The notes beneath the pieces are model-generated. The model saw nothing but the letters and a program-made list of their open reading frames with translations. It made no database searches and was not told the origin of the DNA. A stretch of DNA of 64,000 bases. Source: an uncultured Candidatus Saccharibacteria bacterium (GTDB lineage: Bacteria; Patescibacteriota; Minisyncoccia; Phycocordibacterales; UBA9973). The stretch lies in assembly GCA_964397435.1 (NCBI GenBank), contig CAYNHU010000001.1:209-64208 (forward strand), written 5' to 3'. Of this stretch, positions 1 to 64,000 are shown in pieces. Each line of letters begins with the position of its first letter. Position 1 is the first letter of the stretch. Both the position numbers and the translations under genes were made by a program.

Positions 1-163
1 CGTTTCAAAAAAAAGAAAGCCGAAGCCCGCGCGGATTCCTCCTCAGACTCTTCCTCCGCGCGGACGAGTCCATCGCCCCGCCTCCTTTGCCCCAGAAAAA
101 TTGTGGCGGGGCGCATCAGGAGTTTTTTTCCAAAAAAGGTTCGCGCGAATGCTAGAATAACAC

Positions 164-207
164 CACAGAAATCAAAAAACGCCGAAAGGCGTTTTTTGAT
201 TTCTGTG
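164..207 (-). terminator. Perfect 20-bp hairpin with GAAA loop, directly 3' of tRNA-Ala; probable terminator or processing stem
   Basis: cacagaaatcaaaaaacgcc-gaaa-ggcgttttttgatttctgtg read directly; abuts the tRNA 3' end. Confidence 0.5.
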
Positions 208-278
208 GACCCTAGCGGATTCGAACCGCTGACCTCCTCTTTGCAAAAGAGGCGCTCTACCAACTAAGCTAAGGGCCC
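206..278 (-). tRNA. tRNA-Ala (anticodon UGC)
   Basis: Cloverleaf folded by eye on minus strand: acceptor GGGCCCT/AGGGTCC with G3:U70, anticodon loop TTTGCAA, T-loop TTCGAAT; 73 nt, CCA not encoded. Confidence 0.85.
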
Positions 279-306
279 ATGTATCGGGCAACTCCGATAT
301 ATTACC

Positions 307-1224
307 CTATTTACCGATTTTTGCAAGCGCTAACTGGATAATATGGTCGATAAACTCAGGGAGAAATACCCCTACCTCAGTAAGCGATCTGTGAATATGT
401 GAATCAGGACTAATTTCAGGATGAGTTCTGAGATTTGTCAAATATATCTGCTTTGGAGTGACAATAAATTCTGCCTGTCCATAATGACGAAGCCCGGATG
501 CTTCGTACAATTCTTTTGCGTGACGTTGTAATATATCTTTCTCCTCTCTCGTTAATCCTCTACCTTGCGGCACAAATGTGTAGAGTGGTTGCTTGCGAAG
601 CTCTTCGGTAACGACAGCTACTGCTGGTTTGCCGTGCACAAATTGCTGTACGTGAATTTCTCCCGGCTTTTCAGATGCCATGCGAAGTCCTTCGAGTAAC
701 TCACCGCGTGTTTTTGCAACGATGTCTGGACTTTGTTTTGATGTGATTACCCATGGTGGTGAAAATTTCAAAAATATTTCTTGCGCATGTTCTTTGAGAT
801 ACACTTCGGGAACGACGGGATTTTGATAGCGATAATCAGGAACAGTGTAATACTGTTGTGTTGCGAGTCCAAGTGTCTGTGCTTTTTCTTTGATGAGCAC
901 TGGATTGTCAGTTAATGCTGAAGCAACTGGGCCTGAGCCGGTATATGGAATACCGAGCGCTTCAAGCTGCGCTTGAAGCGCTCCATCTTCACCATACACA
1001 CCATGCAGTGCATTCCACACGACATCAACACTTTCTTTGAGTTGGTCAGCTGTGATCGGTCGTCCATTGATGTGCCAAACGCCATCTTTGGTAATGAGAA
1101 TATCAATCGGTTTGTATGAGAGTGGAAAATGATCACGTAGTGACTGCAAAATCGTCGCTCCAGTTTCAAGCGACTGATGATATTTATGACTGACACCACC
1201 ACGAACAACACCGACTCTAATCAT
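307..1224 (-). CDS. ddl: D-alanine--D-alanine ligase (ATP-grasp), stand-alone copy
   Basis: 305-aa ORF with typical Ddl N-terminus (MIRVGVV..GG.S.E...SL.TG) and ATP-grasp C-terminal half; third Ddl-like module in this window. Confidence 0.8.
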   Translation of the reverse strand: MIRVGVVRGGVSHKYHQSLETGATILQSLRDHFPLSYKPIDILITKDGVWHINGRPITADQLKESVDVVWNALHGVYGEDGALQAQLEALGIPYTGSGPVASALTDNPVLIKEKAQTLGLATQQYYTVPDYRYQNPVVPEVYLKEHAQEIFLKFSPPWVITSKQSPDIVAKTRGELLEGLRMASEKPGEIHVQQFVHGKPAVAVVTEELRKQPLYTFVPQGRGLTREEKDILQRHAKELYEASGLRHYGQAEFIVTPKQIYLTNLRTHPEISPDSHIHRSLTEVGVFLPEFIDHIIQLALAKIGK

Positions 1225-1243
1225 GCGTTTAGTATACCGCGAT

Positions 1244-2488
1244 CTAACGCTTGGTGCTAGTCTTCAAGAAATTTTTTGCGCGTTTTTCTTTGTGGAATGT
1301 AATCGCAAATCGATGCGCTTCACTGTTTGCAAGAATAATAGCGCGCTCATGTGTTCGAGTATACGTTTGATCACCTAATATTTCGCGTGCTTTGTGTCGA
1401 TCGTCTTTGACAACTGAGACAAGTGGCACGGTAAGCTGGTAGCGATTGAGCACTTGGCGTCCAATACGAAGTTGTGCTTCTCCGCCATCCATCACCACGA
1501 GATCAGGCATACCCCATTCTGTGTGACGAAATCGTCGTGAGAGTACTTCTTCAAGCGCACCTGTATCGTTACTGTTTGTTTGTGATTGAATCGTAAATTT
1601 GCGGTATTCTGTTTTAGCAGCTTCACCGTTTTCGACAACTGTCATCACACCAACCATGTTTTTACCACTCAAGTGCGCAATATCGTATGCTTCAATACGA
1701 AACGCACGCGGAGAAACTCCAGCTGCTAACAAGCGATCTTCTTTAATGAGTGCAACATCGTTAATGTGTTCAAGTGCAAACATCTGACGCTTAATTTCAC
1801 CCGCGCGTTCAAACTCGTGTTTGCGAGCAGCTTGCATCATGCTTTTATGCAACTTCGCGAGGACTTTCTTTTTCTTGCCTTCAAAAAATAGTTTTATGTG
1901 CGCAATGTTTTCCTTGTACGCATCAGCAACGTCAGCACGTGATGTGTCTGGTGTTAAACCAAGCTGACGATAAAATTCGTAATTATCTTTCTTGATTGAA
2001 TTTTGATCAATGAATGGAAAAATGCGACGAATGATTTTTAATCCTTCGCGAATCGCAGTACCGCTTGGGTATGGTCCATATATTTTTTTGGCGTTAAGCG
2101 TTGCGAGTTCTTGTTTGATTTTTAGATTGCGTCCGCGCACAAGCAACACCTGTGGCAGTGCATCACCGGTAATAACAACATAGTTGAAACTCTTGTTGTC
2201 TTTTTCTTTGGTATTGTATTTAGGCTGATGCTTTTTGATGAGGTTCGCTTCAAGAATGAGTGCTTCGAGCACAGAATCAGTTTCCTGAAATGCGACACGG
2301 TCAGCTTTGAACACCATATCGACAATATGCGGACCACGCGTTTCAATCAGGTCTTTTGCAAAATAACTTCGAACACGATCGCGGAGTGATGTCGCTTTAC
2401 CAATGTACAACAGACTCTTTCCTTTATAGAAAAAGTAAACGCCCGGATTGTCCGGCAATTGCATACGTTGTAGTTGTTCCAACTTCAT
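1244..2488 (-). CDS. uvrC: Excinuclease ABC subunit C, short form (GIY-YIG + UvrBC + RNase H-like domains, no C-terminal HhH)
   Basis: N-terminal GIY-YIG motif (GVYFFY...LLYIGKA), UvrC-like endonuclease domain near C-terminus; only 414 aa. Confidence 0.8.
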   Translation of the reverse strand: MKLEQLQRMQLPDNPGVYFFYKGKSLLYIGKATSLRDRVRSYFAKDLIETRGPHIVDMVFKADRVAFQETDSVLEALILEANLIKKHQPKYNTKEKDNKSFNYVVITGDALPQVLLVRGRNLKIKQELATLNAKKIYGPYPSGTAIREGLKIIRRIFPFIDQNSIKKDNYEFYRQLGLTPDTSRADVADAYKENIAHIKLFFEGKKKKVLAKLHKSMMQAARKHEFERAGEIKRQMFALEHINDVALIKEDRLLAAGVSPRAFRIEAYDIAHLSGKNMVGVMTVVENGEAAKTEYRKFTIQSQTNSNDTGALEEVLSRRFRHTEWGMPDLVVMDGGEAQLRIGRQVLNRYQLTVPLVSVVKDDRHKAREILGDQTYTRTHERAIILANSEAHRFAITFHKEKRAKNFLKTSTKR

Positions 2489-2566
2489 ATAGCTCTAGTA
2501 TAAAGCATACTAGCGTATATTGACAAAAATGAAATAGGTTTCATAATATATTCAAATCATTGAAAT

Positions 2567-2947
2567 ATGCAACAGGGAAATTACCTAACTCCGAAACGAG
2601 TTACCGCACTTTTGATTGCCTTCAGCATCATGACCGCATTCATCATGTTGATGATCGTACTCTTCCCTCACACGTTTGGTCGCCAATGCTATTTGGGACC
2701 ACACAATTCACACATAGAGACATCTCCGTGGAAATGGTTCTGTTTTATTGAACTACTTGGCCTACTGATAGCTCCGTTCATCGTTGGACTGCACTACAAA
2801 AGCTGGATGCTTGAGCATCCTATCTGCACACAACCGGCACTCATCACAAGAGTGACAACATTTATTTCAAACAACAGTTTATTTTTTCTAATTCTAATAG
2901 GATTTCTTGTTATCAAAACAGCGTGGTATCTTTCCTCGCTCTTTTAA
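2567..2947 (+). CDS. Hypothetical integral membrane protein (about 4 TM helices)
   Basis: 126-aa ORF, hydrophobic segments; no recognisable family. Confidence 0.45.
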   Translation: MQQGNYLTPKRVTALLIAFSIMTAFIMLMIVLFPHTFGRQCYLGPHNSHIETSPWKWFCFIELLGLLIAPFIVGLHYKSWMLEHPICTQPALITRVTTFISNNSLFFLILIGFLVIKTAWYLSSLF

Positions 2948-3078
2948 ACTCATATAACAACACAACATACTAGATACAACACATTAGATTCGTATTGCCC
3001 AGCACTTTGCTCGGGCTTTTTTTATTATATTGACTAGTTCGAATACATGTATTATAGTCAAAACAAATTAGTTCAACT

Positions 3079-3474
3079 ATGAAAACAGAACAAACTCCTC
3101 GTTCAACACTGATTGTTACTTCTATACTTTTTGAACTGTTACGTGACGGTATCCATGGTTCATGGAAAGTACCTACATTATTGATTGCCACGCCTTCAGA
3201 ACAAGATATACAAGAGCCAGAGAAATACCTGCTCGACCAAATCATCGAAAAGCATCCCGAAGCGGCACTCATCATCAAAAACCAGTTTACCCCAGTGTAT
3301 GAGAGATCTTCTCGCATCACTATTCAGAAACTCTATGTTACTGGACCGGAACTGGAACGCGATGCTGAACAAAGCCGTATAATACAGGGCAAGCTTTCGG
3401 CTTTTCTGAAAAACGAGACAGAGATACTCGCCCGTCACATTTATTTTCCTCACCTTAAACACAACCAACCATGA
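3079..3474 (+). CDS. Hypothetical protein
   Basis: 131-aa ORF, 4-nt overlap (ATGA) with next ORF suggests co-translation. Confidence 0.45.
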   Translation: MKTEQTPRSTLIVTSILFELLRDGIHGSWKVPTLLIATPSEQDIQEPEKYLLDQIIEKHPEAALIIKNQFTPVYERSSRITIQKLYVTGPELERDAEQSRIIQGKLSAFLKNETEILARHIYFPHLKHNQP

Positions 3475-3758
3475 ATGCTTTCCTCAAAGAACTTGGTGTA
3501 TATATTTTACACTGGTTCAGATTACCGCTCTTAGTTGCACTTTTGTACGGAAGTATTGCGGGTGTGCCATCGTTACTCTATGGTGCCGGCACGTTTTCAA
3601 GAGTTTCGTACGATGTGTATTTTTACAACGAAAACGTATCGTTTGAAGTACCTGAACAATACTTTGTAACAACATTCACCATTATTGCAGTACTTGTTGT
3701 ACTTGCACTATTTACAGCACATTTTGTCAGCTGGCTTGATAGAAGAACAACTGATTAA
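3471..3758 (+). CDS. Hypothetical small membrane protein
   Basis: 95-aa ORF with two hydrophobic helices; followed by a terminator hairpin. Confidence 0.45.
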   Translation: MNAFLKELGVYILHWFRLPLLVALLYGSIAGVPSLLYGAGTFSRVSYDVYFYNENVSFEVPEQYFVTTFTIIAVLVVLALFTAHFVSWLDRRTTD

Positions 3759-3783
3759 CATATGAGGGGGATTATGCAAAGAA

Positions 3784-3817
3784 CCGCTTGGATTCACATC
3801 CAAGCGGCCTTTTTATT
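3784..3817 (+). terminator. Rho-independent terminator (ccgcttgg-ttcacat-ccaagcgg + T-run)
   Basis: Hairpin plus cctttttatttcc read directly; lies between convergent genes, so may act in both directions. Confidence 0.6.
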
Positions 3818-3857
3818 TCCCATTGTTTCCTCTTCTCCTACTTTTGATATTTGTTTC

Positions 3858-6464
3858 TTACTTACGTAATACTTTTTTGAGATATTTACCAGTATGTGAT
3901 TTTGGATTGTTTGCGACGTCTTCGGGTGTACCGACTGCAACAATTTTTCCACCACCAACGCCACCTTCAGGGCCGATATCAATCAAGTAGTCAGAGCATT
4001 TAATAATGTCCATGTTGTGCTCAATCAATACAACGGTGTTGCCTTTTTGAACGAGCAACTGGAGCACGTCGAGCAATTTTGCAACGTCATCATAGTGCAA
4101 TCCAACAGTTGGCTCATCAAGCAAGTAAATTGTTTTTTCAAGATGTGGTCGGTAGAGTTCTGAACTGATTTTGACACGTTGCGCTTCTCCACCCGAAAGT
4201 GTTGTCGCACTTTGTCCAAGTTCGAGATATGCAAGTCCTACATCACCGAGCGTTTGCAATCGATCGTGAATCGCAGGAATATCTTCGAAGAACGTAAGCG
4301 CTTCTTCGACAGTCATGCGGAGAATTTCGTAAATGTTCTTTTTCTTGTATTTAACTGCGAGTGTTTCTTTGTCGAATCGTTTGCCGGCACAGACATCACA
4401 GGTAACGTACACCGTTGGCAAGAAGTGCATTTCAACAGCAATTTCGCCATTACCTTCACACGCTTCACAGCGACCGCCTTTGACGTTAAATGAGAAACGG
4501 TTTGATTTCCATCCACGCAAGCGAGCTTCTTCGGTTGCGGCAAACAAATCACGAATATGTGTCCACGCGCCAGTGTAGGTTGCGATGTTTGAACGTGGTG
4601 TACGGCCGATTGGAGATTGGTCGATCAAAATAGCACGTGAGATGTATTCTGTCCCAGTAAATGACGCGCAGTTATATCGCTCCGCTGAACGGTAGCGACG
4701 GTCGAGTTTGGCAGCAAGATTTTTGTGCAAAATCTCGTACATAAATGAACTTTTTCCAGAACCAGACACACCTGTGATTGTCACCATGCGTCCAAGTGGA
4801 ACTTCAACATTCATGTCTTTGATATTGAATACATTACCGTTAACGATTTTGATACTTCCCTTGTCTTTGGTGCGACGTTCGTCAGGAACTTCAATTTTGG
4901 TTTCTTCGCGGAGGTATGCAAGTGTACGTGAACCACTGTCATTTTTCTTTGCAGACAAGAGATGGTCAAGGAATCCTGAAACAATAACGTTACCACCGTG
5001 CACGCCGGCTTTTGGTCCGATATCAACGATATAGTCCGATGCGTAGATTGTGTCTTCATCGTGCTCAACAACCAAAATAGTGTTGCCGAGGTCACGCAAG
5101 TTGAGCAATGTTTCAATCAAGCGTTCATTGTCACGCTGGTGCAAACCAATCGTTGGTTCATCGAGCACGTAGAGTGCGCCCACCAGTCGTGAGCCGAGCT
5201 GTGATGCGAGACGAATACGCTGCGCTTCACCACCTGAGAGTGTATTTGCACGACGATCGAGTGTGAGATATTCGAGACCCACATCAAGCATGAACTGGAG
5301 ACGTGCTTCAATTTCGCGCAATACTGGAACTGAAATTTCTTTATCTTTTGGAGAAAGTTTGAGGTTTGTAATGAAGTGCTGCGCATCAGCGATCGAGAGT
5401 GACGCAAAGCGAACAACGTTGATGCGAGTTTTTTGATCGTTTCCGATAAACACATTGAGCGCTTCAACACGAAGACGCTTACCCTGACAACCATCACATG
5501 GTTCATCGCCAAAGAAATGCTTCGTGCCAAGTCCATTACACACAGCACATGCACCATATGGTGAGTTGAATGAGAACAAACGTGGTTCAATTTCTGGAAA
5601 TGAGAAACCATCGTTCGGACATGCGAATTTCGCTGAAAGCAAAAATTCTTCTTGTCCATCAAACTGAATCGTTACCAAACCATCAGCTTCGAGCAATGCG
5701 CGCTCAACTGCTTCTGAGAGGCGCTGACGGCTGCCGTCTTTGTCTGCCTTGAATTCATGCACAGCAAATTCATCAACGAGCACATCGATGTTGTGTGCTT
5801 TGTTTTTTGAGAGCACAATTTGTTCACGAAGATTTTTCATCGCGCCATCGAGACGGATTGAAACGAAACCTTTGCCGAGTAAATCGTAGAGCATCTGGTA
5901 GTGCTCGCCTTTTCGTCCGCGAATAATCGGTGCGAAAATGTGCACTTTGGTATCATTCCACTCAACACCCATGACTGACTTTTTCTTGCCGCCCTCTTTC
6001 ATGAAGCCATTCACTTTTTCAATGATGAAGTTAACGATTTCTTCGTTCGAGAGTTTTTTGATTTCTGTACCACAATCAGGACAAATTGGTTTACCAATAC
6101 GAGCATAGAGCACGCGGAGATAGTCGTAAATTTCGGTAATGGTTGCTACCGTTGAACGTGGGTTATTTGAACGAGACTTCTGATCGATTGAGATTGCCGG
6201 TGACAAACCAGTAATTTCATCAACATCTGGTTTTGGCATTTGGTTCAAAAATTGTCGGGCGTACGCCGAAAGTGACTCAACGTAGCGACGCTGGCCTTCT
6301 GCGAAAATAGTGTCGAATGCAAGTGATGATTTACCTGAACCAGACATACCGGTTACCACAATCATTTTATTGCGTGGCATTTCAACATCTATGTTTTTCA
6401 AGTTATGGGTTCGAGCCCCCTTAACAATGATCGAATCCTGATTTTTATTTTCTTTATGTGGCAT
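3858..6464 (-). CDS. uvrA: Excinuclease ABC subunit A
   Basis: Two ABC ATPase modules ([23 protein letters not shown]), zinc-finger cysteines, LSGGEAQR signatures; start taken at MPHKENK (M40 of the longest ORF). Confidence 0.92.
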
Positions 6465-6555
6465 ATATACACTCATACACGAGAACCGCACCCACCAGAA
6501 GTCCTTGGGGGTGTCTATCTCTATATATACCCGCATTCTAGCATGAACCCGTAGT

Positions 6556-7011
6556 TTGACAAACAAATACCCGAAGCGCACAATACAAAAAAATCACACT
6601 ATGAACGCGCACTTTCACATCGTAAGTCCAAGCGATATCGGCTGGATCAAAAATGACATCCAACAACTTTTTCACAAAGGCAACATCATCACCTACTCGA
6701 TACTGAGCACAGACCTTGAAACAGTCGTTGACGCTGAGGAAGAAGATATGTTTGACGCAATACCAAAAACAGAACAACTATCGATTGCGCATCCGGTTAT
6801 AGAAAGCACAGATACACAATTGATACTTCCAATACTTGCACCAGAAAATCAAGTTATCATCAACCTCGGTGACAAAATTTACTTGAATGAAGTTTCTTGC
6901 ATGATTGAGAAACCTGGAATACCACTCGGTTCCCCTCCAATTGTGTACATTTTTGAACACACACCAACAGCATCCGAATTACTCGGACAAGCATATCTCA
7001 ACAACGCATAA
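6556..7011 (+). CDS. Hypothetical protein
   Basis: 151-aa ORF divergent from uvrA; alternative start at MNAHF (6601); followed by terminator hairpin. Confidence 0.45.
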   Translation: MTNKYPKRTIQKNHTMNAHFHIVSPSDIGWIKNDIQQLFHKGNIITYSILSTDLETVVDAEEEDMFDAIPKTEQLSIAHPVIESTDTQLILPILAPENQVIINLGDKIYLNEVSCMIEKPGIPLGSPPIVYIFEHTPTASELLGQAYLNNA

Positions 7012-7057
7012 CAACACACATACCCGTCCACAAACACATTTCAAACGAATTCATCCG

Positions 7058-7086
7058 GCACTGCTTCACGCGGTGCTTTTTTATTG
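7058..7086 (+). terminator. Terminator hairpin (gcactgc-ttcac-gcggtgc + T-run)
   Basis: 7-bp stem with one G:U, followed by ttttttatt; read directly. Confidence 0.45.
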
Positions 7087-7125
7087 AAAAAAAGATGTTT
7101 TTCTGGTATCGTACAGAAGCTAACC

Positions 7126-7197
7126 GGTCCCATCGTCTAGTGGTTAGGACAGCGGGTTCTCAATCCGTTAACCGGAGTTCGACTCTCCGTGGGATCA
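7126..7197 (+). tRNA. tRNA-Glu (anticodon CUC)
   Basis: Cloverleaf by eye: acceptor GGTCCCA/TGGGATC, anticodon stem GCGGG/TCCGT (two G:U), loop TTCTCAA, T-arm CGGAG-TTCGACT-CTCCG; 72 nt. Confidence 0.8.
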
Positions 7198-7225
7198 CAA
7201 ATAATAGCTAGCACTAAAAAAAATA

Positions 7226-8041
7226 ATGCAACTCAACTCATTAAATTTAAATAGATTAAAAAAGACGCAAGAGGATTTATATAACTTTTTGGACAGGGAT
7301 GACTACATAGATGGAAGTGAAATTCGTCAGTGGATTTCAGAAAGCGTTGTTCACTTTACCGAACTCGGAGTGCCACAAAATATTATTCAGTTTTTCTTAG
7401 AAAAACTAGACTATAGAGACATTCAAAGTGACAGTAGATTGATTACTTCACAACCATCAGGAAGTCATGGTCCTTTCCTTTACCATGAGGGATTCGGATA
7501 CGAAATATCTCAAGAAAATAGATTAACAGGAAAAGAGGGTGGTAAAACTAAAATGACTCCTATTTTGGTTGCTTTTAAGGTTGCTGAAAATTTACTTTCA
7601 AAATATGAGGATACATTAAGATTAGTACCCATGACTTTAATTAATGAACTTGATAAATACAATGAAACAAAAACGATTTCAGTCTCACTATCAGCGATTC
7701 AGTCGTCATTCAATGAGAGGGACTCTAAGAAAATGTTATCGGCTTTAATTTCAACTACAGAGAGTTTGTTTAAATTAATCCCTGAAATTTTAGACACGGA
7801 AAAAATTGGACCAAAAATCAGAAAAATATATGATGATAAGAATATATATGAAAAATATTCAATTAATCGTGAGATATTATGGTCTCTAAATAACGCTAGG
7901 ATTATAAGAAATATAGACATACATAATCCTAATAAAGATAACGAGACTACTTTTTATGAAGCGGTAAGCTATGCTCATATAATTATTATATTAACTCTTT
8001 CTATGCTTAGCTCTGGGGGACTAACCTTAACAGAAGCATAG
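7226..8041 (+). CDS. Hypothetical protein with C-terminal Rx4H (HEPN-like) motif; candidate abortive-infection/RNase-type protein
   Basis: 271-aa ORF in a markedly AT-rich islet; C-terminal ARIIRNIDIHNP matches the R-N-x3-H hallmark of HEPN domains; assignment by motif only. Confidence 0.35.
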   Translation: MQLNSLNLNRLKKTQEDLYNFLDRDDYIDGSEIRQWISESVVHFTELGVPQNIIQFFLEKLDYRDIQSDSRLITSQPSGSHGPFLYHEGFGYEISQENRLTGKEGGKTKMTPILVAFKVAENLLSKYEDTLRLVPMTLINELDKYNETKTISVSLSAIQSSFNERDSKKMLSALISTTESLFKLIPEILDTEKIGPKIRKIYDDKNIYEKYSINREILWSLNNARIIRNIDIHNPNKDNETTFYEAVSYAHIIIILTLSMLSSGGLTLTEA

Positions 8042-8123
8042 AATCAACTGAATGCTCATATTTTAAAACTAACTATAAGGTATAAAACCTTTTAGATACT
8101 TTATTTTAGTATATAATACCCTT

Positions 8124-8570
8124 ATGAAAGACTTTCTTAAAAAGAACACACGTTGGGTTGTTTTTGCGATTTTTGCTGTCGCGTTAGATTTTCTACAAAG
8201 AGGATATTTTTTTACAATGTTCTTTGTTTACGCTTTATTTATAAATTTTTTAGCGTCGGGTTTTTTGAAAGAAAAATTTAAAAAAATAGTAAACGCAGTT
8301 ATATTGGTTATTTTAATTTCTTCTTTTGGACTAACCGTGTACGTAAATTGGTATTTACCTCGTGGACCAATGATTGACACAGGAGAAACAGAGGAAGTTT
8401 GTATTGCCGATAATCGAGGTTGTAAAGAAGTAGAAAGATATGTAGAAGATACAAGAAATTTAGATATTCCTGAATGGGCTAAATTTCTTAAACGATATGG
8501 GTTAATGACACTTTTACTAATAGCTTTTGCATACATAGCGTCTACGAAAAAAGAAAAAATACATGAGTAA
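8124..8570 (+). CDS. Hypothetical small integral membrane protein
   Basis: 148 aa, 3-4 hydrophobic helices plus Cys-containing soluble segment; AT-rich islet. Confidence 0.45.
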   Translation: MKDFLKKNTRWVVFAIFAVALDFLQRGYFFTMFFVYALFINFLASGFLKEKFKKIVNAVILVILISSFGLTVYVNWYLPRGPMIDTGETEEVCIADNRGCKEVERYVEDTRNLDIPEWAKFLKRYGLMTLLLIAFAYIASTKKEKIHE

Positions 8571-8874
8571 CTTTATAAAAGAAAACTGGTTTAAACTTTT
8601 AGGAGTAATATTGCTTGTTATTGGAATTGCAGATCATCCATATAGCTATTATCAAATCTTGAGATGGTCAATCATGATAATTGCTGGTTACTCTGCTTAT
8701 TTATCAAATAAAAAGGATGACGAGGTTTGGTTTTGGATTTTTGCCATATTAGCCATTTTGTTCAATCCTATTATCCCGTTCTATTTTTCAAAAGACACTT
8801 GGCAGATTATCGATCTAGCTACTGCTGTTATTTTATTTGTTAATGTTATTGGTTTTAAAAAGTTACAAAAATAA
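8563..8874 (+). CDS. Hypothetical small integral membrane protein
   Basis: 103 aa, 3 TM helices; 8-nt overlap with upstream ORF. Confidence 0.45.
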   Translation: MSNFIKENWFKLLGVILLVIGIADHPYSYYQILRWSIMIIAGYSAYLSNKKDDEVWFWIFAILAILFNPIIPFYFSKDTWQIIDLATAVILFVNVIGFKKLQK

Positions 8875-8889
8875 TTTACTAGAAAAACT

Positions 8890-8929
8890 AAAAAGAGTGT
8901 CAGGGTAATACCCTGACACTCTTTTTAGT
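8890..8929. terminator. Bidirectional terminator, perfect 16-bp stem (aaaaagagtgtcaggg-taat-accctgacactcttttt)
   Basis: A-run/T-run flanked perfect hairpin between convergent islet genes and murF. Confidence 0.65.
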
Positions 8930-8944
8930 TTTATCTCTTCCCTT

Positions 8945-10249
8945 CTACCGCTTCTCCCATTCCTTCTCCTGTCGGACCAAGAGTTTGTGTGCTTGTTCGG
9001 GAGTTGCGAGAATTGCTTTTGTTGCGCGTTCGAGTCGTACACTCTGTGAGCCTTTGATCAGTACGAGATCGCCGCTTGTTACAGCTATGGTGAGATAGTC
9101 TGCTGCTTGTTCTGCGGTGTCAAAATGTTTCATCTTTGTTGTGTTGTAACCGGCAGCTTCTGCACCCTTGTCGATAAATGTTGCGCGGATACCAACAGTG
9201 ATGAGCATATCAACAGCACCTGGTACGAGACTACCAATTTTTTCGTGTGCTTCCTGAGTATATTTACCGAGTTCCATCATGTCGCCAAGTACTGCAATCT
9301 TGCGTCCTGGGACAGTGATTTCTTTGAGTAATGCAAGTGCAGACTCTACTGCGATTGGTGATGAATTGTAGGTGTCATCGATGATAGCTGAACCACGCAC
9401 GCCTGGCAAAAGTGAAAGACGTCCTGGTGGTGTGCGATATTCACGAAGTGCGAGCACTGCTTTTTCGAGATTGAATCCAAGTCCGTACACAACCGCGCAC
9501 GCTGCGAGTGCAGCAGCAATGTGACTTTCGCCGATGATATGTGGCATTGAAACAATGTACTGATATTCTGGAGTAACGAGTGTCCATTCACGTCCCGATG
9601 GAATCTTGTTTCCTGAACCATCATCAATGTAACTAAATTTTACCTGTGATGCACGAACAGGAACTGTTTCTTTGAAACCGTACGCAACTGTTTGTGCGCC
9701 ATATTTTCCAGCGAGTGCTGAAACGAGTGGATCGTCACCGTTTACCACAAGTAATCCCGATGCTTTGAGTGCTTGCGCGAGACTAGTTTTTTCTTCGATG
9801 ACATGTTCTTTGGATTCAAAAAATTCAATATGTACTGGTACATCAGGAAAACGAGTGAGCACCACAACATCAGGGTTCAACCATGGCGCAATGCCTTTGA
9901 TGTCCCCTGGTTTGTCAGCACCAACTTCAAGCACCAACCATTCTGGATATTTATGAGGAAAAACGATGAGCCACAAACCTTCGAGCAACGTTCGTGCCCA
10001 CAAGAGTGGATTAGTCCAACCGTTTGGAAGTCCAAGAATCGAAAGTGGTACACCCATCTCTGAGTTATAGCTTTTTTCACTACGACGAACATGGACGTAC
10101 GGTGCGAGAGCTGTGTAAATGGCGTCTTTGGTTGAAGTCTTGCCTACACTGCCTGTAATAGCCACTATTTTGGGTTTATAGCGCTTTATAACGGTTTTGG
10201 CTTCCCATGTCAGGATGGTGATAATAATGTGCTTAAAAAATGATTTCAT
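8945..10249 (-). CDS. murF: UDP-N-acetylmuramoyl-tripeptide--D-alanyl-D-alanine ligase
   Basis: Mur ligase P-loop (ITGSVGKTSTKD), Mur ligase middle and C-terminal domains; position in dcw cluster. Confidence 0.85.
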   Translation of the reverse strand: MKSFFKHIIITILTWEAKTVIKRYKPKIVAITGSVGKTSTKDAIYTALAPYVHVRRSEKSYNSEMGVPLSILGLPNGWTNPLLWARTLLEGLWLIVFPHKYPEWLVLEVGADKPGDIKGIAPWLNPDVVVLTRFPDVPVHIEFFESKEHVIEEKTSLAQALKASGLLVVNGDDPLVSALAGKYGAQTVAYGFKETVPVRASQVKFSYIDDGSGNKIPSGREWTLVTPEYQYIVSMPHIIGESHIAAALAACAVVYGLGFNLEKAVLALREYRTPPGRLSLLPGVRGSAIIDDTYNSSPIAVESALALLKEITVPGRKIAVLGDMMELGKYTQEAHEKIGSLVPGAVDMLITVGIRATFIDKGAEAAGYNTTKMKHFDTAEQAADYLTIAVTSGDLVLIKGSQSVRLERATKAILATPEQAHKLLVRQEKEWEKR

Positions 10250-10284
10250 ACGGTTTTTATGGTTATTTCATCTAAATCTGCTAC

Positions 10285-12000
10285 CTATCGATCTGGAGCT
10301 ATATCATAGTATGTTAGCAGGAATTTGGCGAGATTCATAAACGGTATTGCCATCGTCTGTGATGAGAAGTTTACCCCTTTTGGATTGATGCCGTACAACA
10401 GCACGAGGAAGTATGGGTTGTACGCTGGATAGTAGCCGAACATCGAGTGGAGGTAAATATCAGGATAGTAGCCTTTGCCATCAGGTCGAGCAACTTGCGC
10501 CGTACCTGTTTTTGCAGCAACTGCATAGTGTTCAAGCTTGAGTGTGCCGTCGAGAAGTGCCGTATCAACTGTTTGTGCGAGCATGCGCGTCACTGTCGCT
10601 GCTGTTTCTGGTTTAATAACTGCAACAGGTTCTGGACGATCAATCTGGTGCACAAATCCATCAGGATACACAATCGCTTTTACAACTCGTGGAGACACAA
10701 TCATACCGTCATTTGCAAGTGCAGAGAATGCTCGAACTGCAGCAACTGGTGTAAGCGCAATACCCTGTCCAAATGATGCAGTCGCAAATTCAACTTCGCG
10801 TTTACTCTCGAGGTTTGAAATAATACTGTTCACTTCACCTGGCATATCAACACCAGTTTTTTCCATCACACCAAATTTCTGGAAATAGTTTTTGAATGAA
10901 TCTTTGCCGAGACGCTGCATAACGAATGTCGCACCCATGTTCAATGATTTATCAAACACAGTCTGCATCGTCGTTGTACCACGCGCCGCTTTATCAAAGT
11001 TACAAATGCGTTTTGTATTGAGCACCATACAACCAGTATCTTTGTATGTCGTTGTTGGAGTAATTACGCCAGCATCAAGACCCGCTGCCATCGTCAGCGC
11101 TTTGATAACTGAACCAAATTCAAATACTTCTTCGACGTTTGGGTTACGAAATACGCCAATATTTTTAACTGAACCATAGTTTCCAGGATCAAATGTTGGT
11201 GTTCCTGCCATCGCAATGATGTCACCAGTTTTTGGATCGATGACGATACCACCTGCTTGATCGGTCTGCCATTTTGCAGTGATATCATTCAATGTTTTTT
11301 CAAGCATCAACTGCGCTTCAGGTTCAATCGTTGCAACAATGTCACCTTCTGAGTGCGGGTCACGGAACAATGTTTTGTGAAGATTCGTAAACAATTCAGC
11401 AAAAAAGTTTACGTACAAATCGCCCTTACTGCGAGAAAGTACGTCGTTGTATTCACGTTCCAAGCCATAGCGTCCAACGAGTTCGTCGCCTTTCCATCCA
11501 ACGAAACCGAGTGTCTGCGCTGCCATGGTTGTACCAGGATAGAAACGCTCTTTGCTATCTTCGAAACGAACACCGCGCAATTTGAGTGCACTGATTGCCG
11601 TTTTGTTTTCGTCAGACACACGGTCAGCAAGTACTTCATACTGATCATTTGGACGAGTAAAGCCAGCATCGTATGCTTTACGATCGATAGGAATGATACT
11701 GTTCAACGCAGTATACACTGATTCGCGTACTTCTGGTTTGATATCCATCGGAGAAATGACCAACTTGTATCGAGCAGTCAGTGTTGCCGCAGGCACGAGC
11801 GTACCATCTTTTTGAATAAAATAAATTGTACCTCGATCATACAAACCATTCACTTCACTGGTATATTCACCGAGCGCTTCACTCGCGTATTCCTTGTGAT
11901 GAATAATTTGCACAAAAAAAAGCTTCGCGATGATAAAAAACGCAAGAGCTATAAGTACACCGTTTACAACCAGAAGTCGAATAGGAAAATTAGAATTCAT
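10285..12000 (-). CDS. ftsI: Penicillin-binding protein (FtsI-type transpeptidase)
   Basis: N-terminal TM anchor, PBP dimerisation and transpeptidase domains (SxxK, SxN, KTG motifs); start taken at MNSNFP. Confidence 0.85.
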   Translation of the reverse strand: MNSNFPIRLLVVNGVLIALAFFIIAKLFFVQIIHHKEYASEALGEYTSEVNGLYDRGTIYFIQKDGTLVPAATLTARYKLVISPMDIKPEVRESVYTALNSIIPIDRKAYDAGFTRPNDQYEVLADRVSDENKTAISALKLRGVRFEDSKERFYPGTTMAAQTLGFVGWKGDELVGRYGLEREYNDVLSRSKGDLYVNFFAELFTNLHKTLFRDPHSEGDIVATIEPEAQLMLEKTLNDITAKWQTDQAGGIVIDPKTGDIIAMAGTPTFDPGNYGSVKNIGVFRNPNVEEVFEFGSVIKALTMAAGLDAGVITPTTTYKDTGCMVLNTKRICNFDKAARGTTTMQTVFDKSLNMGATFVMQRLGKDSFKNYFQKFGVMEKTGVDMPGEVNSIISNLESKREVEFATASFGQGIALTPVAAVRAFSALANDGMIVSPRVVKAIVYPDGFVHQIDRPEPVAVIKPETAATVTRMLAQTVDTALLDGTLKLEHYAVAAKTGTAQVARPDGKGYYPDIYLHSMFGYYPAYNPYFLVLLYGINPKGVNFSSQTMAIPFMNLAKFLLTYYDIAPDR

Positions 12001-12343
12001 GGCCAGTAGCAACAGATACTCGTGACATAGCTGTTGTTGCGCCACGATTTACAAATGAAACAGTTTTCGCTTCATGTAGACCAAGGGTTGCACCTGTATC
12101 AAGGTTAACTGCCTGCGCTTTTGCAAGGTATGCAACCTGAAGTTTTCCGATGTGTGCACTCAATGCCTGTGCTTCTTTCTGAGATGCAGAACGAGCCATG
12201 ATGTAGTGCACAGTTGAACCAAGCGCATATGCATACAACACAATACACAAACCAATCAAACCGAGTGCGATAAAAGCTGCACGCTTGTACAAAAGCGCGT
12301 CTTCAAATATTCGTGTTTGTGATTGTGTGTATGTTGTTGCCAT
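11990..12343 (-). CDS. ftsL: Cell division protein FtsL-like (single-pass membrane protein)
   Basis: 117-aa ORF with one TM helix between rsmH and ftsI, the conserved FtsL position; positional call. Confidence 0.55.
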   Translation of the reverse strand: MATTYTQSQTRIFEDALLYKRAAFIALGLIGLCIVLYAYALGSTVHYIMARSASQKEAQALSAHIGKLQVAYLAKAQAVNLDTGATLGLHEAKTVSFVNRGATTAMSRVSVATGHEF

Positions 12344-12353
12344 AAATGGTTAG

Positions 12354-13250
12354 TTATATTTTTTGGATAATGCGTAGTTTCGCACTACGTGAGCGTGGAT
12401 TGTGTGTAATTTCTTCTCGGGTCGGAGCAATCGGCTTTTTAGTAATGAGTACCGCCTGCTCGTTGTCGGTGTATGCCTTGAATGCGTTTTTAACGATGCG
12501 ATCTTCAAGCGAATGGAATGTGATAATCAGTAGTCGTCCACCAGGAGCAAGAATATCGAATGCTCCGAAGATTCCTTCAGTCAGTGCACGTAATTCATCG
12601 TTCACTGCAATACGGAGTGCTTGAAATGTTTTTGTCGCAGGATGCGTCTTGCCTTTTCGATACCAGAACGGTACGGCTGACTCAATGACTGCAACAAGAT
12701 CGAACGTTGTCTCAATTGGTTTCTGTTCACGAGCTTCTACGATAGCGTGTGCAATCTTGCGAGCAAATGTTTCTTCACCATAAGCGTAGATGATATCTGC
12801 AAGCGCACTTTCACTTGAAGTCATAACCAGATCGCGTGCAGTCAGTGTTTCGTCAGGGATAATCACGTCTTCCATCGTCATGAGCAATGGCTCATTTTTT
12901 TGAAATGTGAATCCTCGACCACTATCATCAAGCTGCACAGAACTGATACCGATATCAAGGAGTACTGCGTCGACATGTGTGAAACCGTGTGCTTTGACCT
13001 GTGAAGCAATCGTACGAAAGCTGTCATTAATCAAAATTGGTTTCGCACCGAGCGAAGCGAGTAATCGTTCTGATCGTTCGAGCGCATCGCGTTCTCGATC
13101 AAAACCGATAATCGTTACCTTGCCGCCAGTCGCTTCCCAGACAGCACGTGCGTGCCCGCCTGAACCAAGCGTACCGTCAACATAGATAGCATTCGGTTTG
13201 AGATTGAGACCATTGAGTGTTTCTTCTAAAAGAACTGGAATGTGCGGCAT
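12354..13250 (-). CDS. rsmH: 16S rRNA (cytosine1402-N4)-methyltransferase
   Basis: MraW/RsmH signature (IYVDGTLGSGGHA), SAM-binding fold; second gene of dcw cluster. Confidence 0.9.
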   Translation of the reverse strand: MPHIPVLLEETLNGLNLKPNAIYVDGTLGSGGHARAVWEATGGKVTIIGFDRERDALERSERLLASLGAKPILINDSFRTIASQVKAHGFTHVDAVLLDIGISSVQLDDSGRGFTFQKNEPLLMTMEDVIIPDETLTARDLVMTSSESALADIIYAYGEETFARKIAHAIVEAREQKPIETTFDLVAVIESAVPFWYRKGKTHPATKTFQALRIAVNDELRALTEGIFGAFDILAPGGRLLIITFHSLEDRIVKNAFKAYTDNEQAVLITKKPIAPTREEITHNPRSRSAKLRIIQKI

Positions 13251-13337
13251 ATATATTTTGTCGCCGCACTCACATTGTTTTGAGGAGGAACGTCGTAAAC
13301 CTTCTCAAAACAATGTGGGTGCTGCGAACGCGTTATG

Positions 13338-13772
13338 TTATAAAACCCCAATGCTTCCCAACTTTTCTGCAAGTTGATCAGCTTGACCTTCGACCACTTT
13401 CTTGTAATCAGCCCATGTCTTTTCGTTCCAAAGTTCAACACGGTTCTGGACACCAACAACAGCAACATTTTTCTTGAGACCAGCACGGTCTTTCAAGAAA
13501 TCAGGAACGAGGATACGTCCACTACCATCAACATCAACTTCAACTGCACCTCCAAACATGAATCGGTTGAAACTTCGGTTATCAGCTTGGAGCATTGAGT
13601 TTTCACCGAGACGGTTTGCAATCTTTTCCCATTCTTTGATGGTGAACATAAAGATTGATTTATCGAGACCTGGTGCAAGGACTACTTTTTTACCCAATTC
13701 ACTTCGAAATTTCGCAGGCAATGACATGCGATTTTTTTCGTCGAGCGTATGAATATATTCACCGATAAGCAT
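13338..13772 (-). CDS. mraZ: Transcriptional regulator MraZ
   Basis: Two MraZ repeats (LDEKNRMSLPAKFR... and GSGRILVPDFLKD); start taken at MLIGEY. Confidence 0.9.
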   Translation of the reverse strand: MLIGEYIHTLDEKNRMSLPAKFRSELGKKVVLAPGLDKSIFMFTIKEWEKIANRLGENSMLQADNRSFNRFMFGGAVEVDVDGSGRILVPDFLKDRAGLKKNVAVVGVQNRVELWNEKTWADYKKVVEGQADQLAEKLGSIGVL

Positions 13773-13843
13773 TGTATTGATTGTGATAGTAGTTACCTCG
13801 ACCCGAACGCACTCGCACAACGCACATTTGAAACTTTTTTAGT

Positions 13844-13892
13844 TTCCCACTTCTTCCCACTTAAAGCTAAGTTTACTCCACTTTGTCCCACA
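13844..13892 (-). promoter_or_regulatory. Candidate MraZ operator: GTGGG/GTGGA direct repeats with 5-nt spacers upstream of mraZ
   Basis: On mraZ strand: GTGGGacaaaGTGGA ... GTGGGaagaaGTGGG; matches the known GTGGG-N5 repeat architecture of MraZ boxes. Confidence 0.5.
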
Positions 13893-13929
13893 ATGCAAAA
13901 CAAAAACCCACAAAAAACTGTGGATAAAT

Positions 13930-13947
13930 AAGGGTTTTTTGTGAACG
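13930..13947. promoter_or_regulatory. Perfect palindrome tGTGAACGAACGTTCACa (GAAC-N4-GTTC, Cheo/SOS-box-like)
   Basis: Read directly; matches Gram-positive LexA-box core GAAC-N4-GTTC; about 70 bp upstream of ORF fragment at 14020. Confidence 0.4.
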
Positions 13948-14019
13948 AACGTTCACACGTGTACTCGACCTTGCAAAAGGCAAATAGTGTAGTATTTTAA
14001 AGTAAATTTAAACGTACAT

Positions 14020-14613
14020 ATGAATAAACTACACTTTATTGCATTGGATACAAATGCAGACAATGTTGCCTTCTCGCCCGAATTGATTGAACGCTTTAAG
14101 GAAAAGTACGGTACGTGCTTTGAGGGCGAAACGGTATTACCGTTTGTACCCTGCACATGGTTTCACTCGGATGTGAGACTGGTGAGCGAACTAATCAATA
14201 TGCACTCCGAAGAAGCAAAGGAATTTCGTTCCCTGCTTTAGGATGCAAACATTGAAACTTCGTTTCAGGGATATACTTTTTTTAACCCACTACACGATAA
14301 CAATGATGAGGACTGGTATTACGCACAACAAAGCTACTTCGGTAGCGTTGCCCGCGAAGCCGGTTACCCGCTACATGAGAGTTCGCTTCAAAAATTGTTT
14401 TGAGCTATTGTGAAAAATACGCTGGAACCAAAACAACTATGCAAAGAGCTATTGCATATCATTACAGAAAATGATGCGGATGCTAGCATTTCCTTTTTGG
14501 CACTACGTCAGAAAAGAAACACCGCCATCGGTAAAAAAACACAGGAACGTAACGAAGTACACCAACCTGTATCTGTATTTGGCTTGGACGTTACTGGGTA
14601 CCGGTACAAGTAA
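14020..14613 (+). pseudogene. Probable decayed gene: three consecutive ORF fragments in frames 1/0/1 (73 + 54 + 67 aa) ending at a strong terminator
   Basis: ORFs 14020-14241, 14244-14405 (no ATG), 14410-14613 abut one another with frame changes; no family recognised. Confidence 0.35.
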
Positions 14614-14668
14614 GCCAACTACAAGTGCAAAAAAGATAAGATACTACAAGCAACGATAAATACTCAAA

Positions 14669-14699
14669 CGGGTGAACGCGAAGCGTTCACCCGTTTTTT
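14669..14699 (+). terminator. Rho-independent terminator, perfect 11-bp stem (cgggtgaacgc-gaa-gcgttcacccg) + long T-rich tract
   Basis: Read directly. Confidence 0.65.
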
Positions 14700-14738
14700 C
14701 TTTTTCTTTTTCTGTTTTCGTTTCTTTTTTGAAACTAG

Positions 14739-15140
14739 CTATTCAACAACGCACGGCTCTCGGTACAATTCTCCTGTCCCTCGTACCAAGTTAAATGTAC
14801 CGCCGATACAGAGATTTGAAGCGCGATCAAGTTCTCCACTGAGAACAAAATATGGCGTAGCATCAGCATCTGTCCCCTCTGATGCAACGTTAATACTTTT
14901 TACAACAAGTGAATCCAGGCCAGTGAATTTCTCAACTGCCTGCACAGCAGCTTCATATGAATCATACTTGAGCGCCAATTTCTGATCGAGCATCAAACGA
15001 TTGTACGCTTCAGTCAGTTGTGTTTCAGACAATACTGTTTTCTTACTGAAAGGATTTTGCTTGAGATCCTTAAAAACAAATCCGTACAAGAGTGCGAGTA
15101 TCGCGAGTAATCCAACAAGAACAAAAATAATTTTCTTCAT
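14739..15140 (-). CDS. Hypothetical signal-anchored secreted protein
   Basis: 133 aa, N-terminal hydrophobic anchor; 2-nt gap to lysS. Confidence 0.45.
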   Translation of the reverse strand: MKKIIFVLVGLLAILALLYGFVFKDLKQNPFSKKTVLSETQLTEAYNRLMLDQKLALKYDSYEAAVQAVEKFTGLDSLVVKSINVASEGTDADATPYFVLSGELDRASNLCIGGTFNLVRGTGELYREPCVVE

Positions 15141-15142
15141 GG

Positions 15143-16594
15143 CTATTCTCGTGGACGCATGAGCGGAAAGAGTACTGTCTCACGAATCGGCTTACCTGCT
15201 AATACTGCAAACATGCGATCACCAACCGGAGCTGAACCGAATGCTGGAGGCATACCATGTTCAAGCATTTCAACGAATTCCCAGTCAGGCATCATTGCTT
15301 CATCATCGCCACGTTCAATCAATTTCTGTTGCTCTTCAAATCGTGCACGCTGATCGAGTGGATCATTGAGTTCTGAGAAACTATTTGAAAATTCACTTCC
15401 TGCCATGATGAGCTGACAACGTTCTACTGTTTCAGGATCTTCTGGTCGAGCTTTTGCAAGTGGAGAAACGAGCTTTGGATGATTGATAAGCCATGTTGGA
15501 CCAGCGACTCCTTTGCGGCAATATTTCCAAAGTGAATCTACCATGCGCTCGCGTGTTGCACCTTCGTATTCAACACCAAGTTCTTGGAGTTTCGCTGCGA
15601 GTTCTTGTTCAGTTGCAGTAAGTACGTTAACGCCAGTTTTTGATTGAACATACGGAACGTATTCAATCACTTCCCATGCTCCAGAGAGATCAACATCAAA
15701 ACCCTTAATGTTGAATTTGAGTGTACCGAATGTTGTCTGCACAACTTCTTTCACCATACGTTCGACGAGCTCCATGCCCTGTTTGTAATCCATGTACGCA
15801 GCGTAGCATTCCATGTTTGTAAATTCCTGAAGGTGTTCTGGTGAAGAACCTTCGTTACGATAGACACGGCCAATTTCAAATACTTTTGGAAAACCAGCAG
15901 CGAGTGCGCGTTTCTGCCACAACTCACCAACTGAAATACGCATGTACACATCGAGATCAAAATCATTGTGATGTGTTTTAAATGGTCGCGCTTCTGCGCC
16001 ACCTGTTGTTGTTTCGATGGTTGGTGTTTCAATTTCCAAGAAACCTTCGCGAAGCATGAACTCACGAGCAGTTCTCCAAAAGAGTGATCGTTTTTCGAGT
16101 AACGCACGAAGTTCTTCGTCCATCAAAATATCAAGATATCGTTTGCGGTAGCGTTCATCTGGATCAGTGATACCGTGCCACTTTTCAGGAAGCGGTGCGA
16201 GAGATTTTGTTGCCATCTTCCATCCAGTAACCAAGATTGATGGTTCGCCACGCTGTGTCGTAAACAATGTTCCTGAAACTTGGATAAAGTCTCCCATATC
16301 AACAGTGTCAGCAAACAACGCAAAAAGTGCTTCATCCATGTCGTCTTTTTTGAAGACAGCTTGAAAACGTGCTGTGCCATCAAACAAAACACAGAACAAA
16401 ATTGCTCCTTGACCACGAAGTGCCATAACGCGACCAGCGAGATGTACGGTGTCTTTGATTGTGTCAAACTGCTCACGAACTTGTGCAAGTGAGTAGTCAC
16501 GTTCAATATGCGCTGGGTAGGCCTGCATGCCAGCTGCTTGTAATTGTGCGAGTTTTTCTAAACGATTTGCTCGGATTTCTTCGAGTGATGCCAT
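15143..16594 (-). CDS. lysS: Lysine--tRNA ligase (class II)
   Basis: OB-fold anticodon-binding N-domain plus class II aaRS motifs 1-3; start taken at MASLEEIR. Confidence 0.9.
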   Translation of the reverse strand: MASLEEIRANRLEKLAQLQAAGMQAYPAHIERDYSLAQVREQFDTIKDTVHLAGRVMALRGQGAILFCVLFDGTARFQAVFKKDDMDEALFALFADTVDMGDFIQVSGTLFTTQRGEPSILVTGWKMATKSLAPLPEKWHGITDPDERYRKRYLDILMDEELRALLEKRSLFWRTAREFMLREGFLEIETPTIETTTGGAEARPFKTHHNDFDLDVYMRISVGELWQKRALAAGFPKVFEIGRVYRNEGSSPEHLQEFTNMECYAAYMDYKQGMELVERMVKEVVQTTFGTLKFNIKGFDVDLSGAWEVIEYVPYVQSKTGVNVLTATEQELAAKLQELGVEYEGATRERMVDSLWKYCRKGVAGPTWLINHPKLVSPLAKARPEDPETVERCQLIMAGSEFSNSFSELNDPLDQRARFEEQQKLIERGDDEAMMPDWEFVEMLEHGMPPAFGSAPVGDRMFAVLAGKPIRETVLFPLMRPRE

Positions 16595-16645
16595 ATGCGA
16601 GGAGTATAGCAAAATCCGCTCATTTAGGGAATGAGCGGATGCATG

Positions 16646-17113
16646 CTATTTGATACTAATGATTGAATACTTACTTTCACCTTTTGGTGTCATAAAGGTA
16701 GCGGTGTCGCCTTTCTTTTTACCAATGAGTGCCTGACCGAGTGGTGCGTTGTGTGAGATCATACCACGCGCCATATCTGATTCTTGTGCACCAACGATAG
16801 TAAATACTTTTTCTTCTTTTTCGCCGTCTTTGCGAACAGTTACTACTGAACCAATGTCGACTGATGAAGTACTGTGCTTAGTAACAACTTCTGAATTTTG
16901 AAGGATTTCCTCAATCTGTCCGATGCGTTCTTCGAGACGTCCTTGTTCTTCGCGAGCGTTGTGATACTCAGCGTTTTCTGAAAGGTCTCCAAGTGATTTT
17001 GCAAATGCAAGCGCATCAAGAACTTTCTGGCGAGCTGGGCCTTTGAGTTCTGTAAGCTCGAGTTCAAGTTCCTTTTTCTTTTCTGGGGAAATGTAATTTT
17101 TTCTGGTTTGCAT
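16646..17113 (-). CDS. greA: Transcription elongation factor GreA
   Basis: GreA coiled-coil N-domain and FKBP-like C-domain (…GDLSENAEYH…). Confidence 0.88.
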   Translation of the reverse strand: MQTRKNYISPEKKKELELELTELKGPARQKVLDALAFAKSLGDLSENAEYHNAREEQGRLEERIGQIEEILQNSEVVTKHSTSSVDIGSVVTVRKDGEKEEKVFTIVGAQESDMARGMISHNAPLGQALIGKKKGDTATFMTPKGESKYSIISIK

Positions 17114-17163
17114 TGGAACACTATAGCGTATTTTGTGTCAATAGTCAATGTAACTGTATCTCC

Positions 17164-18195
17164 CTAGAGATACATGCGAATGCGCTTACGAAGCCATGAA
17201 AAGACCACATAGAGGACATAGAGAGGCTTGTGGATAATGAGATCATAGCTTCCAATCATTTTGACTGCTTCCCCACCAAAACCTTTTTTAAAATCAGTAA
17301 AACCAGCCCATGGATTGTGTGGATCATGCTCGTTTGGAGGCAAAATTCCCCACAAATCAAGTTTGATTGCACCGTGTTCTTTTCCAAAGACAATGACGTT
17401 CCACATGAGTGCGTTCATGGCTTTTAAGTTGCGGAATTCTGTTGATGATCCGGCGTAGGTGTAGTACAAGGTGTTATTGTGTAACCAGACTTCGCAGGCA
17501 GCGAGTGGTTGCCCGCGGTAGCGGGCAACGATCATGTGCGCGATAGCTCGATCTTTGAATGTGCGCCAGATGGTTTCGTGATACAAGCGACCGTGACCAC
17601 CGAAGTGCTGACGCTTGGTAGTTGCTTGATAGAGTTCGTAAAATGCTTCAAAACCACTGTCGGTATCTTCAACAGCAACAGTTACTCCTTTTCGTTCTGC
17701 AAGTCCGATATTGTAGCGTGTGGTTGCATCACATTTTTTCTTAATATTTTCGAGTGATTCAGTTAAGTCGATGATTCGAGTCCATTGGTAGAAGAGCGGT
17801 GTGCGGCTTTCTGCCAGCGCGGGCTTCGCCCGCGCTGGCACGTCCACTTCATCTGGCTCAAACAACACCGACACAATTCTATATCGTTTTCCATAGGCAC
17901 GAAGGTACGACAAAAAAGCTTCACTTGGAACTCGTGAGCGTGGAATATATCCAATCCAATACGGAACGAGTGGCAACTTGTGCAACGTCATCTGATACGC
18001 TGCATGTAACACATCGCCGTCATATTCACCAAAACGAACCACCCGCAAACCTGTGGCCTGACGAATACTTCCCCATGCAAAAAGTTGCAACGGATGCGTT
18101 ACTGATTGATCAAAAATCTGTGGTTCAACTGTATCAAGTTCTCGAATAGTCATAGTTAGTTTTGTGTGTACTCTGGTGTGTTCTGTGCCATCCAT
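17164..18195 (-). CDS. FemAB-family peptidoglycan-bridge aminoacyltransferase
   Basis: 343 aa; FemABX-like twin GNAT fold; adjacent to PBP2. Confidence 0.65.
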   Translation of the reverse strand: MDGTEHTRVHTKLTMTIRELDTVEPQIFDQSVTHPLQLFAWGSIRQATGLRVVRFGEYDGDVLHAAYQMTLHKLPLVPYWIGYIPRSRVPSEAFLSYLRAYGKRYRIVSVLFEPDEVDVPARAKPALAESRTPLFYQWTRIIDLTESLENIKKKCDATTRYNIGLAERKGVTVAVEDTDSGFEAFYELYQATTKRQHFGGHGRLYHETIWRTFKDRAIAHMIVARYRGQPLAACEVWLHNNTLYYTYAGSSTEFRNLKAMNALMWNVIVFGKEHGAIKLDLWGILPPNEHDPHNPWAGFTDFKKGFGGEAVKMIGSYDLIIHKPLYVLYVVFSWLRKRIRMYL

Positions 18196-19931
18196 TGTAA
18201 CTGATTAAGCGCAACAGCCGCGGCACCCGGAGCCGTCGCATCAGTTCCTCGTTCCATCATTACGACAAACGCATACCGGGGATTATCATACGGGAAAAAT
18301 CCAGTCGCCCACGCATTGATGAATTGATTGTTCACGCCAACCTGCGCGGTACCGGTTTTGACAGCAACTTTAAATGGCAGCGAGTTAAGCGCTTTTGCAG
18401 TTCCGTTTGGATCAGTCACAACGAGACGCATACCTTCGCGTACAACTTGGAAATAGTCTTTTGAGAGATCGAGATTTTGTTTTTGTGATTCAAATGAAGT
18501 ATCGCCTTTGCGCACGTGTGGAGAAACCAGCGTGCCATTATTTGCAATCGCCGCAACTGCGCGAATCATTTCAACTGGAGTTACTTGCACACCGTATTGT
18601 CCAATTGCAGTGTTGTAGGTGTCACCTACACGCCATGGATCACCAGGGAAATATTTCGCTTTCCATGCAGGACTTGGAATCGTACCACTCTTTTCATTTG
18701 GCAAATCAATATTCGTAGGAACACCAATACCAAACATTTTGAAATATTTACCAATGTTATCAATACCAATTCCTTTCTGTGATTGGTAACCGCCTCCAAC
18801 GTTATAAAAGAAAATGTTTGATGAATACGCAAGCGCATGACGCACATCAACAATACCGTTATCGGGACGGTAATCTTTGAATACACTTGGACGTGATGGA
18901 TCGTATGGATTTGGAATGGTAATTGAACCACGAGACACAATGCGTGTTGAAGGTGTAATAACGCCTTCAGTCAATGCACCCATTGCCATATATGGTTTTA
19001 CGATTGATCCCGGTGAATACAATCCAGCAACAGCACGATCCAAAAACGGCTTGTTGATGTCACGCAAATAAGCACGAATGCGTTCAACATCATCACCAAT
19101 TGACATCACATGTGAAGAATACTCAGGGAGACTCGTGATTGCGAGTAATTCACCTGTCGTAATGTCCATAATCAAACCAGCACCACCTTTGTACCCTGAC
19201 TGCTGCATTACACCGCGAATAGCATCAGCAAAATTTGCCTGCAATCGTGCGTCGATTGAAAGCGTTACGTTTTCACCTGGAACTGGTTTATAAATCTGAT
19301 TTGAAAGTGTTGTCTTACCATGCACATCACGTTCAATGAGGCGTGTACCATTTTGTCCACTTAAAATCTCGTTGTACTGTTTTTCAATCCCATCTTTACC
19401 AATAAATTCAGTTTGCCAAAAATTACCAGATGAATCTTTTGATGGATAGCTCACGTATCCAAGCAAGTGTCCGAAACCATTTTGAGCAATGTACGCACGT
19501 CGAGAAAATGGTTCATCTGTTGTTGGCTGTTCATTCCATGCAAGCAGCGTTCCGTTGCGATCATAAATAACACCACGCTCTGCAAAAATCGGCTCGCGTC
19601 CAAGTTGGTTTTGCTGACTCTGAGTAAAATAACTTGAACCTTTCAAACCCTGCATGTACAACAACCGAAATCCGAAAATACAAAAGATAATCAAAAAAAC
19701 AGATTGCACAACAAGCAATGTTTGCTTACTGATCGCTTGTTCGATACGTCCTTCAAATTGCTGCTTATCAAACTGAGGTAAGTTTTTTGCATCCAAAAAA
19801 ATCTCGTCTGGTTCTACGAATGCATGAGAGTAACGTTTTTTGAATCTAAAAAAATCAAATAGTGCCATAACGGGTAAAACGCTTGAGAGCTTCAATGACT
19901 GCAAAAAGTATCGCTCCGATAAGTGTTCCAA
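18156..19931 (-). CDS. mrdA: Penicillin-binding protein 2-like transpeptidase
   Basis: N-terminal TM, PBP dimerisation plus transpeptidase domain; second class B PBP in window. Confidence 0.8.
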   Translation of the reverse strand: MEHLSERYFLQSLKLSSVLPVMALFDFFRFKKRYSHAFVEPDEIFLDAKNLPQFDKQQFEGRIEQAISKQTLLVVQSVFLIIFCIFGFRLLYMQGLKGSSYFTQSQQNQLGREPIFAERGVIYDRNGTLLAWNEQPTTDEPFSRRAYIAQNGFGHLLGYVSYPSKDSSGNFWQTEFIGKDGIEKQYNEILSGQNGTRLIERDVHGKTTLSNQIYKPVPGENVTLSIDARLQANFADAIRGVMQQSGYKGGAGLIMDITTGELLAITSLPEYSSHVMSIGDDVERIRAYLRDINKPFLDRAVAGLYSPGSIVKPYMAMGALTEGVITPSTRIVSRGSITIPNPYDPSRPSVFKDYRPDNGIVDVRHALAYSSNIFFYNVGGGYQSQKGIGIDNIGKYFKMFGIGVPTNIDLPNEKSGTIPSPAWKAKYFPGDPWRVGDTYNTAIGQYGVQVTPVEMIRAVAAIANNGTLVSPHVRKGDTSFESQKQNLDLSKDYFQVVREGMRLVVTDPNGTAKALNSLPFKVAVKTGTAQVGVNNQFINAWATGFFPYDNPRYAFVVMMERGTDATAPGAAAVALNQLQWMAQNTPEYTQN

Positions 19932-20127
19932 CCACAGTTATACCATGAAAACGCATCAAGGGCACGCCAAAGAAAATATCGCTAAGTGTGAGGACGAGGA
20001 CGCCTTCAACGTACCAGTCAAAAAAGTAGAATCCAATGCTTGCCAAAATAATAGTTACCCAAAACGGAGTCCAGAAAACCGAAAGCAAGCAGCCGACAGT
20101 ATAGAGAATACGAAAAAGTGTTGTCAT
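19855..20127 (-). CDS. Hypothetical small membrane protein (3 TM)
   Basis: 90 aa upstream of PBP2, where mreD sits in rod-shape operons, but too short to call. Confidence 0.35.
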   Translation of the reverse strand: MTTLFRILYTVGCLLSVFWTPFWVTIILASIGFYFFDWYVEGVLVLTLSDIFFGVPLMRFHGITVVGTLIGAILFAVIEALKRFTRYGTI

Positions 20128-20672
20128 ACAATTACATTAAAATAACGCAACACAACACGGAGTACTACAAACGCGCCAATCAAAATAGCTCCATAGAAAA
20201 GATACATTTTACCGAAGAAAAGTGCGAGAGCTGCGTACCAATAAAATCCTGGGCCAGCATCATACGCAACTGACACATTTCCCTGTGCTGGTTTGCCCTT
20301 GATTGCGATCGTTGCATCCTTCCCCGCCACATCGCGAAGAGCTTCATATTTTTTAGCGAGATCCTGACGATACACGTCAAATGTATTCACTTTGTCTTTG
20401 ATCGATTGTGGAATCACGGCTACAACTTTTTTCTCCCATTCATCAATAACCTCGAGTTGCGTATCGAAACTGCCCGTAGCTGAAGTTGCTGTTGTTTTGG
20501 TTGTGGCTGTTTTTGAAGTGGTCGTAGGAGTTACCTTTGTCTGTGTTGTAATTGTTCGCTCCGTTGTTTGCGGCGTGCGATCTGGGGCAAATTGAAACTG
20601 CTGTGCAGCAACAACCTGTGGAGCAAGCATTCCGAGAACTATCATTGTGTATACAATACCAGTCCGTTTCAT
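20124..20672 (-). CDS. Hypothetical Thr-rich secreted protein with C-terminal TM
   Basis: 182 aa; signal peptide, Thr/Lys-rich tract, C-terminal hydrophobic helix. Confidence 0.45.
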   Translation of the reverse strand: MKRTGIVYTMIVLGMLAPQVVAAQQFQFAPDRTPQTTERTITTQTKVTPTTTSKTATTKTTATSATGSFDTQLEVIDEWEKKVVAVIPQSIKDKVNTFDVYRQDLAKKYEALRDVAGKDATIAIKGKPAQGNVSVAYDAGPGFYWYAALALFFGKMYLFYGAILIGAFVVLRVVLRYFNVIV

Positions 20673-20690
20673 ACCGGTTAGTATAGCATA

Positions 20691-22175
20691 TTATTCAACG
20701 TGTACCTGAACGTCTGTTCGTTCTTTTTTAACATTAAGTGTAAGCACTGCAAATGCACCAACGAGGACAAGAATACTTGCAAACACAAACACGTAGTCGT
20801 ACGCAACAATTTGCGCTTTGAGTGTCACGAGCGCAATATATATCTGTGTGGTAATTGGATCGTGCGCATTCAATACACTGTGACTGTTAATAGTCAGCAC
20901 ATTGTGTGTGATGCGATTACTCAAGATAGTACCGAACAACGCAATACCGAATGCACCTGCAATGTTACGTACGAGTGCGAGCACCGAAGATGCAATACCG
21001 ATTTCGTGCGGATCAACCACTGAGGCAATCACATTAGTACGCTGCGCCATACCGAAACCAAGACCAAACGCCATAATACAGAGCGGGATAATAATATCGA
21101 GTGCCGTTGAACGCGGATCGAGCCATGAGAACATGAAAATACCAATACCAGCAACAAGCGTACTTGCAAAAATAACGTATCGAGCTTGCACGCGACCAGT
21201 TAGCATACCACCAATAGGCGCTGCGAACATGAGTGCTGCTGCCATTGGCATAAAGAGATATCCAGATTCAGTCGCATTGTAACCAAGAAATGTTTGCGCA
21301 AAAATAGGCACCAAAAATAAACCTCCCATCATACCCATGAACACAACGAAGTTATTGAACAATGTATTGACAAACGCTGGGATTGCAAAAAATCGAAGAT
21401 CAACGATTGGCTCAGGAACTGTTTGTTCAATCTTGATAAAGATCGCGAACAAAACAACCGCAAAGAAATAACACACGAATGCTGGCACTGAAAACCAACC
21501 CCAATCCAATCCCTTATCAAGAATGAGCACCAATGCAGACAATGAACCACCCAACGTCAACGCACCCCACCAGTCGAAGTATGCCGTTTTTGATTCTTGG
21601 CGAGATTCATTGATAAATCGTACTGCCATGTATGTTCCCAAAATACCAATCGGCAAGTTAATAAGAAACACTGAACGCCAGCCAAACAAATCAATCAGTG
21701 GACCACCAAGGAGCGGGCCAAACACTGATGCAGCAGCAAACGAACTAGACCAAATACCGAGTGCTTGCGCGCGTTCTTTACCCTCTTTGAATGTCACAGC
21801 AAGAATCGCCATCGCGGTTGGATAGTCAGCAGAACCAGCAATCGCCTGAATGACACGAAACACGATCATTGATGAAAGATTCCATGCGAGACCTGCAAGC
21901 ACTGAACCGAGGATAAAAATAGTGAAGCCTATGATATATACTTTTTTTCTTCCAATGGTATCACCAAGTTTACCCCAGATCGGCACAAAAATCGCGTTCG
22001 CAAGAATGTACGCAGTGGCAATCCAACCGGCAGCAGAAACCGTAATGCCGAAATCATTGATGATATTAGGCAGTGCGAGGTTGACGATCGTTTGATCGAG
22101 ACGTCCAAGAAATGTACCCACGATAACCGTGAGCAAAATCCACCAGCGAAGATTGTCGGTTTTTGCTTCTTGCAT
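20691..22175 (-). CDS. MFS transporter, 14-TMS drug:H+ antiporter (EmrB/DHA2-like)
   Basis: 494 aa; MFS signature motifs (G.L.D..GRK) and 14 predicted helices. Confidence 0.8.
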   Translation of the reverse strand: MQEAKTDNLRWWILLTVIVGTFLGRLDQTIVNLALPNIINDFGITVSAAGWIATAYILANAIFVPIWGKLGDTIGRKKVYIIGFTIFILGSVLAGLAWNLSSMIVFRVIQAIAGSADYPTAMAILAVTFKEGKERAQALGIWSSSFAAASVFGPLLGGPLIDLFGWRSVFLINLPIGILGTYMAVRFINESRQESKTAYFDWWGALTLGGSLSALVLILDKGLDWGWFSVPAFVCYFFAVVLFAIFIKIEQTVPEPIVDLRFFAIPAFVNTLFNNFVVFMGMMGGLFLVPIFAQTFLGYNATESGYLFMPMAAALMFAAPIGGMLTGRVQARYVIFASTLVAGIGIFMFSWLDPRSTALDIIIPLCIMAFGLGFGMAQRTNVIASVVDPHEIGIASSVLALVRNIAGAFGIALFGTILSNRITHNVLTINSHSVLNAHDPITTQIYIALVTLKAQIVAYDYVFVFASILVLVGAFAVLTLNVKKERTDVQVHVE

Positions 22176-22187
22176 ATAAGAGTGCGA

Positions 22188-22832
22188 TTACTTTGCTTGT
22201 GTGTGAACTGTTATTTTCGCAGACATACCATTTTTAAGTTCTGGATATACTGCACTGTCGAAGCGAACTTTCACAGTAAATTTTTTGATAGGTCGTTTGT
22301 CTGAGATTGAGAAAACAACTCCTGTTTCAGATGATGTTGGACTAATTTCATCAACAAGACCTGCGTATACTTTTCCAGGAAACGCATCAACGGTAAATGT
22401 TACGCGCTGACCAACAGCAACGTCTTTGAGACCTTTGTTTTCCTCAACAGATGCAACAACTTTCATCGCTGTTGTTTTGATAACTGACACGACAGTCATA
22501 CCAGGTGTGTAATAGCCACCGAGCGCTTCAGGAGTAAATGAAACAACTCCTGGCTCTTTTGATGTAACAACAGTTGTACCAACAAGTGCGACGGCAGTGT
22601 TTGCAGCAATAGTATCGCCTGTTTTGACGTACAACGCATTCAATGTACCTGGAGCAACTGGAGAAAGATTTACGAGAGGCGCATCGAGATATGCAGCATC
22701 AGAAAATACAGTTCCTGCGTTTGATTGCCAAAAAAGAAAGAGGCCGAGCAAACTAAAGACAACAACAGTAATCGAGAGACTCTGTACCCAAGGTCGAGCG
22801 AACATATTTGTTTGTGTATTTTTGTTTTCCAT
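22188..22832 (-). CDS. Membrane-fusion protein paralog B (TM + lipoyl + beta-barrel, no alpha-hairpin)
   Basis: HlyD/EmrA-like beta-barrel segment (GQRVTFTVDAFPGKVYAGLV); start taken at MENKNTQ, after the stop of paralog A. Confidence 0.6.
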   Translation of the reverse strand: MENKNTQTNMFARPWVQSLSITVVVFSLLGLFLFWQSNAGTVFSDAAYLDAPLVNLSPVAPGTLNALYVKTGDTIAANTAVALVGTTVVTSKEPGVVSFTPEALGGYYTPGMTVVSVIKTTAMKVVASVEENKGLKDVAVGQRVTFTVDAFPGKVYAGLVDEISPTSSETGVVFSISDKRPIKKFTVKVRFDSAVYPELKNGMSAKITVHTQAK

Positions 22833-22851
22833 ATGAGATAGCTCGTGAGAA

Positions 22852-23916
22852 TTAACGATCAAGGAGGATTTCAATTGCAGGTGCATTTGATGCAGCAATC
22901 TGTCCGGCTGTAATCAGTACGTTAGTAATCGTTCCATTTTCAGGTGCAGTAATGATTGTGTTGCTATATGCAGCTTGTGCAATTTCAAGCGCTCCTCGTG
23001 CACTTTCAACTTGTGCTTGCGCTGTTGCAACATCTTCAGGACGAGCAGCCGTAACAAGTTGTGTGAGGTTTGCTTGTGCTTGATCGACAGCCGCTTGTGC
23101 TGTTGCAAGAACCTGATCGCGAGTCTGCAATGCTTGCTGGTATGCATTGTAATTAGTGAGGTAGTTTGGAGCAGTTGTATTTGGTAACTCAAGTGTCCAT
23201 GTTGTAGTAGTTGCAGCAGCTGCGTCACTAAACTGAATAAACAAGCCAGAATCGCCGAGAGGTTGTGGTGCAGCTTTTTTCATTGAACCAGTACCTTCTA
23301 CCAAACCAGATACAGTAAAGTAACCACCATCAGATGATTGATTTGTGGTGATAGTAATGACGCCTTCGACATCTTTTGTATATGTACCTGAAATAGTTGG
23401 TGGTGTAAGCACAGTGTCACCAGTAGTACGAGGAATAAGTGTTGAGTTCAACAATGCACGGTGCGCATTCGCAACCAATACTGATTGCTGCTTTTTTGCT
23501 TCAGCAAGATTCACAGTTGCAGTATTGAGTGCTGCCTTGGCAACATCGATTGCAGCACCAGTCGCACCGTTGATGATTTTCTGGTAGTTTGCTTGTGCCG
23601 CTGTATATGCAGCACGAGCTTGTGACAATGCACCAACGGCGTTACCCGCATCAATCGTTGCAAGCACATCGCCTTTTTTAACAACATCACCAGTTTTAAC
23701 AGAAACAGTTGCAATGCGGCCACCAGCAACAAAACCAAGTGTTAAATCTCGTGTACCAGTACCAGTGATAACTTGATCAGCAGATGCTGCAAAATCAACT
23801 GTTGGAATATTATGAATTCGGTAATAACCCCATGCTCCAACGCCAAGCGAAATAACAATCGTCGTTGCTGCAACGAGTTTCGGAGTATTAATAAATGTGT
23901 GTACGTGTTGTTTCAT
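22852..23916 (-). CDS. Membrane-fusion protein paralog A (TM + lipoyl + long coiled-coil hairpin, no beta-barrel)
   Basis: EmrA-like N-terminal anchor, lipoyl halves (VKKGDVLATID ... IITAPENGTI) flanking an Ala/Gln-rich coiled coil; ends right after lipoyl domain. Confidence 0.65.
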   Translation of the reverse strand: MKQHVHTFINTPKLVAATTIVISLGVGAWGYYRIHNIPTVDFAASADQVITGTGTRDLTLGFVAGGRIATVSVKTGDVVKKGDVLATIDAGNAVGALSQARAAYTAAQANYQKIINGATGAAIDVAKAALNTATVNLAEAKKQQSVLVANAHRALLNSTLIPRTTGDTVLTPPTISGTYTKDVEGVITITTNQSSDGGYFTVSGLVEGTGSMKKAAPQPLGDSGLFIQFSDAAAATTTTWTLELPNTTAPNYLTNYNAYQQALQTRDQVLATAQAAVDQAQANLTQLVTAARPEDVATAQAQVESARGALEIAQAAYSNTIITAPENGTITNVLITAGQIAASNAPAIEILLDR

Positions 23917-23919
23917 ACG

Positions 23920-24345
23920 TTATTGAATAAGAATAGTAATAATACGTTCAAGAGTCTTTTTGTCGTTTGGACTCAGTCGATCAATCATTTCCTGTATCAC
24001 TGTTTGCTTGTGGGTCACTGCTCGCGCATACAGGTCTTTTGCTTTTTTGGTTAAGCTGATACAAATAACTCGACGATCCTGCTTGTCTGGCGTTCGATCA
24101 ATCACACCTTTTTTCTCCAGTTCATCAACAATACTTGTTGCAGACGGAGGTGTGATTTTCAAATGGTTGGCAATCGCACGCATCGTAACCGTACCCTGCG
24201 TGCCGATAAAGCGTACAATTTCCATTTGAGAAAATGTCAGCTCGTGCGGAAATCTCTCCCTGCGACACATATCAACGATTTTACGCCGAAGTGTGAGCAG
24301 CAAGTCTTCCAGATTGGGTTGTGGCGTAGATGATGCCATAAACAA
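23920..24345 (-). CDS. MarR-family transcriptional regulator
   Basis: Winged-helix MarR signature; first gene of marR-MFP-MFP-MFS operon. Confidence 0.8.
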   Translation of the reverse strand: MFMASSTPQPNLEDLLLTLRRKIVDMCRRERFPHELTFSQMEIVRFIGTQGTVTMRAIANHLKITPPSATSIVDELEKKGVIDRTPDKQDRRVICISLTKKAKDLYARAVTHKQTVIQEMIDRLSPNDKKTLERIITILIQ

Positions 24346-24347
24346 TA

Positions 24348-24372
24348 AGACTATCTAATAGTTAGATAGTCT
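24348..24372. promoter_or_regulatory. Perfect 10-bp inverted repeat agactatcta-N5-tagatagtct directly upstream of marR start; probable MarR operator
   Basis: Read directly; MarR-family repressors bind such palindromes in their own promoters. Confidence 0.5.
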
Positions 24373-24424
24373 AAGTATATCGCAGACGAGAAGTCCTGTC
24401 AACCAAAAAACACCCTAGAAAAAC

Positions 24425-24982
24425 CTAGAGTGTTTTGAATGTTACGTTTGTTGGTATCGAGAAAACTCCTTCATCTACTGACCATGGAGTGCAGTTGTAG
24501 TCGCCGATTTGTTCAGCGTTGAATGAATATGTTCCTGAAGTACTTGCACTACCTGATGCTGGCGTGTCTTTTGGATCAACTGTTTTGGTCTTGTACCCCA
24601 TCCCCTGCATCATTGATGACCATGTGTAACTGTAACCCTCACGAACGAGAATATTGGTATCAATAGTCATGCCTTGTACTTTTGTTGAAAACACGCCACT
24701 GATACGTCCACCATCGATGTAAACCTTGCCTTTTGATTCGATATTCTGAACGTACTGGTTCACAGTACACTGATATGCGCCACCTTGTTTCAAAAAATCA
24801 GCGAACGCCATTTTCTTGCCTGATGAAGTCGGCTGATTCTCTACAACACCCTCAGATGTTGTAGTTTTTGTTGATGAAGACTGTGACGGACTTTTTGTAA
24901 TCACCGCGTAACTAATACCCGCGACAACAGCAAGCGCTGAGATCGCTCCAATAATTTTGATTGATGTAATGTGTGTAAACAT
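24425..24982 (-). CDS. Hypothetical secreted protein
   Basis: 185 aa, signal anchor, Ser/Thr-rich linker. Confidence 0.45.
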   Translation of the reverse strand: MFTHITSIKIIGAISALAVVAGISYAVITKSPSQSSSTKTTTSEGVVENQPTSSGKKMAFADFLKQGGAYQCTVNQYVQNIESKGKVYIDGGRISGVFSTKVQGMTIDTNILVREGYSYTWSSMMQGMGYKTKTVDPKDTPASGSASTSGTYSFNAEQIGDYNCTPWSVDEGVFSIPTNVTFKTL

Positions 24983-25004
24983 GTGATGATTGTAGCATAG
25001 TTTA

Positions 25005-25496
25005 TTAAAATCGGACTCTAACTTTTTCTGCCATTTCCTGAGTACTTACATACGCCAGGGCATCAATCTCAGAGTTACGAATTTCAATGGTATCCCATCC
25101 AGGACGTTCATATATAGACGCACCAGAAATTATCTCACCGTTTAAAATACGATTTTTGAGTTGTTGATAATCATCCAATGAGAGTACGAAATCAACATCA
25201 CCGGCTTCGGGTGAATCCAAATTAGGTCTACGAATATATAGATGAGTATAGGTAGCAGGTGGTATCGTATCAACTTGGTCAACGGTAATAGGATTTTTAA
25301 GCTCAAAGTATTTCTGATCTGGATTGCTACTTGAATACGTAAGTTCTTCGCGAATTTTTGTAAAGGCTTCAAACTCAGCTTCCGACTGACAAAAGATACC
25401 GATGTTACCCGCCACTGGTAAATACACACCAAGCGCTTGATGACAAAGCTTGGAACATCCTATGTGAATTTTTTGTATTACATTTTTTAAATCCAT
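25005..25496 (-). CDS. Hypothetical protein
   Basis: 163-aa ORF, no family recognised. Confidence 0.4.
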   Translation of the reverse strand: MDLKNVIQKIHIGCSKLCHQALGVYLPVAGNIGIFCQSEAEFEAFTKIREELTYSSSNPDQKYFELKNPITVDQVDTIPPATYTHLYIRRPNLDSPEAGDVDFVLSLDDYQQLKNRILNGEIISGASIYERPGWDTIEIRNSEIDALAYVSTQEMAEKVRVRF

Positions 25497-25556
25497 TTTT
25501 TACTTTTTTCTTTCTTCGATTTAGTTAGTTCTGTAATCTTTGAAAGTCGATCTTTG

Positions 25557-25627
25557 CTACGGGACTAGGACTCGAACCTAGATTAACGGGACCAAAACCC
25601 GCTGTCCTACCATTAGACGATCCCGTA
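25557..25627 (-). tRNA. tRNA-Gln (anticodon UUG)
   Basis: Cloverleaf by eye: U1:A72, anticodon loop TTTTGGT, T-arm CTAGG-TTCGAGT-CCTAG; 71 nt. Confidence 0.8.
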
Positions 25628-25653
25628 AAGGGTGCGATCGTAATGATCGCGGG

Positions 25654-25688
25654 ATACGAGGGGCTGCCCGAAGGGCAGCCCCTCGTAT
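25654..25688 (-). terminator. Perfect 16-bp GC-rich hairpin (atacgaggggctgccc-gaa-gggcagcccctcgtat) downstream of dnaX
   Basis: Read directly; weak T-run, so could also be a processing/stability element. Confidence 0.5.
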
Positions 25689-25702
25689 CTACTGGTATCT
25701 AT

Positions 25703-26779
25703 TTATTTACCACTCGTATCTTGCCCTAAAATCTCAATCAACGCAAGTTCTAACGGGAGCGATTGGATAAATGTATGCTTGAGACCTTGGTACGCGCCGA
25801 GTATTTTTTCCAAATGCGCTGAGGTAAACATCTCTTTGTGTCCGGCAAGCAATTTCTCAAGTTCAGCCTTGTCGGTATCACTCATCTCAGCAGTTAACGC
25901 AGTATATGACGGAGCGACACGAAGCACTAATGCAATACGGAACAAATGAACGAGCAACTTCACAAACAACTTCATATCAATATTTTGCACTTGTGCTTGT
26001 CCAACAGTCGTCAACGCTTCTTCGAGATTTCGTTCAGCGATAGCGTGGAGTACTGCATACACCAGTTTGCGTGATGGTGCACCAGTGATTGCTTCAATTT
26101 CTTCAATGCTAATTTTTTTTGCTGATGCAAATGACAACACCTTATCAAGCACGCCTTCGGTATCTCGAAACGATCCATCACCGAGAAGCGCAATCAATTC
26201 TGCCCCACTCTCATCAATACTGTAGCCTTCTTTTTTTGCAATATCAGTAACAAGTGTGCGAAGCAACGCATCAGTTGGCTTTTTGAATGTAAACAACTGG
26301 CAACGTGACACGATAGTATCAGGAACTTTTTCAAGTTCAGTTGTTGCGAGAATGAAAATGACATGCGCTGGTGGTTCTTCAAGTGTTTTCAAAAGTGCAT
26401 TAAACGCTGCTTTTGAAAGCATGTGCACTTCATCGAGAATATACACTTTGTATTTTGAATCAAACGGAAGTGTGCGCACACCTTCGCGAAGTAAATGCAC
26501 ATCTTCTACTTTGTTGTTTGACGCAGCATCAATTTCATACAAGTCGTTGACTGATGTGCCGAGTTCTCGTGCAAAAATACGAGCAACAGACGTTTTACCA
26601 ATACCGCGTGAACCATAAAAAAGATACGCGTGTGCGATTTTGCCTGTTTCGATAGATTTCTGAAGTACTGAGGTAATATGATCCTGTCCCAATACGTCCG
26701 CAAATGTTTCTGAGCGGTACTTTCGATAGAGCACGTGGTTCGTTTCGCGTGCGTTGCTGTCATCCTTCTTCTTTGCCAT
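25703..26779 (-). CDS. dnaX: DNA polymerase III subunit gamma/tau, short form (domains I-III only)
   Basis: AAA+ clamp-loader motifs (GSRGIGKTS, DEVHML, SRC sensor); 358 aa. Confidence 0.85.
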   Translation of the reverse strand: MAKKKDDSNARETNHVLYRKYRSETFADVLGQDHITSVLQKSIETGKIAHAYLFYGSRGIGKTSVARIFARELGTSVNDLYEIDAASNNKVEDVHLLREGVRTLPFDSKYKVYILDEVHMLSKAAFNALLKTLEEPPAHVIFILATTELEKVPDTIVSRCQLFTFKKPTDALLRTLVTDIAKKEGYSIDESGAELIALLGDGSFRDTEGVLDKVLSFASAKKISIEEIEAITGAPSRKLVYAVLHAIAERNLEEALTTVGQAQVQNIDMKLFVKLLVHLFRIALVLRVAPSYTALTAEMSDTDKAELEKLLAGHKEMFTSAHLEKILGAYQGLKHTFIQSLPLELALIEILGQDTSGK

Positions 26780-26859
26780 ATAGGGTGTAGTATAGCAAAA
26801 AGAAAAACCCGATGCGAATCGCTCCGCAAAGGGTTTTAAAATACATAGTTTGTTTAATT

Positions 26860-28170
26860 CTATAACAAGACAAGTGCGTCTTTATCAGGGCCGGTACCAT
26901 AACCAATAATACGAACCTCCGGACCTAAGTTTGTAGTAAGCATACTCTCAACCGCATTAAAGAAAAGGTTTAAGTTAACGTTTTTCATATGGTCTTCTTG
27001 TGGTTTCCAATTAGACCAGCCGTTAAAGTCTTCAATAATTAAATCCTCTGCATGGATTTCTGAAAGTGAAAAGTATGTTCTTTTATACTCTGTTACCAAT
27101 CTCATAGTTGAAACCGGGCAAATGTCTGCTTTTGTAAAAAACACTTTCGTGGTTCCAGTTGCACGTATTGCTTCAATAAGTAACGGCATATCAAGATGGC
27201 CAATTCTACGAGGGCGACCAGTTGATGCCCCATACTCATTACCTGCTTTACGAAAAACCTCTGCAGTCTGCTCATCCATTTCTGAAGGAAAATATCCCTC
27301 TCCAACTTTAGTAACATATGGTTTTGCAACACCCCACACTTCTTTTATGACAGTATGCGGTAAGCCAAGCGAAGTAAGTAATGCAGCCGGTGTGGTATTA
27401 GAGCTCGTAACATTGGGATAGTCGCCCAAGATACGATCAAGCATGTATGCTTGCGCACCTTCAGCTAAAATTTTCTTTCCCTTGCCTGCAAACTCATACG
27501 CACGGTGAGTCAGATTACTAATCCAGTTTGTATCAATTGCATGTACGGCAGATAACCATTCCTGTTCAGCAGTATCCATAGCTTCATTTGAAACAATATA
27601 TTCATAGCCAGAGTAGAAATTAATCAGCAAACTTCTTTGATAATCGAAATGTTTTTTACATTTCTGTTTAAAATCGGGCGATATAATATCACCAATACGC
27701 AAACCATTTCTGCTAGTATCGTACATATAGCCGGGGCCAATGCCGCGACCAGTTGTACCAACTTTTTTACCGTTTTGTGCTTTATACGCTTCTTCTGCAG
27801 CGTCAATAAAACAATCAAACGGACTTGCTAATATGGCGCGATAATCAATGTAAAGTCGGTTTGTAATTTTGAACTGGTTCCTTTTGCTTTCAAGCTCATC
27901 AATTTCTTTTTTTAATTGAATTGGGTTAACAAGCACATTACCGCCTATCCAACATTCTTTACCAGGAGACAAAGCCCCGCTTGGTAAAATATGTGCAATA
28001 AACGTAACACCATCTGTTTCAAGTGAGTGGCCAGCGTTATGACCACCATTGAAACGTAAGATTGCGTCAAACTCTTCAAGAAGTGCTAAGAGAAGCTTAC
28101 CTTTTCCTTCGTCACCCCACTGCAGTCCGACAACAACTGTAATGAATTTCTGAAATAAATTGTTTTGCAT
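26860..28170 (-). CDS. purA: Adenylosuccinate synthetase
   Basis: GLQWGDEGKGK P-loop signature and full-length PurA fold. Confidence 0.9.
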   Translation of the reverse strand: MQNNLFQKFITVVVGLQWGDEGKGKLLLALLEEFDAILRFNGGHNAGHSLETDGVTFIAHILPSGALSPGKECWIGGNVLVNPIQLKKEIDELESKRNQFKITNRLYIDYRAILASPFDCFIDAAEEAYKAQNGKKVGTTGRGIGPGYMYDTSRNGLRIGDIISPDFKQKCKKHFDYQRSLLINFYSGYEYIVSNEAMDTAEQEWLSAVHAIDTNWISNLTHRAYEFAGKGKKILAEGAQAYMLDRILGDYPNVTSSNTTPAALLTSLGLPHTVIKEVWGVAKPYVTKVGEGYFPSEMDEQTAEVFRKAGNEYGASTGRPRRIGHLDMPLLIEAIRATGTTKVFFTKADICPVSTMRLVTEYKRTYFSLSEIHAEDLIIEDFNGWSNWKPQEDHMKNVNLNLFFNAVESMLTTNLGPEVRIIGYGTGPDKDALVLL

Positions 28171-28215
28171 GATACCTATGTTTTTTTGTTTTGTATTTTG
28201 TCGTTTCGTAAAAAA

Positions 28216-29763
28216 TTATTTGTTCATTACTCTCACTCCGCTTTCTATTTGGCCAGCATACGTGATTCTGGTGAATATTGGTTCACGTTGTAGTTCAGCA
28301 ATAGTGTGAGCACCTTGATAGGTGCGCATACTTTGAACTAACGCGCCATGATATTCATCTACAACATCCTGTACGGGGCCTTTACTTACTACCCAACCAC
28401 TCACACCTTCTGCAATTTTCTTAAGTGGTTTTTTACCAGTTACTCCGGTAATACCATATCTGTCGGTTGCCTGATTAAGCTTCATGGCTTCTGGAGAACC
28501 CATACCACGGTATGATTTCTTTTTAATACCATCTTCAATCTTAGTTTCACCAGGTGCTTCGTCAGTGCCAGCAAAAGTACCGCCCATCATTACCGCACTA
28601 GCACCAGCAGCCAATGCTTTGACTGTGTCGCCAGTAAATTTAATTCCACCATCGGCAATAAGTGGGATGTTGTACTTTTTACAAACAGGTGCACATTCAA
28701 GTATTGCGCTAAATTGCGCCTTACCATTTCCAGTTTTTTCTCTGGTAGTGCAAATTGCTCCAGGACCAACACCAATTTTAACGGCATCAGCACCTGCATC
28801 AATCAGAAACTTCGTTCCTTCTGCTGTAACAACATTACCACCTATTACTGGCACTATTTTAGATAGTTGCTTGATTTTTGTAATGATGTCAGCAACAGCT
28901 TGGGAATGTCCTTGTGCTGTATCTATCACTAAAAAATCAACCCCAGCTTCAATTAAAGCCTTGGCACGTTCAAAACCTTCCTCTGCAACACCGATAGCGG
29001 CACCTACCAAGTAGCTACCTTGTGCATCAAGTGACATCAGTGGAAATTTTGTTACAGCATCAAGATCTTTTTTGAAATAGATACCGAGTAGAGTATGGTC
29101 AGTTTCAGATGCAATAATCGGTAAACGTTTCTTACCATTTTGCTTAAAAAGTTTTCGTGCTGCTTCAACATTTGTGTTGTTGTATGCAACGTGTAACTCG
29201 TTAAATGGTATCATCATCTCGGAAACTTTCTTATCTGGTTCATCAGGAAAATCTTCGACACGCCTTTCACTGATAATACCGAGCAATTTATGCTCAGCAT
29301 CAATAATTGGAACAGTGCCAAACGGTGCTTTTGTAAAAAGTTCTGTTGCTTCTGCAATAGTAGCATCAGGCGGTAGTGTTACAGGGTTACTTACCATCGT
29401 ACTACGATGGCGTTTAACCTGTCGCACCATTGCAACCTGCTCCACAATTGAACAGTTACGATGTATGACACCAACACCACCTGCTCGCGCAAGGGCGAGG
29501 GCTAAGTTGGAATCAGTTACAGTATCCATAGCCGCTGACAAAAACGGCACTTTAATTCTCAATCCACGAACAAATTCAGTTTCAGTTGAAACCTCATCGT
29601 AAGGACCAAGGTCAGTGTACTTGGGTGTCAAATGCACATCATCATAGGTAAGTGCATCGGTAACCACAAGGTAGTATGGGCCAAAGTGGCGCCATAGTAA
29701 TTGCGCGATGAATCTAAGTAGCTCTATGGCACTCATTGATTCGACTGGTTTGTTGAACAACAT
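28216..29763 (-). CDS. guaB: Inosine-5'-monophosphate dehydrogenase with CBS pair
   Basis: TIM-barrel IMPDH with catalytic Cys loop (GPGAICTTR), CBS insert. Confidence 0.9.
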   Translation of the reverse strand: MLFNKPVESMSAIELLRFIAQLLWRHFGPYYLVVTDALTYDDVHLTPKYTDLGPYDEVSTETEFVRGLRIKVPFLSAAMDTVTDSNLALALARAGGVGVIHRNCSIVEQVAMVRQVKRHRSTMVSNPVTLPPDATIAEATELFTKAPFGTVPIIDAEHKLLGIISERRVEDFPDEPDKKVSEMMIPFNELHVAYNNTNVEAARKLFKQNGKKRLPIIASETDHTLLGIYFKKDLDAVTKFPLMSLDAQGSYLVGAAIGVAEEGFERAKALIEAGVDFLVIDTAQGHSQAVADIITKIKQLSKIVPVIGGNVVTAEGTKFLIDAGADAVKIGVGPGAICTTREKTGNGKAQFSAILECAPVCKKYNIPLIADGGIKFTGDTVKALAAGASAVMMGGTFAGTDEAPGETKIEDGIKKKSYRGMGSPEAMKLNQATDRYGITGVTGKKPLKKIAEGVSGWVVSKGPVQDVVDEYHGALVQSMRTYQGAHTIAELQREPIFTRITYAGQIESGVRVMNK

Positions 29764-29800
29764 TTTTTCTTGTTTTTATAGAATTTAATTTATGCACAAA

Positions 29801-29855
29801 AACGTGCTCGCGGCACATTCAATAAAATGACTGTACTCCGAGCACGTTTCTGAGA
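29801..29855 (-). promoter_or_regulatory. guaB leader hairpin followed by U-run (candidate attenuator) about 45 nt upstream of start
   Basis: Arms aacgtgctcgcgg / ccgagcacgtt with 26-nt loop, then ttttt on the guaB strand. Confidence 0.35.
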
Positions 29856-29876
29856 TTTCTCAATGATATTTTTTTC

Positions 29877-29905
29877 AATCTACAAGAAAAAGTGATGTAA
29901 GTCAA
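29877..29905 (-). promoter_or_regulatory. Sigma70-type promoter for guaB: TTGACT-17-TAGATT
   Basis: Read on minus strand; -35 overlaps small palindrome gtcaat-ag-attgac. Confidence 0.45.
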
Positions 29906-29955
29906 TAGATTGACTAATTATTTCATATATTGTTTTTTGATAAAAACTACCTTAT

Positions 29956-30225
29956 ATGGAAGCTTTACAACTTGCGCTCCGAGTAACCATTGACCGTGCA
30001 TTCCGAAACAATACTTCTCAAACCGAAGCAATTCTACACATCCTGAGAGAAGTGTTCGCAGGACTATGTACCATACTTTTTATGAAACATGGACTTGCCG
30101 GTATGTACGCACACCAATGGATACGGAGGATTTCTCAATTTCGTATGCATGTAAAATGTCTGGTGCGTCCTATGCGCTTTTTTAAAGAAGGCGGCCGGTT
30201 TTTATGGTTTAATCCCAAAAATTGA
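29956..30225 (+). CDS. Hypothetical protein (doubtful)
   Basis: 89-aa ORF, odd composition. Confidence 0.25.
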   Translation: MEALQLALRVTIDRAFRNNTSQTEAILHILREVFAGLCTILFMKHGLAGMYAHQWIRRISQFRMHVKCLVRPMRFFKEGGRFLWFNPKN

Positions 30226-30265
30226 TTGGTTTACTGATTTAGAAGAAGATTTACGAGCTAGTTTT

Positions 30266-30523
30266 GTGTATCTTTCAGAAAACGACCTCACGACAATAGG
30301 TATTCGTTTTGAAAAGATTCAAGATTATGCACAAACTGGCATTCTTAAACACCACATCACTTACAAACGGTGGCGCAAGAAACAAGCTCGTATACTTCTT
30401 GATGAGCTTCGGAAACTGAAAGAGAATTTGGGAACTAGCCCGTTTAACTCATGGGCTCTTGATACCATATTCCATAAACTCATGCTTCAAAACTGGGAAA
30501 ACAAATTGCTGCAATTAACATAA
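30266..30523 (+). CDS. Hypothetical small protein
   Basis: 85-aa ORF followed by a strong terminator. Confidence 0.4.
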   Translation: MYLSENDLTTIGIRFEKIQDYAQTGILKHHITYKRWRKKQARILLDELRKLKENLGTSPFNSWALDTIFHKLMLQNWENKLLQLT

Positions 30524-30545
30524 GCACGCAACAGAGAAACTACGG

Positions 30546-30580
30546 GTTCCGCATGGATGTGCGGAACTCTTTTATTTTTT
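30546..30580 (+). terminator. Rho-independent terminator (gttccgca-tggatg-tgcggaac + tcttttatttttt)
   Basis: Read directly. Confidence 0.65.
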
Positions 30581-31678
30581 ATTCGCGAGAAATGCTTCAA
30601 TAATTCTTCGAACTTCTTTTGCATTGTTCCCCTGTTCCATGATTTCTACACGCAATTCTTTGGCTCCAGGGAAACCATTGATGTACGCTTTAAAATGTTT
30701 TTTCATGATTGAGAAACTTTTGATATCACCAAGAAGCTGTTCATACAGCTCACAGTGTTTAATGAATACGTTGAGTTTTTCTTTGGTATCTACTTCTGAA
30801 ACAGTGTACCGAGCGTCTCCTCCGCGAAGTTTGCGCGCGATGAAACCTGGCAACACTTTTGCAATCCAGCTTGTCTTCCATGTTCCCTTTTGAAGAATGC
30901 GGCGTCTGCGATCAAACAACCATGGATTACCAAAAATCGCACGACCAATCATGATTCCATCACAACCAGTTTCTTTCGCTTTGTGCAATCCATCTTCGAT
31001 CGTCATCACATCACCGTTACCAATAATGAGCGTTGGAACGTTCATCTGATTTCTAATTTCAACAACACGTTTGATACGAGACCAATCAGCCGGAACAGCA
31101 GACAATTCTTTGCGGGTTCGAGCATGAATAGTGAGCGCTGCAATATTTTCAGCTAATAGTTTTGGAATCCATTCTTCAATTTCAACCTTACTGTAACCAA
31201 CACGAGTTTTGACTGACACAGGAATGTCACCTGCGCCTTCTTTGGCTGCACGAATCACTGCAACTGCAACATCAGGAGTTTTAATCATACACGCACCAGC
31301 ACCCTGTTTTTCAATCGTTCGGTCAGGGCATCCCATGTTGATATCGATACCATCAAAACCAAGCTCGTGGCACAGTTGCGCAGCTTTTCGCATAGTGTTT
31401 GGATCAGCAGTGAAAAGCTGCGCAACAATCGGCCGCTCTCCTTCTGTATATTCCAAATCGCGCATCAGCGCTGCTCGTCCAACTTCGTGAGACAATCCAT
31501 TGGCAGAAACGAATTCAGTCCAAAAAACATCTGGGCCACCTTCAGGTTGTCCATGTCGTGAATATTTTGCAACCAAACGTCGAAATGCCGGATCGGTTAC
31601 GTCCGCCATTGGCGCAAGTGCAAAAAACGGTCGCGGGAGTTTCTGCCAAAATCCCAAATTGTGTGGTGTGTGTGTCAT
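30572..31678 (-). CDS. dus: tRNA-dihydrouridine synthase
   Basis: Dus TIM-barrel with FMN-binding motif (LAPMADVTD) and catalytic Cys; C-terminal helical domain. Confidence 0.85.
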   Translation of the reverse strand: MTHTPHNLGFWQKLPRPFFALAPMADVTDPAFRRLVAKYSRHGQPEGGPDVFWTEFVSANGLSHEVGRAALMRDLEYTEGERPIVAQLFTADPNTMRKAAQLCHELGFDGIDINMGCPDRTIEKQGAGACMIKTPDVAVAVIRAAKEGAGDIPVSVKTRVGYSKVEIEEWIPKLLAENIAALTIHARTRKELSAVPADWSRIKRVVEIRNQMNVPTLIIGNGDVMTIEDGLHKAKETGCDGIMIGRAIFGNPWLFDRRRRILQKGTWKTSWIAKVLPGFIARKLRGGDARYTVSEVDTKEKLNVFIKHCELYEQLLGDIKSFSIMKKHFKAYINGFPGAKELRVEIMEQGNNAKEVRRIIEAFLANKK

Positions 31679-32604
31679 TGTGTTTGTTCTTCTACAACAG
31701 GAACTGTTTCCTGTGATGTCGCATCGGGAGAGTTTCCAAATTTGTAATACATTTTCTTGTCGTATCGCAAATCAAGATACTGCAATGATGCAAACGAGTC
31801 TGTGAGTTGTTTTTGTAAACTTGCTGAGGTTACTGCGACCGACAAATTATCAATCACCGTTACGAGATCCTGATCTGCGGTAAAAACAACTTTCTGCTTT
31901 GTATCATTAAATGACGGAGAAAGCAAAAATGCTGACACACCAGTCGGATAGGTAATGAAACCTGACGGTGGCAAATTGAGCTCAGTTAAGCGTTCTTTGA
32001 AACGTACGATGTTTTTGAAATAGTCATCACGTGCGAACAATGCTTTGCCTACAGGAGACTCAGTCGCGCCCCATGTGTACGCTCCATAAAAAACAAAGTA
32101 CACATTACCAGAAAATGTTGGTGACTTCGAGAAAATGTATCCATGATCATCAACGTAGTAGCACGTACGTGAACTATCATCTCGCTCACGAGGAAGTCCG
32201 TCGCACCACAAATACACATTTTTACGCTCAACAATATCGACAACCAATGTATTCCAATTTTCACGATGAATCTCGACAGTACTTGCACGCGGGAAACGTT
32301 CTTTGATGAGACGTTCGAGAAAACGTTCTGGATATACAAGCACCATGCTTTTCGGAATAACAAATCCATATTTTTCATGCAGCACATTTTGCACCAGCGT
32401 CGTAACTGATTCAGTCGTAATAATGTAATTCCCTCGCACAACAACTGATTGAATTTGAAGTTGTTTGATATACGTAACTCCGATAAGTCCCACAACAAGC
32501 ACAATGACCGCGATACACCCAAGCAAAAAGCGCACGCGTGCACGACGTCGACGCTTTTCTTTTAATTCACGTATTCGTTCTCCTCCGGCTCGTTCAACTG
32601 CCAT
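31675..32604 (-). CDS. FtsQ/DivIB-like cell division protein (TM + POTRA)
   Basis: Arg-rich N-terminus, one TM helix, POTRA-like segment (VRGNYIITTESV...). Confidence 0.5.
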   Translation of the reverse strand: MAVERAGGERIRELKEKRRRRARVRFLLGCIAVIVLVVGLIGVTYIKQLQIQSVVVRGNYIITTESVTTLVQNVLHEKYGFVIPKSMVLVYPERFLERLIKERFPRASTVEIHRENWNTLVVDIVERKNVYLWCDGLPRERDDSSRTCYYVDDHGYIFSKSPTFSGNVYFVFYGAYTWGATESPVGKALFARDDYFKNIVRFKERLTELNLPPSGFITYPTGVSAFLLSPSFNDTKQKVVFTADQDLVTVIDNLSVAVTSASLQKQLTDSFASLQYLDLRYDKKMYYKFGNSPDATSQETVPVVEEQTQ

Positions 32605-32613
32605 AGAAAAAGA

Positions 32614-33933
32614 CTATACTTTTTTGGTAATAACTGTCTTACCTCCCATGTATTTCTGAAGTACGTCTGGAATGCGGATTGATCCGTCGGCGTTTTGATA
32701 ATTTTCGATGATTGCGATAAGTGCACGACCAATAGCAACAACAGTTGCGTCATTCATGTGAACTGGTTCAATTTTACCATCAGCGCGCTTCACACGAGTA
32801 TTCAAACGTCGAGCTTGAAAACCTGTAGTGAGGTCGGCACTGTGTGTCTCACGGTATGTGTCCTGTCCTGGCATCCATGTTTCAATATCAATCTGTCGAT
32901 AATCTGGGAAACCCATATCACCAGTACAGACAGAGATCACTTGGTATGGCAATTTAAGAAGCTGCAAAAAGTGTTCCTGAATTGCAACGAGAAAATCTTG
33001 TTCTGCAGCTGATGTTTCTGGTAACGAAAAAACCTCCATTTCCAATTTATCAAACTGGTGCTGTCGCAAAATACCGTTTGTGTCTTTACCGTAAGTACCC
33101 GCTTCACGTCGAAACGCAGTCGAGTATCCAGCGTAGCGAATTGGCAAATCTTGTTCACTAAAAATGTGATTGATGTGCTGTGATCCAAGTGTGTGTTCTG
33201 CACTACCAACAAGCATCAAATCATCGTTCGGAAACATGTAGTGATTTTCCGCACCCATGTAACGTGCCATTTTCACTTGCACAACTGGACGCACAAACAC
33301 TGGGGGAATAACTGGGATAAATGATTCTACTTTAATTGGACTGTTAATCTTTTGTGCAATTGCAGTCAATGTGTCCTTGTTAGTAAGAATTTCAAAACCG
33401 AGTTGAATAAGCGCAAACTGCATCAACACCAAATCGCCTTTCAAATACGCGAAACGAGACGACGCAACTTCTGCTGCAGTTTTGGTATCAATCAAATCAA
33501 GTGGTTCTGCGATTTCGTAGTGTTCTTTTGGTTTGAAATCAAACTGTGGCTTTTCACCCCATGAGCGAATGACTTTGTTGCCTGATTCATCTGGACCTTC
33601 TGGTGTATCAAGTGATGGAAGGTTTGGAACCTTGAGCATGAGCGCCTGCCATGCTTCCATAACAATTTTAAGATTTTCTTCTTTTTTCTTTACTTCTTCT
33701 TTGAGACCCTGCATTTCAGTGATCATCTGCGCGCGCTTGTTGCTGTCTTTTTCGTACGCAATCAAGTTAGACATCTGATTTTGTTCTGCACGCAATGTTT
33801 CAAACGCCGCAAGAGCCGCGATGCGTTTATCATCTGCTTCAATAATTTCGTCAACGGTCACAGAGGCCTTTTTCTTTGCGATAGCGGCTGCAACAATGGT
33901 CTTATTCTCTCTGATGAATTTGATATCAAGCAT
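32614..33933 (-). CDS. serS: Serine--tRNA ligase
   Basis: N-terminal coiled coil plus class II motifs (…FRRE.. GL.R.HQF.K.E). Confidence 0.9.
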   Translation of the reverse strand: MLDIKFIRENKTIVAAAIAKKKASVTVDEIIEADDKRIAALAAFETLRAEQNQMSNLIAYEKDSNKRAQMITEMQGLKEEVKKKEENLKIVMEAWQALMLKVPNLPSLDTPEGPDESGNKVIRSWGEKPQFDFKPKEHYEIAEPLDLIDTKTAAEVASSRFAYLKGDLVLMQFALIQLGFEILTNKDTLTAIAQKINSPIKVESFIPVIPPVFVRPVVQVKMARYMGAENHYMFPNDDLMLVGSAEHTLGSQHINHIFSEQDLPIRYAGYSTAFRREAGTYGKDTNGILRQHQFDKLEMEVFSLPETSAAEQDFLVAIQEHFLQLLKLPYQVISVCTGDMGFPDYRQIDIETWMPGQDTYRETHSADLTTGFQARRLNTRVKRADGKIEPVHMNDATVVAIGRALIAIIENYQNADGSIRIPDVLQKYMGGKTVITKKV

Positions 33934-34025
33934 TTGATTAACAATTTAAGAAAAGTTCATCCCAAACGCGTATAGTTTGCGTGGGTGTAGTAATAACACT
34001 TGTATAGTAGCAATAAACGACCAAA

Positions 34026-34886
34026 TTGAAAAGTATGCGAATTCTTACTGGTAACGACATACCGCTTCGTCTTCGGGAAATCCCCCAACCACCAAAACGG
34101 CTGTATATTGAGGGTAACCTGCCTGACGCATCGTACATATATATGACAGTTGTAGGATCTCGCAACCACACAACATACGGCAAGGACGTATGCGTACGAT
34201 TGATAGAGGCACTCGCTCCCTATCCGGTAGTGATTGTTTCGGGGCTTGCAGCAGGTATTGATAGTATCGCTCACGAAACAGCACTTCGTGTTGGCTTGCC
34301 GACGATTGCATTTCCAGGTTCAGGCTTAGCACCGGAAGCAATCTATCCGAGAAGCAATATCGACCTTGCAGAGCGCATTGTTGCGCATGGAGGTTGCTTG
34401 TTGTCCGAGTTTGAAAAAACTGAGTACGGCAAACACTGGATGTTTCCACGCAGAAACCGATTGATGGCGGGAATCGCTCAAGCGACGCTGATGATCGAAG
34501 CAGCCGAGCAGTCAGGAACACTCATCACCGCTCGACTTACCGGTGAATACAACAGAGATTTATTGGTAGTGCCCGGACCAATCACGTCACCACTTTCGTA
34601 TGGACCAAACTTTTTCCTGAAACTTGGAGCAACACCAATCACGTCACCAACTGATTTGATTGAGGCTCTTGGGTTTGAAGTTCCAAAACAAACAAGCAAC
34701 CAAACCAATCACACACCGTGCACTCCCGAGGAGCAGCGCATTTTAGATGTACTCATCGAACCACTGACACGAGATGAATTAGCGTACAAACTTTCGCAAT
34801 CAATCATAACACTCAACACACAATTAACACTCATGGAACTCAAAGGGTTACTCAAGGAAGCGTATGGCAAACTGAGACGCGCATAA
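34026..34886 (+). CDS. dprA: DNA processing protein DprA/Smf
   Basis: Rossmann-like DprA domain (VVGSRN.T.YG...SGLA.GID..AH); upstream of topA, as is typical. Confidence 0.85.
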   Translation: MKSMRILTGNDIPLRLREIPQPPKRLYIEGNLPDASYIYMTVVGSRNHTTYGKDVCVRLIEALAPYPVVIVSGLAAGIDSIAHETALRVGLPTIAFPGSGLAPEAIYPRSNIDLAERIVAHGGCLLSEFEKTEYGKHWMFPRRNRLMAGIAQATLMIEAAEQSGTLITARLTGEYNRDLLVVPGPITSPLSYGPNFFLKLGATPITSPTDLIEALGFEVPKQTSNQTNHTPCTPEEQRILDVLIEPLTRDELAYKLSQSIITLNTQLTLMELKGLLKEAYGKLRRA

Positions 34887-34947
34887 TTATATTTTTTATT
34901 TCAAAAGTTGCCACAAAAAATTTTCCGTGCTACTAATTAGGACACAT

Positions 34948-37188
34948 ATGAAATTATTGATTGTTGAATCACCTTCAAAAGCAAAGACTATCGAGAAATA
35001 TCTCGGTGGCGCTTTTACCGTGCGTGCTTCGGTTGGTCACATTCGTGATTTACCAAAATCAAACAAGAAAGCAATCGATATTCCAGCTGGCTTTGTTCCT
35101 CACTATGAAATTTCAAAAGGCAAGGAAAAAGTCGTAAGCGAACTTGGTACACTCGCAAAAAAAGCGAGTGAAATTATTCTCGCAACCGACCCAGACCGCG
35201 AGGGTGAAGCAATCTCATGGCACATTACCGAGGCACTCAAACTCAAAGATTCAAAAACTCGTCCCGTTCGACGAGCCGTTTTTCATGAAATTACCAAAGA
35301 AGCAGTCGAGGAAGCACTTCAACACCCACGCGATATTGATGAGCAACTTGTAAAAGCACAGGAAGCGCGTCGCGTGCTTGATCGTTTGTTCGGATATGAT
35401 TTGTCAGGACTCATTTGGAAAAAGGTTCGTTATGGTCTCTCTGCTGGACGAGTTCAGTCTCCTGCGCTTCGCATCATCATGGAACGTGAGCGTGAGATTC
35501 GATCATTTATTCCAGAAACCTACTGGGTTCTCTCTGGTCTTTTTGAAACTCCCAAAAAATTCAAACTCGAACTTACCTGCGTCGAAGAACCTCGCGACAA
35601 AAAAATAGTTGATGCAATTCTCAAAACTGGAAACAACGGCTCATGGATTGTCACTGATGTTAAAACAAGTGAACAGAAACGTTCACCAAAAGCACCATTT
35701 ACTACGAGTACATTGCAACAAGCGGCAAGTTCACGCCTCGGCTATTCACCTTCACGCACTATGCAGATTGCTCAGAAACTATACGAGTCTGGCTTCATTA
35801 CGTACATGCGTACCGACTCAACAACATTGAGTAAACAAGCGCAGGCAGAAATCGCAAGTATTGTTGAGAAAAAATACGGTGCTAACTATGTTGAGGTTCG
35901 TAACTTCAAGACAAAATCAAAAAACGCACAAGAAGCACACGAAGCGATTCGTCCAACACACGCATCAACACTTCGCGCTGGCCACACTGACGAACAAGAA
36001 CGTTTGTACCGTCTCATCTGGGAACGTGCTATATCATCACAAATGGCTGATGCAAAATTGATGAAAACAAAAGTTACTGCCGTTGTGTCTGGAGAAAAAG
36101 ATTTCCCAGAATTCACTGCCAACGGATCACGAGTGCTCTTCCCTGGATGGCTTGCGGTTGATGTTGAAGCTCGAGGTGAAGACGTTGAACTACCAGAAAT
36201 TACTGTTGGTGAAAAACTGACACTCCTCGAATTACACTCAAACGAAAAACAAACACAGCCACCAAGTCGCTATACTGAAGCCGGCCTCATCAAAGAACTT
36301 GAATCTCGTGGTATCGGTCGGCCTTCAACCTACGCGTCAATCATGCGCACCATCGAAGAACGTGGCTACGTAACCAAAGAAGGCAAGACACTCTTCCCGA
36401 CTGATACAGGCGATGTGGTTTCAACATTTATTGAAAACAACTTTGCAGAATATATCAGTGACTCATTTACCGCCGAGATGGAAGATGAGCTTGATGAAAT
36501 CGCAGTTGGTAAACGTGATTATGTAAAAACACTCAAAGAATTTTACGATCCATTTTTGAAAGATGTAAAAGAAAAAGACAAGACTGCAAAGATCACAACG
36601 CTTGGAGATGCACCTGCTGAATTTGCTTGTCCAACATGTGGAGCAGCGATGGTTATCAAACTGGGTAGAAGTGGCAAGTTTTTGTCATGTTCTCGCTATC
36701 CTGATTGTGCTGGCGCACGAACAATTGAAGGCAAAATCATGGAAGGACCAAAAGAAACTGGTGAACCATGTCCGGTGTGTGGTCTCGACAAAGACGGCAA
36801 ACCAAAAGAACCTTCAAAAACTGGTGGCGGACGTCTTGTTGTTCGAGAAGGACGATATGGTTCATTCATCTCATGTTCTCGCTATCCAAAATGTAAATAC
36901 ATCAAAGAAGATCCAGCTGAAGTTGCACGTAAAATGATTGATGTAACGTGCCCTACCTGTAACAAAGGTAAAATGATGGAACGTCGTGGACGCTTTGGTA
37001 TTTTCTACTCATGTTCAAACTATCCTGATTGTAAAAATGCGATCAAAGCAAAACCGACCGGCAATCTCTGCAAACTCTGCGGATCGCTCATGATGGAAGG
37101 CACAAAAACAATCCCAGAACGCTGTTCAAACAAACTCTGTGCAATGCACAATCCACACAAGTTGGAGAAAGGTGGTAAGAAAAAATAA
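34948..37188 (+). CDS. topA: DNA topoisomerase I with C-terminal Zn-ribbon repeats
   Basis: TOPRIM (MKLLIVESPSKAKTI), catalytic Tyr region (GFITYMRTDS), four C4 zinc ribbons. Confidence 0.92.
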   Translation: MKLLIVESPSKAKTIEKYLGGAFTVRASVGHIRDLPKSNKKAIDIPAGFVPHYEISKGKEKVVSELGTLAKKASEIILATDPDREGEAISWHITEALKLKDSKTRPVRRAVFHEITKEAVEEALQHPRDIDEQLVKAQEARRVLDRLFGYDLSGLIWKKVRYGLSAGRVQSPALRIIMEREREIRSFIPETYWVLSGLFETPKKFKLELTCVEEPRDKKIVDAILKTGNNGSWIVTDVKTSEQKRSPKAPFTTSTLQQAASSRLGYSPSRTMQIAQKLYESGFITYMRTDSTTLSKQAQAEIASIVEKKYGANYVEVRNFKTKSKNAQEAHEAIRPTHASTLRAGHTDEQERLYRLIWERAISSQMADAKLMKTKVTAVVSGEKDFPEFTANGSRVLFPGWLAVDVEARGEDVELPEITVGEKLTLLELHSNEKQTQPPSRYTEAGLIKELESRGIGRPSTYASIMRTIEERGYVTKEGKTLFPTDTGDVVSTFIENNFAEYISDSFTAEMEDELDEIAVGKRDYVKTLKEFYDPFLKDVKEKDKTAKITTLGDAPAEFACPTCGAAMVIKLGRSGKFLSCSRYPDCAGARTIEGKIMEGPKETGEPCPVCGLDKDGKPKEPSKTGGGRLVVREGRYGSFISCSRYPKCKYIKEDPAEVARKMIDVTCPTCNKGKMMERRGRFGIFYSCSNYPDCKNAIKAKPTGNLCKLCGSLMMEGTKTIPERCSNKLCAMHNPHKLEKGGKKK

Positions 37189-37192
37189 AAAC

Positions 37193-37230
37193 AAAAGCAG
37201 CGCCATATATGGCGCTGCTTTTGTTTTTTT
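37193..37230. terminator. Bidirectional terminator (aaaagcagcgcc-atatat-ggcgctgctttt + T-run)
   Basis: Read directly between convergent topA and psd. Confidence 0.65.
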
Positions 37231-37232
37231 CC

Positions 37233-37856
37233 TTATCGTGCAATCACTGTTTCTCCATCAACCACGCGGTCACCAACATGTACAGAAAGTGAGCGAGTTT
37301 TTGGAATAACGAGTACGACTTGTGAACCGAGTGCAATGAATCCGATTTTATCACCTTGCTCAAGTTCGTCACCAACATCGACATAACTTTTGATACGACG
37401 TGCGAGAATGCCGGCAACCTGAATGACAGCAACTGATTCTTGTCCATTAGAAATTACTGTGAGATTTTTTTCGTTTGCGTTTACAAGCTGAGCACGGTTT
37501 TTACCGTAGAGTGCGTTTTTAAACTTTCCATCAAAGTGCTCAACATAGGTTACCTCACCATCAATTGGTGCACGCTGCACGTGGACATTTTTGAGGTTCA
37601 TCTGAATAACAATCACGTGCGCAGGCAATGTAACACCACGCGCTTCGAGCTCGTTCTGAATACCTTCTTTGAAAAATGTAACGTGCTCAGTATCTACTGA
37701 ATCAATAGCAATAATCTTTCCATCTGCCGGCGAAACGACATGAACGTTCGTTGGAACAAGACGTGCTGGAGTGCGACCGAAGTAGAGCACAAACGCGACG
37801 AGCGCGAGAATGATGATGCATGCAATAATCATAATAGTTGGAAGATGTTTCTTCAC
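37233..37856 (-). CDS. psd: Phosphatidylserine decarboxylase proenzyme (short type)
   Basis: 207 aa; N-terminal TM, Psd fold with self-cleavage region (…IALGSQ…). Confidence 0.7.
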   Translation of the reverse strand: MKKHLPTIMIIACIIILALVAFVLYFGRTPARLVPTNVHVVSPADGKIIAIDSVDTEHVTFFKEGIQNELEARGVTLPAHVIVIQMNLKNVHVQRAPIDGEVTYVEHFDGKFKNALYGKNRAQLVNANEKNLTVISNGQESVAVIQVAGILARRIKSYVDVGDELEQGDKIGFIALGSQVVLVIPKTRSLSVHVGDRVVDGETVIAR

Positions 37857-37915
37857 AAAGACTAGTGTACCATAAAAAGTTGCTTTTTTTCATATTCTCA
37901 CTAAACTAGACATAT

Positions 37916-39379
37916 ATGCCAGACGTGCGTGAAATTATTGATCGTCTCCCTTCTCCTCCTAAAGAGGATGTCGACCTTATTGTTAAGGCGTACCATTTTG
38001 CGCAAAAAGCACACGAAGGCCAGCAACGCAAAAGTGGCGAGCCGTATTTCATTCACGTTTTTGCAACAGCACGAAATCTTGCCGATCTTGAAATGAGTCC
38101 AATAGTCATTGCGGCTGGTTTTTTACATGACACTATCGAAGACACTGATGTCACTGCAAAAGACATTGAACGCGAATTCGGCAAAGAAATTCTTGATCTC
38201 GTAAAAGGCGTTACCAAGCTCGGTACCTTGAAATACAAGGGTGTTGAACGTAATGTTGAGAATCTCCGAAAATTCTTTGTCTCAATGGCAGCAGACTTTC
38301 GTGTGATCATCATTAAACTCTGTGATCGACTTCACAACGTGCAAACACTCGAACACATCAATCCTGACAAGCAGCGCCGTATTGCCCTTGAAACACTCGA
38401 AATTTACGCTCCGCTTGCGAACCGTTTGTCTATGGGTAAACTTCGCGGCAAATTAGAAGATGCTGCGTTCCCATTTGCATTTCCAAAAGAATACGAGCAT
38501 GTTAAACAACTCCTCGCGGAACGCAAAGATGCTGATGAACAGTATTTGAGTGAGTTTGAAACTGTACTCAAAGGCAAACTCAAAGAGGCTCGCCTCTCAG
38601 TTGTTCGCATGGATCATCGAGTTAAACATTTGTATTCTCTCTGGAAAAAACTCGAGAAGTACAACGGCGACATCAACAAAGTATACGATATCATGGCGCT
38701 TCGCATCATTGTTAAATCAGTTGAAGACTGTTATCAGATTCTCGGTATCATTCACGGCTCATGGCATCCACTTCCAGGAAAAATCAAAGATTACATCGCC
38801 CTTCCAAAACCAAACGGCTACCGCAGTCTTCATACAACTGTGTTGACTGGTACTGGAGGTATCGTTGAAGTGCAAATTCGTACAGAAGAAATGCATATTG
38901 AAGCAGAATACGGTATTGCGGCGTACTATGCGTACAAGGAACATATCAAACTCGATCGTAAAGATGTGCGCAAACAATATGAATGGATTGAGCATTTGAA
39001 AGATGCTCAGAAAAACATCACTGACACTGAACAATTTTTTGATTCCCTTAAAATGGATTTCTTTAAAAATCGAGTGTTTGCCTTTACTCCCAAGGGAGAC
39101 GTTATTGATTTACCAGAAGGCGCATCTATCGTTGATTTTGCTTACAACGTACACTCTGATATTGGAAACCACGCAACTGGTGCAAAAATCAATGGAAAAT
39201 ACGTTGCACTCGACACTAAATTACAAAACGGTGACATTTGTGAAATCGTTGTTCAGAAATCAGCAAAACCAAACTCAAAGTGGCTTGAATTTTCAAAAAC
39301 ATCTATTGCTCGAAACCGTATCAACAAACACCTAAAAACAAACTCGCTTGCTGCAAAATTCAAAGAGTTTTTAAAATAA
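37916..39379 (+). CDS. rel: RelA/SpoT-family (p)ppGpp synthetase/hydrolase, short form (HD + synthetase + TGS, no ACT)
   Basis: HD motif (FLHDTIEDT), RelA/SpoT synthetase domain, TGS domain at C-terminus; 487 aa. Confidence 0.85.
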   Translation: MPDVREIIDRLPSPPKEDVDLIVKAYHFAQKAHEGQQRKSGEPYFIHVFATARNLADLEMSPIVIAAGFLHDTIEDTDVTAKDIEREFGKEILDLVKGVTKLGTLKYKGVERNVENLRKFFVSMAADFRVIIIKLCDRLHNVQTLEHINPDKQRRIALETLEIYAPLANRLSMGKLRGKLEDAAFPFAFPKEYEHVKQLLAERKDADEQYLSEFETVLKGKLKEARLSVVRMDHRVKHLYSLWKKLEKYNGDINKVYDIMALRIIVKSVEDCYQILGIIHGSWHPLPGKIKDYIALPKPNGYRSLHTTVLTGTGGIVEVQIRTEEMHIEAEYGIAAYYAYKEHIKLDRKDVRKQYEWIEHLKDAQKNITDTEQFFDSLKMDFFKNRVFAFTPKGDVIDLPEGASIVDFAYNVHSDIGNHATGAKINGKYVALDTKLQNGDICEIVVQKSAKPNSKWLEFSKTSIARNRINKHLKTNSLAAKFKEFLK

Positions 39380-39381
39380 GA

Positions 39382-40437
39382 CTAGAGACTAAAGCTCTTG
39401 ATATTGTAGAGATCTGAATCTTCTTCAGCTTGCTTAATCTCTTCTTTTGAGCGATCGTCGGTTGTGTTGATGCCTTCTGCTTTTGGTTCAACAGGAGTGT
39501 TTTCTGCTGCCATTGTTTGAATAGTCTGTACCGGAGTAATTCCCTGACTCTGCTCAAAACGTTCGAGCATGTTGATTTTCTGGGCACTTTCAAGACGGTT
39601 TGCTTCAACGAGTGAAACAATCGTACGGAGGTCGTCGTTTGAGAAGAAATCAATCGTAACTGAGCCGCCAATGTTACGTTTTTCAACGTGCACACGAGTG
39701 CCGAGTGTTTCTTGGAGTTTGTGTTCGATTTCAAGAATTTCTGGATCAACCAAATATTCCTTTTTGCGAACCTTGTCAGTTGCAATACGGCGTGCAATAC
39801 GTTCTGCTTCACGAACACTGATTTTTTTGTAGACGATTTCTTTGAACAATACGAGCTGCTCTTCTGGTCGATCATTCAACATCATGAGCGGACGTGTGTG
39901 ACCTTCACTGATTTTGCCTTCTGAAAGTGCATTAAGCATTTCTTCTGGGAGTTGCAACAAACGAAGTGTGTTAGCAACATACTCACGACTCTTACCTACC
40001 TTTTTACCGATGTCAGCATGTGAGAATTTGAATTCATCAACAAAGCGAAGGAACGCTCGTGCGCGTTCAACTGCATTGAGATCTTCACGTTGCAAGTTTT
40101 CAATGATAGCAAGTTCAAGTTTAGCCATTGCATCATCACCTGTACGAATGATTACAGGAACTTGTGGGATGCCAGCGAACTTTGATGCACGCAAACGACG
40201 TTCACCTGCGATCAATTCATATTCAACAACAAGGCCGCCATCTTCTTTGATGCGTTCTACGCGAGAAACAGTGAGTGGTTGCAAAACACCGTACTGACGA
40301 ATTGATTCTGCGAGGTCACGGAGTGGTCCTTCTTCGAATTCACGACGAGGTTGGTATGGGTTTGGGACAATTTTGTCGGTTTCGACAAAGAAAATTGAGT
40401 TTGAGTATAGTTCAGACATGGGGCAATTGTAGCACAC
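39382..40437 (-). CDS. parB: ParB/Spo0J-like partition protein with acidic C-terminal extension
   Basis: ParB N-domain (IVPNPYQPRREF...GERRLRA) plus HTH. Confidence 0.8.
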   Translation of the reverse strand: MCYNCPMSELYSNSIFFVETDKIVPNPYQPRREFEEGPLRDLAESIRQYGVLQPLTVSRVERIKEDGGLVVEYELIAGERRLRASKFAGIPQVPVIIRTGDDAMAKLELAIIENLQREDLNAVERARAFLRFVDEFKFSHADIGKKVGKSREYVANTLRLLQLPEEMLNALSEGKISEGHTRPLMMLNDRPEEQLVLFKEIVYKKISVREAERIARRIATDKVRKKEYLVDPEILEIEHKLQETLGTRVHVEKRNIGGSVTIDFFSNDDLRTIVSLVEANRLESAQKINMLERFEQSQGITPVQTIQTMAAENTPVEPKAEGINTTDDRSKEEIKQAEEDSDLYNIKSFSL

Positions 40438-40494
40438 CTTTTCCGGACTGGAAATTGAAATTTTTGTGAATATTATGTAGAATACGTGGTACTT

Positions 40495-40576
40495 GCCCTG
40501 GTGGCGGAATTGGTAGACGCGCTCGACTCAAAATCGAGTATCGTAAGATGTGGGAGTTCGACTCTCCCCCGGGGCA
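40495..40576 (+). tRNA. tRNA-Leu (anticodon CAA)
   Basis: Cloverleaf by eye: anticodon loop CTCAAAA, long variable arm, T-arm GGGAG-TTCGACT-CTCCC; 82 nt. Confidence 0.85.
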
Positions 40577-40578
40577 CA

Positions 40579-41451
40579 ATGGAAAAACAAGCTATAACAA
40601 GGGTTTTAGTTATCCTTGGGCAAACTTCTACAGGAAAGAGTGATTTTGCTGTGGCGCTTGCGCGGAAACTCAAAAAAGACGGTGTCTATGCTGAAATTAT
40701 TTCGGCAGACTCGCGCCAAGTATACAAAGGACTCAATCTCCTTTCGGGTAAAATTACACAGCGAGAAATGGGTGGTATTCCACATCATCTTTTGGACGTG
40801 GCATCACCACGGAGTGTTTTTAGTGTTGCGCAGTTTCAGAAGCAAGCCGCGCGCGCCATCGCCGAAATCGGCGCGCGCGGCCACCTCCCCATCCTCGTTG
40901 GAGGCACTGGTTTCTATATTGATGCAGTGGTGTCAGGCACCGTGCTTCCAGAAGTTCCACCAAATCCACAACTCCGCGAAACACTCTCAAAACAGACAGT
41001 TGCAAAACTCTTTACTCAACTAAAGCAAAAAGATCCGGCTCGTGCAGAGACTATAGATCCAAACAACAAAGTTCGCATTATCCGCGCTCTTGAAATCGCA
41101 CACGCACTCGGAAAAGTACCGAGTGTCGCGACACAAAAAACTCCCTATGATGTCGTAAAAATCGGACTGGCCGTAGAAGACGAAGAACTCAAAGCGCGTA
41201 TTCATACTCGCCTTTTGAAACGAATCAAACAAGGCATGCTTACCGAAGCAAAAAAACTCCACGATTCAGGAGTCTCATGGAAACGCATGTATGAACTTGG
41301 TCTTGAAGCACGTTACGCCGCACTTCATCTCCAGGGAAAACTTTCAAAACAAGACATGCTCACACAGCTCGAAACAGCTATTTGGCACTATGCAAAACGC
41401 CAAAAAACATGGTTCAAACGAGACAAAACCATACGCTGGATTGAGGTGTAA
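40579..41451 (+). CDS. miaA: tRNA dimethylallyltransferase
   Basis: P-loop (GQTSTGKS) and MiaA fold; start taken at MEKQAI, immediately after tRNA-Leu. Confidence 0.88.
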   Translation: MEKQAITRVLVILGQTSTGKSDFAVALARKLKKDGVYAEIISADSRQVYKGLNLLSGKITQREMGGIPHHLLDVASPRSVFSVAQFQKQAARAIAEIGARGHLPILVGGTGFYIDAVVSGTVLPEVPPNPQLRETLSKQTVAKLFTQLKQKDPARAETIDPNNKVRIIRALEIAHALGKVPSVATQKTPYDVVKIGLAVEDEELKARIHTRLLKRIKQGMLTEAKKLHDSGVSWKRMYELGLEARYAALHLQGKLSKQDMLTQLETAIWHYAKRQKTWFKRDKTIRWIEV

Positions 41452-41456
41452 AAAAA

Positions 41457-42080
41457 CTAACTTTGTTTTTTGAGAATAAATCTCATCCACTTTTTGTCAT
41501 GGGTGTACGTTAAACTCACAAACTCGAACGGAAACGATGCGAGTATATTTCTAACTTCTTCCTCACTGTAATACTTAAAGTAACGAGGCATATCCATTTT
41601 TTCAGTACTCACTTCCTCGCCAGCACCTTCTTTCAAAGAGAATGCAAGAACCCCGTGCGGTTTAAGTAGTGTACTAATGGTCTGTACATTTTTTATAAAA
41701 TCAGCTTCTGTTGCGTGTACAAAAACTCCATTCGCATAAAAACCATCAAAAGCACCAATCCAAGATTGTGGTGGTGTTTCTCTAAAATCATAATATTCTG
41801 CTTCAAAACCATCCGCTTTGAGACGAGCAACGGCTTCATCAACAACATCAGTACAGAGAACCGTAATTCCCCGTTCTCGCAAAAACCGAGCATCTCTACC
41901 AGTCGCTGAACCAAATTCTAATACACGAGCATGTTCTGGTAATTCATGGATGAAAGCTTCGATCCACGCAGCAACTTCTGACCCAACCTGATTCGGTGTA
42001 CGCTCTTCGTACACGTCAAAACCCGAACGATATGTTTCAATTGTTAGATCATTATTATCAGCTGAATTTTGAGTAGTCAT
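41457..42080 (-). CDS. Class I SAM-dependent methyltransferase
   Basis: Motif I (LEFGSATGRD); start taken at MTTQNS so that the ORF does not run through tRNA-Trp. Confidence 0.7.
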   Translation of the reverse strand: MTTQNSADNNDLTIETYRSGFDVYEERTPNQVGSEVAAWIEAFIHELPEHARVLEFGSATGRDARFLRERGITVLCTDVVDEAVARLKADGFEAEYYDFRETPPQSWIGAFDGFYANGVFVHATEADFIKNVQTISTLLKPHGVLAFSLKEGAGEEVSTEKMDMPRYFKYYSEEEVRNILASFPFEFVSLTYTHDKKWMRFILKKQS

Positions 42081-42088
42081 TACTTCTG

Positions 42089-42159
42089 CGGGCGATGAGG
42101 GAATCGAACCCCCGCCAATGGTTTTGGAGACCATTGTTCTGCCACTAAACTAATCGCCC
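42089..42159 (-). tRNA. tRNA-Trp (anticodon CCA)
   Basis: Cloverleaf by eye: acceptor GGGCGAT/ATCGCCC, anticodon loop CTCCAAA; 71 nt. Confidence 0.8.
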
Positions 42160-42169
42160 AGATGTCATG

Positions 42170-42190
42170 TGTCTTGTGTCTTGTGTCTTG
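42170..42190. repeat. Heptamer TGTCTTG x3 tandem repeat upstream of tRNA-Trp
   Basis: Read directly. Confidence 0.6.
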
Positions 42191-42229
42191 TATGTGTCGC
42201 GTAGAACTGCGAAGCGCTACGAGATATAT

Positions 42230-42255
42230 AAAAAGCCAGCGTAAGCTGACTTTTT
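42230..42255 (-). terminator. Terminator hairpin (aaaaagccagc-gtaa-gctgacttttt), member of a conserved terminator repeat
   Basis: Read directly; near-identical element at 50157-50190. Confidence 0.6.
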
Positions 42256-42289
42256 ATATACTAGCAGAATACTAGCTGAAAATCTACTT

Positions 42290-42457
42290 TTATTTCTTGA
42301 CTTCCTTGAAGACAACGTGCTTTCGGAGCTTTTTATCGTACTTTTTGAGCTCAAGCTTACGAGGTGTACCTGTCTTTTTACTCTTCTTTGGGCGACGAGT
42401 CCAGATAGTCTGTTTTGTAGCTTTATTCTGTATTTTGACCAAATTATCTTGTGACAT
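42290..42457 (-). CDS. rpmG: 50S ribosomal protein L33
   Basis: 55 aa from MSQDNL; C-terminal ...TPRKLELKKYDKKLRKHVVFKEVKK matches L33 consensus (..P.KLEL.K.DP..R.HV.YKE.K). Confidence 0.75.
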   Translation of the reverse strand: MSQDNLVKIQNKATKQTIWTRRPKKSKKTGTPRKLELKKYDKKLRKHVVFKEVKK

Positions 42458-42523
42458 ATGTGACCATAATACCAAAAAACCCGAAAAAAGCAAGTAGCAA
42501 GTATCCACCCTACGCTCTCTGGA

Positions 42524-43648
42524 CTACTTGGTATAGATACGTGGCACTTGGGTGGCGATTCGTGTTACCAGTTCGTAGTTAATCGTACCGGCATGAAGCG
42601 CAACCTCTTCGGCACTTAGAATCTCTGTTTTGTCTTTGCCAATCAACGTTACGGTATCTCCGATTCGTACATTTGGAATGTCGGTAATGTCGACAACCAT
42701 CATGTTCATCATGATGCGCCCGAGGATACGGGCGCGCTTGCCACGCACCAGTACAAATCCCCGATTACTTGCACTACGCGGATATCCATCAGAGTACCCA
42801 ACTGGCAAAACCGCAACCACACTATCTCGTGTCACCTGCTCTGTTAAATCATAGCCAACATAACTACCAGCAGGTAATCTTTTTACTTCATTGATATAGG
42901 TGTGCCATGAAAGTGCGGGTGTGAGTTTTACACCTTGTGCGCGAAGCGCAGTTTCATCCGATGGCCACAATCCATAAATACCAATACCGAAGCGAACCAT
43001 ATCAAGACCAAATTCTGGTGAAAGAAATATTCCAGCAGTAGCACTTGCATGCACGATTGGATGCACTCCAATTTCATGTAACATTTTTTTCCATTCAAAA
43101 ATTGCAGTTACTTGCGCAACTGTGTACGCATCATATCTACTCATTTCAGAAGCAGCGAAGTGTGTAGCAAGCCCAACAACAACACAGTGTTTGTTTCCAG
43201 CAATGAGTGCGAGCACTCGTGTACTATCAGCAAGCAAAAAGCCATCACGCCCGAGACCAGTATCAGTCATCAAGTGTATACGAACTGGTTTTGCATATTT
43301 CTTCTTTGCAATATGTGTCAGCAACTCAAATGTTGAAACAGCAAGCTCGAGATTATACGTAACTGCAAGAGCAACTTCTTCAGGTAAAATACTGCGCAGT
43401 ACGAGAACTGGAGTTTTGATCCCCGCTTTACGCAACAGCACTCCCTCTTGAATATCGAAAACCGCAAGATAGGTTGCTCCGCCTTCAATTGCTGCACGCG
43501 CAACAGGAGCAAGCCCGTGACCGTACGCGTCAGCTTTGACTACAGCGAGTGCTTGTACACGTGACGCGACTTGCTTTCGTAATGTGCGCATGTTTGCTCG
43601 AATCGCTTGAATTGAGACATGCACCGATGTTCGTAAATGTGTTTTCAT
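42524..43648 (-). CDS. alr: Alanine racemase
   Basis: PLP-Lys motif (AVVKADAYGHG) and two-domain Alr fold. Confidence 0.88.
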   Translation of the reverse strand: MKTHLRTSVHVSIQAIRANMRTLRKQVASRVQALAVVKADAYGHGLAPVARAAIEGGATYLAVFDIQEGVLLRKAGIKTPVLVLRSILPEEVALAVTYNLELAVSTFELLTHIAKKKYAKPVRIHLMTDTGLGRDGFLLADSTRVLALIAGNKHCVVVGLATHFAASEMSRYDAYTVAQVTAIFEWKKMLHEIGVHPIVHASATAGIFLSPEFGLDMVRFGIGIYGLWPSDETALRAQGVKLTPALSWHTYINEVKRLPAGSYVGYDLTEQVTRDSVVAVLPVGYSDGYPRSASNRGFVLVRGKRARILGRIMMNMMVVDITDIPNVRIGDTVTLIGKDKTEILSAEEVALHAGTINYELVTRIATQVPRIYTK

Positions 43649-43651
43649 ATA

Positions 43652-46012
43652 TTAAAATCCTGTTGCGTTAATAATTGTTTCAAGTAATTCAAGTGGGTAG
43701 AGCGGTTTTGATTCTGCCAGTCCTTGGTGATACAGCACTGTTGACGGAGTAAGTCCGGGGAGCGTGTTAATTTCAATAACCGATATATTCCCTGTTCGTA
43801 ATTCAAGAAATGCGTCAATACGAGCATACCCGCGAATTCCGATCCGAGTAGCAACTTCGGTAATCAACTCCTGTGTTCGCGCAAGTACTTTTGGTTTTAT
43901 CAGTGAACGTGGTGGTGGCGTAATATTGACTCCCGTACCACCTTGAAATTTTTCTTCAACAGACAACACTGAACCTTCAGCAACAGTGATACTTGGCGCA
44001 AGTGCTCGAAGCGACGAACCGCGACGCTCAAGCACTCCGACAGTGACTTCAATCCAACCACTTTTGCGAACATGTTTGAGGGTATTACTTCGCATGCGAA
44101 TGACATCAGTGACAACATATGCTTCGAGTAATAATTCTTCAACACCATGCTGCGGCATTTCAACTTGTTCAAATTGCTGCGGAAATACACCTTTTGGTAT
44201 GTACGGTGCCTTGGTGTGAATGTACTCAACATACGTAGCCAAATCACGAGCGGATGTTAGCTGCACAATACCTGTCGAGCAACCATCACCACGCGGTTTG
44301 ACAATCAACGTTGGACTACCAATGCGCTCGGTATATGTGTTCCACTGTTTTTCATAATCAGTTGTATGTGAAAATGTTGCGTACTTTACTACCAGATGTT
44401 CAGGAACATTCACGCCAGCGATTTCAAATGCTTTAATTGTTTCATTGGTCTTCCATTTATCCATGCAAAGCGCAGATACTTCAGCGTTTGAGCCGTTGTA
44501 ACGCACCGCATGTGTAGTAAACAACTTTTGTAACGTACCATCCTCACCAATACCACCGTGGAGTGCAATAAACACAAATGGATTCCGTTTCGCAAATGTT
44601 TCAAGGTCATACCGCTCAGGAATAAAAAAGGATTCGGATGTATCACCAGCTTGTAATGCTAATTTGTGCTGCACTCGATCAGTTAACTCACGTAAACGTG
44701 TTATATGCTGCTCGGCTCGTTCAGCATTTGCGATAACTTCTTCGACGGTGTGATTTAGCACAAGCGCGTATGGAATTTTCCAGACGGAATGTTTGGTATC
44801 AAGAACATAGATAGTGGGTTTGTAGCGTTTTGACCGTCGCAATTTTAACCACACGTTTGTACCACTCATGAGAGAAACTTGGCGCTCTGCAGTTCCCCCG
44901 CCGCACAACACCGCAACAGGTTTTCGATCAGCAACTATTGGTTCTGGTTGGAGCAGCGGGAAGCCATGTCGGCGACACGCGTTATTGATGACATATCGAA
45001 GCACATCACGATGCGAGAAACCAATACGCGCCGCTTGCTGAAACAGAAAACTATTTTGTTCCATTCCTGAAATCGGATTAAAATCAGAAAACCAAATGTT
45101 TCCATCCGGAAGCACCCATCCATCAAAACGCGCAAAGTCACGCATGCCAAGCACGCTCCACAACTGCTCAGCTTGGATTTGAATTTTTTCAATAATCTCA
45201 TTTGAAAAACGAGGTGGGCAGTGATATGCAACTTGTCGTGTAGGTAAATATTTTTTACGAAAATCAAATACCTGATGTTCACTGTAATCAGCCTCAATTT
45301 CAGTTGGCATAATTGCTACACCTTGCCCAAACCGATTCTCAAGCAAAATAACTGTAAACTCGGTGCCCGTTGCGAATGGTTCAATGACAACACGAGTATC
45401 CATTCGTTTTGAGAAAATATACTGCGCGCGTTCGAGTGCTTCTTCGACGGTTGCTACAGAAAAAACACCGATGCTCGAACCACCAGTTGCTGGCTTAACT
45501 ATCGCTCGAGTAATGGCATGCTTTTTGAAAAATGCTTGCACGAGTTTTTTATGATCACGTCCATAAATTTTGAGTGCGAGTGATGGTAGTGTAAAAAAAC
45601 CGTGTTCAGCGATATATTCATTTGCTTTGTGCTTATCAAACACGCGTTTGCCCGCAATCTCTGGCGAGCCAACATGCGGGATATTATGTTTCGCAAGAAA
45701 TGCTTGGATGGTGCCATCTTCACCAAACGCTCCATGCATTGCAGGAAATACCAGTGTAACTTTTTTAAGTAGTGCGATGAGTGCACGTTCAGAAAGCGGC
45801 TTTCCTGTTTCAGCTAATTTAAAATCAAAATCAGATGGCGTGTTTGAATACAGCTGCGCCGGCGAAATCTGAAATGCTCGACGCTTTTGATCGAAATAAA
45901 TAGGAATAATCTCAACATCATCGCTGCGAACGTGATCGAGTACTGAACGTGCTGAGTTAAGTGAGATACCACGCTCAAGCGATGGACCGCCACAGAGGAC
46001 TGCAATTTTCAT
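43652..46012 (-). CDS. ddl: Tandem fusion of two D-alanine--D-alanine ligase (ATP-grasp) modules in one 786-aa polypeptide
   Basis: Module 1 (MKIAVLCGGPS...) and module 2 (KPVAVLCGGGTAERQVSL...) each contain full Ddl N, central and ATP-grasp C domains; 3-nt gap to alr. Confidence 0.8.
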   Translation of the reverse strand: MKIAVLCGGPSLERGISLNSARSVLDHVRSDDVEIIPIYFDQKRRAFQISPAQLYSNTPSDFDFKLAETGKPLSERALIALLKKVTLVFPAMHGAFGEDGTIQAFLAKHNIPHVGSPEIAGKRVFDKHKANEYIAEHGFFTLPSLALKIYGRDHKKLVQAFFKKHAITRAIVKPATGGSSIGVFSVATVEEALERAQYIFSKRMDTRVVIEPFATGTEFTVILLENRFGQGVAIMPTEIEADYSEHQVFDFRKKYLPTRQVAYHCPPRFSNEIIEKIQIQAEQLWSVLGMRDFARFDGWVLPDGNIWFSDFNPISGMEQNSFLFQQAARIGFSHRDVLRYVINNACRRHGFPLLQPEPIVADRKPVAVLCGGGTAERQVSLMSGTNVWLKLRRSKRYKPTIYVLDTKHSVWKIPYALVLNHTVEEVIANAERAEQHITRLRELTDRVQHKLALQAGDTSESFFIPERYDLETFAKRNPFVFIALHGGIGEDGTLQKLFTTHAVRYNGSNAEVSALCMDKWKTNETIKAFEIAGVNVPEHLVVKYATFSHTTDYEKQWNTYTERIGSPTLIVKPRGDGCSTGIVQLTSARDLATYVEYIHTKAPYIPKGVFPQQFEQVEMPQHGVEELLLEAYVVTDVIRMRSNTLKHVRKSGWIEVTVGVLERRGSSLRALAPSITVAEGSVLSVEEKFQGGTGVNITPPPRSLIKPKVLARTQELITEVATRIGIRGYARIDAFLELRTGNISVIEINTLPGLTPSTVLYHQGLAESKPLYPLELLETIINATGF

Positions 46013-46138
46013 ACTTTTTGCAAAAATAATCTCACTAAAAAGCTAATAAAATCAAGCTAAAAAACAAAATACTACCTATAGTATATAAAATCATGCTTTT
46101 TTTGCAAGATAATTGGGGTGCAAAAAACAAAGAAAAAG

Positions 46139-46172
46139 CAGCGTGCGCCTTCGGCATACGCTGCATAAAAAA
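46139..46172 (-). terminator. Imperfect terminator hairpin + T-run downstream of collagen-like gene
   Basis: gcagcgtatgcc-gaag-ggcgcacgctgc on minus strand, followed by tttttctttgtttttt. Confidence 0.45.
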
Positions 46173-46179
46173 ATGAGAG

Positions 46180-47025
46180 TTACTTAATCTCTAGAAAGTC
46201 AATTTTGCGGTTATTCGCATACACTGGATTCAAGCTTGTACCCGCTTTGATAATCATCCGAACACTCGGATTTACTCCAGCAGGAAATGTTCTTAAAACA
46301 GTACAAGTTACCAGGTGTGGTTTATCACCTTGATGATAGTCCATGTTCGGTGTTCCCTGAAAAATTTCTCCTGTCGTTAGGCAATCAAATTTATAGTACA
46401 CACCTTCAGTATCTGCAGGATCAGCCCAGATATCAGCTTGGATAGTAATCCAAAATACAGAACTCGTGGTTGCATTACCAGGTAATGTATAGCTGGCGAC
46501 TGTGAAATCTGAATTCAGGTTTGTAGAAACTGTTGCAGTTTGCTCAAACGAACCCCAGCCAGAAACTAATCCTGTTGCACCTGTAGCACCAGTGGCACCA
46601 GTGACTCCAATGTTTCCTGTAGCGCCTGTGTTACCTATCGGATCTTGCGGGCCGGTAGGACCAGTGAGAATTGGCAACGTAAACGTTTGACCGTTACGCA
46701 AAACTACAACACCGTTGGGTAAAATAGTATCAATATCGTGCGCAGATTCTGCCGCATATAATGCATACGGCACACTCATAATTGGAGTAACACCCATAGC
46801 AACAGGTTGCCCTCCGCCGTTAATGTCGCACTCAACTAATAAATGTAAATCAGATTGCGCCCAATTGATACTACTAAATGTTTCAACAAGTGGTGTGCCT
46901 TTACCAATCCATGCCGTAAACAAACCAAATTGGTTTGTCATACAGGTATGTGTTTCAGAATATATCGGAAACGCTTGGTTGATACCATTCAGTATCGCAA
47001 ATTTAACCGGAATACTTTGGTTCAC
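46180..47025 (-). CDS. Collagen-like (Gly-X-Y) repeat surface protein, BclA-like three-part architecture
   Basis: N-domain, then 13 G-X-Y triplets (GPTGPQDPIGNTGATGNIGVTGATGATGATG), then a C-terminal beta-rich domain of about 120 aa; the first in-frame start is GTG. Confidence 0.55.
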   Translation of the reverse strand: MNQSIPVKFAILNGINQAFPIYSETHTCMTNQFGLFTAWIGKGTPLVETFSSINWAQSDLHLLVECDINGGGQPVAMGVTPIMSVPYALYAAESAHDIDTILPNGVVVLRNGQTFTLPILTGPTGPQDPIGNTGATGNIGVTGATGATGATGLVSGWGSFEQTATVSTNLNSDFTVASYTLPGNATTSSVFWITIQADIWADPADTEGVYYKFDCLTTGEIFQGTPNMDYHQGDKPHLVTCTVLRTFPAGVNPSVRMIIKAGTSLNPVYANNRKIDFLEIK

Positions 47026-47382
47026 AATAGGATTGCCTGCCTCATCACGAGCGATAGCTTGGTAGTTAATCGCTTGTGGTGGTGGTGTTTGTGCAAAAAC
47101 GCCTGCAAAAATACAGGTGTTTTTTAGAAAAATGCCCCGCCCTTAAGAGTATTACTCGTTTATCATACTCTGCATTAGTTGAGCTTTTTGAGCCCTTTAT
47201 TGCCAGAAGTTTCCTTTAATTGTTACGGTGCAATTATTTAAATCTATACAAAATCCCTTAATCTGTTTTGTTGTGTACGTAATGAAAGATGCTGCAAGTA
47301 AGAGTATTGCTATAAAGAAAAATATACCTAAAGTTTTTTCATGTTTACATAATAACATAAGCATAATCTCTAGACTCTATCC

Positions 47383-47796
47383 CTATCTCAACACAAACAA
47401 AAAATCCCGTACAGGATTTTTTGTTTGGTGCAGCGTAGTAGCGGTTAACTGATCTTTCGTAATAAACCAAAACATTATAATAAGAAACGATAATGCAATA
47501 GTTGTTTTTTGAAAGGTAGTTAATTCTACGTGAAGCTTCTTTTGAAGAATTAATTTTGGAATGAGAACTAATGTGACTACCCAAACACTTGCAACGGCAG
47601 TCGTTAGACCGATATTAGCCGTGTAACTCCATCCGAGAGTCTTGGTATACATATAAAATGCAAGCGGAAAAGTAAACGAGATAATTATAAATGTGGCAGG
47701 AGGTGGCTGTACCTCCTCCCGTAAAATCTGGTAACAATACCAGAAACTGCCAGCCATCATGATGACTGCGGCAATCCAAACGGTTATGAGGTACAT
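47383..47796 (-). CDS. Hypothetical integral membrane protein (4 TM)
   Basis: 137-aa ORF. Confidence 0.45.
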   Translation of the reverse strand: MYLITVWIAAVIMMAGSFWYCYQILREEVQPPPATFIIISFTFPLAFYMYTKTLGWSYTANIGLTTAVASVWVVTLVLIPKLILQKKLHVELTTFQKTTIALSFLIIMFWFITKDQLTATTLHQTKNPVRDFLFVLR

Positions 47797-47912
47797 TCGA
47801 TCTCCTTTTTGTTTTTAACGAATTAGGCAAAATAGCCTAGGTAGATAGTAACATATTAAAATATGTTTGTCAATACAAAATACCCTTATTTAATAAGGGT
47901 ATTTTGTGAGTG

Positions 47913-47995
47913 TGCGCCGGGGAGGATTCGAACCTCCGTAGCCCGAAGGCGTTTGATTTACAGTCAAATGCAATTGACCACTCTGCCACCGACGC
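47913..47995 (-). tRNA. tRNA-Tyr (anticodon GUA)
   Basis: Cloverleaf by eye: anticodon loop CTGTAAA, long variable arm (bacterial type II tRNA); 83 nt. Confidence 0.85.
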
Positions 47996-48082
47996 AAGTA
48001 CATCTTTCATGAGACGACACAGAGTAGTATAGCTAAAAAATAAAATTTTGTCACGCGATTGGTTTGGGTGGTTGTATAAACT

Positions 48083-48118
48083 AAAACTGCGGGGCGGCTT
48101 CGCCGCCCCGCAGTTTTA
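48083..48118 (-). terminator. Perfect 16-bp terminator hairpin (aaaactgcggggcggc-ttcg-gccgccccgcagtttt)
   Basis: Read directly; flanked by A-run/T-run. Confidence 0.7.
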
Positions 48119-48125
48119 GTTTTTC

Positions 48126-50108
48126 TTACAAATCAAACGAATCACTAATCACTCCCTTTCCTGCATGGAACGTTGGTGATGTATATATTTTCTGATAGAC
48201 ACCGTCTTGGTTTTTCGCTTCGACTGTCACATAGACATCAGATCGAGGAACCAAAATGTAGTAGAGACCTTCTTCATCAGTGACACGGTGTGCAATTTCA
48301 TGATTGAGACTTGCGCTCCATACTCGAACAATTGCGTATGGAACTGGCGCACCTTGATATGTCACTCTACCTGTTTTAACTGGGCCAAAACCAAATGATT
48401 GAAGAATCACAATCAAAACATAGAAACCAACCATGAGCATGTTCCACCATGTTGGAGATGTAAAGGTAATGATAATTGAAATGATGAAACCGAGAACGAA
48501 CGCGACATTAAAGAGTGTGTCCCAGAGCGCATGATTGCGTGTGAAGTAGTGCAAAAGATTTCGACGACGCTTCTGTTCTTGATTCCAGTCATTGGTGAGT
48601 GGATCCATTGGAACGTTCAATGTAATGACTTTTTCTTCTCCTGTCACTGCAAATGTTTCTCCGAAATACAAATTTTCATAAACTGAATCTTGCATTTGTC
48701 CAGCAAGCACTTTTGACGGGAACAAGTAGTTTGTTTTATTAACGATGATCTTGTATGTACCCTTCTTAAGGAAGAATCCGTATCGTCCATCAATGTCAGT
48801 AATTTGATTGAGAACTTCTTTGCCAGTTTCTGCATCTAATACAGAAACATACGCAGGATCAAGTGGTTCTTTACTAACAGCATCAAACACAACCCCCCAA
48901 GGACGCTTGCGACGATACAGTACTACAGTGAGAAGCATTCCACCGAAACGTGCAATCAATCCTGGTACAGTAGTAAGCAAACCGACGATTCCAATGGTAA
49001 TTGGAACGACTGGAGGAATTGTTTCAATATTTGGGATGCTAAAACCTCCAGTTGGAATTCCAAAGAAGCTGCCTGTACTGCCTGATGAACCACTTCCTGA
49101 AGTTCCTGTTGATCCTGAAGTTGTAGTTCCAGAAGTTCCTGTGCCTGATGTGCTAGTACCAGACGAACTACCGCCACCAATGAATTCAGTTATATCGCCA
49201 CCAGTAAATCCTCCAGAGAAGCCACCTGAGCTACCACCAGAAGAACCTGATGATCCACTACCACCAGATGTTCCCGTTGTACCTGTTGAACTAGTTCCTG
49301 ATGATGAACCATTACCTGAAGTTCCTGTTGATCCTGAAGTTGTTGAACCAGAAGTGCCTGTGCCTGATGTACTAGTACTGCCGGTAGAACCAGTTGAACC
49401 ACTACCACCTGTTGTAGATGTAGTTGGAGGTAATACAACACCACTTGAGCCACCGCCAGAACCTCCTGAACCACCACTTGAACCAGTACTACAACCAGGC
49501 CATGTTGTTTTCAAACCACTGTAGCCTGTCTGTGTTGATGCGAGTTCAATATATCCATAGTTTTCTGACCATACTTGTCCTGAGATTTGTCCTGTTCCAA
49601 GATCAATATGCGGTGCAACAAGTGCATTTTGAGGTGCAAAGTTTATCCATCCAGTGTTTTCACCCCATGCACAACCACCAAGTACACCAGTACATGCATT
49701 AGTAACATGAGATACACCATTACATTTTCCAGGTAACGGATCAGGTGCATTTATAGGATTCAAATTAATCCAGCCAATAGTCTCACCCCAGATTTTTCCA
49801 GTGATTGCAGTATCAGTAACCTGCACAGGTTCAGGACAAAGGTTCGTTGGATATGTTCCCCCGCACAATGGAAACCAGTTAATTAAATCTCGTACGAAAT
49901 CTTTGTTGAGATCAATATCATGAGAACCGAGGTTATCGTAAAATTGAGAGAATTTTAGATTCCAATCAATTCCTCCGGTTGCCGCATGTGCCTGAAATGG
50001 AACAAGCGTAAATGCTAGTAGCACGACCAAAAACACACTCTTCTTAATCGCCATGAGGGCGTATGAATGTAATATAGTAACAATTTTCATGTAAAGAAAG
50101 TATACCAA
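48126..50108 (-). CDS. Large secreted Gly/Ser/Thr-rich surface protein with C-terminal TM helices
   Basis: 660 aa; signal peptide (MAIKKSVFLVVLLAFTLVPFQAHA, probable true start near 50054), beta-rich N-domain, two long GS/GT low-complexity tracts, C-terminal TM helices. Confidence 0.6.
   Translation of the reverse strand: MVYFLYMKIVTILHSYALMAIKKSVFLVVLLAFTLVPFQAHAATGGIDWNLKFSQFYDNLGSHDIDLNKDFVRDLINWFPLCGGTYPTNLCPEPVQVTDTAITGKIWGETIGWINLNPINAPDPLPGKCNGVSHVTNACTGVLGGCAWGENTGWINFAPQNALVAPHIDLGTGQISGQVWSENYGYIELASTQTGYSGLKTTWPGCSTGSSGGSGGSGGGSSGVVLPPTTSTTGGSGSTGSTGSTSTSGTGTSGSTTSGSTGTSGNGSSSGTSSTGTTGTSGGSGSSGSSGGSSGGFSGGFTGGDITEFIGGGSSSGTSTSGTGTSGTTTSGSTGTSGSGSSGSTGSFFGIPTGGFSIPNIETIPPVVPITIGIVGLLTTVPGLIARFGGMLLTVVLYRRKRPWGVVFDAVSKEPLDPAYVSVLDAETGKEVLNQITDIDGRYGFFLKKGTYKIIVNKTNYLFPSKVLAGQMQDSVYENLYFGETFAVTGEEKVITLNVPMDPLTNDWNQEQKRRRNLLHYFTRNHALWDTLFNVAFVLGFIISIIITFTSPTWWNMLMVGFYVLIVILQSFGFGPVKTGRVTYQGAPVPYAIVRVWSASLNHEIAHRVTDEEGLYYILVPRSDVYVTVEAKNQDGVYQKIYTSPTFHAGKGVISDSFDL
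49106..49380. repeat. Internal near-identical direct repeats (about 66 nt, copies at 49106-49172 and 49315-49380) within the low-complexity linker
   Basis: cctgaagttcctgttgatcctgaagttgt... appears twice with about 90% identity. Confidence 0.6.
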
Positions 50109-50158
50109 ATGTCGGTATCAAAGTTAATGATTTTAGGCAGTAAAACTGTGTACAATTA

Positions 50159-50184
50159 TAAAAAGCCAGCATAGCTGGCTTTTT
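50159..50184 (-). terminator. Terminator hairpin (aaaaagccagc-ata-gctggcttttt) downstream of clpB; conserved repeat family
   Basis: Read directly; compare with 42230-42255. Confidence 0.65.
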
Positions 50185-50195
50185 ATACTCTCATA

Positions 50196-52871
50196 TTATC
50201 CTTGCACTCGAGCTCGTGTCGCAATACTTGCAGGTTTGCGCACTTTGTTTTTCTTCATTTCGATTGAAAGTTCTCCGTTCTTTAATCCAACACTAACGCT
50301 ATCACCTTTCTTGATATTGTTTGAGATGATAAACGCAGCAACAGGATTGAGAATCTTTGACTGGATCAAACGATTGAGTGGTCGTGCTCCGTAATGCGGG
50401 TTGTAGCCTTCTTGTGCGAGATAGCCAAACGCATCATCGTTAATCTCAAGCGTAATACCTTTTGCGAGCAATCGTTCTTGAACAACAGCAACGCGGATAT
50501 TCACGATTTGTTTAATAACTTCTGGTGAGAGAACATCAAATATAACAATCTCATCAATGCGGTTCAAAAACTCTGGACGGAAGTGATCTTTCAAACTATC
50601 CATCACCTTGTCTTTGACTTGTTCGTACTGATGATTTCCACCACCTGAAGCGAAACCGATAGACTCCATTTTCTCAATAAACTGAGAACCAATGTTTGAA
50701 GTCATAATGATGATACTGTTTTTAAAGTTCACGATGCGTCCCTTTCCATCGGTCATGCGTCCGTCGTCGAGCACTTGAAGCAAGACGTTAAAGACTTCTG
50801 GGTGAGCTTTTTCAATTTCATCGAACAAAATAACTGAGTATGGACGGTGACGAATTGCTTCAGTCAACTGACCACTTTCATCGTGACCGACATAGCCTGG
50901 TGGTGAACCGAGTAATTTTGAAACACTGTGGCGTTCCATGTACTCACTCATATCAACACGAACCAATGCTTTTTCGTCGTTGAACATGAATTCAGCAAGT
51001 GCTTTTGTTAATTCTGTTTTACCAACACCAGTTGGACCGAGGAAGATAAATGAACCGATTGGTTTGTTAGGATCTGAAATACCTGCACGTGACCGTCGGA
51101 CAACATCAGCGATTTTCTTGATTGCATCTTCCTGACCAACTACACGCTTGCGAAGTTCGTCTTCCATGCGTTCGAGTTTCTGACGTTCCTCTTCGAGCAT
51201 TTTAACGAGTGGAATACCAGTCCAGCGAGACACAACTTCGGCAATGTCTTCTGCGGTGATTTCTTCTTTGAGAATGCGTCGAGATTTCTGAAGTTTTTTG
51301 AGACGAGCAAGTTTCTGATCGAGTTCTTTTTGAAGCGCAGGAATACGTCCATAACGAATTTCAGCTGCTTTGCCGAGATCAACACGGAGTTCTGCATTTT
51401 CTGCCTCGAGGCGGAAGGTGTCGAGTTCTTTTTTGATGCGGTGAATATCGCTCACAGTACCTTTTTCGTTCTGCCATTTAAGCTGCAATTCTTGCACTTT
51501 TTCGTGAAGATTACCGAGTTCTTTTTCAATCTCTTTCACACGAGCTTTTGCTTCTTTGTTGTCAGCGGCTTCGCGCTTCAATGCTTCACGTTCAATTTCA
51601 AGACGAGTGACTTTACGTTCTGTTTCTTCAAGTATTTCTGGCTTGTTTTCAAGTGCCATACGAAGTGCAGAAGACGCTTCATCAATCAAATCAACTGCTT
51701 TGTCAGGAAGATATCGGTTTGTGATGTAACGTGACGAAAGTGTCACTGCAGCAACGATTGCATCATCAGTGATGCGAACACCGTGGTAAATTTCATATTT
51801 TGGTTTGAGGCCACGTAAAATTGCAGTTGCATCTTCGGCACTTGGTTCATCAACATACACTGGCTGGAAACGACGTGCGAGCGCAGGATCTTTTTCGATA
51901 TGTTTCTGGTATTCCTTGAGTGTTGTTGCACCAATTGCACGAAGTTCGCCGCGAGCAAGTGCAGGCTTGAGCATATTTGATGCATCAAGTGAACCTTCAG
52001 AAGCACCTGCACCAACGATGGTGTGAATTTCGTCAACGAAGAGAATTACTTTGTTGTCTGATTTTTCAATCTCTTTCATGATTGCTTTCAAGCGGTCTTC
52101 AAATTCACCGCGGTATTTTGTACCAGCAAGCAAAAGACCAAGATCAAGTGACACAATCTCTTTGTCTTTGAGAGATTCTGGCGCATCGCCTTTGGCGATG
52201 CGCTGTGCAAGCCCTTCAACAACCGCAGTCTTACCTGTTCCCGCTTCACCAATCAAAATTGGATTATTTTTTGTACGTCGAGAAAGGATCTGCATGATGC
52301 GCATAATTTCAGCATCGCGACCAATCACAGGATCAAGTTTATCTTGACGTGCGAGTGTTGTGAGGCTACGTGTATATTTTGCAAGCTGTCGTGTTTTCTT
52401 TGAGCTTGAAATTTCAGCTCCACCTTGTGTGCGAAATTCTTCGACAACTTTTATAACAGTGTCTTTCTGAATTTTAAATCGTGAGAGAATGTGACGCGCT
52501 TCACTATCAACTTCAAGAATCGCGATGAAAAGATGCTCAGTTGAAACAAATTCATCTTTCATAGTTGCGGCAACTTTACTTGAAAGTTCAATCACTTGTG
52601 CGAGATCTGGTGTAAGGTAAATCTGATATGACGGAGAAATAGTGCTGTTTGTTCCAGGAATTTCGATTGCTTCCAAAATAGAATCAGTCAAAAGAGCCGT
52701 ATCAATTTCGAGACGGTCGAGAATAGAAAGAACCATTGATTCTTCCTGAAGCAACAATGCTGCAAGTAAATGAATCGAATTTACATGGTTCTGGCCACGT
52801 TCAATAGCGAGTTCATGACTCTTGCGAATTGCTTCCTTTGCTTTGGTTGTGAAATGATTAAATGGTGGCAT
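50196..52871 (-). CDS. clpB: ATP-dependent chaperone ClpB (two AAA+ modules, middle coiled-coil)
   Basis: Clp N-domain, Walker A x2 ([16 protein letters not shown]), long M-domain; 891 aa. Confidence 0.92.
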
Positions 52872-52912
52872 ATATATACTTTACAATATTAAAAATATTT
52901 GTCAATACTTAC

Positions 52913-53752
52913 CTATTTCGCACTGGTAGGTGATGCATTTGCTGTGGTAATCGCACTCGCAATATAGTCTGGCGGATAGATATGGACCGAGCCTGTGTCG
53001 TCGAGCGCAACGATACCAATCAGGAGACCATCACTACTTAGTACGGGAGCACCATCAAATTTGGTGCTAATAGTATCGCTCAGTGTAATTTCATTTTTAG
53101 TCACCTGCGTAACAGTAGTTTTAACAAATTTACCACCGAGACCAACAACGAGTGCTGTCTGCCCTATTTTCGGAGTTGCACCGACACCATCTGATTTAAG
53201 TTCTGAAAACGCGGCTGTTTTTTCACCTTGTCTCAAAACAAGAACAGTAAGGTCAACATCCTTGTTGTAAGTGCTACTATTGATTGGATACGTATTACCG
53301 GCAATAACAACAAAGTCTTTTGGTGTCACAGTATAATTTCCAGATGTAATGAATTTACCTTTTGCGTCAACGAGTACACCTTGTGAAATGAGCACTGTTT
53401 GTTCACCCGAAGACAGAACACTCGGATCTGCTGTTGGATCGTTTGCGGCAGGTGTCGTTGTTATCTTTGTATAGATTGCACCTGTTTGTTTAAATCCACG
53501 ATTGAGGGATTCTGCAACAAGATCATCTTCTTTGATGATAATTGTTTTTTGCTGCGTTGGTATCTGTGTGGCAACAGAATTAGGAACGGTTGTTTCGATA
53601 GTTCGTTCAATTACCTGATTGATAACTGAACTCACTGCTGGAGATTCTTGTAATAGGTACACAGTAACAATACCTGTTGCAATTGAGGTAACAAAAGAAA
53701 TGAGGAGCGTGAGGAGCACGAGCTGGTAGTTGTTCAAATCTTTCAAGTCCAT
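52913..53752 (-). CDS. Secreted trypsin-fold (HtrA-like) protein with substituted catalytic triad (likely inactive)
   Basis: 279 aa; N-terminal TM; the segment aligning to HtrA YIVTNAHVV reads FITSGNYTV (His to Tyr); DLTVLVL keeps the Asp; the GNSGGP position reads FDGAPV (Ser to Asp). Confidence 0.4.
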   Translation of the reverse strand: MDLKDLNNYQLVLLTLLISFVTSIATGIVTVYLLQESPAVSSVINQVIERTIETTVPNSVATQIPTQQKTIIIKEDDLVAESLNRGFKQTGAIYTKITTTPAANDPTADPSVLSSGEQTVLISQGVLVDAKGKFITSGNYTVTPKDFVVIAGNTYPINSSTYNKDVDLTVLVLRQGEKTAAFSELKSDGVGATPKIGQTALVVGLGGKFVKTTVTQVTKNEITLSDTISTKFDGAPVLSSDGLLIGIVALDDTGSVHIYPPDYIASAITTANASPTSAK

Positions 53753-53798
53753 ATGCCAAGTATACCATGGCAGTCAAGTGGAGCGAAGAACTACCGTA

Positions 53799-55004
53799 TT
53801 AGGCTTTGAGAAGCTTTAGTATGTCAAACAGCGATTTCAAGAAATAGTCAATTTCCTTTTTCGTCGTACCTCTACCAAAGCTAATGCGCACACTTCCAGC
53901 TTCAACATCAGCATCTTTGAGGTTGAGTGCGCTGATAACATGTGAAGGTTCCGCATCGGTACTTTTACATGCACTTTTTACTGAAGCGCACACACCTCGC
54001 GCATCGAGATAGATAACAATCATTTCCCCGTTATAACCAGGAATAGTGAAGTTAATATTGTTTGGTAAACGTGATGCTATACCACCGTTAATACGAATGT
54101 GATATGGGAGTTTCTGTAATTTTGAAATTGTGTAGTTTTGTAATGTTGCAAGACGCGCGCTTTCTTTGGCGCGAAGTTTGTCAGCAAGGACAACCGCTTC
54201 AGCAAACGCGAGCAATGCAGGAAGTGCTTCTGTTCCAGGACGGAGTCCGAATTCCTGATCACCACCAAATAATATCGGCGCGATCGGTGTGCCACGTTTT
54301 ACAAATAATGCACCCGTGCCTTTTGGGCCGTACAATTTTGAGCCGTTCAATGTGAGTAAATCAACACCCATTTTTTCAACAGCAATTGGAATATAGTTCA
54401 GCGCCTGACTCGCATCTGTGTGGAGTAATGGATAGCGCGCGCCGACACGATCATCCGACTCTTTGTGTCGGCGCGCGTGGCGAACCTCTTTTGCAATATC
54501 CATAACCGGCTCAATCGTACCAATCTCATTGTTCGCAAGCATGACAGACACCAAAATGGTTTCGGGACGAATAAGCTTTCGGAGTGCTGTTACTGAAACC
54601 TGTCCAGTATGATCAACAGGAAGTACTGAAACATCAACACCTTCATCACGCAGCACCTGTGCAGTACTCATAACAGCAGCGTGTTCAATTGATGACACAA
54701 TGATGTGTGGTTGAATAGTTGGATGCTTTTGTTTGAATGCACGAACAACACCAAGCAGCGCAAGGTTGTCACTTTCAGTACCACCAGAAACAAAGACAAT
54801 CTCGTCACTGTGCGCGCCAAGCACCTGCGCAACCTTACCACGCGCTTCATCAAGCACACGGCGAGCAGCAACACCAAGACCATGAATAGCACTTGGATTT
54901 GCAAAATAACGCTTGGTTGCAACCGTAAGCACACGAAGTACTCGCGGATCAACTGGCGTTGCCGATGCGTAATCAAAATAAATTGTCGGTTTTTGGGTTT
55001 TCAT
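53799..55004 (-). CDS. iscS: Cysteine desulfurase (class V aminotransferase, NifS/IscS-like)
   Basis: PLP-Lys region and catalytic Cys loop; start taken at MKTQKPTIYFD. Confidence 0.85.
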   Translation of the reverse strand: MKTQKPTIYFDYASATPVDPRVLRVLTVATKRYFANPSAIHGLGVAARRVLDEARGKVAQVLGAHSDEIVFVSGGTESDNLALLGVVRAFKQKHPTIQPHIIVSSIEHAAVMSTAQVLRDEGVDVSVLPVDHTGQVSVTALRKLIRPETILVSVMLANNEIGTIEPVMDIAKEVRHARRHKESDDRVGARYPLLHTDASQALNYIPIAVEKMGVDLLTLNGSKLYGPKGTGALFVKRGTPIAPILFGGDQEFGLRPGTEALPALLAFAEAVVLADKLRAKESARLATLQNYTISKLQKLPYHIRINGGIASRLPNNINFTIPGYNGEMIVIYLDARGVCASVKSACKSTDAEPSHVISALNLKDADVEAGSVRISFGRGTTKKEIDYFLKSLFDILKLLKA

Positions 55005-55048
55005 ATACATTGCTAAAGCACTGTTTTTATTATATACTTTGTGCCTGT

Positions 55049-55504
55049 ATGGATCTAGACACAATACTCATTTATACGCTTATTGCAACTAATCTCCTTA
55101 CTCTCATATGGCTCATCTATACCGAACTTCGGTTACGACGAGTTTTTAGAGGCAAGCAGACACAAGATCTTGAGCATGTTTTACGTGCCATACAGCACGG
55201 TTTGACCGGTATCGAATCAACACACAGCGAAATCAAATCACGCCTCCTTGGTGCTGAAAAACGTCTCGCTCGCTCGATTCGTAACATCAAAACAATTCGT
55301 TTCAATCCTTTTACTGATTCAGGAAGCAACCAAAGTTTTGCTACTGCAATTATAGACGATCATGGCGACGGAGTCATTCTTTCAAGTCTCTACTCCCGCG
55401 AACGCGTCAGTATTTTTGCAAAACCAATCGTTAAAGGTAAACCATTGTACGATCTAACCGAAGAAGAACAAACCGTTTTGAACCAATCATACAATAATGA
55501 GTAA
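55049..55504 (+). CDS. Hypothetical membrane-anchored protein upstream of infB
   Basis: about 150 aa from MDLDTIL; one N-terminal TM helix; 8-nt overlap with infB. Confidence 0.45.
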   Translation: MDLDTILIYTLIATNLLTLIWLIYTELRLRRVFRGKQTQDLEHVLRAIQHGLTGIESTHSEIKSRLLGAEKRLARSIRNIKTIRFNPFTDSGSNQSFATAIIDDHGDGVILSSLYSRERVSIFAKPIVKGKPLYDLTEEEQTVLNQSYNNE

Positions 55505-57017
55505 CACAGCATCTACAGCTTCAAACACATCACGATCACCAGTTGTGGTAATCATGGGACACATCGACCACGGCAAGTCGACGCTTCTTGACTATATCCG
55601 CAAATCAAACATTGTTGCCGGTGAAGCTGGTGGTATCACACAACACCTTTCTGCATACGAAGTACCACACAAAGACGAACACGGTGTACAGCGAACCATT
55701 ACATTTCTTGATACTCCAGGCCACGAAGCATTCTCAAAAATGCGCGCTCGTGGAACAAAAACAGCCGACATCGCTATTCTCGTTGTATCAGCAGAAGACT
55801 CAGTCAAAGCACAGACACTCGAAGCATGGGAAACAATTGTCGCCAGTGGCATTCCCTACATTGTTGCAATCAACAAAATTGATAAACCAGGCGCAAACGT
55901 AGAAAAAACAAAACTTGATCTCACAGAAAAAGGAATTTACCTCGAAGGTTACGGCGGTGATGTTCCCTACGCAGAAATTTCAGCTAAACAAGGAACAAAC
56001 GTAGACACACTGCTCGATTTGATTCTCTTGGTTGCAGACATGCACAACCTAACTGGAAACAAAGCGCTCCCAGCGACTGGTACAGTTATCGAATCACACC
56101 TTGATCCAAAACGTGGCATTGCAGCAACATTGATCATCAAAAACGGTTCTATTAAAAAAGGAGACTTTATCGTCGTTGAAGACTCTATCGTTGGTACCCG
56201 TATTCTTGAAAATTTCCTCGGCAAAGCAATTACTGAGGCATCGTTCTCATCTCCAATCCACGTGACAGGTTTCAATAAGCAACCACCTGTCGGTAGCGCA
56301 TTTGAAGTATGCGCATCAAAAAAAGAAGCTGAGCAAAAAGCTCGCGATTGGCAAGACCTCAAACGAGAATTCGCTGAACCAGCAGAACTTCCAACAGAGA
56401 CAAGTGAGGAAATCAAACTCGTTCCCCTCATCATCAAATCAGATGTTGCAGGAACACTTGATGCAATTGAAAAAGAAATTCGCAAAGTAGAATTACCAAA
56501 CTCAAAATTCAAAATTCTCGACAAGGGTGTTGGTGCTATCGGCGAAAGTGATATCCGCCTCGCAAGTTCAGACAAAGAAAGTATCATCGTTGGTTTTAAT
56601 GTAAAAATGGATCCACGTGCTCGAGACCTTAACGAAAAAGAACACGTGCTCGTACAGACATTTGAAATTATCTACAAACTCTCAGACTTCCTCAAAGAAG
56701 AAATTTACAACCGTCGCCCACGCATTACCACCCTCGAACCAACAGGTAGCGCAAAGGTGCTCAAATTCTTCTCAGCAACAAAAGACAAACAGGTTGTTGG
56801 CGCTAAAGTTATCAACGGAACACTCAACGGAAACTCACAGGTTCGCATTCTTCGACGAGATAGCGAAATCTGTCGCGCACATATTATTGAATTGCAGCAC
56901 AACAAGGTAAAAATCAAGACAGTCGAGGAAGGTATGGAATTCGGTATGCTCATCGAAGCAAAAACTGAACTCGCTGCTGGTGATGTTATTGAAGCTTTTA
57001 CACTTATCGAAAAATAA
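55497..57017 (+). CDS. infB: Translation initiation factor IF-2 (short form, G-domain onward)
   Basis: G1-G4 motifs ([18 protein letters not shown]), beta-barrel domains; 506 aa. Confidence 0.9.
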
Positions 57018-57021
57018 TCAC

Positions 57022-57339
57022 ATGGACGCACACAAAGAAAAACTTGAAGAACAGATTCGCCGACTCACTGCTGAGTTTCTTGAACGTGAGAGTAACCGTG
57101 ACGCACTCGTCACAGTAACACAAGCAATCCTCTCCCCTGATACCAAAAACGCGACTGTCTACATCTCAGTGTTACCTGAGACAAAAGAAAAAGCCGTTCT
57201 TGATTTCGCAAAACGACTTCGCCCAGAAATGCGCACCTACCTCAAAGAGCACATGCGCTCACGCATGATTCCGTTTATCGAAGTAGAAATTGATCTTGGT
57301 GAGAAACATCGACAAAAGATTGATAATTTATTAAGATAA
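57022..57339 (+). CDS. rbfA: Ribosome-binding factor A
   Basis: KH-like RbfA fold; infB-rbfA synteny; start taken at MDAHKEK. Confidence 0.8.
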   Translation: MDAHKEKLEEQIRRLTAEFLERESNRDALVTVTQAILSPDTKNATVYISVLPETKEKAVLDFAKRLRPEMRTYLKEHMRSRMIPFIEVEIDLGEKHRQKIDNLLR

Positions 57340-57354
57340 CACGGTAAGCGACAC

Positions 57355-57426
57355 GACCTAGTCGCCAAGTGGTAAGGCAAGGGTCTGCAAAACCCTTATA
57401 CGGCGGTTCGATTCCGCCCTAGGTCT
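57355..57426 (+). tRNA. tRNA-Cys (anticodon GCA)
   Basis: Cloverleaf by eye: anticodon loop CTGCAAA, U73 discriminator, T-arm GGCGG-TTCGATT-CCGCC. Confidence 0.8.
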
Positions 57427-57452
57427 CACTGAGCGTCTGTGACACTCAATAT

Positions 57453-57536
57453 GCCCAGATGATGAAACTGGTAGACATAGGGGACTTAAAATCCCCAGGC
57501 AGCAATGCCGTGTGGGTTCGATTCCCACTCTGGGCA
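57453..57536 (+). tRNA. tRNA-Leu (anticodon UAA)
   Basis: Cloverleaf by eye: anticodon loop CTTAAAA, long variable arm; 84 nt; no intron. Confidence 0.85.
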
Positions 57537-57607
57537 CGTTACATTGATTATATAAATCTTTATTTATATTTTATAAGTATTTTTTGAGTGTATTATAAAA
57601 TACACTT

Positions 57608-58057
57608 ATGGCACACAGAAAAGGGAAAGTTCAAATCACCTGGAATGCCAATTTTGCCTATGTGCTTGGTATTATTGCTGCTGATGGAAATCTTTCTCCT
57701 GACGGCAGGCATATCAATATCACATCAAAAGATTACGAACTGGTTTTAAAATGCAAAAAATCTCTCGGTTTAAAAAATAAAATCGGCCGCAAGGCACGAG
57801 GAGGATCAATAAATAAAAAATATTCTGTTCTTCAATTTGGTGATATTGTTTTCTATAATTTTCTGATCAAGATTAGTTTTACTCCAAATAAATCACGTAC
57901 ACTCTCAAAAATACAACTGCCTCAACAATATTTCAGAGATTTTTTACGTGGATGTATTGATGGCGATGGAAGTATTAGTATTTCCAGACATCCTGAAAGT
58001 AATCATGATCAATATAAGATACGTCTTTGCTCAGGTAGCAGAAAATTTTTAGTTTGA
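57608..58057 (+). CDS. LAGLIDADG-family homing endonuclease, two-motif monomeric type, apparently truncated by an in-frame TGA (frame stays open to 58252)
   Basis: Motif 1 LGIIAADGNL and motif 2 LRGCIDGDGSIS; after TGA at 58055 the same frame continues for 64 codons into tRNA-Leu(UAG); AT-rich. Confidence 0.65.
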   Translation: MAHRKGKVQITWNANFAYVLGIIAADGNLSPDGRHINITSKDYELVLKCKKSLGLKNKIGRKARGGSINKKYSVLQFGDIVFYNFLIKISFTPNKSRTLSKIQLPQQYFRDFLRGCIDGDGSISISRHPESNHDQYKIRLCSGSRKFLV

Positions 58058-58237
58058 GTATTACAACAATGCAGAGAGATGTGTTCACCTATTAAAGGTT
58101 CAATACACCCACAAAATCAATCAAATATACATATACTCGTATTTGCCAAACATGATAGTGTAAAAATGTTACGTTGGATATATCATGAAAATGTGGTATG
58201 TTTATCAAGGAAAAAGAACGTAGCAGACAGAATTTTA

Positions 58238-58321
58238 GGGCAAGTGGCGTAATTGGTAGCCGCACTGCGCTTAGGACGCAGCGAGAGTAATCTCATGGGA
58301 GTTCGAGTCTCCCCTTGCCCA
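58238..58321 (+). tRNA. tRNA-Leu (anticodon UAG)
   Basis: Cloverleaf by eye: anticodon loop CTTAGGA, long variable arm; 84 nt. Confidence 0.85.
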
Positions 58322-58382
58322 CAAACACAAAAAAGATTGAATTTTCTGTGTTTTCGTGTATACTTAAAAACGTTTTAGTACT

Positions 58383-58455
58383 GCGCCCGTAGCTCAGATG
58401 GTAGAGCAGCTCCCTTTTAAGGAGATGGTCGGAGGTTCGATCCCTCCCGGGCGCA
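58383..58455 (+). tRNA. tRNA-Lys (anticodon UUU)
   Basis: Cloverleaf by eye: anticodon loop CTTTTAA, T-arm GGAGG-TTCGATC-CCTCC; 73 nt. Confidence 0.85.
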
Positions 58456-58530
58456 CACCCAAAAAACACAATAAAAAAGAAGCACTAGCGAGGGCTAATG
58501 CTTCTGTGTTTTAAAAATTTTGTATCCTTA

Positions 58531-60216
58531 CTACTTTTTCTTTTTTTTACTCAATATCGCTGTTGCGATCTGAGTAATAGTAGCAAGTGTGTTCGGGTCA
58601 AGACCCTTAACATCAAAGTTCTCTTTCGAAATATCAAGCCAGATTCTAGCTCGTTTTTCTACCTCAGCCTCATTAAGACCAGGGAAAGAACGCTTAATTA
58701 CATCCTTAACCTGTGTTAACTCTGACTGGAGCGCCATCGCATCCTTCAGCTTACCAACAAATAAAGGTTGGCTCATTGAAGAAAAGACATACAGTTTTAC
58801 ACCGATTGTTGCAAGAGCACCCCTCACAATCTTATCTACCTCATTACATAAAGCAAATGATTCCTGATCATCAGGATCGTTTTTGTCCACATCCGGTAAA
58901 TTTCTTTTAACAATCGTTAGGGCTTCGTCTAAGCTCTTTTTTCTAGCTACAATACCAATTGCCTTGTAGTACTCGTTACGAATCATCTCGTTGAAATCCT
59001 CAGTTTTTGCACCTGGGAATCTCATAATCCAGTCAACGTTAGTATCCATAGGATACACCAAGAATTCAAACTCTCTAATTCTAATAAAGGTGTTGCCTTT
59101 AAACATGAAAGTTACTTTTTCTGGGTCGTTAGATGGATTAAGTTTCTCTTTCCGCTTATCTAAGTTTACATCTGGGTTACCACCTTGCGAATCAGGTATA
59201 CCTAAAATGTAGAACCATGGCATTACCCAACCTTCACCTTGGTGAAATTGTGCTACTTGTGCTTGACTGAATCTTGATAGAATCAGTTTAATCACATGCG
59301 GATCAACACTCACACCACCTAAGTAGATTAAGTAAGTAAAGAAAGCGAAACTCATAAACGGTATGAGGGCATACAAAGCATCTGTACCATCATTTACTGA
59401 CAAGGTTCTAAGTGTAACAAACATTGTCGCTAACGATAGTACTAGTACAAACAGAAACCCGTAGTTAAAACCATTGTTGTCTGTAGCGTGATCATGATCA
59501 TGGCCATTGTGGTGACCACTACCATGATGTCCATCATGGTCATCATGACCGTCTTTTACCCCAAATCTAGCTTTCACTAGAAACTTAGGAGAAAATTTTA
59601 CGAGCAAGGCAACAATGATCAGGAATACCATTACAGTTACCACTGTGAACGTTATCCAGCTCAAAATACGGCTTGTTGGATTATCACTGCTCTGAGTTGC
59701 GTCAGTGATAAAACCAGTTGTGCCTGCTTCAAGTGCAGGGTTAGAAAAATCAATCGAACAACCATCATAGGTAGAACACCTGCCGAAACCAATCGTAACT
59801 GGTTTGGTGCCGGTATTTGTAAAAAGTACAAATTCTGTTCCATAACGAAGATCGCTATTCCCTTTGTCGTCAACAGCCGTTAAGCCATCTTCTCCATTTG
59901 GGAAATCGTATGGGTAGTACTCTTTCGGGTTATCGTTTGCTTTAAACGTCACACCGGGTATAAGAGTGTAGTAATGGTACTGACCAACTGACATTTCAGT
60001 TGGTAAGTATACTTCTGCATCTTCTGACACAAGAGTACCTCGGCCAATAACCGTGTGCATTATTACTTTTTTCTCACCACCGAAAATCATCCAAGCTGCT
60101 ATCAGTAAAAATACGATAAAGATAACTGCTGTGATTGTGGTGTAAAAAGAAGAATGTTTAGTAGTGTCTCCACCACCATGTCCGTGGTCGTCATGACCTT
60201 CTGCGTGTGCGCTCAT
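58531..60216 (-). CDS. His-rich polytopic membrane protein (4 TM) with large extracytoplasmic and cytoplasmic domains; unknown function
   Basis: 561 aa; His/Asp-rich tracts at N-terminus (HAEGHDDHGHGGG) and in a loop (GHDDHDGHHGSGHHNGHDHDH), suggesting metal binding. Confidence 0.55.
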   Translation of the reverse strand: MSAHAEGHDDHGHGGGDTTKHSSFYTTITAVIFIVFLLIAAWMIFGGEKKVIMHTVIGRGTLVSEDAEVYLPTEMSVGQYHYYTLIPGVTFKANDNPKEYYPYDFPNGEDGLTAVDDKGNSDLRYGTEFVLFTNTGTKPVTIGFGRCSTYDGCSIDFSNPALEAGTTGFITDATQSSDNPTSRILSWITFTVVTVMVFLIIVALLVKFSPKFLVKARFGVKDGHDDHDGHHGSGHHNGHDHDHATDNNGFNYGFLFVLVLSLATMFVTLRTLSVNDGTDALYALIPFMSFAFFTYLIYLGGVSVDPHVIKLILSRFSQAQVAQFHQGEGWVMPWFYILGIPDSQGGNPDVNLDKRKEKLNPSNDPEKVTFMFKGNTFIRIREFEFLVYPMDTNVDWIMRFPGAKTEDFNEMIRNEYYKAIGIVARKKSLDEALTIVKRNLPDVDKNDPDDQESFALCNEVDKIVRGALATIGVKLYVFSSMSQPLFVGKLKDAMALQSELTQVKDVIKRSFPGLNEAEVEKRARIWLDISKENFDVKGLDPNTLATITQIATAILSKKKKK

Positions 60217-60391
60217 TGTTTATTTATTGTTTTTAAGTTACTGGGCATAAAATGTACCCATTAGTACTATTATATCAGATTTTAGTGCTTTAGTCAAGGG
60301 CAAGAGAGGCTTGGTATATAAGGGTAAAAATACAAAAGCGCCCCGCATAGCGGGGCGCTTTTTAAGCTCTATAAACCTCACTACTGAGAGT

Positions 60392-60718
60392 TTATTGAGG
60401 AAGTACGATAGGTGTTCCTGGTGGGCCTTGAATCCCGAATGTATTGATGATTAATCGCATAATGCCAAAGACTGACACCATAATCAATAAACCAACCAAA
60501 CCCCAGAAAATATGTCGCTTACCGTCCATGACCGCCTTTTCTTCCCCACCACCTTGATTCATGAGAAATTCAACAATTCCCCAAATGAACACAAGGAGTG
60601 CGAGTGCCATCATAAATACGATAATCGGATTTATGATTTGTGTACCGAGACGATAAATCAATGTATCGATCGTTACAGCATGCGCGATATGAGTACTGGT
60701 AAACCACCATCCAAACAT
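60392..60718 (-). CDS. Pilin-like two-helix membrane protein, paralog 1 (minimal form)
   Basis: 108 aa; hydrophobic helix, GGGEEKAVMDGKRH loop, hydrophobic helix. Confidence 0.5.
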   Translation of the reverse strand: MFGWWFTSTHIAHAVTIDTLIYRLGTQIINPIIVFMMALALLVFIWGIVEFLMNQGGGEEKAVMDGKRHIFWGLVGLLIMVSVFGIMRLIINTFGIQGPPGTPIVLPQ

Positions 60719-60723
60719 ATAAA

Positions 60724-61104
60724 TTATTGACAGCCAGGTGTAAGAGGATCGTTGTCGATCACACAGGGGATCTGACTTGAGTTAAGTGTACCGCCACCAA
60801 CACCGAAGAGTGTCTGGAGAGCAGCTACGAGACCCCAGATTGAGAGGATCACAAAGAGACCAATAACACCGTAGAAAATAGCGTTCTTTGCTTTTGCACG
60901 CTCTTCTTCGTTTGTTTTTGTAACGAAACTGATGATTGCCCATGCGATGTAAAGGAAACCGAGGGTAATCAAAACTGGCATCAAGTAACTAAGCACTTTC
61001 TGCAAGATGTTCAAGAGCGCAAACAACTGTGTTGCGTCCTGAGCGAAAGCAACAAATGGTGTAAACGCAAGTGCGATCAATCCTGCTTTTTTCAAATTCT
61101 TCAT
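60724..61104 (-). CDS. Pilin-like secreted protein, paralog 2 (signal peptide + two-helix module, VirB2/TrbC-like topology)
   Basis: 126 aa; signal peptide, helix, TKTNEEERAKAKNA loop, helix, Gly-rich tail. Confidence 0.55.
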   Translation of the reverse strand: MKNLKKAGLIALAFTPFVAFAQDATQLFALLNILQKVLSYLMPVLITLGFLYIAWAIISFVTKTNEEERAKAKNAIFYGVIGLFVILSIWGLVAALQTLFGVGGGTLNSSQIPCVIDNDPLTPGCQ

Positions 61105-61198
61105 ACTATGAATTACTAAAAACTAATAATGTGACCTTATACCTATACACCTAGTATACCATAAGCAACTCCCCTGTATGCAAGTGAGTTACCCACAT

Positions 61199-61831
61199 TT
61201 AGATGCCGAACAACATTCGCATTGCACCAACAATACCCCAAACAGAAAGCATCACGAACAGTGCGAGCACGCCCCAAAGCATAATCTGTTTGGACTTCTT
61301 GCGTTCCTCAACTGAATCAGCAGAAAGTACATACTGAACTACTCCCCAGGTGAAATAGAGTGACGCAAAACTAATCGCAATCGTAATCAAAAAATTATTA
61401 ATGACACACGTTGCGACAATAAAAATATCTCGGAATGTTTTAATACTCACCTTACAGGTAGCAGCCTGAGAAACAGCTGACTGGTTGGTTGCCTTGCCTG
61501 CATTATACAAACCAGTGTTTACATCTGTGTATGATTGGTTTGGATTAAAAATGTCTTTGTTGATTGTATTGTTTGAAGCATTGGCTGCATCTTTTGCACT
61601 TGTATTTGCTGACTGTGCTTGTGTGTTAATCCACTGGTTGTAGATAGAACCACTTGGCAATGAACTGTTAGTTGAACTCGCATTCCACTGAATGTTCTGA
61701 TTGTCAGCAGCACCTTGAGAATATGAACTATCGTAATTTGTTGCCGGTGTTGTTTGAGCAAACACACTCAATGGCAAAAACACACTGAGGGCAATCACAC
61801 TTATGAAACTAATGATTACTTTTGTACGCAT
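61199..61831 (-). CDS. Pilin-like secreted protein, paralog 3, with Asn/Gln/Ser/Thr-rich N-terminal extension
   Basis: 210 aa; signal peptide, low-complexity N/Q/S/T region, C-terminal helix-SADSVEERKKSKQ-helix module. Confidence 0.55.
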   Translation of the reverse strand: MRTKVIISFISVIALSVFLPLSVFAQTTPATNYDSSYSQGAADNQNIQWNASSTNSSLPSGSIYNQWINTQAQSANTSAKDAANASNNTINKDIFNPNQSYTDVNTGLYNAGKATNQSAVSQAATCKVSIKTFRDIFIVATCVINNFLITIAISFASLYFTWGVVQYVLSADSVEERKKSKQIMLWGVLALFVMLSVWGIVGAMRMLFGI

Positions 61832-61839
61832 GGGAAATA

Positions 61840-62244
61840 TTAGGCCATGAACGCCTCAATCGTTGCTTTAATAACTGTTGCAATCATCCACGCTCCAAGC
61901 AATACGCCAGCACCAATGAGTGTGTAGAGCAGTCGTGTTTTTGCTTTTTCAAGTTTCTCACTATTACCGCGAGCGAGCACGAACATCAAACCTGCATAAA
62001 TGATAAAGGCAGCAACGATTGGAATTGCGACTTTAAGAATGATACCAAGCAGTTTAGCAATAAATGATGAGAAATCTGAGACGTTAATTGGGTTCTGAAT
62101 TTTACCAACAGCCTGTGTAGCGGTTGTTTGAGGAGTAGCCGGACCAGCTGATTGACCACCCGCTGCATAGACAAGAGAAACTGGAACGAGCATAACTGCG
62201 AACATTCCCAAACTAACAATGAGTGATGCAAAATATGTTTTCAT
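61840..62244 (-). CDS. Pilin-like secreted protein, paralog 4
   Basis: 134 aa; signal peptide, helix-ARGNSEKLEKAKTR-helix. Confidence 0.55.
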   Translation of the reverse strand: MKTYFASLIVSLGMFAVMLVPVSLVYAAGGQSAGPATPQTTATQAVGKIQNPINVSDFSSFIAKLLGIILKVAIPIVAAFIIYAGLMFVLARGNSEKLEKAKTRLLYTLIGAGVLLGAWMIATVIKATIEAFMA

Positions 62245-62248
62245 ATTA

Positions 62249-63496
62249 TTATAAGAAACTACTATACGCTCCCCCGACGCCGAAGGCAGCTAAAATTGTT
62301 TTGATAATTAAGACCGCCATAAGGATAAATATAAAGCCGATCGCAACGTTGATAAAGATACCTTTCGCTTTTGCACGAGCTTCTTCACTTGCGCCGTTAG
62401 TCAAATACAAGAAACCAGCATACGCAAAGAGTGCTGCAGCAATCGGTACTGTTGCGTAAATCAACCATGTGAGTGCTTTGTTAAACATTGTCATGAGCTC
62501 ATTCCATCCGCAACGAGAAAGCGAAAGTCGTCCGTCGCACGGAACGAGTCCGCCTGACATATCAGGTGATGTATTCTTGGCTACTTTTGATGATACTGGT
62601 ACGAGTGGTTGTGTTGGGGTTGTTGGGGTTATTGGCGTAGTTGGAGTTGTAGACGCACCAAACATACCGGTAACATACTCGTTGCCTTCCTCATCAATCA
62701 AACGATAGCTGATTGTTTTTGGGTCGATAGTAAAACTCTGACTATCAACGACAAATCCCTGTGTTGTTGGGAGTGTATAGGTAAGTGTCTGTGGTGCGGT
62801 TGCTCCAACAGATCGAGTACCAAAGTTTGGGACTTCACCAGAGAAAAAGATACTCGCATGATACGTAAGTACAAAGTCTGCATCATGTCCTGATGCGGGA
62901 GTGTCGTAAATTGTGAATGTGACTGTCAGACCATCGCTACTTACGGATGGAACAACAGTGAGACCATTAACAACGCCTGCGCCATATGTCGGTGATGTTG
63001 GTGTTGTGGGCGTGGTTGGAGTTGTTGGTGTAGTTGGAGTTGTTGACGGAACAACAAACGTACCAGTGTGATATACCTTGCCGAGTGCAACGTCACGGAT
63101 TTCGTATGTGTAGTTTGTACCTGCAGCCATTCCTGTGTATGGAACTTCAATAGTAACTTCTGTTTTTTTGTTTGCCGGTGTGTTTGCGGCTCGTGTTCCA
63201 ATACCAGACACAGTATGAACATCTGCCACATCGCCTGTTGGCCACCAGACACCAATGAAATCAATTTTTGCATCAGTAGCTCCTGTCGCCCAAAAACTTT
63301 GAATGAATGTTGTATCTGCTTGTCCAGGATACTGATTAGCAATATCAGTTGTCGGATCAACGACAACGGTATTTACGTTCTGTGCCCACACTGGAATCGA
63401 ACCAAAAAGTGCAGTGAGTATAAGTATGCCAAGTACAACAATAATCGATAGGTATCGAGTAATGTGTGTGCTGTGATTGCATAAGTATGTTTTCAT
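62249..63496 (-). CDS. Pilin-like secreted protein, paralog 5, with two Ig-like extracellular domains joined by (TPTTP)n linkers
   Basis: 415 aa; signal anchor, two homologous beta-rich domains each followed by TPTTPTTP repeats, C-terminal helix-TNGASEEARAKAKG-helix module. Confidence 0.55.
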   Translation of the reverse strand: MKTYLCNHSTHITRYLSIIVVLGILILTALFGSIPVWAQNVNTVVVDPTTDIANQYPGQADTTFIQSFWATGATDAKIDFIGVWWPTGDVADVHTVSGIGTRAANTPANKKTEVTIEVPYTGMAAGTNYTYEIRDVALGKVYHTGTFVVPSTTPTTPTTPTTPTTPTSPTYGAGVVNGLTVVPSVSSDGLTVTFTIYDTPASGHDADFVLTYHASIFFSGEVPNFGTRSVGATAPQTLTYTLPTTQGFVVDSQSFTIDPKTISYRLIDEEGNEYVTGMFGASTTPTTPITPTTPTQPLVPVSSKVAKNTSPDMSGGLVPCDGRLSLSRCGWNELMTMFNKALTWLIYATVPIAAALFAYAGFLYLTNGASEEARAKAKGIFINVAIGFIFILMAVLIIKTILAAFGVGGAYSSFL

Positions 63497-63539
63497 GTCT
63501 TTATATATGATACCGCGAATAGGTATTGGTCACAAGTAA

Positions 63540-64000
63540 TTATTTACCAAAAATGACCGAGAATTTACTCTGGGCATTACCAACCGCTTCGACAATTGTA
63601 GCTGCTCCACGAACAACATCATCAACCATTCCATTAAAAATACGGTTCGTATCATCCATACCCGGGTCATACCATCCACGAGCGATGATTGCTGACTGGT
63701 ATAAAACTGGCGCAATACTTGTTTGTGGGACCTGACTCAACAAATCGCGACGAGCTGGCGCAACTGGAGCAGCGGTGTTCAACCCTTCAACAACTTTTTT
63801 AGCAAAATCAGCACCTGTTAAATCAGAAGCAACATACATTGCGGTTGAGAGGTTTCGACTCGCTTTAATAACAGCAAGCGCCTGTGTTTTACCAAATGTA
63901 ATCTGTGTGCCTGTCGTAGTTGCTTGCGGAACTTTTGCAATATCAAAGTTAAGGTTTGGGTTTTGCGCAACAATTGACGGCAATTCACTTGCATACCCAA
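63540..64000 (-). CDS. Hypothetical protein, 5'-partial (ORF open to window edge)
   Basis: Frame stays open upstream of the TTG at 63983 to the end of the window. Confidence 0.35.
   Translation of the reverse strand, partial: GYASELPSIVAQNPNLNFDIAKVPQATTTGTQITFGKTQALAVIKASRNLSTAMYVASDLTGADFAKKVVEGLNTAAPVAPARRDLLSQVPQTSIAPVLYQSAIIARGWYDPGMDDTNRIFNGMVDDVVRGAATIVEAVGNAQSKFSVIFGK

Follow-up and report, generated by a model that had tools for sequence, protein, structure and literature searches.

The five adjacent ORFs on the minus strand between positions 63496 and 60392 of the window (the entire 64,000-nt stretch of DNA analysed) form a chromosomal operon of anciently diverged VirB2/TrbC-like PF18895 genes in a Patescibacteria (CPR) host, whose class is most likely Paceibacteria. 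In transcription order they encode proteins of 415, 134, 210, 126 and 108 amino acids, here called position 1 (62249–63496), position 2 (61840–62244), position 3 (61199–61831), the penultimate position 4 (60724–61104) and the last position 5 (60392–60718). The same five consecutive genes had been described in an earlier sequence-only reading, which counted paralogs from low coordinates, so that its 'paralog 5' of 415 aa is the first transcribed gene. The array is of a kind already known: tandem arrays of 2–11 divergent VirB2-like genes, with a mean identity of about 25%, have been published for Patescibacteria (PMC12102498), and in Southlakia epibionticum such an array is essential (PMC10633639; PMC12857230). 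We lean towards the view that the locus encodes a set of T4SS-type pilin subunits, some of them with adhesive domains.

All five proteins end in a module of helix, charged loop and helix, with two TM segments per module by hydropathy, and the five charged loops quoted earlier are present verbatim in the translations. Pfam PF18895 (T4SS_pilin) covers the C-terminal 60–70 residues of every protein, with E-values for the five of 1e-7, 1.4e-7, 1.1e-6, 1.1e-11 and 3.3e-4. Positions 1, 2, 3 and 4 score 32.4, 31.9, 29.1 and 45.0 bits, all above the family (gathering) cutoff of 26.6 bits, position 4 being the strongest family match of the array; position 5, at 21.1 bits, falls below the cutoff and is assigned to the family because hhalign matches its own family to the profile of the 126-aa family with 99.2% probability (E 1.6e-19). 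NCBIfam NF045849, 'pilin-like conjugal transfer protein', matches the same stretch in all five at 19–37.5 bits, each score lower than its curated cutoff of 40 bits. Judged by these profiles, all five genes belong in or next to the Pfam family 'Type IV secretion system pilin'. The common module that had been proposed is thus real far beyond chance, and the earlier remark that no canonical family is recognised has to be given up, since PF18895 is a curated family and arrays of this type are published (PMC12102498, PMC10633639, PMC12857230). A Gly-rich tail had been ascribed to all five proteins; a Gly-containing tail is found on the 126-, 415- and 108-aa proteins and is lacking in the other two.

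The suggested likeness to VirB2/TrbC-type pilins is well founded: PF18895 is found in all 107 members of 21 related arrays, and 26 of these also match PF04956 (TrbC/VirB2; best E 3.3e-7). Like VirB2, TrbC and TraA of Gram-negative T4SSs (PF04956 and relatives), the window proteins combine a leader, two hydrophobic helices, a short basic loop and a mature core of about 70–80 residues. Unlike them, they have no PF04956 match of their own at E ≤ 1, belong to a monoderm host, carry large fused N-terminal ectodomains and lie away from virB3 and virB4; one major pilin plus VirB5 in those systems compares with five fixed paralogs here, and the window array gives no evidence of cyclisation or acetylation. 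Consistent sub-threshold matches over the whole hairpin are obtained with pilin-like proteins of integrative conjugative elements, namely the Mbov_0395 family (NF045849) of Mycoplasma ICEs, by which monoderm-type (Mollicutes) elements also have pilin-like proteins, and TIGR03745/DUF2976 of ICE/MPF clusters. A TIGR03745/DUF2976 membrane protein is also the top tblastn match among 72,556 plasmids (E 0.02; hhalign 79%), where its gene shares a conjugative cluster with those for TraD and a conjugative transfer ATPase. These proteins are single-copy in mobile conjugation modules, whereas the window array is chromosomal and in a housekeeping context. Sequence-profile searches of the PDB found no solved pilin.

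What precedes the module differs between positions. Signal peptides, judged by eye, are recognisable in four of the five proteins, as had been claimed, where a basic n-region leads into a hydrophobic core and on to an A/V-x-A site (VWA|Q, VYA|A, VFA|Q, AFA|Q); in the 108-aa protein the leader is only 14 residues long and ends IAHA. In position 1 the signal peptide (about residues 9–39) is followed by two beta-sandwich domains predicted by AlphaFold2 (residues 45–148, nt 63364–63053, and residues 174–278, nt 62977–62663; block pLDDT about 74–89), for which Foldseek finds FnIII/Ig tandems among PDB structures (E about 1e-6), in agreement with the two Ig-like domains reported before. A TP linker separates the two domains and a disordered TP/P-rich linker follows the second, leading to a conserved C-D-G...C motif (C320, C329) and the PF18895 hairpin (helices 331–366 and 371–404, nt 62506–62285). 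Position 2 consists of a signal peptide, about 30 mature residues and the hairpin (residues 61–125), so that the earlier statement that nothing precedes the module in the 108-, 126- and 134-aa proteins fails for the last of these. Position 3 contains, after its signal peptide, the low-complexity region noted before, about 100 residues rich in N/Q/S/T (53% of residues 26–125), then a Cys pair and the hairpin (residues 146–203). Position 4 has a signal peptide, the hairpin (residues 32–95) and a tail with a conserved Cys pair; AlphaFold2 predicts helices at 24–62 and 66–100 (block pLDDT about 65–88), a hairpin as in the 415-aa protein. In position 5 a conserved I-N-P motif stands between the very short leader and the hairpin. 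Small proteins with two TM helices and a charged loop also recall holins, bacteriocin immunity proteins or toxin-antitoxin membrane peptides, an identity to which we give virtually no weight: signal peptides and large ectodomains do not suit such classes, the neighbourhood is housekeeping, syntenic across the clade and devoid of phage or bacteriocin context, and Pfam and NCBIfam searches of the array proteins, which returned no holin or immunity family, effectively refute it.

The genes are tightly packed except at one junction, a 94-nt gap (61105–61198) ahead of positions 4 and 5. It holds a putative internal promoter with an extended -10 element, TGgTATACT (TG 61161–61160, TATACT 61158–61153, minus strand), and, 30 nt upstream of this element, a DnaA-box-like 9-mer on the plus strand, TTACCCACA (61189–61197); the leader 3' of the putative promoter is AT-rich and has no Shine-Dalgarno sequence. 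Across 40 arrays the median gap ahead of the penultimate gene is 88 nt, compared with 1–8 nt at every other junction, and a box followed by a -10 element at a spacing of 28–32 nt occurs in 23 of the 40 loci, compared with 0.24% of random segments. The transcription unit is ended by a terminator-like intrinsic hairpin on the minus strand (60334–60362; 13-bp stem with 9 G-C pairs, T tail). The published array papers (PMC12102498, PMC10633639, PMC12857230) do not mention an internal promoter ahead of the last two genes, nor do they mention upstream coupling to a solute-binding protein (SBP) or PF18895 fusions with varied ectodomains; neither SBPs nor ABC transporters appear in Wang et al. 2023 and Quinonero-Coronel et al. 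2025.

The SBP gene in question ends 43 nt before position 1. Its 3' part (63540–64000, minus strand) encodes a membrane-anchored protein of the SBP_bac_1/SBP_bac_8 type and continues past the window; the entire protein has 440 aa in L001 (gene 4978–6300), with a Pfam match at E 3e-23 and one N-terminal TM segment (residues 1–34). Of the 46 related loci with an upstream gene called, 42 have a member of the same SBP family as the immediate upstream neighbour, in the same orientation, at gaps mostly of -53 to +48 nt with two outliers of 117 and 171 nt, and in one relative (L053) the SBP is naturally joined to the first module with a consistent topology. Elsewhere, PF18895 modules are fused to six PKD domains (L063), SLT (P0012, P0014, P0017, P0019) or PF16656 (P0011, P0013), or occur as 2–3 tandem copies within one chain. 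The coupling and single fusion of the SBP could point to a new SBP-dependent uptake system, in which a channel or translocator made of the five hairpins (10 TM helices) would take a carbohydrate-like ligand from the SBP; the subunit set appears fixed, no ABC permease or ATPase gene is found among the annotated neighbours, and most building blocks must be imported by Patescibacteria (PMC11665869). This explanation is nonetheless highly improbable, as the operon lacks an energising component, Pfam searches give no transporter-family similarity above noise, the charged loop and the shortness of the hairpins set the proteins apart from known permeases, and the large ectodomains on positions 1–3 have no obvious use in a channel.

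The sequence-only reading had considered that partner machinery may lie just past the window edge, which for a minus-strand array is the upstream side. That flank instead encodes the SBP, a methyltransferase, GyrA and a metallo-beta-lactamase-fold protein. VirB4, VirD4, VirB6 and TrsD are absent from ~60 kb downstream and the 6.3 kb readable upstream in the same genome, and from the 10 kb upstream of the array in one relative, and no T4SS component is found among the Pfam-sampled conserved neighbours and large ORFs in the ~7–10 kb around the array at 52 related loci; the remaining 60 kb of the window carries housekeeping genes. Three relatives with the same operon are recorded as VirB4-positive Paceibacteria. 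The S. epibionticum ML1 array (SEML1_0006–0019; Wang et al. 2023) and the surveyed arrays (Quinonero-Coronel et al. 2025) share with the window array PF18895, tandem same-strand paralogs (six in ML1 and 2–11 in the survey, five here), a low within-array identity of about 25% and a chromosomal location in a monoderm CPR host. However, the ML1 array lies inside a T4SS cluster, and unlike the ML1 and survey arrays the window array is operonically tied to SBP_bac_1, fused to the first module in one relative, has a putative internal promoter before its last two genes and shows position-specific orthology across a whole class.

A T4SS-independent surface-display or membrane-scaffold complex is a serious rival, albeit a clearly less probable one. 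The PF18895 hairpin would then be a generic two-TM anchor and polymerise no pilus, and the five paralogs would form a fixed heteromeric membrane complex that holds SBP, FnIII-like and N/Q/S/T-rich ectodomains on the surface of a monoderm cell without sortase or lipoprotein anchoring. The distance of the array from any virB4 and the SBP co-operonic in nearly all loci fit such a complex, as do a gene order and position-specific orthology typical of hetero-oligomeric complexes; with modules joined to many unrelated enzymes and binding domains, or present in two or three copies per chain, a membrane-anchor role is no worse a fit than a tightly packed homopolymeric pilus. Furthermore, entries of the published Table S3 show separate PF18895 genes beside virB4, in at least one case in a Paceibacteria genome, so that the T4SS cluster may have its own pilin. 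Against the scaffold stand the homologous S. epibionticum array, which is embedded in the T4SS cluster and shares its essentiality, and the family-level likeness both to TrbC/VirB2 and to the pilin-like proteins that integrative conjugative elements encode. Moreover, F-type pilins accept terminal fusions on the outer face of the filament.

The paralogs are old and stable, and specific to their positions: in 41 related arrays, every position has an ortholog of its own. Positional orthologs are 49–78% identical, whereas the paralogs share only 18–39% among themselves, and the best match in other genomes occupies the same position in 91% of comparisons for the last gene and 84% for the penultimate gene. 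Arrays mostly contain five genes, with a range of 4–6 among those judged complete. Conservation is highest at position 5, whose ortholog is 78% identical; the position 2 ortholog is 65% identical, and that of position 3 has only 163 aa and 49% identity. The first three proteins vary in length among relatives (415/134/210, 412/133/163, 404/222/327 and 141/247/150 aa), and ectodomains evolve faster (41–58% identity) than the module (64–75%).

A diversifying surface-filament or adhesin locus, with possible slippage at the TP-encoding repeats, had been suggested from the sequence. In its full form this view would have an adhesin locus that diversifies rapidly or varies antigenically, its copy number and linker length shifting by recombination and TP-repeat slippage. 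Low paralog identity, variable N-terminal extensions and fast-evolving ectodomains would suit it, and the published survey draws antigenic-variation analogies with Bartonella and Anaplasma (PMC12102498). The T4SS arrays of these genera likewise consist of tandemly amplified, divergent virB2 genes, but they are thought to give antigenic variation inside a T4SS locus, in contrast to the stable paralogs of the window. We consider diversification improbable, given an own ortholog per position and a five-gene set that is usual across deep divergence. In addition, the window and a contig from a second sample have the same sequence over 5.45 kb, from the 561-aa gene downstream of the array to the portion of the SBP gene that lies inside the window, and a third sample is identical over the array and the SBP part, so that the array DNA is the same in all three. 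TP-encoding repeats do exist at 62612–62650 and 62987–63045 (minus strand), although both 9-bp repeats are imperfect (76–87% matches). The latter, with a period of 9/18 bp, encodes the TPTTP linker between the beta-sandwich domains (TRF period 9, 6.6 copies, 76% matches) and has a longest exact tandem tract of 7 nt; the former encodes the second TP linker (TRF, 4.3 copies, 80% matches) and has one of 19 nt. With tracts this short, scrambled TP codons, three identical samples and a TP linker absent from most position 1 orthologs in the alignment, slippage-driven length variation is unlikely.

For the pilin set that we favour, the following working model can be read from the sequences. Four proteins would enter the membrane through cleavable Sec-type leaders and the last with its very short one, each inserting as a two-helix hairpin with the N-terminus, the C-terminal tail and the conserved Cys pairs outside and the EE-x-R/K-K loop in the cytoplasm. 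By analogy with VirB2/TraA and S. epibionticum, a T4SS driven by VirB4 and encoded at another site in the genome would pull the hairpins out of the membrane and build them into a surface filament or conduit at host-cell contact. Positions 4 and 5, which are small and best conserved and have their own putative extended -10 promoter, are candidate bulk subunits, position 4 being the candidate major subunit. Positions 1–3, co-transcribed with the SBP, may be accessory subunits that display two FnIII-like domains, a short extension and an N/Q/S/T-rich region for adhesion or ligand capture, as VirB5 or minor pilins do elsewhere, and the membrane-anchored carbohydrate-type SBP may be part of the same functional unit. 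The analysis itself shows that the genes belong to the family, how they are predicted to fold, how the operon is laid out, that orthology follows position, and that the SBP is linked and in one case fused to the array; polymerisation, T4SS dependence, major and minor roles and any ligand are inferred. A pilus of the array type has yet to be observed in any Patescibacterium, and reviews rate it as only possible (PMC12857230); this, the machinery-free surroundings, the missing PF04956 and PDB pilin matches and the module fusions count against the pilin set. A purely functional analogy is offered by the pseudopilin and minor-pilin operons of T2SS and type IV pili (GspG-K; FimU-PilVWXE), whose roughly five divergent paralogs likewise form a fixed set with a conserved gene order, one or two of them abundant and others accessory, priming or capping the fibre. 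Fold and signal are unrelated, however, the assembly machinery differs, and the window N-termini, as read from the sequences, lack a class III leader or G|FTLxE motif.

Downstream of the array, a 561-aa His-rich multi-TM protein is encoded on the minus strand (58531–60216) with its own near-consensus promoter (60297–60269) and terminator (58505–58478). It has only 7 matches in 1.84 billion representatives and probably lies outside the array system; among the related loci compared, L014 and L015, which are the closest relatives, are the only two to have it at the same site.

The five consecutive pilin-like genes proposed by the sequence-only reading are real and adjacent, and all lie on the minus strand. 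ORF calls place a 415-aa protein at position 1 (63496-62249), 134 aa at position 2 (62244-61840), 210 aa at position 3 (61831-61199), 126 aa at the penultimate position 4 (61104-60724) and 108 aa at the last, position 5 (60718-60392). The array is therefore transcribed from high to low coordinates, and the gene formerly counted as the fifth paralog is the first. Junctions between the genes across 63496-60392 measure 4, 8, 94 and 5 nt, and the last gene is followed by a strong terminator-like hairpin (60362-60334) with a 13 bp stem containing nine G-C pairs. The five charged loops quoted in that reading were all found in the translations, and its count of four signal peptides holds: four of the five proteins start with a Sec-type leader ending in V/A-x-A, as read from the sequence. 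The leader of the 108-aa protein has only 14 residues. Hydropathy places two transmembrane segments in the C-terminal module of each protein, and an HMM of this module has no match in the 64-kb window beyond these five ORFs.

The module had been thought to belong to no canonical family, which is wrong: it is PF18895 (T4SS_pilin), and arrays of such genes have been published (PMC12102498). The profile covers the shared C-terminal module in all five proteins, and four of them score above its curated gathering cutoff of 26.6 bits (415 aa, 32.4; 134 aa, 31.9; 210 aa, 29.1; 126 aa, 45.0 bits). The 108-aa protein reaches 21.1 bits, under the cutoff; a profile of 34 of its orthologs aligns to the profile of the 126-aa family with 99.2% probability (E 1.6e-19), and some orthologs in relatives are recorded as weak PF18895 members. 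The hairpin characteristic of PF18895, a pair of hydrophobic helices with a short charged loop between them, is seen both by hydropathy and in AF2 models, at residues 331-366/371-404 of the 415-aa protein and 24-62/66-100 of the 126-aa protein. The NCBIfam profile NF045849, 'Mbov_0395 family pilin-like conjugal transfer protein', matches all five proteins at 19-37.5 bits, against a cutoff of 40. Across 21 related arrays, PF18895 is matched by 107/107 members and PF04956 (TrbC/VirB2) by 26/107 (E <= 0.01; best 3.3e-7), in agreement with the VirB2/TrbC likeness suggested earlier; none of the five window proteins matches PF04956 at E <= 1. Among 72,556 plasmids, the best tblastn match (E 0.02) is a TIGR03745/DUF2976 membrane protein, which aligns by hhalign at 79%; the conjugation cluster that contains it also encodes TraD and a conjugative transfer ATPase. 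Searches of PDB sequences with a single sequence and two profiles returned noise only, with no VirB2, TraA, TrwL or other solved pilin, and fold searches with the AF2 hairpin gave generic, non-specific alpha-hairpins. The proposed link to VirB2 thus stands on profiles and predicted topology, not on structure comparison.

Holins and bacteriocin immunity proteins, families named in advance as possible assignments, gave no match among Pfam and NCBIfam profiles, and the gene context is housekeeping and syntenic, not that of a phage or a bacteriocin locus. Type IV pilins and pseudopilins have one N-terminal hydrophobic helix, whereas the array proteins carry Sec-type A-x-A sites and a C-terminal hydrophobic module; the class III signal peptide (G|F/M-x-x-x-E) is absent, and there is no G-F-T-L-x-E in the N-termini. 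In six related loci, a PilT/PilB-type T2SSE ATPase (378 aa at L054:16626-17762, in one such locus) is encoded at a distance of about 6 kb on the downstream side of the array; it is probably a type IV pilus component, placed near the array by synteny only. Sortase-assembled Gram-positive pili depend on LPXTG and an adjacent sortase gene, whereas the array has neither: LPXTG occurs in none of the five sequences, and no sortase family is matched in the window.

Tandem pilin genes have been described in a survey that applied PF18895 and PF04956 to 3,035 genomes of Patescibacteria and reported 441 'VirB2 arrays' (Quinonero-Coronel et al. 2025, PMC12102498). Such an array is defined as 2-11 pilin genes in tandem or one non-pilin gene apart, with low identity (mean 25%, maximum 54% within arrays) (PMC12102498). 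The five tandem genes described here, with pairwise local identities of 22-39%, fall within this definition. The locus represents a patescibacterial pilin array of the VirB2-like (PF18895) type, an instance of the published phenomenon. The survey also considers location near virB4 (+/-20 CDS, ring 5 of Fig. S9, whose legend reads 'near virB4'; PMC12102498), and none of the genes read around the present array is virB4. In the portion of Table S3 covered here, all PF18895-detected VirB2 proteins are flagged as virB4-proximal (PMC12102498). Because both Fig. S9 and these rows concern virB4-proximal genes, virB4-distant arrays may be uncatalogued there.

VirB2/TrbC pilins (PF04956) are encoded in or next to a T4SS cluster, whereas the array has no adjoining T4SS gene: virB3, virB4 and virB6 are missing from the window, the 6.3 kb of upstream sequence in L001 and the annotated neighbours of related loci. 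Partner machinery had been expected just past the window edge. This edge is the upstream side of the array, and two Logan contigs with an identical locus (L001, L002) provide the flank; moving away from the array, L001 encodes an SBP_bac_1 solute-binding protein (SBP, 440 aa), a SAM methyltransferase (175 aa), GyrA and a Lactamase_B_3 protein. The relatives L005 and L008 add an S1-domain protein, SpoU, Pth, signal peptidase I and HisRS further upstream. Machinery beyond the edge was rejected over the stretch that L001, L002, L005 and L008 cover, where they carry housekeeping genes only. Downstream, the rest of the window is a housekeeping stretch that includes genes for IF-2, a class-V aminotransferase, ClpB, Ddl, Alr, PBPs, a Mur ligase, MraW, LysRS, SerRS, TopA, RelA/SpoT, ParB, UvrA, UvrC and ten tRNAs, with no VirB4, VirD4 or VirB6; virB4 is absent from the roughly 55 called downstream genes and the five readable upstream genes. 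Three relatives are listed as VirB4-positive members of GTDB class Paceibacteria (PMC12102498 Table S1), and relatives in that table suggest, with some uncertainty, the same class for the window genome. Related MAGs are labelled Taylor-, Nomura- and Ryanbacteria or Paceibacterota, and one submitter's series 'uncultured Ca. Saccharibacteria'.

The next gene after the array terminator (58531-60216, minus strand) encodes a 561-aa His-rich membrane protein with a His-rich N-terminus and loop (HDDHGHGGG, HDDHDGHHGSGHHNGHDHDH), about 4-5 transmembrane segments and a soluble C-terminal domain of roughly 240 residues. Considered as a VirB6-like partner, it was rejected on four grounds. It has its own terminator and a strong, near-consensus promoter (TTGACT-17-TATAAT, with TG upstream); it belongs to no Pfam or NCBIfam family; only seven of 1.84 billion cluster representatives match it; and the gene is absent at the equivalent position in L009, L011 and most other related loci. 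A metal-related function is our guess. More generally, the gene downstream of the array is usually convergent and differs among loci.

A scan of GTDB species genomes yielded 52 related loci. With an HMM built here for the module, nearly every untruncated locus shows a tandem set of 4-6 module genes. Orthologs of the 415-aa and 126-aa proteins occur in other genomes in the same five-gene arrangement with the same flanks, and related arrays encode proteins of, for example, 412/133/163/125/108, 404/222/327/126/108 and 141/247/150/123/105 aa. Positional orthologs are 49-78% identical, compared with 18-39% for paralogs. In comparisons among 41 arrays, the best match of the last gene is the last gene of another array in 91% of cases, and that of the penultimate gene is at its own position in 84%; for positions -4 and -5, the values are 56% and 51%. 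Since best matches keep their position and positional orthologs are closer than paralogs, the paralogs are old and position-specific, and the suggestion of a diversifying locus is not borne out: they are not recently diversifying.

The one long junction, between positions 3 and 4 (61105-61198, minus strand), contains a putative extended -10 promoter. Across 40 arrays, median junctions are 1-8 nt, compared with 88 nt before the penultimate gene, and the gaps share the extended -10 consensus TGnTAYAAT; in the window, the element is TGgTATACT (61161-61153). A T[CT]C[AC]CA box, often ATATCCACA and resembling the DnaA box TTATCCACA, is located 28-32 nt upstream of the -10 in 23/40 loci, compared with 0.24% of random segments. 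The window has a DnaA-box-like inverted TTACCCACA at 61189-61197, with a 30-nt spacing to the -10 as in other loci. The leaders after the internal promoter are AT-rich, lack a Shine-Dalgarno sequence and carry recurrent ATTATTAG and AGGTCG motifs. A nearby replication origin was dismissed as the cause of the DnaA-box-like motif, there being no clear skew switch and no origin signature; DnaA-box-like 9-mers occur in the window at chance frequency (14, about 14 expected). We infer stronger transcription of the 126-aa and 108-aa genes, whose products would be the bulk subunits.

The subunits encoded upstream of this promoter carry variable ectodomains. An AF2 model of the 415-aa protein, computed with ten orthologs, predicts two beta-sandwich domains (residues 45-148 and 174-278; block pLDDT about 74-89) between a leader helix and the hairpin, with linkers of low confidence. 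Foldseek matches the sandwiches to tandem FnIII/Ig pairs (EpoR, sDscam FNIII, RbmA; E about 1e-6), which bears out the two Ig-like domains reported earlier, as does a 100-residue stretch with 53% N/Q/S/T for the low-complexity region reported in the 210-aa protein. Ectodomains are 41-58% identical and modules 64-75%, and thus the ectodomains evolve faster. Conserved Cys pairs lie just beyond the ends of the hairpin (C320/C329 in the 415 family, with further pairs in the 210-aa protein and in the 126-family tail), a placement consistent with a predicted N-out/C-out topology in which the charged loop is cytoplasmic. Slippage at the repeats encoding the TP linkers, proposed as a source of length variation, is unlikely. 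The 9-bp tandem repeats at 62612-62650 and 62987-63045 match only to 76-87% (TRF), synonymous codons in the linkers are scrambled, and exact tandem repetition extends over at most 19 and 7 nt. Window and L001 have identical DNA over 5.45 kb, starting in the 561-aa gene and reaching into the SBP gene as far as the window does, L002 equals the window over the array and this SBP part, and in most orthologs the TP linker does not occur.

Directly upstream of the array, on the minus strand, lies the gene for the membrane-anchored SBP_bac_1/SBP_bac_8 protein (63540-64000 and beyond; L001:4978-6300). This family (about 430 aa) is encoded directly upstream on the same strand in 42 of the 46 related loci with a gene called there, mostly at gaps of -53 to +48 nt, often -4 to +5 and often with overlap; two loci have longer gaps, 117 and 171 nt. 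The protein has a single N-terminal transmembrane anchor and is only distantly similar to MalE-type carbohydrate SBPs. A methyltransferase gene precedes it in 41 related loci and GyrA in 35, GyrA being upstream of the methyltransferase; the latter is a 175-aa class-I SAM enzyme (Methyltransf_11/25, UbiE/ArsM-like; L001:4447-4974), whose gene often overlaps the SBP gene by 4 nt. In SBP-dependent ABC importers, genes for SBP, permease and ATPase occur together, whereas here the SBP gene is accompanied by GyrA, methyltransferase and Lactamase_B_3 genes. No importer permease (BPD_transp_1) or ATPase is found among its annotated neighbours, and the sole ABC gene seen, in the related locus L011, is an exporter-type ABC_membrane and ABC_tran fusion. 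The related locus L053 has no separate SBP gene; its first array gene (L053:7311-8996) encodes a 561-aa SBP-PF18895 fusion consisting of an N-terminal anchor, SBP_bac_1 (residues 62-345), a C-D-G...C motif resembling that of the 415 family and the PF18895 hairpin (residues 486-540). The fusion lacks an internal leader, and its topology is therefore consistent. This natural fusion supports a physical link between SBP and pilin. Solute- or substrate-binding proteins and ABC transporters are not mentioned in PMC12102498 or PMC10633639, and further full-text searches of a literature collection found no paper linking an SBP to VirB2-like arrays.

The module is also found in other architectures. Related loci encode a 1,485-aa protein with an N-terminal PF18895 module and six PKD domains (L063:4316-8773) and chains of 362 and 372 aa with three modules each (L063:2215-3303; L022:4092-5210), some PF18895 proteins holding 2-3 modules per chain; in other proteins of the set P0011-P0019, PF18895 is fused to an SLT lytic transglycosylase (VirB1-like; P0012, P0014, P0017, P0019) or to PF16656 (P0011, P0013). 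Fusion to such diverse domains, the coupled SBP and the distance from virB4 all speak for a T4SS-independent surface-display scaffold, a serious rival that we nevertheless regard as rather unlikely. With a similarly low probability, the array could be a distinct, class-wide organelle operon of the Paceibacteria, more than a T4SS pilin set, in which VirB2-like hairpins have been co-opted as a scaffold. Its layout would comprise the methyltransferase, the membrane-anchored carbohydrate-type SBP, three VirB2-like subunits with ectodomains, the internal promoter with its DnaA-box-like site and two small core subunits. The scaffold, a filament or membrane raft, would present the ligand-binding protein and adhesive domains to the host cell. 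Such a device for nutrient capture or host sensing would be encoded separately from the virB4 cluster, which may have a pilin to itself.

VirB2/TrbC conjugative pilins polymerise with phospholipid to form an extracellular pilus. With moderate confidence, we consider it most likely that the hairpins are inserted into the membrane via Sec and that a T4SS encoded elsewhere would assemble them into a surface filament or conduit. The 126-aa and 108-aa core subunits would form the bulk of this structure, with the three subunits that bear ectodomains in an accessory role. A large part of bacterial diversity belongs to the Patescibacteria, which live in attachment to host cells. In S. epibionticum, the pilin series within the T4SS cluster is essential (Wang et al. 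2023, PMC10633639). T4SS and pilin array are both essential in the only species amenable to genetics, yet the T4SS role has been called 'completely unknown' (2024 perspective, PMC11665869), and a monoderm pilus is so far a possibility only (2025 review, PMC12857230). The locus adds a testable anatomy to the question of how Patescibacteria meet their needs from the host. Among Paceibacteria, the pilin-like set of five is inherited as a fixed operon of position-specific members at a distance from virB4, with two small core genes behind their own promoter, upstream subunits with variable ectodomains and a sugar-type binding protein attached in most loci and fused once. If the SBP link is functional, it would favour ligand capture where the cell meets its host over export of DNA or effectors, and the SBP would be a concrete protein for ligand screening.

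Elsewhere in the window, a LAGLIDADG homing-endonuclease ORF (57608-58252, plus strand; 214 codons, both LAGLIDADG motifs) lies between tRNA-Leu(taa) and tRNA-Leu(tag), its 3' end overlapping the second tRNA by 15 nt, and has one in-frame TGA at codon 150 (58055-58057). TGA is strongly avoided as a stop, ending five of 63 greedy ORFs (TAA 38, TAG 20) and none of the 32 longest annotated genes. Genome-wide TGA recoding, suspected from these long ORFs, is ruled out by the five; as the genome uses TGA as a rare stop, the LAGLIDADG ORF is a pseudogene or derives from a TGA-as-sense donor. A 786-aa ORF (43652-46012, minus strand) has D-Ala-D-Ala ligase domains in its first ~340 residues, with two matched stretches per Ddl domain and only a sub-threshold YceG match beyond them. 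At the other end of the window, the match of a 305-aa ORF (307-1224, minus strand) to the Ddl N-terminal domain is confined to the final 40 positions of that domain.
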